This document shows positions 1 to 32,000 of a stretch of 32,000 nt of DNA, one piece after another (the stretch's first letter is position 1; each line of letters begins with the position of its first letter). A program made the position numbers and the translations under genes. Under the pieces are notes generated by a model. The model had not been told where the DNA came from. It was given only the letters and a program-made list of their open reading frames with translations, and searched no databases. The stretch lies in NCBI RefSeq assembly GCF_032075065.1, contig NZ_DAMAZC010000017.1, positions 5,580-37,579 of the forward strand, written 5' to 3'. This stretch comes from Atlantibacter sp. (lineage in GTDB: Bacteria > Pseudomonadota > Gammaproteobacteria > Enterobacterales > Enterobacteriaceae).

Positions 1-41
1 CACCGTCCCATTTAACAGACACAGATGGGAGTAACTAAAGC

Positions 42-1892
42 ATGCCTAAGTACCGTTCCGCCACCACCACCCATGGCCGCAATATGGCGGGTGCCCGCGC
101 ATTATGGCGCGCCACCGGCATGACCGATGCTGACTTCGGTAAGCCAATTATCGCGGTGGTGAACTCTTTTACCCAGTTCGTGCCGGGCCACGTGCACCTG
201 CGCGATTTGGGCAAACTGGTTGCCGAGCAAATTGAAGCCGCAGGCGGCGTAGCAAAAGAGTTTAATACCATTGCCGTGGATGATGGCATCGCCATGGGCC
301 ACGGTGGCATGCTTTATTCACTGCCGTCCCGCGAACTGATTGCCGACTCGGTGGAGTACATGGTGAATGCTCACTGCGCCGATGCGATGGTGTGCATTTC
401 CAACTGCGATAAAATCACCCCAGGAATGCTGATGGCCTCGCTGCGCCTTAATATCCCGGTGATCTTCGTCTCCGGCGGGCCGATGGAAGCGGGCAAAACC
501 AAGCTCTCCGACAAAATCATCAAGCTGGATCTGGTCGATGCCATGATCCAGGGCGCAGACCCGAAAGTCAGCAACGAACAGAGCGAGCAGGTTGAGCGCT
601 CGGCGTGCCCGACCTGCGGCTCCTGTTCCGGTATGTTCACCGCTAACTCGATGAACTGCCTGACCGAGGCGCTGGGCCTGTCGCAGCCGGGCAACGGCTC
701 GCTGCTGGCGACCCACTCCGATCGTAAAGCGCTGTTCCTGAGCGCAGGTACACGCATCGTTGAATTAACTAAACGCTATTACGAGCAGGACGATGCCCGC
801 GCGCTGCCGCGTAACATCGCCAACAAAGCCGCGTTTGAAAACGCCATGACGCTGGATATCGCCATGGGCGGCTCTACCAACACGGTACTGCACCTGCTGG
901 CAGCGGCGCAGGAAGCCGAAATTGATTTCACCATGAGCGATATCGATAAGCTGTCGCGCAAAGTGCCCCAGCTGTGTAAGGTCGCGCCGAGCACCCAGAA
1001 ATACCATATGGAAGACGTGCACCGTGCGGGTGGCGTTCTGGGGATCCTGGGCGAACTCGACCGCGCTGGCCTGTTGAATCGCGATGTATTTAACGTGCTG
1101 GGGCTGACCCTGCCGGAAACGCTCGATCGCTACGACATCATGCTGACCAAAGATGATGCGGTGAAAAGTATGTTCTCCGCCGGTCCGGCAGGCATCCGCA
1201 CTACTCAGGCGTTTTCCCAGTCCTGCCGTTGGGATTCACTGGATACCGACCGTCAGGACGGCTGTATCCGATCGCTGGAGCATGCCTATAGCCAGGACGG
1301 CGGTCTGGCGGTGCTGTACGGCAACTTTGCTGAAAACGGCTGCATCGTGAAAACCGCAGGCGTGGACGACAGTATTCTCAAATTCACCGGCCCGGCAAAA
1401 GTTTACGAAAGCCAGGATGACGCGGTAGAAGCGATCCTCGGTGGCAAAGTAGTAGCGGGCGACGTGGTTGTTATCCGCTATGAAGGGCCGAAAGGCGGGC
1501 CGGGTATGCAGGAAATGCTCTATCCGACCACCTTCCTGAAATCCATGGGCCTCGGTAAAGCCTGTGCGCTGATCACCGATGGACGTTTCTCGGGCGGGAC
1601 GTCCGGCCTGTCTATCGGCCACGTTTCCCCGGAAGCGGCCAGCGGCGGCGCGATTGGCCTGATTGAAGACGGCGATTTGATCGCCATCGACATCCCGAAT
1701 CGCGATATCCAGTTGCAGGTCAGCGACCGCGATCTGGCTGCCCGCCGTGAAGCTCAGGAAGCACGCGGCGAGCAGGCCTGGACGCCGCGTAACCGCGAGC
1801 GTCAGGTTTCCTTCGCCCTGCGTGCCTACGCAAGCCTGGCCACCAGCGCGGATAAAGGCGCGGTGCGCGATAAATCAAAACTCGGGGGTTAA
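42..1892 (+). CDS. ilvD: Dihydroxy-acid dehydratase
   Basis: This is a 616-aa ORF. The N-terminus [26 protein letters not shown] and the [18 protein letters not shown] Fe-S region match enterobacterial IlvD as I recall it. A GGGAG Shine-Dalgarno lies at 27-31. ilvA follows 2 nt downstream, as in ilvGMEDA. Confidence 0.97.
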
Positions 1893-1894
1893 TC

Positions 1895-3439
1895 ATGGCC
1901 GACGTCCAACCCCTACCAGCCGCCCCTTGCGGGGCGGAGTATCTACGCGCGGTGCTGCGCTCGCCGGTTTATGAAGTGGCGCAGGTTACCCCGCTGCAAA
2001 AGATGGAAAAACTGTCATCCCGGCTGGGCAACGTGATTCTGGTGAAGCGGGAAGACCGCCAGCCGGTTCACAGCTTTAAGCTGCGCGGTGCGTACGCCAT
2101 GATGGCGAATCTTACCGACGAACAGAAATCTCGCGGCGTGGTGACGGCATCTGCCGGCAACCATGCCCAGGGCGTCGCGCTCTCCTCGTCGCGTCTGGGG
2201 TTGAAGTCGCTGATTGTGATGCCGGTGAGCACTGCGGATATAAAAGTGGATGCGGTGCGCGGTTTCGGCGGCGAAGTGCTGCTGCACGGCGCGAATTTCG
2301 ACGAAGCCAAAGCCAAAGCGATTGAGCTGTCTACCCAGCAGGGCTTCACCTATGTGCCGCCATTCGACCATCCGGCAGTGATTGCCGGACAGGGCACGCT
2401 GGCGCTGGAGCTGCTTCAGCAGGACGCGCATATCGACCGGGTATTCGTTCCGGTGGGCGGCGGCGGCCTGGCGGCGGGCGTGGCGGTGTTAATCAAACAG
2501 TTGATGCCGCAGATCAAAGTGATTGCCGTAGAAGCCGAAGATTCGGCCTGCCTGAAAGCAGCGCTGGATGCCGGTAAGCCGGTAGATTTACCGCGCGTTG
2601 GGCTGTTCGCCGAAGGCGTGGCGGTTAAGCGCATCGGCGATGAAACCTTCCGTGTCTGCCAGGAGTATCTGGATGACATCGTGACGGTAGACAGCGACGC
2701 GATCTGCGCGGCGATGAAAGACCTGTTTGAGGACGTGCGCGCCGTGGCGGAGCCGTCTGGCGCGCTGGCATTGGCGGGCATGAAAAAGTATATCCAACAG
2801 CACAATATCCACGGCGAGCGTCTGGCGCACGTGCTGTCTGGCGCAAACGTCAATTTCCACGGGCTGCGCTATGTTTCCGAACGCTGTGAACTGGGCGAAC
2901 AACGCGAAGCGCTGCTGGCGGTGACGATTCCGGAAGAGAAAGGCAGCTTCCTGAAATTCTGCCAACTGCTGGGTGGCCGTTCGGTGACGGAATTCAACTA
3001 CCGTTTCGCGGATGCCAGAGACGCTTGCATTTTCGTGGGCGTGCGGCTGAGCCGTGGAATGGAAGAGCGCAAAGAGATCCTCAGCATGCTTGCCGATGGC
3101 GGCTACGCCGTCGTGGATCTGTCTGACGATGAAATGGCGAAACTGCACGTGCGCTACATGGTCGGCGGGCGGCCATCGCGCCCGCTCCACGAGCGGCTGT
3201 ACAGTTTCGAATTCCCCGAATCGCCGGGCGCGCTGCTAAAGTTCTTACAGACTCTCGGCACTCACTGGAATATTTCACTGTTCCACTACCGCAGCCACGG
3301 CACCGACTATGGCCGCGTGCTGGCCGCGTTTGAGCTGGGCGATCATGAGCCGGATTTCGAAACCCGGCTCAATGAACTGGGTTATGACTGCCACGATGAG
3401 TCAAACAACCCGGCGTTCCGCTTCTTCCTGGCAGGTTAG
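1895..3439 (+). CDS. ilvA: Biosynthetic threonine deaminase (threonine ammonia-lyase)
   Basis: This is a 514-aa ORF with the PLP-lysine context HSFKLRGA and the GGGGL glycine loop, plus a C-terminal regulatory domain of the expected length. It sits directly after ilvD. Confidence 0.96.
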   Translation: MADVQPLPAAPCGAEYLRAVLRSPVYEVAQVTPLQKMEKLSSRLGNVILVKREDRQPVHSFKLRGAYAMMANLTDEQKSRGVVTASAGNHAQGVALSSSRLGLKSLIVMPVSTADIKVDAVRGFGGEVLLHGANFDEAKAKAIELSTQQGFTYVPPFDHPAVIAGQGTLALELLQQDAHIDRVFVPVGGGGLAAGVAVLIKQLMPQIKVIAVEAEDSACLKAALDAGKPVDLPRVGLFAEGVAVKRIGDETFRVCQEYLDDIVTVDSDAICAAMKDLFEDVRAVAEPSGALALAGMKKYIQQHNIHGERLAHVLSGANVNFHGLRYVSERCELGEQREALLAVTIPEEKGSFLKFCQLLGGRSVTEFNYRFADARDACIFVGVRLSRGMEERKEILSMLADGGYAVVDLSDDEMAKLHVRYMVGGRPSRPLHERLYSFEFPESPGALLKFLQTLGTHWNISLFHYRSHGTDYGRVLAAFELGDHEPDFETRLNELGYDCHDESNNPAFRFFLAG

Positions 3440-4326
3440 TGGTTGGGCAGTAGCGTCCAGAACGCATCAATAAGCGGCTCATGCAGCCGCTTTTTTTGTG
3501 CGCATACACCAAGCTCAAACGGCGTTTTTTCATCGCTGCGCTCTAAAATCATCACGCGGTTACGCACCGGTTCCGGGCTGTTTTCCAGCACCACTTCCGG
3601 CAGCAGGGCTACGCCGCAGCCGAGCGCCACCATCGACACCATCGCTTCATGCCCGCCGACGGTGGCATAAATCGACGGATTGCTGATTTTCTGACGGCGG
3701 AACCAGAGTTCGATGCGGCGGCGCACCGGCCCCTGATCGGCCATGATAAACGGCACCGTCGACCAGTCGGGGTCATCTACCGATACCTGATTGCGCACCG
3801 GGCAGGGCAACGCCGGGGCAATCAGCACCACCGCCAGATTTTCCAGCATCGAGAACGCCACCGCGCCGGGCAGGGTTTCCGGCTTGCCGGCAATCGCCAG
3901 GTCCGCTTCGCCGGTGACCACTTTTTCCATCGCGTCGGCGGCATCGCCGGTGGTGAGCTTAATTTCTACCGACGGATGTTCGGCGCGAAAGCGGTCAAGG
4001 ATCGGCGGCAGATGGCTATACGCGGCGGTGACCGAGCAGAAGATATGCAGCTCGCCGGAGAGCGATGGTCCCTGCTGATCGATAGTGTGGCGCAGTTGCT
4101 GGTACTGCAACAGCGTTTGTTGGGCGAAGACCCGCAACGACTCACCGGCTTCGGTTAACGTCACCGTGCGGTTATCGCGTACAAACAGCGCCTGGCCGAG
4201 ATCCTCTTCCAGACGTTGGATCTGCCGGGAGAGCGTGGAAGGGCTGACGTGCATCGCCCGCGCGCTGCGGCCAAAATGGCGGCTTTCCGCCAGATGCAGG
4301 AAGGTTTTCAGATCGCGTAAATCCAC
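3436..4326 (-). CDS. ilvY: LysR-family transcriptional activator of ilvC
   Basis: The ORF track extends this to 4455 (339 aa). Homology to E. coli IlvY (MDLRDLKTFLHLAESRHFGRSARAMHVSPSTLSRQIQRLEEDLGQ...) begins at the GTG at 4326 (VDLRDLKTF...), which gives 296 aa. It is divergent from ilvC. Its stop overlaps the ilvA stop tail-to-tail. Confidence 0.93.
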   Translation of the reverse strand: MDLRDLKTFLHLAESRHFGRSARAMHVSPSTLSRQIQRLEEDLGQALFVRDNRTVTLTEAGESLRVFAQQTLLQYQQLRHTIDQQGPSLSGELHIFCSVTAAYSHLPPILDRFRAEHPSVEIKLTTGDAADAMEKVVTGEADLAIAGKPETLPGAVAFSMLENLAVVLIAPALPCPVRNQVSVDDPDWSTVPFIMADQGPVRRRIELWFRRQKISNPSIYATVGGHEAMVSMVALGCGVALLPEVVLENSPEPVRNRVMILERSDEKTPFELGVCAQKKRLHEPLIDAFWTLLPNH

Positions 4327-4348
4327 AGGCGGCGCTCCCGGTTTGACG

Positions 4349-4397
4349 TTGCAGAAATTGCAATGTGACGTTGTGAATATATCAATTTCCGCAATAA
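4349..4397. promoter_or_regulatory. ilvY-ilvC divergent control region with tandem IlvY operator-like dyads
   Basis: A perfect dyad TTGCA-GAAAT-TGCAA lies at 4349-4363. A second, imperfect copy (ATCAATTTCCGCAAT, reverse TTGCGGAAATTGAT) lies at about 4381-4395. This is the LysR-type T-N11-A architecture, placed between the divergent ilvY and ilvC starts as in E. coli O1/O2. Confidence 0.65.
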
Positions 4398-4477
4398 ATT
4401 TCCTGTTGTAATGTGGGTACATTCTCGCTGAAAAGCGAACCGAACAATAAGACACACAACATCACGAGGTATCACCC

Positions 4478-5953
4478 ATGGCTAACTACTTTAATACACT
4501 GAACTTGCGCCAGCAGTTGGCGCAGTTGGGCAAATGCCGCTTCATGGCGCGCGATGAATTTGCTGATGGCGCGAGCTACCTTCAGGGTAAAAAAGTGGTC
4601 ATCGTCGGCTGTGGCGCACAGGGTCTGAACCAGGGCCTGAACATGCGTGACTCCGGTCTGGATATCTCCTACGCCCTGCGTAAAGAAGCCATTGCTGAGA
4701 AGCGCGCTTCATGGCGTAAAGCTACCGAAAACGGCTTCAAAGTAGGCACCTACGAAGAGCTGATCCCGCAGGCGGATCTGGTGGTTAACCTGACGCCAGA
4801 CAAACAGCACTCTGACGTTGTACGTTCCGTACAGCCGCTGATGAAAGATGGTGCAGCGCTGGGCTACTCTCACGGCTTCAACATCGTTGAAGTGGGCGAG
4901 CAGATCCGTAAAGACATCACCGTAGTGATGGTAGCGCCTAAGTGTCCAGGTACTGAAGTGCGTGAAGAGTACAAACGTGGTTTCGGTGTACCAACGCTGA
5001 TCGCGGTTCACCCGGAAAACGATCCGAAAGGCGAAGGCATGGCGATTGCCAAAGCATGGGCAGCGGCCACCGGTGGCCACCGTGCGGGCGTTCTGGAATC
5101 TTCTTTCGTTGCGGAAGTAAAATCTGACCTGATGGGCGAGCAGACCATTCTGTGCGGTATGCTGCAGGCCGGTTCTCTGCTGTGCTTCGACAAGCTGGTA
5201 GAAGAAGGCACCGACCCGGCATACGCTGAGAAACTGATTCAGTTCGGCTGGGAAACCATCACCGAAGCGCTGAAGCAGGGCGGTATCACCCTGATGATGG
5301 ATCGCCTCTCTAACCCGGCAAAACTGCGTGCATTCGCGCTGTCTGAGCAGCTGAAAACCATCATGGCACCGCTGTTCCAGAAACACATGGACGACATCAT
5401 CTCCGGTGAGTTCTCTTCCGGCATGATGGCTGACTGGGCGAACGACGACAAAAACCTGCTGACCTGGCGTGAAGAGACCGGCAAAACCGCGTTCGAAACC
5501 GCTGCGCAGTTCGACGGAAAAATCAGCGAGCAGGAGTACTTCGATAAAGGCGTACTGATGATTGCGATGGTGAAAGCAGGCGTTGAGCTGGCCTTCGAAA
5601 CCATGGTTGATTCCGGCATCATCGAAGAGTCTGCTTACTACGAATCACTGCACGAGCTGCCGCTGATCGCGAACACCATCGCCCGTAAGCGTCTGTATGA
5701 AATGAACGTGGTAATCTCCGATACCGCCGAGTACGGTAACTACCTGTTCTCTTACGCCTGCGTGCCGTTGCTGAAAGAATTTATGACCACGCTGCAGCCG
5801 GGTGACCTGGGCAAAGCGGTAGAAGGCAGCGCAGTGGATAACGCGCAGTTGCGTGACGTGAACGACGCGATCCGCAGCCATGCGATTGAAGCGGTAGGCC
5901 AGAAACTGCGCGGGTATATGACGGATATGAAACGCATCGCCGTTGCCGGCTAA
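4478..5953 (+). CDS. ilvC: Ketol-acid reductoisomerase (NADP+)
   Basis: This is a 491-aa ORF. The N-terminus [23 protein letters not shown] and the [17 protein letters not shown] Rossmann motif match E. coli IlvC. An AGG-containing SD (ACGAGGT) lies upstream. Confidence 0.97.
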
Positions 5954-5973
5954 TTTCCAAAACAACAAAAAAG

Positions 5974-6001
5974 CCCGGTGAAATTTCCACCGGGTTTTTT
6001 T
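5974..6001. terminator. Bidirectional intrinsic terminator between convergent ilvC and ppiC
   Basis: The stem is CCCGGTG (5974-5980) paired with CACCGGG (5988-5994), with a 7-nt loop. It is preceded by an A-run (AAAAAA) and followed by TTTTTTT (5995-6001), so it can terminate in both directions. Confidence 0.8.
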
Positions 6002-6002
6002 A

Positions 6003-6293
<291 letters not shown>

Positions 6294-6331
6294 TTAAGTC
6301 ATAGGGATTACGGCGGCTATAGTAGCGATCC

Positions 6332-6613
6332 TTAATGGCGATACAACACCTTAATGATGTGATAGCCGAATTTTGTTTTCACCGGCCCGAACGGTTTTAA
6401 CAGCGGGCAGCTGAACACCGCCTGGTCGAAGGGGGCGACCATCGCGCCTTTGCTGAACTCGCCCAGATTACCGCCGTTGCGCCCGGATGGGCAGCTGGAG
6501 TAGCGTTTTGCCAGGGTATCAAAACTGACGCCGCGCTCGAGTTTTTGCATGATCTCCAGCGCCAGCTTTTCGGTTTTGACGAGGATATGCAGCGCCGCTG
6601 CGGTTCTTGCCAT
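6332..6613 (-). CDS. Second parvulin-type PPIase, a tandem PpiC paralog
   Basis: The ORF track starts at 6634 (100 aa). The ATG at 6613 is preceded by GGAG (reverse strand GGAGATTAATTATG) and gives 93 aa ([22 protein letters not shown]...[12 protein letters not shown]), the same length as PpiC. By my hand alignment 59 of 93 positions are identical with no gaps. The conserved His, Cys and His positions are retained. Confidence 0.85.
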
Positions 6614-6674
6614 AATTAATCTCCGGGAAGTCATTCGCTTGTCTTCACTTTACCATTCCCTGACTGGATTGCCG

Positions 6675-6703
6675 TTAATTCCTCGTTCCGCTTTTGCTAC
6701 AAT
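6675..6703 (+). promoter_or_regulatory. Candidate sigma-70 promoter for rep (extended -10)
   Basis: TGcTACAAT (TG at 6695-6696, -10 TACAAT at 6698-6703) has a weak -35 TTAATT at 6675-6680 with a 17-bp spacer. It lies about 30 nt upstream of the rep ATG. This is a sequence-only prediction. Confidence 0.35.
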
Positions 6704-6734
6704 CCCTCCCCCGTTCGAAGATTGAGCAACCATC

Positions 6735-8765
6735 ATGCGTTTAAATCCCGGTCAACAACACGCTGTCGAATTCGTCACCGGCCCCTGCCTGGTGCTGGCG
6801 GGCGCTGGCTCCGGAAAGACACGCGTGATCACCAATAAGATCGCCCACCTGATCCGCGGCTGCGGCTATCAGGCCAAACATATCGCGGCAGTGACCTTTA
6901 CCAACAAGGCGGCGCGCGAAATGAAAGAGCGCGTGGCGCAAACCCTGGGGCGCAAAGAGGCGCGCGGCCTGATGATCTCCACTTTCCATACCCTGGGCCT
7001 TGAGATCATTAAACGCGAATACAAAGCCCTGGGCATGAAGGCCAACTTCTCGCTGTTCGACGATACCGACCAGCTGGCGCTGATCAAGGAACTCACCGAC
7101 GGGCTGGTGGAGAACGATAAAGCGCTGTACCAGCAGCTGCTGTCTACCATTTCGAACTGGAAAAACGATCTGCTTAACCCGGCCCAGGCGGCGGCGCAGG
7201 CCAAAGGCGAACGCGACCGCATTTTTGCCCATTGCTATAGCCTGTATGATGCTCATCTCAAAGCCTGTAACGTGCTCGATTTTGACGATCTGATCCTGCT
7301 GCCGACTCTGCTTTTACAGCGTAATGAAGAAGTGCGCGAACGCTGGCAGAACCGCATCCGCTATTTGCTGGTGGATGAGTATCAGGATACCAACACCAGC
7401 CAGTATGAAATGGTGAAGCTGCTGGTGGGCGCGCGGGCGCGGTTTACCGTGGTTGGCGATGACGATCAGTCCATCTACTCCTGGCGCGGCGCGCGTCCGC
7501 AGAACCTGGTGCTGCTTAGCAAAGATTTCCCGGCGCTACAGGTGATTAAGCTGGAACAAAACTACCGCTCATCCGGGCGCATCCTGAAAGCGGCGAATAT
7601 CCTGATCGCCAATAACCCGCACGTGTTTGAGAAAAAGCTGTTTTCTGAACTCGGTTACGGGGCTGAATTAAAAGTGCTGTCGGCCAATCATGAAGAGCAT
7701 GAAGCGGAGCGGGTGGCGGGTGAGCTTATCGCCCATCACTTCATCAATAAAACCCAGTACAAGGATTATGCGATCCTTTACCGCGGCAACCACCAGTCGC
7801 GGGTGTTTGAAAAACTGCTGATGCAAAACCGCATTCCATATCGCATCTCCGGCGGCACCTCGTTTTTCTCACGTCCGGAAATTAAGGACCTGTTAGCCTA
7901 TTTGCGAATACTCACTAACCCGGACGACGACAGCGCGTTTATGCGTATTGTGAATACGCCGCGCCGGGAAATCGGCCCTGCCACGCTGCAAAAACTGGGC
8001 GAATGGGCCAATCAGCGCAATAAGAGTCTGTTCACCGCCAGTTTCGATATGGGGTTGAGCCAGACGCTGACCGGGCGCGGTTATGAATCCTTAACCCGCT
8101 TCACCCACTGGCTGGGCGAGGTGGCTCGCCTGGCGGAGCGCGAGCCGGTGGCGGCGGTGCGCGATCTGATCCACGGGATTGATTACGAATCCTGGCTATA
8201 CGAAACCTCGCCCAGCCAGAAAGCCGCCGAAATGCGCATGAAGAACGTTAACCAGCTGTTTAGCTGGATGACGGAAATGCTGGAGGGCTCGGAGCTTGAG
8301 GAGCCGATGACGCTGACTCAGGTGGTTACCCGTTTCACCCTGCGCGACATGATGGAACGTGGCGAAAGCGAAGAGGATCTCGATCAGGTCCAGTTGATGA
8401 CGCTGCACGCCTCCAAAGGTCTGGAATTCCCGTATGTCTTTTTAGTGGGCATGGAAGAGGGACTGTTGCCGCATCAGAGCAGTATTGATGAAGACAACGT
8501 GGATGAGGAGCGCCGTCTCGCTTATGTCGGCATCACCCGCGCCCAGAAAGAACTGACGTTTACGCTGTGCAAAGAGCGCCGTCAGTACGGGGAGCTGGTG
8601 CGCCCGGAACCGAGTCGCTTTCTGCTGGAGCTGCCGCAGGATGACGTGCTGTGGGAGCAGGAGCGTAAAGTGGTATCACCTCAGGAGCGGATGCAAAAGG
8701 GGCAAGGTCATCTGGCGAATCTGAAGGCGATGATGGCGAAAGCGCGCGGCGAGAAAAACGCATAA
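6735..8765 (+). CDS. rep: ATP-dependent DNA helicase Rep (SF1)
   Basis: This is a 676-aa [43 protein letters not shown] (Walker A), VDEYQDTN and the remaining UvrD/Rep motifs are collinear with E. coli Rep. Confidence 0.97.
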
Positions 8766-8784
8766 GCGCCCGGCAAAGGGCGCT
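8765..8784. terminator. Hairpin between convergent rep and gppA (possible terminator)
   Basis: AGCGCCC (8765-8771) pairs with GGGCGCT (8778-8784) around a 6-nt loop. There is no clear U-tract on either side, so function is uncertain. Confidence 0.3.
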
Positions 8785-8789
8785 GACGA

Positions 8790-10274
8790 TTAATTGATTT
8801 CTAACGGCCAGTGCACGTAACTCTGCCAGAGCTGTTCCTGCTCCAGCGATTCAGCGGCAAGCGGATGGCTGGCTAACCAGTTTTCCGGCAGGGTCAGGGT
8901 GAGCGTATCGCCCTGGGCGGCCAGATCCACCGTTGGCAATGTATCGTCGCGGCGGCGGCTGGCGAACATAATCGACAGTCGCAGCAGGCGGCACAGTTGC
9001 TCGGCCACGCGCGGCGGCACGGCATTTTGCTGGTGCAACGACGACAGATCCACCGGGCTGGTTTGATTCAACAGCAGCGTGGACAACAGCTTTTTCTGCG
9101 CCGGGGTGAAGCCGGGCAAATCAAGGTTGCTCACCAGCCATGCGGCATGCAGCGGCGCCTGTTTAAAATCAACGCTCAGGCCGATTTCATGCAGTTGCGC
9201 GGCGGCATGCAGCATCGCTTTACTGAGATCGTCCAGTTGCCAGGCATCCGCCGTCTGGGCGATAAACTTTTCAGCCAGATGAGATACGCGCTGTGCCTGT
9301 TCGGTATCCACCAGAAACCGACGCTGAATATTACGCAGCGTGCGGCTGCGAATATCCTGATCCACCGACAGATGCAGCATGCCGTAGACCAGCCCTTCGC
9401 GCAGCGCACCGCCCGCCAGCGTCATGCACTCAATATTCAGCTCTTTAAAAATAGCGATCAGAATGGCGAGGCCGCTGGGAAATACCAGCGCGCGCTCAAG
9501 CGTCAACCCTTCGATTTCCAGCTCTTCCAGACGCCCACAGTGGATGGCGCGCTGTTTCAGCTGTTCGAGCTTGGCAAGCGTAATGCGCTCATCCATGCCC
9601 TGCGCCATCATGATTTCCTGCAATGCCTGAACGGTGCCGGATGCCCCGACGCAGGTTTGCCAGCCGTGTTTTCGCAACTCGCCGATAACCGGTTGTAACA
9701 CTGCGCTGGCGGCCTGCTGGGCGGCCTCGAAATTCTCTTTAGTCAGGCTGCGGTCGGTGAAAAAACGCTCAAGCCAGGTGACGCAACCCATCGACAGGCT
9801 GAACAGCGATGTCGCCTGCGCGCCAGTGCCGGTGACCAGTTCGGTGCTGGCGCCGCCAATATCCACCACCAGCCGGCGATCCGCGCCGCCCGTGGTGTGC
9901 GCCACGCCCTGATAAATCAGCCGCGCTTCTTCTTCGCCGCTGATCACCTGGACCGGGCAGCCTAAAATTTGCTGCGCTTTCTCGATGAATTCGGCGGAGT
10001 TAACCGCGAGACGCAGCGTGGCGGTGGCAACGGCGCGTACCTGAATGGAGGGAATATCCTGTAAACGTTCGGCGAACAGCCGCAGGCATTGCCAGCCGCG
10101 TTCCATGGCATCATGCGAAAGGGTGTTATCACTACTTAAGCCCGCCGCGAGACGGACTTTGCGTTTGATGCGCGTGAGGGTCTGGATACTGCCCGCCACC
10201 TCACGCACTACCAGCATATGAAAACTATTCGAACCGAGATCTATAGCTGCATACAGCGAGGCGGCGGATGGCAT
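8790..10274 (-). CDS. gppA: Guanosine pentaphosphate phosphohydrolase / exopolyphosphatase family
   Basis: This is a 494-aa ORF. ...[41 protein letters not shown]... matches E. coli GppA. It is located immediately downstream of rhlB on the same strand, as in K-12. Confidence 0.96.
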
Positions 10275-10279
10275 CTGAC

Positions 10280-11548
10280 TTAACCTGTGCGGCGACGGTT
10301 TCGGGGTGCGCCACCGGTGCGACGCGGACCATTGCCGGAGCGAACGCGGGTCAGGCGTTTCGGCGGCGGCAGCTGGTTCAACAGCGCATCAGGGTTGTAT
10401 TTGCTTACCGGAATCGAATGACTGATGTAGCTTTCAATGGCCGGAAGGTTCAACGCATACTCTTCACAGGCCAGACTGATAGAATGCCCGCTGGCGCCTG
10501 CGCGCCCGGTACGGCCAATACGGTGAACGTAATCTTCACAGTCGTCCGGCAGATCGTAGTTGAACACATGGGTTACCGCAGGAATGTGTAAGCCACGCGC
10601 CGCAACATCGGTCGCTACCAGAATATCCAGGTCGCCACGGGTGAATTCTTCAAGAATACGCAGGCGTTTTTTCTGCGCAACGTCGCCGGTTAATAGCCCG
10701 ACGCGATGACCGTCAGCGGCCAGATGACCCCAAATATCTTCACAGCGATGTTTGGTATTGGCGAAAATAATCGCGCGATCTGGCCACTCTTCTTCAATAA
10801 GGGTCTGCAGCAGACGCATCTTTTCTTCGTTGGACGGATAGAAAAGTTCTTCTTTTATGCGGTGGCCGGTTTTCTGTTCCGGTTCGACTTCCACATATTC
10901 CGCGTTGTTCATCTGCTCGAAAGCCAGTTCACGCACGCGATAAGACAGGGTGGCAGAAAACAGCATATTCAGACGCTGGGTCACCGGCGGCATGCGACGG
11001 AACAACCAACGAATGTCCTTAATAAAGCCGAGATCGTACATGCGATCCGCTTCATCAAGCACCACAACCTGGATTGCGCCCAGATTAATGTGGTTTTGCT
11101 TGGCGTAGTCGATTAAACGACCGGTAGTGCCGATCAGAATATCAACGCCGCTTTCCAGTACTTTAAGCTGTTTATCGTAACCGTCGCCGCCGTAGGCCAG
11201 GCCGATTTTCAGGCCGGTGGCTTGGGCAAGCGGTTCTGCATCAGAGTGAATCTGGACGGCGAGTTCACGCGTCGGCGCCATAATAATCGCGCGCGGCTGA
11301 TTCACCTGGCGGTTTTCGATCGCCGGGTTAGAAAGGAGGTAATGAAACGTTGACGTTAAAAACGCCATCGTTTTGCCGGTACCGGTTTGCGCCTGTCCTG
11401 CAACATCACGTCCCGCCAACGTCAGGGGAAGTGCGAGTGCCTGAATCGGGGTGCAATTATGAAAGCCTTTCTTTTCAAGGGCTTCAATCACCGCGGGGTG
11501 CAGGGCGAAGTCGGCAAACTTCTGTTCTGTTAAATGTGTTTTGCTCAT
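10280..11548 (-). CDS. rhlB: ATP-dependent RNA helicase RhlB (DEAD-box, degradosome component)
   Basis: This is a 422-aa ORF. It has [26 protein letters not shown] (Walker A), the DEAD box (VLDEADRM), SAT, and an Arg-rich C-terminal tail. It is divergent from trxA. Confidence 0.96.
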
Positions 11549-11666
11549 AGTGTGGTAGAATATCAGCTAACTATTGCTTTACGAAAGCGTATCCGGTGAA
11601 ATAAAGTCAACCTAATGTTGGTTAATGCTACACCAACACGCCAGGCCTAATCTTGTGGAGTAAAAC

Positions 11667-11996
11667 ATGAGCGATAAAATTATTCACCTGACCGATGACA
11701 GTTTTGACACGGATGTACTAAAAGCGGACGGGTTGATTCTTGTTGATTTCTGGGCAGAGTGGTGCGGCCCTTGTAAAATGATTGCGCCGATTCTGGATGA
11801 AATCGCTGATGAATATCAGGGCAAATTGACCATTGCCAAGCTGAACATTGACCAAAACCCGGGCACGGCGCCGAAATACGGTATCCGCGGCATCCCTACG
11901 CTGCTGCTGTTCAAAAACGGCGAAGTGGCGGCGACCAAAGTGGGTGCGTTGTCTAAAGGTCAGCTGAAAGAGTTTCTGGACGCTAACCTGGCGTAA
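11667..11996 (+). CDS. trxA: Thioredoxin 1
   Basis: The 109-aa product is [55 protein letters not shown]..., with the WCGPC active site. It is essentially the E. coli TrxA sequence. Confidence 0.98.
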
Positions 11997-12079
11997 TCGC
12001 CTCTTAGCCGGCGCGTGCAGGGTCCGAAAAACTTCGGACCGCTGGACGTCCGGCGATAGTCGTGCTAAGTTGTTTAACA

Positions 12080-12347
12080 ACTGCTGTTTGAACTTGCCTT
12101 ATAGTTTAAATCTTGTAATACCCAATACTTCCCGGCGCTAAAAGACAGACTGCCTTTCAGCTCGCGTGAAGTGATAATTATCCGGGCTCATCATTCATTC
12201 CGTCTTGTCGTTTCAGTTCTGCGTTCTTTCCTGCAACCAGGCCACGAACAGACATGAGATGAAGGCCGTTAACAGGCATGGATGTTCCTGCCATACCATT
12301 CACAACATTAAGTTCGAGATTTACCCCGAGTTTAAGAACCCACCATT
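12080..12347 (+). promoter_or_regulatory. rho 5' leader (autogenous Rho-dependent attenuation region)
   Basis: This long untranslated, C-rich/G-poor stretch precedes rho (for example CATTCATTCCGTCTTGTCGTTTCAGTTCTGCGTTCTTTCCTGCAACC). It aligns with the E. coli rho leader as I recall it. Autoregulation by attenuation is established for E. coli. The boundaries here are approximate. Confidence 0.5.
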
Positions 12348-13607
12348 ATGAATCTTACCGAATTAAAGAATACGCCGGTTTCTGAGCTGATTACTCTCGG
12401 CGAAAATATGGGGCTGGAAAACCTGGCCCGTATGCGCAAACAGGACATTATTTTTGCCATCCTGAAGCAACACGCGAAGAGTGGCGAAGATATCTTTGGC
12501 GACGGTGTGCTGGAGATATTGCAGGACGGATTTGGTTTCCTCCGTTCCGCAGACAGCTCCTACCTTGCCGGTCCCGATGACATCTACGTTTCTCCCAGCC
12601 AAATCCGCCGTTTCAACCTCCGCACAGGGGATACTATCTCCGGTAAGATTCGTCCGCCGAAAGAAGGCGAGCGTTACTTTGCGCTGCTGAAAGTTAACGA
12701 AGTCAACTACGACAAACCCGAAAACGCCCGTAACAAAATCCTGTTTGAAAACCTTACCCCGCTGCACGCGAACTCCCGTTTGCGTATGGAGCGCGGTAAC
12801 GGCTCTACCGAGGATTTAACCGCGCGCGTACTGGATCTGGCATCGCCGATCGGTCGTGGCCAGCGTGGTCTGATTGTGGCGCCGCCGAAAGCCGGTAAAA
12901 CCATGCTGCTGCAGAACATTGCCCAGAGCATCGCTTACAACCATCCTGACTGTGTGCTGATGGTATTGCTGATCGACGAACGTCCGGAAGAAGTGACCGA
13001 GATGCAGCGTCTGGTGAAAGGTGAAGTGGTTGCGTCGACCTTCGACGAACCGGCATCTCGCCACGTTCAGGTTGCGGAGATGGTGATCGAGAAGGCTAAG
13101 CGCCTGGTTGAACACAAGAAAGACGTGATCATTCTGCTCGACTCCATTACCCGTCTGGCGCGCGCCTACAACACCGTGGTACCGGCTTCCGGTAAAGTGT
13201 TGACCGGTGGTGTGGATGCCAACGCCCTGCATCGTCCGAAGCGTTTCTTCGGTGCCGCGCGTAACGTGGAAGAGGGCGGTAGCCTGACCATCATCGCGAC
13301 TGCGCTGATCGATACCGGCTCCAAAATGGACGAAGTTATCTACGAAGAATTTAAAGGTACAGGCAACATGGAACTGCACCTGTCTCGTAAGATTGCTGAA
13401 AAACGCGTGTTCCCGGCGATTGATTACAACCGCTCCGGTACCCGTAAAGAAGAGCTGCTCACCACTCAGGAAGAGCTGCAAAAAATGTGGATCCTGCGTA
13501 AGATCATTCACCCGATGGGCGAAATCGACGCGATGGAATTCCTCATTAATAAGCTGGCCATGACGAAGACGAACGATGATTTCTTCGACATGATGAAGCG
13601 CTCTTAA
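12348..13607 (+). CDS. rho: Transcription termination factor Rho
   Basis: The 419-aa product begins [56 protein letters not shown]... and has the Walker A motif PPKAGKT. It is virtually identical to E. coli Rho. Confidence 0.98.
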
Positions 13608-13625
13608 GTTGTAAAAACTCGGGGA

Positions 13626-13651
13626 ACGCCACGCTTTGTCGTGGCGTTTTT
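13626..13651 (+). terminator. Intrinsic terminator after rho
   Basis: The stem ACGCCACG (13626-13633) pairs with CGTGGCGT (13640-13647) around a 6-nt loop and is followed by a run of T. Confidence 0.8.
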
Positions 13652-13855
13652 CATTATAGTTTTTGGGATACGGAATTTTCCTCTTGCTCCAGGGTTTTTT
13701 CCCTGCCAAGGTCGCGTGACTTCTGTGAGTTAGCTATCTTTATCTTGCTGAATAATAAATAGTCCCTTTCAAGGATGATGCATAACTGCCCTTCTGAAGC
13801 AATGACTTCGCGGTTATACTTCCAACGGACTTATCTTTTGCAGAGAGCGCACACT

Positions 13856-14959
13856 GTGAATTTAATTACCTCGGGTGCCGAGCTAATCGGTATCTTTTTA
13901 TTCACAACCATTTTTCTTTTTTTCGCCCGCAAGGTGGCTAAAAAAATTGGATTGGTGGATAAGCCCAACTTCCGCAAACGCCACCAGGGTCTTATCCCCT
14001 TAGTGGGCGGAATTTCCGTCTTTGCAGGCATCTGTTTTACTTTTGCAATCGCTGACTACTATATCCCTCATGCCATGCTGTATCTGTCATGCGCCGGCGT
14101 TTTGGTACTGGTAGGCGCGCTGGACGATCGTTTCGATATCAGCGTAAAAATTCGCGCGCTGATTCAGGCCATCATTGCTGTCGTCATGATGTGGTTTGGC
14201 GGGCTGTATATGAGCAGCCTGGGCTATATTTTCGGCTCATGGGAAATGGTGCTCGGTCCGTTCGGCTATTTCCTGACACTGTTTGCGGTCTGGGCCGCCA
14301 TCAACGCTTTCAATATGGTTGATGGCATTGACGGGCTGCTCGGCGGGCTTTCCTGCGTGTCGTTTGCCGCCATGGGGCTGATTTTGTGGTTCGATGGGCA
14401 ACTCAGCCTCGCGATGTGGTGCTTCGCCATGATCGCCGCCATCCTTCCCTATATTCTACTGAACCTGGGCGCGCTGGGCCGTCGCTATAAAGTCTTTATG
14501 GGCGACGCAGGCAGTACGCTGATTGGTTTTACCGTTATCTGGATCCTGCTGGAAACCACCCAGGGCGCGACCCGTCCGATTAGCCCGGTCACCGCGCTAT
14601 GGATCATCGCCATCCCGTTAATGGATATGGTCGCGATCATGTATCGTCGGTTACGCCGCGGCATGAGCCCTTTCTCGCCTGACCGCCAGCATATTCATCA
14701 TTTGATCATGCGGGCTGGTTTTACTTCCCGACAAGCTTTTGTTCTGATTACCCTTGCCGCCGCGCTGCTGGCGGGCATTGGCGTCGCTTCCGAATATGCA
14801 CATTTTATTCCTGAATGGGTAATGTTGGCATTGTTTTTGCTAGCATTTTTCCTCTACGGGTACTGTATTAAACGGGCGTGGAAAGTCGCGCGTCTGATTA
14901 AGCGCATCAAACGTCGTATGCGCAGAAATAACGATAACAACCCGACATTAACCAAATGA
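13856..14959 (+). CDS. wecA: UDP-GlcNAc:undecaprenyl-phosphate GlcNAc-1-phosphate transferase
   Basis: The ORF track starts at 13775 (394 aa). Homology to E. coli WecA (MNLLTVSTDLISIFLFTT...) starts at the GTG at 13856 (VNLITSGAELIGIFLFTTIFLFFARKVAKK...), which gives 367 aa, the K-12 length. It is a polytopic membrane protein and the first gene of the ECA cluster. Confidence 0.93.
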   Translation: MNLITSGAELIGIFLFTTIFLFFARKVAKKIGLVDKPNFRKRHQGLIPLVGGISVFAGICFTFAIADYYIPHAMLYLSCAGVLVLVGALDDRFDISVKIRALIQAIIAVVMMWFGGLYMSSLGYIFGSWEMVLGPFGYFLTLFAVWAAINAFNMVDGIDGLLGGLSCVSFAAMGLILWFDGQLSLAMWCFAMIAAILPYILLNLGALGRRYKVFMGDAGSTLIGFTVIWILLETTQGATRPISPVTALWIIAIPLMDMVAIMYRRLRRGMSPFSPDRQHIHHLIMRAGFTSRQAFVLITLAAALLAGIGVASEYAHFIPEWVMLALFLLAFFLYGYCIKRAWKVARLIKRIKRRMRRNNDNNPTLTK

Positions 14960-14969
14960 AGCTGGGGAA

Positions 14970-16019
14970 GTGATGAAAGAGCAATTGCCAGGCACACAAC
15001 AGGGGATGGTTGAAAATGAGCTGGACGTGCGCGGTCTGTTCCGCACGTTCTGGGCGGGCAAAATCTGGATCGTCGGGTTTGCCGCGCTGTTTATCATCGG
15101 CGCGCTGGTGTACACCATTTTCGCACGTCAGGAGTGGAGCGCGACGGCAATCACCGATCGGCCTACCGTGAATATGCTGGGTAGCTACTACTCGCAGCAG
15201 CAGTTCCTGCGTAATCTGGATGTGAAAGCCAATCCTAATGGAGTTGAGCAGCCTTCGGTCATGGATGATGCGTATAAAGAATTCATCATGCAGCTTTCCG
15301 CCTGGGATACCCGCCGCGATTTCTGGCTACAAACCGATTATTACCAGCAGCGTAAAGCCGGTAACAGTAAAGTCGACGCAGCGCTGTTGGATGAACTGAT
15401 CGGCAATATCCAGTTCACGGCAGGGGATTTCACCCGCAATTTGAATGACAGCGTCAAGCTGATCGCGGAAACCGCGCCGGACGCCAATAACCTGCTGCGT
15501 CAGTACGTGGCCTTTGCAAGCGAGCGTGCCGCCAGCCATTTAAATGACGAACTAAAAGGTGCCTGGGCAGCGCGCACTATTCAGATGAAGGCACAGGTCA
15601 AGCGTCAGGAAGCCGTGGCCAAAGCTATCTATACCCGCAAAGTGCAAAGCGTGCAGGAAGCGTTAAAAATCGCCCAGCAGCACAATATTTCCACTAGCGA
15701 GACTCAGGTGCCTGCCGAGGAGCTGCCGGATTCCGAACTGTTTATGCTTGGGCGTCCGATGTTGCAGGCGCGCCTTGAGAATCTTCAGGCGGTCGGGCCT
15801 TCTTTTGACATCAGCTACGATCAAAATCGGGCGATGCTTACGACCCTTAATGTGGGTCCCTCGCTCGATCCCCGTTTTCAAACCTACCGTTATTTGAGAA
15901 CGCCTGAAGAACCGGTGAAGCGCGACAGTCCGCGCAGAGCATTCCTGATGATTATGTGGGGCGCAGTGGGTGCGCTCATTGGCGCAGGCGTTGCCCTGGC
16001 CCGTCGTCGTCCGACATAA
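14970..16019 (+). CDS. wzzE: ECA polysaccharide chain-length modulator (PCP-1 family)
   Basis: This is a 349-aa ORF. ENELDVRGLFRTFWAGKIW...RPTVNMLGSYYSQQQFLRNLDV...PRRAFLMIMWGAVGALIGAGVALARR is collinear with E. coli WzzE, with two terminal TM segments. The start is either the GTG at 14970 or the ATG at 14973. Confidence 0.92.
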   Translation: MMKEQLPGTQQGMVENELDVRGLFRTFWAGKIWIVGFAALFIIGALVYTIFARQEWSATAITDRPTVNMLGSYYSQQQFLRNLDVKANPNGVEQPSVMDDAYKEFIMQLSAWDTRRDFWLQTDYYQQRKAGNSKVDAALLDELIGNIQFTAGDFTRNLNDSVKLIAETAPDANNLLRQYVAFASERAASHLNDELKGAWAARTIQMKAQVKRQEAVAKAIYTRKVQSVQEALKIAQQHNISTSETQVPAEELPDSELFMLGRPMLQARLENLQAVGPSFDISYDQNRAMLTTLNVGPSLDPRFQTYRYLRTPEEPVKRDSPRRAFLMIMWGAVGALIGAGVALARRRPT

Positions 16020-16074
16020 GCATTTTGTAATGCGCGTAGCGTGCTGCGCGCGGATTTAATGGAAGAGAAGCGCT

Positions 16075-16296
16075 GTGAAAGTATTAACCGTTTTTGGCAC
16101 GCGTCCGGAAGCCTTCAAAGCAGGCACGGTACGTCAGGTCGGTACTGACAGCACGCGTATTGTTGCGGAAGTCTCCCGTCTTCTGCATGACGATAGGGAA
16201 TATCAAGTTATGAGCAAGGCCCATAATCCTTGTGGCGATGGAAAAGCCTGCGTTCGCATTTTGCAAGCATTAGAAAATAATCGGATAACACTATGA
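16075..16296 (+). pseudogene. wecB: UDP-GlcNAc 2-epimerase remnant with an in-frame internal deletion (73 codons versus about 376)
   Basis: The GTG-started 73-aa ORF is [13 protein letters not shown]|[60 protein letters not shown]. The first roughly 14 residues match the WecB N-terminus ([19 protein letters not shown]...). The rest matches the WecB C-terminus (...TERPEAVTAGTVRLVGTD...NPYGDG...NNRISL). About 300 central codons, including the catalytic core, are absent. The stop still overlaps the wecC ATG (ATGA at 16293-16296). Confidence 0.85.
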
Positions 16297-17555
16297 GTTT
16301 CTCAACTATTTCAGTAATTGGGCTGGGATACATTGGTTTGCCAACCGCCGCCGCCTTCGCATCGCGTCAGAAGCATGTTGTAGGTGTCGACATTAGCTCC
16401 CGCGCGGTTGACACCATTAACCGGGGTGAAATTCATATTGTTGAACCAGAATTAGGCAGCGTCGTGAAAGCGGCGGTCGAAGGCGGTTTTCTGCGCGCGA
16501 CCACTCATCCCGAGGAAGCCGATGCGTTTCTGATTGCTGTGCCGACGCCATTTAAAGGCGAGCATGAACCAGACATGAAATACGTGCAGGCTGCGGCGGA
16601 ATCTATCGCCCCCGTGCTGCGCAAAGGCAACCTGGTGATCCTGGAATCCACATCGCCCGTCGGCTCTACCGAACAAATGGCGCAGTGGCTGGCGGCATTA
16701 CGCCCGGATCTCAGTTTTCCTCAACAGGCTGGCGATGATGCTGATATCAACATCGCCTATTGCCCGGAACGCGTCCTGCCCGGTCAGGTGATGGTTGAGC
16801 TGATTAAAAACGACCGCGTAGTCGGCGGGATGACGGCAGTCTGCTCCGCGCGCGCCAGTGAACTGTATTACATCTTCCTCGAAGGTGAGTGTGTGGTGAC
16901 AAACGCCCGCACCGCTGAAATGTGCAAACTAACCGAAAACAGCTTCCGCGATGTGAATATCGCCTTCGCCAATGAGCTGTCGCTGATTTGCGCCGATCAG
17001 CAGATCAACGTCTGGGAGCTGATTCGCCTGGCGAACCGCCACCCGCGCGTGAATATTTTGCAGCCCGGCCCAGGCGTTGGCGGGCACTGCATTGCAGTCG
17101 ATCCGTGGTTTATTGTGGCGCAGAATCCCGAGCAGGCGCGTCTTATCCGTACTGCCCGCGAAGTGAACGATTACAAACCGCATTGGGTGCTCGATCGCGT
17201 TAAAGCGACCGTCGCCGATTGCCTGACCGCCAGCGGCAAGCGCGCCAGCGAACTGAAAATCGCCTGCTTTGGGCTGGCGTTCAAACCTAATATCGATGAT
17301 TTGCGCGAAAGCCCGGCGATGGAGATTGCCCATCAAATCGCCCAGTGGAACAGCGGTGAAACGCTGGTGGTCGAACCCAATATTCATCAGCTGCCGGAAA
17401 GCCTTGCGCCGTACTGTAAGCTGACCGCGATTGACGAAGCGCTGGCCCAGGCCGATGTGCTGGTGATGCTGGTCGATCATGCGCCGTTTAAAGCGATTGA
17501 GGCCAGCGCTGTTCATCAAACGTGGATCGTCGATACCAAAGGGGTATGGCGATGA
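16293..17555 (+). CDS. wecC: UDP-N-acetyl-D-mannosamine dehydrogenase
   Basis: This is a 420-aa [30 protein letters not shown] (NAD-binding GxGxxG) and the remainder are collinear with E. coli WecC, ending ...DTKGVWR. Confidence 0.95.
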
Positions 17556-17575
17556 AGCGTGGTTTACGGGAGTAA
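17552..17575 (+). other. 7-codon mini-ORF at the position where rffG-rffH would lie (putative deletion scar)
   Basis: The sequence is ATG AAG CGT GGT TTA CGG GAG TAA. Its ATG overlaps the wecC stop as ATGA, which is where rffG normally starts. Its 3' end carries GGGAG (17568-17572), which serves as the SD for the wecD GTG at 17580. Nothing resembling RffG (about 355 aa) or RffH (about 293 aa) is encoded between wecC and wecD. Confidence 0.6.
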
Positions 17576-17579
17576 CGCC

Positions 17580-18257
17580 GTGACTATCCAGGCCCGCATT
17601 GATGCGCTTGAATGGGAAAGCCGGTTCTTTGGAATCAATACCGCAATCCTGCGCCTGGGCGATGATGCGCCGGTGCTGGATGCTACGCAGTTAACCGCCT
17701 GGTCCCGTTTGCAGGCGAAAGTGCCCGCGCAGCGTACAGACTGGCTGGACGATCTACAGCAGATGCAGTTTCAGCTGGTAGAAGGTGAAGCCGATTTTGT
17801 GCTGGATGTTGGCGTCGGTAATACCGACCCCGGCCTTCAGCCTGCGGGAGCAGAAGATATCCCCGCGCTGCGCGCCCTGGCGGCCACGCTGTTTGCCAAC
17901 AGCCGTTTTCGCGCCCCCTGGTATGCGCCTGACGCCAGCGGGCGTTTTTACGCTCAGTGGGTGGAGAATGCCGTTAACGGCAGTTTCGATCATACCTGCC
18001 TGGTACTGCGCGAGGACGACGGCGCAATCCGGGGATTTGTCACGCTGCGCCGCCTCAATGACAGCGAGACGCGTATCGGCCTGCTGGGCGGTTATGGCGC
18101 AGGGCGCATCCTGATGGATGCCGCGCGCCGCTGGTGTGAAATTCGTCAATCAAACGTGTTGCGTGTGGCGACCCAAATGGGCAATCGCGCCGCTATTCGT
18201 CGTTATATTCAAAGCGGTGCTACCCTGGACAGCGCCGCGTACTGGCTATACAGGTGA
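17580..18257 (+). CDS. wecD: dTDP-fucosamine acetyltransferase (GNAT)
   Basis: The ORF track starts at 17559. The GTG at 17580 gives MTIQARIDALEWESRFFGINTAILRL..., the same length register as E. coli WecD ([26 protein letters not shown]...). The product is 225 aa and contains the conserved SRFRAPWYAPDASGRFYAQW and LRVATQMGN...YIQSGA...AYWLYR blocks. Confidence 0.88.
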   Translation: MTIQARIDALEWESRFFGINTAILRLGDDAPVLDATQLTAWSRLQAKVPAQRTDWLDDLQQMQFQLVEGEADFVLDVGVGNTDPGLQPAGAEDIPALRALAATLFANSRFRAPWYAPDASGRFYAQWVENAVNGSFDHTCLVLREDDGAIRGFVTLRRLNDSETRIGLLGGYGAGRILMDAARRWCEIRQSNVLRVATQMGNRAAIRRYIQSGATLDSAAYWLYR

Positions 18258-18261
18258 ACAG

Positions 18262-19392
18262 ATGATCCCATTTAATGCTCCGCCCGTGGTTGGAACGGAA
18301 ATTGACTACATGCAGTCTGCGATGGGCAGTGGAAAATTGTGTGGTGATGGCGGCTTTACCCGTCGTTGCCAGCAGTGGTTTGAGCAACGCTTCGGCAGCG
18401 CCAAGGTATTGCTTACGCCGTCCTGCACCGCATCGCTGGAAATGGCGGCACTGCTGTTGGATATTCAGCCCGGCGATGAAGTGATCATGCCGAGCTATAC
18501 CTTCGTTTCTACCGCCAACGCTTTTGTACTGCGTGGCGCGAATATCGTCTTTGTCGATTTGCGTCCCGACACCATGAACATCGACGAAACGCTGATTGAA
18601 GCGGCGATAACCGATAAAACCCGCGCGATCGTGCCGGTACATTATGCGGGCGTCGCCTGTGAAATGGACGCGATTATGGCCATCGCGAAAAAGCATAGCC
18701 TGTTCGTGGTGGAAGACGCGGCGCAGGGCGTGATGTCCACCTATAAAGGCCGGGCGTTAGGTACCATTGGCCATATCGGCTGTTTTAGTTTCCATGAAAC
18801 CAAGAACTACACGGCGGGCGGCGAAGGCGGCGCGACGCTGATTAACGACCCGAAGCTGATTGAACGTGCGGAAATCATTCGCGAGAAAGGCACCAACCGC
18901 AGCCAGTTCTTCCGGGGCCAGGTCGATAAATATACCTGGCGGGATATCGGCTCCAGCTATTTGATGTCAGATCTCCAGGCGGCCTATTTGTGGGCGCAAC
19001 TGGAGGCGGCGGATCGCATCAACCAGCAGCGCCTGACGCTGTGGCAAACCTATTATGATGCGCTCGAACCGCTGGCGCGCGCAGGGCGTATCGAGCTGCC
19101 CTCCATCCCGGATTCCTGCGTCCATAACGCGCATATGTTTTATATCAAACTGCGCGATATCGACGATCGCAGCAATCTGATTGCCTGGCTGAAAGAGGCG
19201 GAGATCCTGGCGGTGTTCCACTACATCCCGCTGCACAGCTGTCCGGCAGGCGAAAAATTTGGCGAATTCTTTGGCGAAGACCGCTACACCACCCGCGAAA
19301 GCGAACGCCTGCTGCGGTTGCCGCTGTTCTACAATCTGGCGCCTTTCAACCAGCGTACGGTTATCAATTCGCTGTTAAGTTACTTCGCCTGA
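18262..19392 (+). CDS. wecE: dTDP-4-amino-4,6-dideoxygalactose transaminase (DegT/WecE family, PLP)
   Basis: The ORF track starts at 18118 (424 aa). Homology to E. coli WecE (MIPFNAPPVVGTELDYMQSAMGSGKLCGDG...) starts at the ATG at 18262, which gives 376 aa. The SFHETKN PLP-lysine motif is present. Confidence 0.94.
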   Translation: MIPFNAPPVVGTEIDYMQSAMGSGKLCGDGGFTRRCQQWFEQRFGSAKVLLTPSCTASLEMAALLLDIQPGDEVIMPSYTFVSTANAFVLRGANIVFVDLRPDTMNIDETLIEAAITDKTRAIVPVHYAGVACEMDAIMAIAKKHSLFVVEDAAQGVMSTYKGRALGTIGHIGCFSFHETKNYTAGGEGGATLINDPKLIERAEIIREKGTNRSQFFRGQVDKYTWRDIGSSYLMSDLQAAYLWAQLEAADRINQQRLTLWQTYYDALEPLARAGRIELPSIPDSCVHNAHMFYIKLRDIDDRSNLIAWLKEAEILAVFHYIPLHSCPAGEKFGEFFGEDRYTTRESERLLRLPLFYNLAPFNQRTVINSLLSYFA

Positions 19393-19393
19393 T

Positions 19394-20644
19394 ATGTCTC
19401 TTGCAAAAGCCTCAGTGTGGACGGCAGCGTCTACGCTTATCAAGATTGCCGCCGGTTTGCTGGTAATTAAACTGCTGGCGGTGGCGTTCGGCCCGGAAGG
19501 GGTCGGGCAGGCAGGAAATTTTCGTCAGCTCATTACCGTATTAGGCGTGCTGGCAGGTGCCGGGATTTTTAATGGCGTCACTAAGCTGGTTGCCCAGCAT
19601 CATGACGATCCTGAACAACTCAGACAGGTCACCGGCACGTCGTCGGCGATGGTATTAGGGTTTTCCACGCTGTTGGCGATCGTTTTTTTGCTGGCCGCAC
19701 AGCCCATCAGCATTGGCCTGTTTGGGCACGACCGTTACCAGAACGTGGTGCGGCTGGTGGCTTTTATCCAGATGGGTATCGCCTGGGCTAACCTGACGCT
19801 GGCGATTTTGAAAGGCTTTCGCGATGCGCGCGGCAATGCGCTGTCGCTGATTATCGGCAGTCTCATTGGCGTCGCCGCCTGGTATCTGTGTTATCGCCTC
19901 GGTGGCTATGAAGGCGCTTTGCTGGGGCTGGCGCTGGTGCCCGCGCTGGTGGTTTTCCCGGCGTTATGGATGCTTAAACAGCGTGAGCATGTGCCTTTTG
20001 GTTACCTGAAACCACGCTGGGATAGCCCTCTCGCCAGACAGCTGTCGAAGTTTACCCTGATGGCGTTAATCACGTCGGTTACGCTGCCCGTAGCGTATGT
20101 GATGATGCGAAACCTCATGGCGGCCCAGTACAGCTGGGATGAAGTCGGCATCTGGCAAGGGGTAAGTACTATCTCTGATGCCTATCTGCAATTTATTACC
20201 GCCACGTTCAGCGTCTGGCTGCTGCCTACGCTGTCGCGCTTAACCGCCAAACAGGACATCACCCGTGAAGTGTTGCGATCGCTGAAGTTTGTGCTTCCGG
20301 CGGTTGCTGCGGCGAGCTTAACGGTCTGGCTGTTACGCGATGTCGCTATCTGGTTGCTATTCTCGACGAAATTTACCGCGATGCGCGATTTGTTCGCTTG
20401 GCAACTAGTGGGCGATGTGCTGAAAGTGGGCGCTTACGTGTTTGGTTATCTGGTGATCGCCAAAGCGTCGCTGCGTTTTTATATCCTGGCGGAGCTTAGC
20501 CAGTTTGCGCTGCTGACCGGGTTCTCCCGCTGGCTTATCCCTACTCACGGTGCGCTGGGTGCGGCGCAGGCATATATGGCCACCTATATCGTTTATTTCA
20601 CCTTATGTTGCGGCGTATTTTTACTCTGGCGCAGGAAAGCATGA
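19394..20644 (+). CDS. wzxE: ECA lipid III flippase (MOP/Wzx family)
   Basis: This 416-aa polytopic membrane protein begins [64 protein letters not shown]. Its length and position equal E. coli WzxE. Confidence 0.92.
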
Positions 20645-21717
20645 ATCCGTTAATTCATATTCTGGGGTCGGATATTCCCCACCATAACCAAACCGTCCTG
20701 CGCTTTTTCAATGATGAATTAGCGTCGCTGGGGGCAGTCGCCCGGCGCTTTATGGTGGTTTCGCCGGATGCGTCTTTGCAAAGCCAGTATCCCGCGCTGG
20801 AAATCGCGTGCTTTCCCACTAAAAAAGCGCTCAGCGCTGCGGTTATCGCGCTGGCGCGTGGCGATCGCGCGCAGCGTTTTTTCTTCCACGGACAGTTTAA
20901 TGCGCCGCTGTGGATAGCGTTGCTGACCGGCGGGCTAAAATCATCCCAGGTGAGCTGGCATATCTGGGGGGCCGATCTGTATGAAGCATCGCGCAGTCTC
21001 AAGTTTCGTCTGTTCTATTTTCTGCGCCGACTGGCGCACAAGCGTATTGGGCACGTGTTTGCCACGCGCGGCGACCTGAATTATTTCCATCAGCGTAATC
21101 CTGCGGTGCCTGGCTCGCTGCTCTATTTCCCGACCCGCATGGATCCAGCGCTCAACACGCTGGAAAAAGCGCCAGCGGCGGGGAGATTGACCATTCTGGT
21201 AGGAAACTCCGGCGACAGGAGCAATGCGCATATTGCAGCGCTGAAGGCGGTGCACCAGCAGTTTGGCGATAACGTAGACGTGATTGTGCCGATGGGGTAT
21301 CCAGCCAACAATCAGGATTATATTGCGCAAGTTGAGCAGGCCGGAGCGTCTCTGTTCAGCGCGGGTAATCTGCATATTCTGCGCGAGCAGATGGCGTTTG
21401 ACGATTATCTGGCCATGCTGCGGCGCTGCGACCTGGGCTATTTTATTTTTGCCCGCCAGCAGGGCATCGGCACGCTGTGCCTGCTGATTCAGGCGGAGAT
21501 CCCCTGCGTGTTGAGCCGCCAAAACCCGTTCTGGCAAGATATGACGGAGCAGAATCTGCCGGTTTTGTTCACCGACGATATACTTAACGAAACGGTTATT
21601 CGCGAAGCGCAGCGTCAGCTTGCCCTGGTGGATAAAACAACCATCGCCTTCTTCCGGCCCGGCTATATCACTGGCTGGCATCAGGCGTTACGCGTGGCGG
21701 CGGGAGAGGCATCATGA
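20641..21717 (+). CDS. wecF: TDP-Fuc4NAc:lipid II Fuc4NAc transferase
   Basis: The ORF track starts at 20605. The ATG at 20641 overlaps the wzxE stop (ATGA) and gives [27 protein letters not shown]..., which matches the E. coli WecF start ([25 protein letters not shown]...). The product is 358 aa. Confidence 0.92.
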
Positions 21718-23075
21718 GTCTTTTGCAGTTTAGCGGCCTGTTTATCGTCTGGCTGTTGGCGACGCTGTTTATTGCTACCACCACCTGGTTTGAATTCCGC
21801 CGGGTACGGTTTAATTTCAATATATTTTTCTCGCTGCTGTTCCTGCTGACCTTTTTCTTCGGCTTTCCGTTTACCGCCTTACTGGTATTTCGCTTCGGCG
21901 TCGCCGTGGTGCCCGCGGAAGTGCTGCTACAAGCGCAGCTCGCCGCCGCCTGTTTCTATGGCATCTATTATGTTACCTATAAAACGCGGTTGAGGCCGCA
22001 GGGCAGCGAGCGCACGCGCCAATTGTTCTCGGTAAATCGCGTTGAGGCGCAGCTGACGTGGCTACTGTTGATGGCAGTAGCGCTGGTCAGCGTGGGCATC
22101 TTCTTTATGCATAACGGCTTTTTGCTGTTTCGCCTGCACTCCTACAGCCAGATATTTTCCAGCGAAGTGTCCGGCGTGGCCCTGAAGCGCTTCTTTTACT
22201 TCTTTATTCCGGCGATGCTGGTGATCTATTTCCTACGCCAGAGCGTCCGGGCGTGGCTATTTTTTCTGGTGGTGACCGTGGGGTTCGGTTTGCTGACCTA
22301 CGCCATCGTCGGCGGGACGCGCGCCAATATCATTATCGCCTTCGCGATCTTTTTGTTTATCGGCATTATTCGCGGCTGGATATCCCTGTGGATGCTGGCG
22401 GCGGCAGGGGCGATGGGCATTGTCGGGATGTTCTGGCTGGCGCTTAAGCGCTATGGGCTGGATGTCAGCGGTGATGAAGCGTTTTATACGTTCCTTTACC
22501 TGACCCGCGATACCTTCTCGCCATGGGAAAACCTGGCGCTGCTGCTACAGAACTACGGCAACATTGAATTCCAGGGGCTGGCACCTGTCGTGCGCGATTT
22601 TTATGTCTTTATTCCTACCTGGCTGTGGCCAGACAGACCTGGTATTGTGCTCAACTCGGCGAACTATTTTACCTGGGAAGTGTTGAACAACCACTCCGGT
22701 CTGGCGATTTCGCCGACGCTGATCGGTTCGCTGGTCGTGATGGGTGGGGTGTGGTTTATTCCGCTGGGCGCGGTCGTCGTCGGGCTGATTATCAAATGGT
22801 TTGACTGGCTGTATCAGCACGGAGTTACCGAGACCAATCGCTATAAGGCCGCGATTTTGCAGAGTTTCTGCTTTGGGGCCATCTTTAATATGATCGTGCT
22901 GGCTCGTGAAGGCCTCGATTCGTTTGTTTCACGTGTGGTGTTTTTTATGGTGATTTTCGGCGCCTGTTTGCTGATCGCCAAATTGCTGTACTGGATGTTG
23001 GAAAGTGCCGGGTTGATTCGTGGCAGGGTCCGTTCACTATCAGGGCGTTTTCCGCCCGGTCACAATCTCGGATAA
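21714..23075 (+). CDS. wzyE: ECA polymerase
   Basis: This 453-aa, highly hydrophobic protein begins [52 protein letters not shown]. The start overlaps the wecF stop (ATGA). Position and length match E. coli WzyE. Confidence 0.92.
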
Positions 23076-23083
23076 GGAAGCAG

Positions 23084-23824
23084 ATGACTGACGACAATAG
23101 CGCGCCGCGTTATAACTTGCGCGGGCTGAATTTGCTCGGTTGGCGTGATAAACAACATGCCCTCAATTATCTCTATGCGCAGGGACAGCTTAAATATGGG
23201 ACGCTGGTCGCCATCAACGCCGAGAAGATGCTCACGATTAATGACGATGCAGAAGTCAGGGCGCTGATTGAGGCGGCAGAGTACAAGTACGCGGATGGCA
23301 TCAGCGTCGTGCGTTCGGTACGCAAAAAATATCCCCAGGCGCAGATATCCCGCGTAGCGGGCGCAGACCTGTGGGAAGCATTAATGGCGCGCGCCGGGCA
23401 GGAAGGTACGCCGGTGTTTCTGGTCGGCGGAAAACCGCAAGTGCTGAGCGAAACGGTCAGCCAGCTACGGCAGCGTTGGCAGGTCAACGTGGTCGGCGAA
23501 CAGGATGGTTATTTCTCACCAGAATCGCGTCAGGCGTTATTTGAACGGATCCGCGATAGTGGTGCGAAAATCATCACGGTGGCGATGGGCTCGCCGCGCC
23601 AGGAAATATTCATGCGCGACTGCCGAAAGGTGCTCCCGGATGCGCTGTATATGGGCGTTGGCGGCACCTATGACGTCTTCACCGGCCATGTGAAGCGTGC
23701 GCCGAAAGCGTGGCAGCGCCTGGGGCTGGAGTGGTTATACCGTCTGCTCTCCCAGCCCAGCCGTATCACCCGCCAGCTCCGTTTACTGCGCTATCTCGCC
23801 TGGCATTACACCGGCAAGCTATAA
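23084..23824 (+). CDS. wecG: UDP-ManNAcA:lipid I ManNAcA transferase (WecG/TagA family)
   Basis: This is a 246-aa ORF. ...VAINAEKML...ADGISVV...FLVGGKP...MGSPRQE...[17 protein letters not shown] is typical of the WecG/TagA/CpsF family. It is the last gene of the ECA cluster. Confidence 0.93.
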
Positions 23825-23830
23825 CCTCTC

Positions 23831-23855
23831 CACGGCGGAATTCCCTTCCGCCGTG
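23831..23855 (+). terminator. Perfect 10-bp hairpin after wecG (possible operon terminator)
   Basis: CACGGCGGAA (23831-23840) pairs with TTCCGCCGTG (23846-23855) around the 5-nt loop TTCCC. There is no U-tract immediately after it, so it is either a weak or atypical terminator or an RNA-stabilising hairpin. Confidence 0.4.
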
Positions 23856-24033
23856 CTGTCACGTCCTCAAGAATTTTTTCTAATTCTCAACATTTTTTTA
23901 ATCTCCCGTTTGCCATTTTGGAAAATTTAGGAAACCATGCGCGGGTTTTTAGCGCCCGATCTCCACCTCCGCGAAGTTGGGTGACGATTACCCCTATGGC
24001 ACGACCCATAACAATAACCGGCGCAGCCGGAGC

Positions 24034-24050
24034 AACAACATCACAACACA
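24034..24050 (+). promoter_or_regulatory. ACA-rich translational enhancer / probable GcvB sRNA target in the yifK 5' UTR
   Basis: AACAACATCACAACACA lies immediately upstream of the SD (GAGGA) and the ATG at 24059. An ACA-motif enhancer silenced by GcvB has been described for Salmonella yifK. Here I see only the motif. Confidence 0.5.
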
Positions 24051-24058
24051 GAGGATTT

Positions 24059-25444
24059 ATGGCAGAAAATAAACCAGAGCTTCAGCGCGGGCTGGAGTCG
24101 CGACATATTGAACTCATCGCCCTCGGGGGCACGATTGGCGTTGGGCTATTTATGGGCGCGGCGAGTACCCTGAAGTGGGCTGGCCCGTCGGTACTGCTGG
24201 CGTACATTATCGCTGGCCTGTTTGTCTTTTTTATCATGCGCTCTATGGGCGAAATGCTGTTTCTGGAGCCGGTGACCGGTTCATTCGCCGTCTACGCGCA
24301 CCGCTATATGAGCCCGTTCTTTGGCTATCTGACGGCCTGGTCGTACTGGTTTATGTGGATGGCGGTGGGGATATCAGAAATTACCGCTATCGGCGTTTAC
24401 GTCCAATTCTGGTTCCCGGAAATGGCCCAGTGGATCCCGGCGTTAATCGCAGTGGGACTGGTGGCGCTGGCGAATATGGCGGCGGTGCGGTTGTACGGTG
24501 AAATCGAATTCTGGTTCGCCATGATAAAAGTCACCACCATTATTGTGATGATCGTGATTGGCCTGGGCGTGATTTTCTTTGGCTTTGGCAACGGCGGCCA
24601 CGCGGTCGGCTTCTCGAACCTGACGGAACACGGCGGTTTCTTTGCCGGCGGCTGGAAGGGCTTCTTAACCGCGCTGTGTATTGTAGTTGCGTCATATCAG
24701 GGGGTGGAGCTGATCGGCATTACCGCCGGTGAAGCGAAAAACCCCCAGGTCACGCTGCGCAGCGCCGTCAGCAAAGTGCTGTGGCGTATTTTGATTTTCT
24801 ACGTAGGCGCGATTTTCGTAATCGTCACGCTGTTCCCGTGGGACCAAATTGGCAGCAACGGCAGCCCCTTTGTCCTGACCTTCGCTAAAATCGGTATTAC
24901 CGCCGCAGCAGGCATTATCAATTTTGTGGTGCTAACGGCGGCACTCTCGGGCTGCAACAGCGGCATGTACAGTTGTGGACGTATGCTGTACGCCCTGGCC
25001 AATAACCGCCAGCTACCGTCGGCGGTAGGTAAAGTCTCGAAAAACGGTGTTCCGGTGGCTGGTGTGGCGATTTCAATCGTAATCCTGCTGATTGGCTCCT
25101 GCCTGAACTACATCATTCCTAATCCACAGCGCGTGTTTGTTTACGTCTATAGCGCCAGCGTATTGCCGGGCATGGTGCCGTGGTTTGTGATCCTGATTAG
25201 CCAACTGCGCTTCCGCCAGGTGCATCGTCAGGCGCTGGTCAGCCATCCGTTCCGCTCCATGCTTTTCCCGTGGGCGAACTATTTGACGATGGCGTTCCTG
25301 ATTTGCGTGCTTATCGGCATGGGATTCAACGAAGATACCCGCATGTCCCTGATTGTCGGGGCGCTATTCCTGGCGCTGGTATCGGCGGCATACACGCTAT
25401 TCGGCTTCAATCGACACAATTCACTGCCTAAAGTGGAGAGATAA
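24059..25444 (+). CDS. yifK: APC-family amino-acid permease (threonine/serine carrier YifK)
   Basis: The ORF track starts at 23918 (508 aa). Homology to E. coli YifK ([36 protein letters not shown]...) starts at the ATG at 24059 ([24 protein letters not shown]...), preceded by GAGGA. This gives 461 aa, the K-12 length. Confidence 0.95.
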
Positions 25445-25496
25445 GCGACAAAGTGCGCAAAGCATAACCAAACGCGCATTTTCTTAAAAAAAGCAC

Positions 25497-25525
25497 TAGA
25501 CAGCAGGGCGCGAAGTCCGTAGTAT
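25497..25525 (+). promoter_or_regulatory. Stable-RNA type sigma-70 promoter of the tRNA operon
   Basis: The -35 is TAGACA (25497-25502), the spacer is 17 bp, and the -10 is TAGTAT (25520-25525). A GC-rich discriminator (CCCCCTCCGC) follows, and an A/T-rich UP-like tract (TTTTCTTAAAAAAAGC) lies upstream. It sits about 20 nt before tRNA-Arg. Confidence 0.6.
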
Positions 25526-25546
25526 CCCCCTCCGCAACGGCGCTAC

Positions 25547-25623
<77 letters not shown>

Positions 25624-25694
25624 TTTACCCGGTGCTGGAGCTGCGGTGGTCTGTTAAGTAGGCAGAACCGCGTGGAAGTAAAGAATTAAGTCGT

Positions 25695-25771
25695 GGTGGC
25701 TATAGCTCAGTTGGTAGAGCCCTGGATTGTGATTCCAGTTGTCGTGGGTTCGAGTCCCATTAGCCACCCCA
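25695..25771 (+). tRNA. hisR: tRNA-His (anticodon GTG)
   Basis: The 77-nt sequence GGTGGCTATAGCTCAGTTGGTAGAGCCCTGGATTGTGATTCCAGTTGTCGTGGGTTCGAGTCCCATTAGCCACCCCA includes the His-specific extra 5' G(-1). The CCA end is encoded. Confidence 0.97.
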
Positions 25772-25786
25772 TTATTTAGTGGCGAT

Positions 25787-25873
25787 GCGAAGGTGGCGGA
25801 ATTGGTAGACGCGCTAGCTTCAGGTGTTAGTGTCTTAACGGACGTGAGGGTTCAAGTCCCTCTCTTCGCACCA
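25787..25873 (+). tRNA. leuT: tRNA-Leu (anticodon CAG)
   Basis: This 87-nt class II tRNA has a long variable arm: GCGAAGGTGGCGGAATTGGTAGACGCGCTAGCTTCAGGTGTTAGTGTCTTAACGGACGTGAGGGTTCAAGTCCCTCTCTTCGCACCA. Confidence 0.97.
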
Positions 25874-25911
25874 CAACTGAATTGAACTAAAAATTCAAAA
25901 AAGCAGTAATT

Positions 25912-25988
25912 CGGCGAGTAGCGCAGCTTGGTAGCGCAACTGGTTTGGGACCAGTGGGTCGGAGGTTCGAATCCTCTCTCGCCGACCA
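25912..25988 (+). tRNA. proM: tRNA-Pro (anticodon TGG)
   Basis: The 77-nt sequence is CGGCGAGTAGCGCAGCTTGGTAGCGCAACTGGTTTGGGACCAGTGGGTCGGAGGTTCGAATCCTCTCTCGCCGACCA. It is the last gene of the four-tRNA operon. Confidence 0.97.
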
Positions 25989-25996
25989 ATTTTGAA

Positions 25997-26019
25997 CCCC
26001 GCTTCGGCGGGGTTTTTTC
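25997..26019 (+). terminator. Intrinsic terminator of the tRNA operon
   Basis: CCCCGC-TTCG-GCGGGG (25997-26012, GNRA-like tetraloop) is followed by TTTTTT (26013-26018). Confidence 0.88.
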
Positions 26020-26092
26020 TTTTCTGTCTCCCATCGATTTTCCTTATGCTTACGCATGACTGTCGCAAAACAGCAACGATGAATGCCGCGTG

Positions 26093-26173
26093 TGTCGTTG
26101 ATATGCGACATCTAAAACATTGAAAAATAATATAAAGATAATATCATTGCCATAATGTCTCTAACTGGCGACA
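26093..26173. promoter_or_regulatory. Two TGTC-N10-GACA boxes (GlrR/QseF-type activator binding sites) upstream of glmZ
   Basis: There are two perfect dyads, TGTCgttgatatgcGACA at 26093-26110 and TGTCtctaactggcGACA at 26156-26173. They lie about 133-213 bp upstream of the glmZ start and are separated by an A/T-rich tract. A degenerate third copy (TGTCgcaaaacagcAACG) lies at 26061-26078. A near-consensus IHF-like motif (gATCACattcTTA) lies at 26189-26201. Confidence 0.65.
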
Positions 26174-26278
26174 GATAAACCTCATTCAGATCACATTCTT
26201 ATGGTTGTCCCGATGGGGTTGTGTAACTAACTCGCTGAATAATAGTGCCTGTTTTCGGAACATTTAACGCTGCGGACC

Positions 26279-26294
26279 TGGCACAGTATGTGCA
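26279..26294 (+). promoter_or_regulatory. Sigma-54 (-24/-12) promoter of glmZ
   Basis: TGGCAC-agtat-GTGCA (GG at 26280-26281, GC at 26292-26293) differs from TGGCAC-N5-TTGCA at one position. It ends 12 nt before the predicted GlmZ 5' end at 26306. Confidence 0.7.
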
Positions 26295-26305
26295 ATAATA
26301 TCGGT

Positions 26306-26503
26306 GTAGATGCTCATTCCATCTCTTATGTTCGCCTCAGGCTTCATAAACACAGGAATGACGCAGAGCCGTTTAACGGTGCTTATCGTCCACCGAGAGA
26401 TGTCGCTAACGCCTCATCAAACACCATGGACATAACGTTGAGTGAAGCACCTCTTTGTTGTCACAGACCTCTTTAACACCTGCCAACTGGCAGGTGTTTT
26501 TTT
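26306..26503 (+). ncRNA. glmZ: Small RNA GlmZ (activator of glmS translation, RapZ/RNase E substrate)
   Basis: GTAGATGCTCATTCCATCTCTTATGTTCGCCT...GACGCAGAGCCGTTTAACGGTGCTTATCGTCCAC...GTTGAGTGAAGCACC...TTGTTGTCA matches the E. coli GlmZ (SraJ/RyiA) sequence as I recall it. The first 32 nt are identical. It ends in the terminator ACACCTGCC-AACT-GGCAGGTGT plus T7 (26476-26503). Its location upstream of hemY is the K-12 location. Confidence 0.88.
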
Positions 26504-26527
26504 ATCAGCGTGTTAAAGCGATGTGGG

Positions 26528-26559
26528 AAAACAATCGCCTTCCCGGTTGAGAAGGCGAT
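26528..26559 (-). terminator. Probable terminator of the hemCDXY operon
   Basis: On the minus strand, ATCGCCTTC-tcaaccgg-GAAGGCGAT (9-bp stem, 26534-26559) is followed by TGTTTT. It begins 10 nt after the hemY stop. Confidence 0.55.
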
Positions 26560-26568
26560 AGAGGAGAG

Positions 26569-27765
26569 TTACTGCGGAGGATTGTTTTGCAGCGTCAGTA
26601 ACAGGCCGTCGCGGCGCATTTGCGCTGCTTCTTCCGGCTGATGCAACCTGTCCAGCACATCGGCGAGCCAGGCGTAGTCAAAGGCGTCGGGGCGCTGTTT
26701 TAATGCCGCGCGAAACGCGATGCTTGCTTCCTGCCATTCGCCATGCTTCATCAGCAACTGGCCCAGGGTACTCCACAATAGCGGGCGATCGCCCTGAGTT
26801 TTAATCTGCTGACGCAGCGCTTTTTCAAGCTGCTCCGGATTACCGGTTTTCAGGCGCGGCATCAGCATCACCAGCCGCTCATCGTACTGACGCTTCAGGC
26901 CATCCAGAATGATGTTCTGAGCGGTATCGTGATCGTCGCATTCGATAAGATGCTCCGCCATCGCCACCTGAAGCGCAGGTTGCTGGCGCGTCTTGCGGCT
27001 TTGGTTTTGCCACCAGGCCTTCAGACCGTCACTGCCCTGATCGGCGCGCGCCTGATCCATCAGTCCAATCCACGCCTGCTGCTGTAGCGCATCGCGATGG
27101 GCATCGTCCGCCACCTGCGCTTTCTGCATTGACGGCAGAATATCCAACAGCGAGCTCCACGCGCCGGTGCGCACGTAGGCTTGTTCCGCCAGGCGCAGCA
27201 CTTCCGGATGACGCGGAGTCACTTCCAGCAACTTATCAACGCCGTGACGCGCCGCGTGGTTTTCATTACGCGCCAGCTGCAACCGCACACGGGTGATCTC
27301 CACCGGGATTTGATCGCCGTCGGCCAGCTCCGCTGCGCGCTCAAGATGCTGGTTGGCGCGAATTTCGTCGCCGCGCTGCTGGGCCGCTTCCGCCGCCAGC
27401 AAATAATTCACCACCGGCTGTTCAGCATGATCGGCGTTTTTCGACATCAGCTTTTCAACCTGCTGATAATCGCCTTCCGCCAGTTTCAACAAGGCCTGGC
27501 TGGTTTGCTTGCGGGCGCGATTGCGTTTGCGGCCCAGGAACCAGCCGCGTGTGCGTGCGCCGGTGCGGAACAGACGACGCAGGATCCACTCGATCGCAAA
27601 CAGTACTACTAGCGCCAGGATCAAGATGATCGCTAACCCGGTGACGCTGGTTTCGATGTTCCAGTTGTCGGTCTGGATCAACACGTAGCCCTGGTGACCG
27701 GCGATCATCGGCCCCACAACGATCCCTGCCATCAGCAGCAGGAAAAGCAACAGTACTTTTACCAT
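26569..27765 (-). CDS. hemY: HemY protein (TPR-containing inner-membrane protein, heme biosynthesis-associated)
   Basis: This is a 398-aa ORF. The N-terminus [44 protein letters not shown] has two TM segments followed by TPR-like repeats. The start overlaps the hemX stop (TAATG). It is the last gene of hemCDXY. Confidence 0.93.
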   Translation of the reverse strand: MVKVLLLFLLLMAGIVVGPMIAGHQGYVLIQTDNWNIETSVTGLAIILILALVVLFAIEWILRRLFRTGARTRGWFLGRKRNRARKQTSQALLKLAEGDYQQVEKLMSKNADHAEQPVVNYLLAAEAAQQRGDEIRANQHLERAAELADGDQIPVEITRVRLQLARNENHAARHGVDKLLEVTPRHPEVLRLAEQAYVRTGAWSSLLDILPSMQKAQVADDAHRDALQQQAWIGLMDQARADQGSDGLKAWWQNQSRKTRQQPALQVAMAEHLIECDDHDTAQNIILDGLKRQYDERLVMLMPRLKTGNPEQLEKALRQQIKTQGDRPLLWSTLGQLLMKHGEWQEASIAFRAALKQRPDAFDYAWLADVLDRLHQPEEAAQMRRDGLLLTLQNNPPQ

Positions 27766-28937
27766 TACTGTTCTCCCTGTGCCGGTTCAGATGCCGCAGG
27801 CGCTTCGGCAGGTGCTGGCGATGCGGCGGCTGGCTGCGCCAGCAGGTTACGTACCCGGGTCTGCATCAGTTTTTCCAGAATCGGCTGGCTTTGCAGGGTT
27901 TCCGGCACATCCATTGTGATGTTTTGCTGGCTCAACGCGTCCAGCGTCTCAAGAAAGCCTTTAGTGGTGGCGTCGTCGGTATCGTAGTAGGCACGTACCC
28001 AGGTCGATACGTTATCCAGCGACTGCTTGTAGGTTTCATTCTGGTGCCGCGGCACCGCCTGCGCAGCCACTAACAGCCGCGAGCGGATGTTCTCGCGCAG
28101 GTAGATATCCTGATTGGGCGCCAGCAGCGGAACAGCGGTGTCGTCGCGGCGGCGGATAGTAATGAAGCTGTCCATAAAGTTATGCCAGCTCTTCACCAGG
28201 TTTTGACGCCATTCGGTCACGGTGCTGGAAAGCTCGGTGCCGTCGCTATCCATCGGCGCTGAATCATTGTCGTTATCCGCCAGGCGCAGATTATCAACCT
28301 GATTAGCCAGTTGGTTCAGCTTCAGAATGATGCCGTCATAATCCACCTGCGATACCGCAGACAGGGTGGCGATATCATCGGTAATAGCGCGCCGGGCGGT
28401 AATCAGGCTCGGATCGTTCATATCCGCGAGGCTGGCGTCGGCGCTTTTAAGCAGCGCGGCGGCGGTAGTGACATCCTGATCGCTCCATAGCTTGCGGCCA
28501 GCCAGTTTTACCAGAAAGTCCGACTGCGCCAGCAGCCAGGTCTTAGCGTCGGTCCCGGAGATAGTGGCGACTTTCTGCTGGACTTCATCCAGTTGGCGTG
28601 TCAGGTTTTCCTGCTCGCGTTTCGCCGCATCCAGCGCGCCCGCCTGCTGTTTAATGGTGTTTTCCAGATCGGATTTCTGGGTTTGCTGCTGCTGTTGCAG
28701 CGCAGTCAGCTGGCCTTCCAGCGCTTCGAGCGTGGCCGCCTGATTAGCGGACTGATGTTTGCCCCAGCTATACAGCCCCACGCCAGCGGCCAGCGCAATG
28801 GCGATTGCTACCGCGCTAAGCGCCAGCGCGGTATTGATTTTGCGGTCTTTTTTCTCGGGTTGTTGAGGCGGGGAGGTGATTTCCACCGTATCCCTGTTTT
28901 CTTCAGGCACAGTTGAGGCGTTTTGTTGTTCCGTCAT
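27765..28937 (-). CDS. hemX: HemX protein (membrane-anchored, Gln-rich coiled-coil; historical 'uroporphyrinogen-III C-methyltransferase' annotation)
   Basis: This is a 390-aa ORF with an N-terminal TM segment ([19 protein letters not shown]), a Q-rich coiled coil ([17 protein letters not shown]...), and an Ala/Pro-rich C-terminus. It lies between hemD and hemY. Confidence 0.92.
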
Positions 28938-28958
28938 TATGGCTTCCCATTATGAGAG

Positions 28959-29696
28959 TTATTGCAACACGCGCAGCAGCGCATCGTTGTCAGCATTATC
29001 GGCGACGGTAATGTCCAGCCAGCCCAGTTCCCGGGCGAGGGTCGCCAAACGTTCGCTGACGACAATCAATCGGCAGCGAAGTAACCAGTTTGTTTGATAC
29101 CAGGACGGGATCAGCGTAAACAGGCGCTTGAGCATTTCTCCGCTGGTTACCACCAGCGTGTCCACGCCGCGCTGTTGCCAGCGGTGCGCTTCTTCCGTTC
29201 CATCATAGTATTTGTCATTACGTTGATAACATTCACAAAACGTTACGCTGACGCCGCGTTTTGCCAGCGTTTCGCCGATCAGCTCGCGTCCGCCGTTGCC
29301 GCGCAACAGTACAGCGCGCTTGCCCGCAACGTTTTGTAATTCTGGTAATTGTAGCAACACTTCGCTGATTTCCCGGTCACGCGGATAATTAACCGTGAGG
29401 CCGCTGGCGGTATGCAGCGCAAGCGCCGTGGTTCGTCCAATGGCAAAAGCCTGAACCTGCGGCCAGGCGAGATGGTGCTGTCGCAGCGTCGCCGCCGCAT
29501 GCGATACGGCGTGTTGTGAAAGGGCGAACAGGAGATCGTCAGGCGACAGGGACGCCAGCAGATCCGGCAGAGCCGACAGCTCGCGTCCGGGAGAAAACTC
29601 GATCAGCGGTAAACTCCAGGCGACCTTTCCCTGCGCGCGCAAGCGGCTTACCAGCTCTTCTCCCGCGGGGGAGGGACGGGTCACCAGGATATTCAT
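28959..29696 (-). CDS. hemD: Uroporphyrinogen-III synthase
   Basis: The 245-aa product begins [37 protein letters not shown].... The start overlaps the hemC stop (ATGA). Length and order match K-12. Confidence 0.94.
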
Positions 29697-30634
29697 GCCG
29701 GCGCATCTCCGTTATAGACTTCTGCCAGAATGGCGCGTGCGCCGTTTTCCAGCAGCTCTTCCGCCAGCGAGACGCCCATTTTTTCCGCATCCTGCGCCGG
29801 GCCACGGCGTTCGCCGCGGATCACCTGGGATCCATCCGGGGCGCCGACCAGCGCCCGTAGCCAGATTTCACCGTTATTGATCTCCGCATAGCTGCCGATC
29901 GGCACCTGACAGCCGCCTTCGAGACGGGTATTCATGGCGCGTTCGGCGCTGACGCGGATCGCGGTTTCGGCATGGTTCAACGGCGCCAGTAAAGCGCGGG
30001 TACGCTCATCATCAAGTCGGCATTCAATTCCGACCGCGCCCTGGCCTACGGCAGGGAGAGAGATATCGGCAGGCATCGCGTAACCGATGCGCGCTTCAAG
30101 ATCCAGGCGTTTCAGCCCGGCAACGGCGAGAATGATGGCGTCGTAATCGCCGTTATCGAGCTTGCTCAGACGGGTGCCGACGTTACCGCGCAGCGAGCGG
30201 ATTTCTAAATCAGGACGCCGCTCGGCAATTTGACACTGCCGGCGCAGGCTGGAGGTGCCAACAACGCTGCCTGCCGGCATATCGTCGAGGCTGGCGAAAC
30301 GGTTAGAGACAAACGCATCGCGCGGATCTTCGCGCTCGCAAATGGTCACCAGACCCAGACCTTCCGGGAACTCCACCGGCACGTCTTTCATGGAATGCAC
30401 GGCGATATCCGCACGGCCTTCAAGCAGCGCCAACTCCAGCTCTTTGACGAATAATCCCTTACCGCCCACTTTCGCCAGCGGGGTGTCAAGGATGATGTCG
30501 CCTTTGGTCACCATCGGCACCAGTTCCACCGTTAATCCTGGATGAAAAGCCTCCAGACGGTTTTTGACATAATGTGCTTGCCAGAGTGCGAGCGGGCTTT
30601 GGCGGGTGGCAATTCTTAGTACATTGTCTAACAT
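29693..30634 (-). CDS. hemC: Porphobilinogen deaminase (hydroxymethylbilane synthase)
   Basis: The ORF track starts at 30658 (321 aa). The E. coli HemC N-terminus ([23 protein letters not shown]...) corresponds to the ATG at 30634, which gives 313 aa. The dipyrromethane cofactor Cys context (EGGCQVPIG) is present. Confidence 0.95.
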
Positions 30635-30809
30635 GCTTGTTACCGTTAATTCGTCCATTTACCATCCTAACATTGTAACCAGAACAGTGTCAGTTTTAAC
30701 GGGTTTTAGCAGCAAAGAGGGATATGCGTCTTGTTCTAAGACTCCGAAGCGGGCTTTCAATGCTACAATGGATATGTAGCGCAACTTCCTTTACGGTCAA
30801 CCCGCAAGG

Positions 30810-30825
30810 TGTTAAATTGATCACG
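30810..30825. promoter_or_regulatory. CRP-like site in the cyaA promoter region
   Basis: TGTTA-AATTGA-TCACG has two mismatches to TGTGA-N6-TCACA. It lies about 95 nt upstream of the cyaA TTG. The GTTAAATTGATCACGTTTTA block matches what I recall of the E. coli cyaA P2/CRP region. Confidence 0.5.
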
Positions 30826-30917
30826 TTTTAAGCCGAATGTCAGCCTGTATGGGTAAAACGATAAAGGCGACAAACGCGGCAGTTTTTCGAAATAGTGCAA
30901 TCATCAGGCGATATGTC

Positions 30918-32000
30918 TTGTACCTCTATATTGAGACCCTAAAACAGAGACTGGATGCCATCAATCAATTGCGCGTGGATCGCGCTCTTGCTGCCATGGG
31001 GCCTGCGTTCCAACAGGTCTACAGTCTGCTGCCGACATTGCTTCACTATCACCACCCGCTGATGCCGGGTTACCTTGATGGTAACGTTCCCCGTGGCATC
31101 TGCCTTTACACGCCTGATGAAACCCAACGCCATTACCTGAACGAGCTTGAGCTGAAGCGCGGCCTGATCCCGCGTGAAACGCCTCAGGGCGAATTGCCGA
31201 TCACTGGTCTTTACACCATGGGCAGCACTTCGTCCGTCGGGCAGAGCTGTTCATCCGATCTCGATATCTGGGTTTGCCACCAGTCCTGGCTCGATAACGA
31301 TGAGCGTCAGTTGCTGCAACGTAAATGCAGCCTGCTGGAAAGCTGGGCCGCGTCGCTGGGCGTCGAGGTCAGTTTCTTCCTGATTGACGAAAACCGTTTC
31401 CGCCATAACGAAAGCGGCAGCCTGGGCGGCGAAGACTGCGGCTCGACTCAGCACATTCTGTTACTGGATGAGTTCTATCGCACCGCTGTCCGTCTGGCCG
31501 GGAAACGCATCCTGTGGAACATGGTGCCGTGCGAAGAAGAAGAGCATTACGACGATTACGTGATGACGCTCTACGCCCAGGGCGTACTGACGCCTAACGA
31601 ATGGCTCGACCTCGGCGGCCTGAGTTCGCTGTCGGCGGAAGAGTATTTCGGCGCCAGCCTGTGGCAACTGTATAAAAGCATCGACTCCCCGTACAAAGCC
31701 GTGTTGAAAACCCTGCTGCTGGAAGCGTACTCCTGGGAATACCCCAATCCGCGCCTGCTGGCGAAGGACATCAAACAGCGTCTGCACGACGGTGAAATCG
31801 TCTCGTTTGGTCTCGACTCCTACTGCATGATGCTGGAGCGCGTGACGGAATATCTGGAGCAGATTGAAGACACTGCTCGTCTGGACCTGGTGCGCCGCTG
31901 CTTCTATCTCAAAGTGTGCGAAAAACTCTCGCGCGAACGCGCCTGCGTGGGCTGGCGTCGTGAAGTTATCAGCCAGATGGTGAAAAGCTGGGGCTGGGAC
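30918..32000 (+). CDS. cyaA: Adenylate cyclase class I, 5' portion (continues beyond the window)
   Basis: This is absent from the ORF track because it has a TTG start and no stop in the window. Translation from the TTG at 30918 gives [58 protein letters not shown]..., which matches E. coli CyaA, itself TTG-initiated. It is open through 32000 (361 codons). Confidence 0.95.

Follow-up and report, generated by a model that had tools for sequence, protein, structure and literature searches.

In Escherichia coli, WecB (RffE/NfrC; PDB 1F6D and 1VGV; TIGR00236; PF02350) is a non-hydrolysing UDP-GlcNAc 2-epimerase whose gene lies between wzzE and wecC in the operon for the enterobacterial common antigen (ECA). 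ECA is regarded as a feature of all free-living Enterobacterales; its loss has been listed for endosymbionts only, and Atlantibacter is listed as ECA-positive (PMC7439462). Laboratory null mutants of E. coli wecB (nfrC) resist phage N4, Vequintavirinae and phi92-like phages, and wecB is the only wec gene required for the NGR phage-receptor glycan (PMC8669472, PMC8594841). Of 5426 complete E. coli genomes, 5425 retain the gene; the exception is strain CH4790 (NZ_CM166351.1, 557224-557628), where a different deletion runs from the middle of wecA through wzzE into wecB.

Here we describe an Atlantibacter locus in which a 222-bp ORF stands in the place of wecB. This ORF is very probably a non-functional remnant of the gene, produced by a deletion between repeats and now drifting in an ECA operon that is otherwise constrained. 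As in the laboratory null mutants, a single gene is lost and the rest of the wec operon is in place; those mutants were engineered or selected, however, whereas the stub is natural and occurs in every sampled member of its lineage. The loss of a gene needed for ECA synthesis is shared with endosymbiotic Enterobacterales (PMC7439462), but theirs belongs to a general genome reduction, while here one gene is affected, its neighbours are conserved and the flanks are ordinary and syntenic with E. coli. CH4790 is likewise a natural strain with a truncated wecB; its deletion, in contrast, also takes wzzE and half of wecA, and it is a single isolate in which the affected genes are annotated as pseudogenes.

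Gene content of the locus

The whole stretch of DNA that we analysed (the window, 32 kb) has the gene order of the E. coli ilv-rep-gppA-rhlB-trxA-rho-wec-yifK-tRNA-hemYXDC region. The genomes nearest to it are those of Atlantibacter subterraneus (92-96% nucleotide identity), after which come a further Atlantibacter species and a genome resembling A. hermannii. The ECA operon, as far as wecG, is composed as follows:

13856-14959: wecA, the first gene of the ECA operon as listed here
14973-16019, forward strand: wzzE, ECA chain-length regulator, intact, upstream neighbour of the wecB stub (NCBIfam NF008645, 646.6 bits, full length)
16020-16074, forward strand: wzzE-wecB spacer, with the native wecB ribosome-binding region GGAAGAGAAG kept ahead of the GTG start
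16075-16296, forward strand: wecB remnant, 73-codon ORF (WP_313080019.1), WecB residues 1-13 plus the last 60
16293-16296, forward strand: ATGA overlap of the stub stop and the wecC start, arranged as in intact operons
16293-17555, forward strand: wecC, UDP-ManNAc dehydrogenase, intact (NF008286, 823 bits)
17552-17579, forward strand: rffG-rffH deletion scar, in which the rffG start ATGAAGCGT is fused to sequence resembling the 3' end of rffH (7-codon ORF, 17552-17575, MKRGLRE*)
17580-23824, forward strand: wecD, wecE, wzxE, wecF, wzyE and wecG, all full length (wecD at 17580-18257, GTG start at 17580)

Every ECA operon gene except the 73-codon ORF passes its NCBIfam equivalog cut-off over the full length. 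The spacer between wzzE and wecB is collinear with two A. subterraneus loci (L002 and L087) as far as the deletion junction. The ATGA overlap, which had been described as kept, is present and is found likewise in intact relatives.

Some further features of the window were recorded. Measured against A. subterraneus, the ECA genes (13856-23824) have a synonymous divergence of 0.2-0.55 and the flanking housekeeping genes one of 0.06-0.22, and a stretch at wecE (18150-18600) is almost identical to A. subterraneus; the ECA locus looks mosaic. A tRNA cluster (Arg-His-Leu-Pro) lies at 25547-25988. Within it, the window and the JGI contig L086, elsewhere 99.8% identical, differ strongly and by many indels in the spacer that separates tRNA-Arg(CCG) from tRNA-His (25620-25695). 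Rfam matches in the window include the GlmZ sRNA (26306-26503, 186.9 bits) and the trxA 5'-UTR thermometer (11609-11696, 79.7 bits).

A 73-codon ORF between wzzE and wecC

The ORF between wzzE and wecC has a GTG start, 73 codons and a TGA stop, and reads exactly as a preliminary description of this DNA had it. Its parts are:

16075-16113, forward strand: N-terminal segment, codons 1-13, identical in 39/39 nt to intact A. subterraneus wecB
16102-16119, forward strand: deletion junction, a single hybrid repeat copy, CGTCCGGAAGCCAT(C/T)AA(G/A), located by blastn and sequence comparison
16114-16293, forward strand: C-terminal segment, WecB residues 317-376, with 8 amino-acid differences from A. 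subterraneus, 5 of them on the window's own branch
16135-16137, forward strand: CAG (Gln), L324Q; Leu in 84/84 full-length WecB
16231-16233, forward strand: TGT (Cys), Y356C, in the NPYGDG motif; Tyr in 84/84 full-length WecB
16273-16275, forward strand: GAA (Glu), K370E; Lys in 84/84 full-length WecB

Aligned to E. coli WecB by BLASTP, stub residues 1-19 match WecB 1-19, with identity through residue 13, and residues 10-73 match WecB 313-376 (72% identity, E = 4e-31); the two alignments overlap in the RPEA motif, and WecB residues 20-312 have no counterpart in the stub. The alignment to full-length WecB that had been suggested thus recovers the two termini and nothing between them, in agreement with the fusion of N- and C-terminus first described, although the number of residues that follow RPEA has to be corrected from about 58 to 60. 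The stub runs collinear with WecB, its residues 1-13 corresponding to WecB 1-13 and its residues 14-73 to WecB 317-376. It also shares with E. coli wecB the location between wzzE and wecC, the start region (GTG/ATG) and the ATGA overlap.

What separates the ORF from a functional WecB, a two-domain protein of ~360-390 aa at the curated family score, is the interior of the protein. The NCBIfam wecB model, TIGR00236, matches the stub at profile positions 305-365 only, with 65.7 bits against a cut-off of 210.15. Residues 14-316 are missing, which takes away the greater part of the two Rossmann-like domains along with the cleft between them; the catalytic core, located between the RPEA motifs and forming the active-site cleft, is gone with this segment. 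Since the alignment leaves the whole core uncovered, the product should be unable to act as an epimerase. Family-invariant residues are not all conserved even in the retained part, as L324Q, Y356C and K370E are found there; the Cys in place of the Tyr of NPYGDG had already been pointed out, and its column proves invariant in the 84 full-length WecB.

Origin of the deletion

Comparison by blastn with the closest intact genome (A. subterraneus L002) yields two collinear blocks, both covering 16102-16118, between which 909 bp (303 codons) are missing. This agrees with the in-frame deletion of about 0.9 kb that had been proposed. Intact A. subterraneus wecB carries a direct repeat, CGTCCGGAAGCCAT(C/T)AA, at codons 10-16 and 313-319, with 14 nt exact and 17/19 overall. 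The copies read CGT CCG GAA GCC ATC AAG upstream and CGT CCG GAA GCC ATT AAA downstream; they are codon-aligned, encode RPEAIK twice and lie 909 bp apart, so that the junction does fall in a short direct repeat, as had been claimed. In the window a single hybrid copy is left (...GCC TTC AAA). Since this hybrid has the upstream copy's C at 16116 and the downstream copy's A at 16119, the crossover lies inside the repeat or at its 3' end. The A-to-T change at 16114 (Ile to Phe) is later.

Short-direct-repeat deletions have their classic examples in the deletion hot spots of lacI, attributed to slipped mispairing or RecA-independent recombination. The wecB deletion has the same hallmarks, with the repeat at both ends, one copy left and a deletion length equal to the repeat spacing. 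It differs from the lacI type in that the repeat is no chance match: the same motif is encoded in two similar halves of one enzyme, and a deletion of this kind would therefore always be in frame and could recur in distant taxa. The length of the repeat is particular to the clade, however. An in-register run of 14 nt was found only in the five A. subterraneus loci among the 85 genomes compared, most species having 8 nt or fewer (8 nt in E. coli), which suggests that this clade is predisposed to the deletion.

We propose that the ancestor resembled present-day A. subterraneus, with both halves of wecB encoding R-P-E-A-I-K in near-identical codons, and that one misalignment between the copies removed one of them together with codons 14-316. 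The route would have been replication slippage or short-homology recombination, which give the same product. As the repeats are codon-aligned, this product would necessarily be in frame and preserve the ATGA overlap, and no selection is needed to explain the frame. The remnant would have kept the wecB ribosome-binding site, the start codon and the stop that overlaps the wecC start; with these retained, wecC and the genes downstream should still be translated.

Occurrence of the stub allele

The exact 73-aa stub is present in five independent public assemblies (Logan SRR27200988 and SRR1749304; ENA ERZ28646210 and ERZ27263649; JGI 3300011726), whose DNA is 99.4-100% identical to the window; the JGI contig measures 79 kb. 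It is therefore not an assembly error. A literature search turned up no paper that names the runs or samples. Between these assemblies the flanks differ by 0 to 8 SNPs per locus and the stub itself by none. The SNPs lie in scattered, mostly synonymous patches in wecA, wzzE, wecC, wecG, rep and rhlB. Tight patches of this kind were noted within the stub lineage at 14230-14281, 15332-15929, 16961-16976, 10772-10847 and 7652-7664, and look like short recombination imports.

A 376-aa wecB was found in all 84 other genomes compared, and at the same place in all three Atlantibacter species representatives. The set consists of 80 species representatives, the E. coli locus and four more loci of A. subterraneus, less one representative in which wecB is cut by a contig end. 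The stub was seen in window-like DNA only: it is shorter than all its orthologues, as a pseudogene would be, and confined to one lineage, every sampled member of which carries it. The exact WzzE and WecC of the window occur only together with the stub. We looked for an intermediate lineage, with the flanks of the window and an intact wecB, and found none; the other members of the WecC cluster differ at at least 12 residues. The SNPs among the members' flanks, the lack of any in the stub and the missing intermediate imply that a small natural lineage diversified only after the deletion had occurred.

Loss of constraint on the stub

The 60 C-terminal codons of the stub differ from A. subterraneus by 9 synonymous and 8 nonsynonymous changes (dN/dS 0.24), compared with a dN/dS of 0.07-0.10 for the same codons among intact genomes. 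Three of 25 invariant columns are changed in the stub (L324Q, Y356C and K370E) versus one of 909 in wzzE, wecC, wecD, wecE and wzxE (Fisher p = 6.7e-5), the 25 being the C-terminal positions otherwise invariant in the 84 full-length WecB. With two outgroups to define the window's branch, 5 nonsynonymous and 2 synonymous substitutions in the stub fall on it; wecC, wecD, wecE, wzxE and wecF pooled have 30 and 134 (Fisher p = 0.004).

At 5-7% overall nucleotide divergence, the stub has diverged no more than its flanks. A burst of mutation at the junction was considered and rejected on this ground; what has changed is rather the kind of substitution. Judged by these substitution patterns, the stub is shown to drift as a pseudogene that has lost purifying selection relative to its neighbours. 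The substitutions are few (5 to 8 events), and the timing of the deletion is accordingly imprecise.

Relaxed selection on the stub had been suspected from the outset, and the three substitutions at invariant columns and the nonsynonymous excess bear this out. The rare codons (AGG, CGG, ATA and CTA) that had been put forward as a sign of it are indeed present, but they are ancestral, being identical in intact A. subterraneus wecB, and so give no evidence of decay.

The rffG-rffH gap

Downstream of wecC the operon lacks rffG and rffH, and the GTG start of wecD (17580) follows directly after the scar of their deletion. We considered this absence as an unusual second lesion linked to that of wecB and rejected it, since the pair is missing at this position in 50 of 80 Enterobacteriaceae species representatives and A. 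subterraneus CP100494 has the same rffG-rffH junction with an intact wecB. The loss of rffGH is thus normally tolerated. A. subterraneus is polymorphic for the gap, other strains with identical WecC keeping rffG-rffH. From this distribution, the gap is a common variant, older than the wecB deletion and unrelated to it. In E. coli K-12, rmlA and rmlB are paralogues of the pair, and genes of this kind elsewhere in the genome presumably stand in for the lost rffGH.

Similar stubs in other bacteria

A search with the stub detected a second case in Pantoea sp. C8B4 (GCA_051336905.1, L093 10094-10309), a 71-aa stub made of WecB 1-21 and 325-374 in an ECA operon that is otherwise complete, without rffGH. 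Compared with a close relative that has the intact gene, the Pantoea deletion is of exactly 909 bp, in the same register. Its junction (CAG|GTC) lies six codons farther downstream, with 2 nt of microhomology, and the RPEA quasi-repeat that lies upstream may have steered the mispairing. The C-terminal part of this stub has 3 nonsynonymous and 0 synonymous differences, and the neighbouring genes have a dN/dS of 0.02-0.10.

A profile of hypothetical stubs recovered RPEA-joined fusions in unrelated bacteria (P0186/P0190, P0188, P0204, P0205, P0207 and P0203). In one contig (L178, 2312-4956; Logan SRR25542889) the stub comes immediately after an intact epimerase gene and one for a wecC-like dehydrogenase; redundant copies do, then, get reduced in this way. 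In another (L177) an RPEA-junction stub lies among heptosyltransferase-type genes. The stubs of Pantoea sp. C8B4 and of P0186, P0188, P0204, P0205, P0207 and P0203 are, like ours, in-frame fusions of the WecB N- and C-terminus, but they arose in independent events and other taxa, the Pantoea stub with its 2 nt of microhomology and that of L178 beside an intact wecB-wecC pair. In each case the RPEA-junction stub looks like the full-length genes from its own group of bacteria, which indicates independent origins and not one conserved family of small proteins. The RPEA pair is thus a recurrent, built-in site of in-frame deletion across the enzyme family, struck independently in several bacteria.

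State of the remaining ECA operon

Against A. subterraneus, the genes of the ECA operon have dN/dS values of 0.02-0.15 (wecC, 0.033; wecD to wecG, 0.03-0.15). The count of nonsynonymous changes in the downstream genes is 30 for the window's branch and 31 for its sister, without excess; if selection had been as relaxed on them as on the stub, ~117 further changes of this type should have accumulated over 1769 codons, with a lower confidence bound of ~48. In wzzE, none of 161 invariant columns is changed. The sole change among the 909 invariant columns of the five ECA genes is WecC N35S (16395-16397), ~100 bp downstream of the stub, where Ser replaces an Asn found in all 85 other WecC compared; of the nonsynonymous changes in WecC, 7 map to the window's branch and 3 to its sister. 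Neither the window nor L086 has a frameshift or stop in ~7.5 kb of the operon. The remaining ECA-specific genes show no decay or loss of the kind expected in an ECA-negative organism, all being full length and above their equivalog cut-offs.

No second UDP-GlcNAc 2-epimerase gene (PF02350) is present inside the 32-kb window. A metagenome scan for a second or relocated wecB returned samples that included neither those with the stub nor the known A. subterraneus sample. Redundancy through a plasmid-borne wecB was considered and rejected: the top PLSDB matches show a chromosome-like wecB-wecC context, and no Atlantibacter plasmid was found. The record pF524-3 (NZ_OY843411.1, ~94 kb) contains rho, trxA, rhlB and the whole wec operon, which marks it as a piece of chromosome filed under a plasmid name; the same may hold for further PLSDB entries of ~90-140 kb in which wecB-wecC matches at equal identity.

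Discussion

The window probably comes from a metagenome-assembled genome (its NCBI name is 'Atlantibacter sp.'), and a repeat flanks the deletion, so it could be asked whether a full-length wecB has been collapsed at the repeat in assembly or binning. We give this practically no credence, for the same junction recurs in five further assemblies from different projects and assemblers, a repeat of 14-17 nt is below the usual assembly k-mers, and the stub has substitutions of its own that are absent from every intact gene. A real stub might still be a useful one, namely a functional small protein of a new WecB-derived family under selection: its ORF is open, its ribosome-binding site and its coupling to wecC appear to be kept, RefSeq annotates it as a protein and several other bacteria have fusions built in the same way. 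Against this, the origins of these stubs are independent, each resembling the full-length gene of its own taxon and not the other stubs; the Atlantibacter stub has substitutions at residues invariant in WecB and a nonsynonymous/synonymous ratio near neutral on its branch; and AlphaFold2 predicts no confident fold (mean pLDDT 49.8, from a single-sequence prediction, which is weak evidence). Among the members of the lineage themselves the stub has zero variation. We regard a selected small protein as highly improbable, and the conserved short-gene family in relatives that would have spoken against decay is not what we found, the stub being limited to one drifting lineage. Loss of wecB could also have been favoured as a suppressor, relieving a toxic build-up of lipid II after an earlier loss of rffG-rffH. 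The order of events suits this, in that CP100494 has the scar and an intact wecB, and dead-end ECA intermediates are known to be harmful (PMC7439462). Yet the 50 of 80 species representatives without rffG-rffH at this place keep a full-length wecB, as does CP100494 itself, and a suppressor role is in our view very unlikely.

More weight has to be given to the rival in which the lineage is ECA-negative, having no WecB, hence no UDP-ManNAc(A) and no lipid II, with the remaining wec genes idle. The preliminary description had gone further in stating that ECA lipid II cannot form; put so categorically this is not supported, given that the other operon genes show no relaxation while the stub has decayed, and by pathway logic ECA would be impossible only if UDP-ManNAc had no other enzyme source. 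In favour of an ECA-negative state are the pathway logic of the ECA review (PMC7439462), the clearly dead stub, the absence from the window of any epimerase gene besides wecB, and WecC, with N35S and its 7 versus 3 nonsynonymous changes. On the other side stand the ~117 extra changes expected (at least ~48 by the lower bound), where 30 were observed against 31 on the sister branch; the single altered position among 909; the ~7.5 kb free of frameshifts and stops in the window and L086; and the same review, in which ECA loss is confined to endosymbionts and Atlantibacter counts as positive. The lack of relaxed selection downstream makes a total loss of ECA doubtful, and continued purifying selection argues that the eight ECA-specific genes are still in use, although the intact downstream genes would say nothing of current use if the deletion were very recent and the changes in the stub had arisen otherwise. 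We therefore hold an ECA-negative lineage to be rather unlikely. UDP-ManNAc is likely supplied by a second, hypothetical epimerase encoded outside the window; we consider this the most likely situation, and complete loss of ECA a serious but less likely rival. A broader proposal would be that WecB has been specifically shed while ECA, or an ECA-like polymer, is still built by way of a non-orthologous source of UDP-ManNAc or an altered sugar donor, with phage pressure making use, in distant bacteria, of the codon-aligned RPEA repeat as a hot spot that recurs throughout the family. Taken as a whole this appears improbable; if true, ECA synthesis would be separated from the WecB-dependent NGR phage-receptor glycan.

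As for a selective force, one may speculate on escape from phages that need the WecB-made ManNAc glycan (N4-like phages and Vequintavirinae). Since wecB is the sole wec gene needed for the NGR glycan, the receptor of N4-like, Vequintavirinae and phi92-like phages, such escape would be a plausible reason for losing wecB alone.

The event is ordinary in kind, a pseudogene made by repeat-mediated deletion, and unusual in its target. RefSeq names the 73-aa remnant 'UDP-N-acetylglucosamine 2-epimerase [Atlantibacter sp.]' (WP_313080019.1), a label from which automated reconstruction of pathways would mistakenly conclude that wecB is there. Its interest lies in the target, in its presence in every sampled member of a free-living lineage and in its recurrence. 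With ECA held to be universal (PMC7439462) and wecB kept by all but one of the complete E. coli genomes, a free-living lineage with a dead wecB is an unusual natural case. It offers a natural test of whether ECA is dispensable, of whether another enzyme can supply UDP-ManNAc, and of WecB loss as a route of resistance to phages that use the NGR glycan (PMC8669472).

Follow-up and report, generated by a model that had tools for sequence, protein, structure and literature searches.

The junction between wecC and wecD in the enterobacterial common antigen (ECA) operon of the Atlantibacter sp. sequence analysed here (a stretch of 32,000 nt, hereafter the window) is very probably a scar left by the spontaneous loss of 1,916 bp, specific to this lineage of Atlantibacter sp., the sister of A. 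subterraneus, with precursors supplied by paralogs. A deletion in wecB, 1.3 kb upstream of this scar, is more notable than the loss of rffG-rffH, alters how the function of the entire cluster is to be read and is the part that deserves follow-up. The locus lies where the wec operon is expected, from rho to yifK/tRNA-Arg (Table 1). Nine genes of the ten-gene wec set were full length according to equivalog models, whilst wecB was a 73-aa remnant. As in the 10-gene variant of the cluster, wecC was followed directly by wecD, with neither a dTDP-glucose 4,6-dehydratase nor a glucose-1-phosphate thymidylyltransferase gene between them.

Table 1. Features of the wec operon and its flanks, in positions of the window
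Feature	Positions	Strand	Description
rho	12348-13607		
wecA and wzzE	13856-16019	+	Both intact; TIGR02380, 553 bits; NF008645, 647 bits
wecB remnant	16075-16296	+	In-frame remnant of 73 aa after loss of 909 nt (303 codons); tblastn matches only WecB residues 313-376
wecB deletion junction, CGTCCGGAAGCCTTCAA	16102-16118	+	Merged copy of two direct repeats, each encoding RPEAIK
wecC	16293-17555	+	UDP-N-acetyl-D-mannosamine dehydrogenase, intact, 420 aa; NF008286, 823 bits, 1-420/420
Scar ORF, MKRGLRE-stop	17552-17575	+	ATG AAG CGT GGT TTA CGG GAG TAA; same in L001, L002 and L003
rffG-derived part	17552-17559	+	ATG AAG CG (codons 1-2 and two bases of Arg3); L004 7260-7267 = ATGAAACG, continuous with the wecC 3' end
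rffH 3' tail-derived part, TGGTTTACGGGAGTAACGCC	17560-17579	+	Aligns colinearly with L004 9184-9203 in the frame of rffH
wecD Shine-Dalgarno sequence GGGAG	17568-17572	+	7 nt 5' of GTG; within the scar ORF
wecD start GTG	17580-17582	+	Homologous to L004 9204
wecD	17580-18257	+	dTDP-fucosamine acetyltransferase, 225 aa, GTG start; NF008212, 310 bits, profile 1-231/232
wecE, wzxE, wecF, wzyE, wecG	18262-23824	+	Each intact over its full length; scores of the NCBIfam equivalog models exceed the cut-off throughout
Permease at the yifK position	23918-25444		NCBIfam NF008016/ThrP
tRNA-Arg	25547		

The sequence across the junction reads GGGGTATGGCGATGAAGCGTGGTTTACGGGAGTAACGCCGTGACT. The wecC stop codon TGA (17553-17555) overlaps an ATG (17552-17554) in an ATGA arrangement, and 24 nt separate wecC from wecD. 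A first-pass annotation had placed the wecC stop, the ATGA, the mini-ORF and the GTG at 17580 at these same positions, with GGGAG in the 3' end of the mini-ORF, and had seen no FRT/lox site, insertion sequence (IS) end or target duplication at the junction; our scans agreed on every point. With up to three mismatches allowed, there were no matches to the 34-nt FRT or loxP sites at the junction, and no IS end, inverted repeat or target-site duplication was found there, the only repeats in 17350-17800 being short and at chance level. A plus-strand terminator was likewise not found at the junction, and RffG and RffH homologues were absent between wecC and wecD and from the parts of the window covered by tblastn. 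The structure is that of a small coupling ORF, with a start overlapping the wecC stop, a Shine-Dalgarno sequence inside the ORF and a TAA (17573-17575) ending 4 nt before the GTG. An in-frame GTG further upstream, at 17559, was rejected as the wecD start on account of the homologous start in relatives, the spacing of GGGAG and the 225-aa protein at NCBI. A 7-codon ORF is statistically meaningless alone, and this one gains its significance from positional homology to the rffG start and the rffH tail.

That homology came from comparison with the nearest relatives. The order wecC-rffG-rffH-wecD was found in A. subterraneus (L004), in two more Atlantibacter species representatives (L005 and L006) and in a fourth lineage (L084), and in all of them wecB was full length as well. 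WecC is 97 % identical to that of A. subterraneus at the amino acid level. Alignment with A. subterraneus reveals a gap of 1,916 nt in the window (BLAST-block breakpoints L004 7267/9184), and the break joins Arg codon 3 of rffG in frame to an Arg codon of rffH, the 14th from its end. A join in frame arises anyway with a one-in-three chance. In the nearest relatives, the first 8 nt of the junction correspond to the beginning of rffG and the last 20 nt to the tail of rffH, and the wecD GTG follows at an equal offset; what the window retains is ATGAA(G)CG from the former and CGT..TTTAC.GGAG....C-GTG from the latter. The two ends of the scar are thus homologous to the beginning of rffG (5') and the end of rffH (3'), the outer limits of the deleted pair, and both are colinear with the intact relatives. 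Microhomology at the break amounts to only 2-3 nt (CG/CGT). A 6-nt repeat, TATGGC, was discarded as the deletion substrate, as a join there would remove the intact wecC stop. The deletion spared that stop, the rffG start signals (AAGGGG...ATGA, of which AAGGGG, the former rffG Shine-Dalgarno sequence, lies in the wecC 3' end) and the rffH tail with the wecD Shine-Dalgarno sequence adjoining the GTG. L004-L006 and E. coli share CTGGAG as the counterpart of GGGAG, and GGAG 5' of wecD is ancestral. The junction alignment with congeners thus shows directly what had been proposed from the window alone, namely a precise excision from the first rffG codons to the last rffH codons; it assigns both ends of the seven codons to those genes and places the wecD ribosome-binding site in the rffH-derived part. 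The same annotation had envisaged that this junction might be conserved across the genus, which the four Atlantibacter lineages retaining rffG-rffH here contradict.

The ancestral form of 17560-17579 is T TAT TTA CTG GAG TTG CTT C, with TTG changed to TAA at 17573-17575. The first product of the deletion would have been a 16-codon fusion ORF, MKRYLLELLRARPRQY followed by a stop codon, overlapping the wecD start as rffH had, and later point mutations including the TTG to TAA change may then have cut it to seven codons. Ribosomes leaving wecC could restart at the scar ORF and thereby reach the start of wecD, in which case the operon would still be translationally coupled and the deletion non-polar. 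Changes private to the window occupied 14 of 47 sites in 17560-17609, and the first ~10 codons of wecD were heavily substituted. Private substitutions in the scar and the wecD 5' end reached about three times the neutral-rate prediction, an excess for which simple relaxation of the overlap once shared by rffH and wecD accounts only in part.

The wecB remnant, which three assemblies annotate as an Epimerase_2 protein of 73 aa, retains only residues 1-13 and about 313-376, and was unique among about 120 loci examined. The 909-nt deletion lies between two CGTCCGGAAGCCAT repeats, which in L004 take the forms CGTCCGGAAGCCATCAA (4901-4917) and CGTCCGGAAGCCATTAA (5810-5826), with BLAST-block breakpoints at 4917/5827. 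The repeats are in phase and match perfectly over 14 nt (17/18 nt when extended), and one hybrid copy is left. Deletion between these 14-nt direct repeats would have removed the body of wecB in a second event, probably later than the loss of rffG-rffH, its age being read from 5-6 substitutions. In a WecD-based metagenome scan, neither deletion turned up in a further carrier and no one-deletion intermediate was seen, so the order of the two events is drawn from divergence alone.

Both deletions were present in three independent assemblies (JGI 3300011726, SRR27200988 and SRR1749304) at 99.88-100 % identity to the window and with differing SNPs, and NCBI lists the encoded proteins with 'Atlantibacter sp.' as their source. 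The exact scar sequence had no match in the metagenome contigs, a collection that evidently does not include JGI 3300011726, and a look-up of WecD-encoding contigs returned only two Logan contigs. Recurrence of the same junction in three independent assemblies rules out misassembly, to which the first-pass annotation had held its reading vulnerable, as well as an engineered scar. That rffG-rffH and most of wecB had merely collapsed out during assembly would draw on a general possibility in metagenome-derived sequence; set against it, the assemblies stem from different samples with SNPs differing elsewhere and the junctions bear later substitutions, and we give the idea practically no credence. 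Two in-frame, non-polar-looking deletions in one operon do resemble design, yet scarless or recombinase-mediated engineering of a laboratory or vaccine strain is just as implausible given the lack of FRT and loxP sites, the occurrence of the lineage, with diversity in its sequence, among samples from the environment or metagenomes, a wecB junction placed exactly at natural direct repeats and a scar that has diverged since the event. It is also very unlikely that the form without rffG-rffH was imported by homologous recombination from another genus, or is ancestral with a gain in the relatives. Most neighbouring genera do lack rffG-rffH, and WecD begins similarly in the window (ARIDAL) and in Buttiauxella (ARLDAL), but both flanks are of Atlantibacter type right to the join, with the first rffG codons and the end of rffH among them, this junction sequence occurred in no other taxon examined, and the genes persist in four Atlantibacter lineages.

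The remaining wec genes displayed dN/dS values of 0.02-0.15, those of an intact species pair, and polarised substitutions numbered N35:S161 along the branch of the window and N43:S178 along that of A. subterraneus. In columns where 80 other species share an invariant residue, private changes affected 2 of 1,239 columns in the intact genes compared with 3 of 29 in the wecB remnant (Fisher p = 1e-4), and wzyE and wecG looked normal in the constraint tests. By these substitution patterns, the remaining wec genes are under normal purifying selection, which points to paralogs elsewhere in the genome as the probable suppliers of the missing steps. The dTDP-4-keto-6-deoxyglucose used by WecE, WecD and WecF may come from rmlA/rmlB (rfbA/rfbB) paralogs elsewhere, for which selection on wecD, wecE and wecF gives indirect support; within the window and the matching short contigs of the lineage, no rmlA, rmlB or second wecB was seen. 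Outside supply would equally be required in the numerous Enterobacteriaceae whose wec operon has no rffG-rffH. A second UDP-GlcNAc 2-epimerase elsewhere in the genome is predicted likewise, since purifying selection continues on wecC, wecG and other wec genes. A search for RffH homologues gave, among the matches listed, only ECA-cluster orthologues, with at least 94 % identity within Atlantibacter. These patterns also bear on the reading that the ECA pathway is being lost, such that wecB and rffG-rffH are gone, no paralogs exist, ECA is no longer produced and the rest of the wec genes are too recently orphaned to have decayed. Two separate biosynthetic branches are affected in one operon, the wecB remnant gathers changes at invariant residues, and a wecB block, by halting the pathway at lipid I, would avoid the toxic lipid II build-up of later blocks (PMC7439462). 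Nevertheless, all nine other genes are intact, the window branch carries no excess of non-synonymous change, the two private changes in invariant columns compare with at least 27 expected at the lower 95 % bound of the remnant rate, and the diverged scar suggests an old rffG-rffH loss although wecD, wecE and wecF are still constrained. We therefore regard pathway loss as distinctly unlikely, and deletion with supply by paralogs as the preferred explanation.

Absence of rffG-rffH between wecC and wecD was widespread. Among species representatives of Enterobacteriaceae it applied to 50 of 80, and among metagenome loci to 34 of 42, with at least 10 different junction sequences. Independent losses within genera were seen in Escherichia, Pseudocitrobacter and Citrobacter, whilst Kluyvera had lost rffH alone. 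All of the loci without rffG-rffH retained the wecD start, and several also the tract just 5' of it. The cluster with rffG-rffH that the first-pass annotation called 'canonical' reflects Salmonella and E. coli; genomes of the latter served as the reference for the 12-gene layout and, at only ~77 % identity, show that the window is not from E. coli. Enterobacter, Kosakonia, Leclercia and Buttiauxella, each without rffG-rffH at the wec operon, are listed as ECA-positive (PMC7439462), and the loss would be tolerated owing to the established redundancy of RffG/RfbB and RffH/RfbA (PMC12212991, PMC12136496). As such loss is common and already described in relatives, that of rffG-rffH here is mostly ordinary. 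It offers a codon-resolved example of the 12-gene ECA operon turning into the 10-gene form, a conversion that happened many times in Enterobacteriaceae and spared the wecD start each time, and it cautions against taking the E. coli operon as 'canonical' or reading absent rffG-rffH as a defect. The wecB deletion is a different matter. The only ECA-negative Enterobacterales in reviews are reduced-genome endosymbionts (PMC7439462), so a free-living lineage without wecB either has a substitute epimerase or is an exception. A rather unlikely but broader reading is that a free-living Atlantibacter species, with both nucleotide-sugar entry steps (WecB and RffG/RffH) stripped from the operon and every downstream gene strongly selected, has its ECA wired entirely to the enzymes of another glycan locus, makes a different product or is a natural ECA-null outside the endosymbionts. 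Were ECA to rely on another glycan locus, it would be coupled to O-antigen or capsule type.

Among known systems, the closest are the 10-gene clusters of Cronobacter sakazakii ('ECA1'; Ogrodzki & Forsythe 2015, PMC4599207) and Dickeya (PMC7877592). These share with the window a wec operon running from rho to yifK/tRNA-Arg in which wecD directly follows wecC without rffG and rffH (rmlA2), and there too the 10-gene and 12-gene forms are polymorphic within the genus. In the window, unlike in those clusters, comparison with congeners places the endpoints at the level of single codons, a fusion ORF persists as the scar and wecB is a 73-aa remnant. The 12-gene wec (rfe-rff) operon and the redundancy of RffG/RfbB and RffH/RfbA are described in PMC12212991 (citing Marolda & Valvano 1995) and PMC12136496. 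Gene order and flanks equal those of the E. coli K-12/Salmonella operon, and its ATGA overlap of wecC and rffG and its overlap of rffH and wecD are the ancestral state in the Atlantibacter relatives. The window differs from it in lacking rffG, rffH and most of wecB, such that both nucleotide-sugar precursors have to be supplied by genes located elsewhere. Short direct repeats are also known as sites of spontaneous deletion, by slipped-strand or RecA-independent recombination, as classically mapped in E. coli lacI. The wecB deletion resembles these in lying exactly between direct repeats and keeping one hybrid copy, whereas the rffG-rffH deletion, with its 2-3 nt of microhomology, is ordinary illegitimate recombination and not repeat-mediated. 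Engineered in-frame non-polar deletions (FRT scars or scarless allelic exchange) similarly leave a short ORF and preserve the downstream ribosome-binding site and predicted coupling; in contrast, the scar described here has no recombinase site, is of natural origin, has become fixed in a lineage living in the wild and has gone on mutating.

Alignment to related genomes placed the missing rffG and rffH genes precisely. The order wecB (full length)-wecC-rffG-rffH-wecD was present in Atlantibacter subterraneus (L004), in two further Atlantibacter species representatives (L005 and L006) and in a metagenome contig from a fourth lineage of the genus (L084). BLAST alignment of the window to L004 split at window positions 17559 and 17560, which corresponded to L004 positions 7267 and 9184, so that 1,916 nt are absent from the window. 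To the left of the break (slash) L004 reads GGCGATGAAACG / CATTCTGG, the wecC stop overlapping the rffG ATG-AAA-CGC; to the right it reads GGC CG/T TAT TTA CTG GAG TTG CTT C GTG CCC..., the tail of rffH, whose TAA lies 20 nt after the wecD GTG. In the window the sequence is GGCGATGAAGCG / TGGTTTACGGGAGTAACGCC GTG, joined within a common CG(T), an Arg codon of both genes, and the frame beyond the join is that of rffH. Initially the fusion product would have been MKR-YLLELLRARPRQY-stop, still overlapping the wecD start; a TAA now occupies 17573-17575 in place of the ancestral TTG, and the GGAG 5' of wecD is ancestral. Microhomology at the join was just 2-3 nt, indicative of an ordinary illegitimate deletion. 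The first-pass annotation had tentatively read this junction as a precise, non-polar excision that left the opening codons of rffG and the closing ones of rffH. The anatomy it described (wecC end, ATGA overlap, mini-ORF, GGGAG and GTG) was all present in the window, and the rffG start and rffH tail on either side of the break in L004 confirmed the origin of the seven codons.

Because the deletion spared both the ATGA overlap and the rffG Shine-Dalgarno sequence (AAGGGG, at the wecC 3' end), translation of the scar ORF is expected to proceed as it did for rffG. The ORF stops 4 nt 5' of the wecD GTG and encloses the wecD Shine-Dalgarno sequence, a spacing that would fit termination-reinitiation. 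With no + strand terminator at the wecC-wecD junction and no frame problem, the deletion is non-polar as judged by structure, and its precision is supported by the mapped breakpoints. The surrounding order was ilvDA-ilvYC-ppiC-rep-gppA-rhlB-trxA-rho-wec-yifK-tRNA(Arg,His,Leu,Pro)-GlmZ-hemYXDC. WecA, WzzE, WecC, WecD, WecE, WzxE, WecF, WzyE and WecG gave full-length NCBIfam equivalog matches, and tblastn with E. coli queries detected no RffG or RffH homologues in the window.

Coordinates of wec junction features and non-coding elements in the window
Feature	Position	Details
TrxA 5' UTR thermometer	11609-11696	standard non-coding feature, usual synteny
wecB remnant	16075-16296	73 aa, in frame; ends ...NNRITL-stop
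wecC	16293-17555	ends GGC GAT GA
Scar ORF	17552-17575	ATG AAG CGT GGT TTA CGG GAG TAA; ATG at 17552 overlaps wecC TGA
wecD Shine-Dalgarno	17568-17572	GGGAG
wecD	17580 (start)	GTG start
tRNA Arg-His-Leu-Pro cluster	25547-25988	standard non-coding feature, usual synteny
GlmZ sRNA	26306-26503	standard non-coding feature, usual synteny

A second deletion was identified upstream, where the wzzE-wecC interval is just 273 nt. Relative to L004, wecB lacks 909 nt (303 codons). The endpoints are two direct repeats, each encoding RPEAIK: CGTCCGGAAGCCATCAA, close to the N-terminus, and CGTCCGGAAGCCATTAA, close to residue 313. Their consensus is CGTCCGGAAGCCAT(C/T)AA, and a single hybrid copy is left at 16102-16118. 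The deletion bears the signature expected of slippage or short-homology recombination and is in frame because the repeats are in phase. As wecB was full length at every other covered locus (~120 loci), its deletion, rather than that of rffG-rffH, is the truly lineage-specific feature.

Neither deletion is an artefact. The window architecture recurred in a 79-kb JGI contig (3300011726; 8 mismatches in 13.3 kb) and in Logan contigs of SRR27200988 (6 in 5.1 kb) and SRR1749304 (0 in 4.6 kb), with no mismatches in the scar or the wecB remnant. Three independent assemblies sharing this architecture rule out both misassembly and a one-off laboratory construct; searches for FRT and loxP sites were also negative, and the junction held no IS ends or target duplications, as the first-pass annotation had stated. 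Identical WecB remnant, WecC and WecD proteins are recorded at NCBI under 'Atlantibacter sp.' (WP_313080019.1, WP_313080021.1 and WP_313080023.1). The closest species representative was A. subterraneus (WecC 97% amino acid identity, DNA ~92%); A. hermannii can be discounted as the source, since proteins labelled with that name include RffH orthologues 94-99% identical to that of A. subterraneus. SNPs between samples were tightly clustered, with 4 in 52 nt of wecA (L002, another assembly of this lineage, vs window 14230-14281) and 6 in 76 nt of rhlB (L001, likewise, vs 10772-10847), which suggests small recombination tracts, not scattered mutation.

For wecA, wzzE, wecC, wecD, wecE, wzxE and wecF, pairwise comparison of the window with A. 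subterraneus gave dN/dS values of 0.02-0.15, the same range as in the intact pair L004-L005. Once substitutions were polarized with L005 and L006 as outgroups, non-synonymous:synonymous counts were 35:161 on the window branch and 43:178 on the A. subterraneus branch; there was no relaxation on the window branch. The wecB remnant displayed 5:1 on that branch (Fisher p = 0.0013 vs pooled intact genes). Of 29 remnant columns that did not vary among the 80 other species, 3 carried private changes (L21Q, K67E and, within the NPYGDG motif, Y53C), against 2 of 1,239 such columns in the seven intact genes (Fisher p = 1e-4); even the lower 95% bound of a remnant-like rate predicts ~27 private changes in those genes (P = 7e-10). 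These four results indicate that time has elapsed since the deletions and that the rest of the operon has been kept under selection. The wzyE and wecG genes also looked normal.

The strongest cluster of window-private substitutions in the region spanned 17560-17609, the rffH-derived tail and first 10 wecD codons, with 14 in 47 comparable sites vs a background of 2.4% over 6.5 kb; the next independent 50-nt window held 6. This density is ~3x the synonymous-site rate (neutral expectation) of the window branch. In rffH-bearing species the N-terminus of WecD is PVRASI with very little variation, and release from the dual-frame rffH/wecD constraint accounts for part of the cluster, to which adaptive changes around the wecD start or repair errors made when the deletion arose may have added. 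Divergence is much greater in the scar than in the wecB remnant, a weak hint that rffG-rffH was lost before wecB.

We consider a recent loss of ECA without compensation unlikely given the elapsed time and continued selection described here. The best reading of these sequences is that unlinked paralogs, rmlA, rmlB and a second UDP-GlcNAc 2-epimerase, would supply the missing steps, plausibly from an O-antigen or capsule locus. RffG/RfbB and RffH/RfbA are textbook cases of functional redundancy (PMC12212991; PMC12136496), and genera without rffG-rffH at the wec locus are listed as ECA-positive (PMC7439462). The matches listed for the RffH homologue search were all orthologues. For specialist follow-up, only the wecB deletion and evidence for out-of-operon compensation might be worthwhile.

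Of the 80 Enterobacteriaceae species representatives that WecC recovered, 29 had rffG-rffH between wecC and wecD, one (Kluyvera genomosp. 1) had rffG alone and 50 had neither, including Enterobacter, Kosakonia, Pseudescherichia, Leclercia, Buttiauxella, Phytobacter, Yokenella and Franconibacter, as well as Escherichia ruysiae, E. whittamii and Citrobacter youngae ATCC 29220. Both were also missing from 34 of 42 informative metagenome loci. At least 10 unrelated wecC-wecD junction sequence types were found, and within-genus comparisons supported independent deletions with differing breakpoints, all sparing the wecD start. Pseudocitrobacter faecalis (L058 7255-7300) retained five codons from the start of rffG together with a palindrome, GCCCTCTTTAGAGGGC; in C. 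youngae ATCC 29220 (L069 7255-7275) the wecC TGA is fused directly onto, and overlaps, the wecD GTG; and E. ruysiae and E. whittamii (L081 and L072, 7255-7300) kept a GAGGGAG tract before wecD. Other species of these genera retain rffG-rffH. Loss of rffH with rffG kept was observed in Kluyvera genomosp. 1 (L057 8290-8600) and at locus L124; in L057, ~230 nt of unrelated sequence stands in for rffH, with the opening rffH codons on one side and the final ~15 nt upstream of wecD on the other. Three records (L006, L009 and L042) are probably mislabelled or chimeric: 'Citrobacter freundii M-21' (Atlantibacter-like locus), 'Vagococcus sp. WN89Y' (enterobacterial wec operon) and 'Enterobacter hormaechei B56' (WecB 99% identical to that of E. 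coli). Ten-gene forms have been published for the Cronobacter sakazakii ECA1 cluster, 'missing rffG and rmlA2' (PMC4599207), and for the Dickeya wec cluster (PMC7877592). Loss of rffG-rffH is thus not unusual, and the window is a fresh instance of a known, common operon variant.
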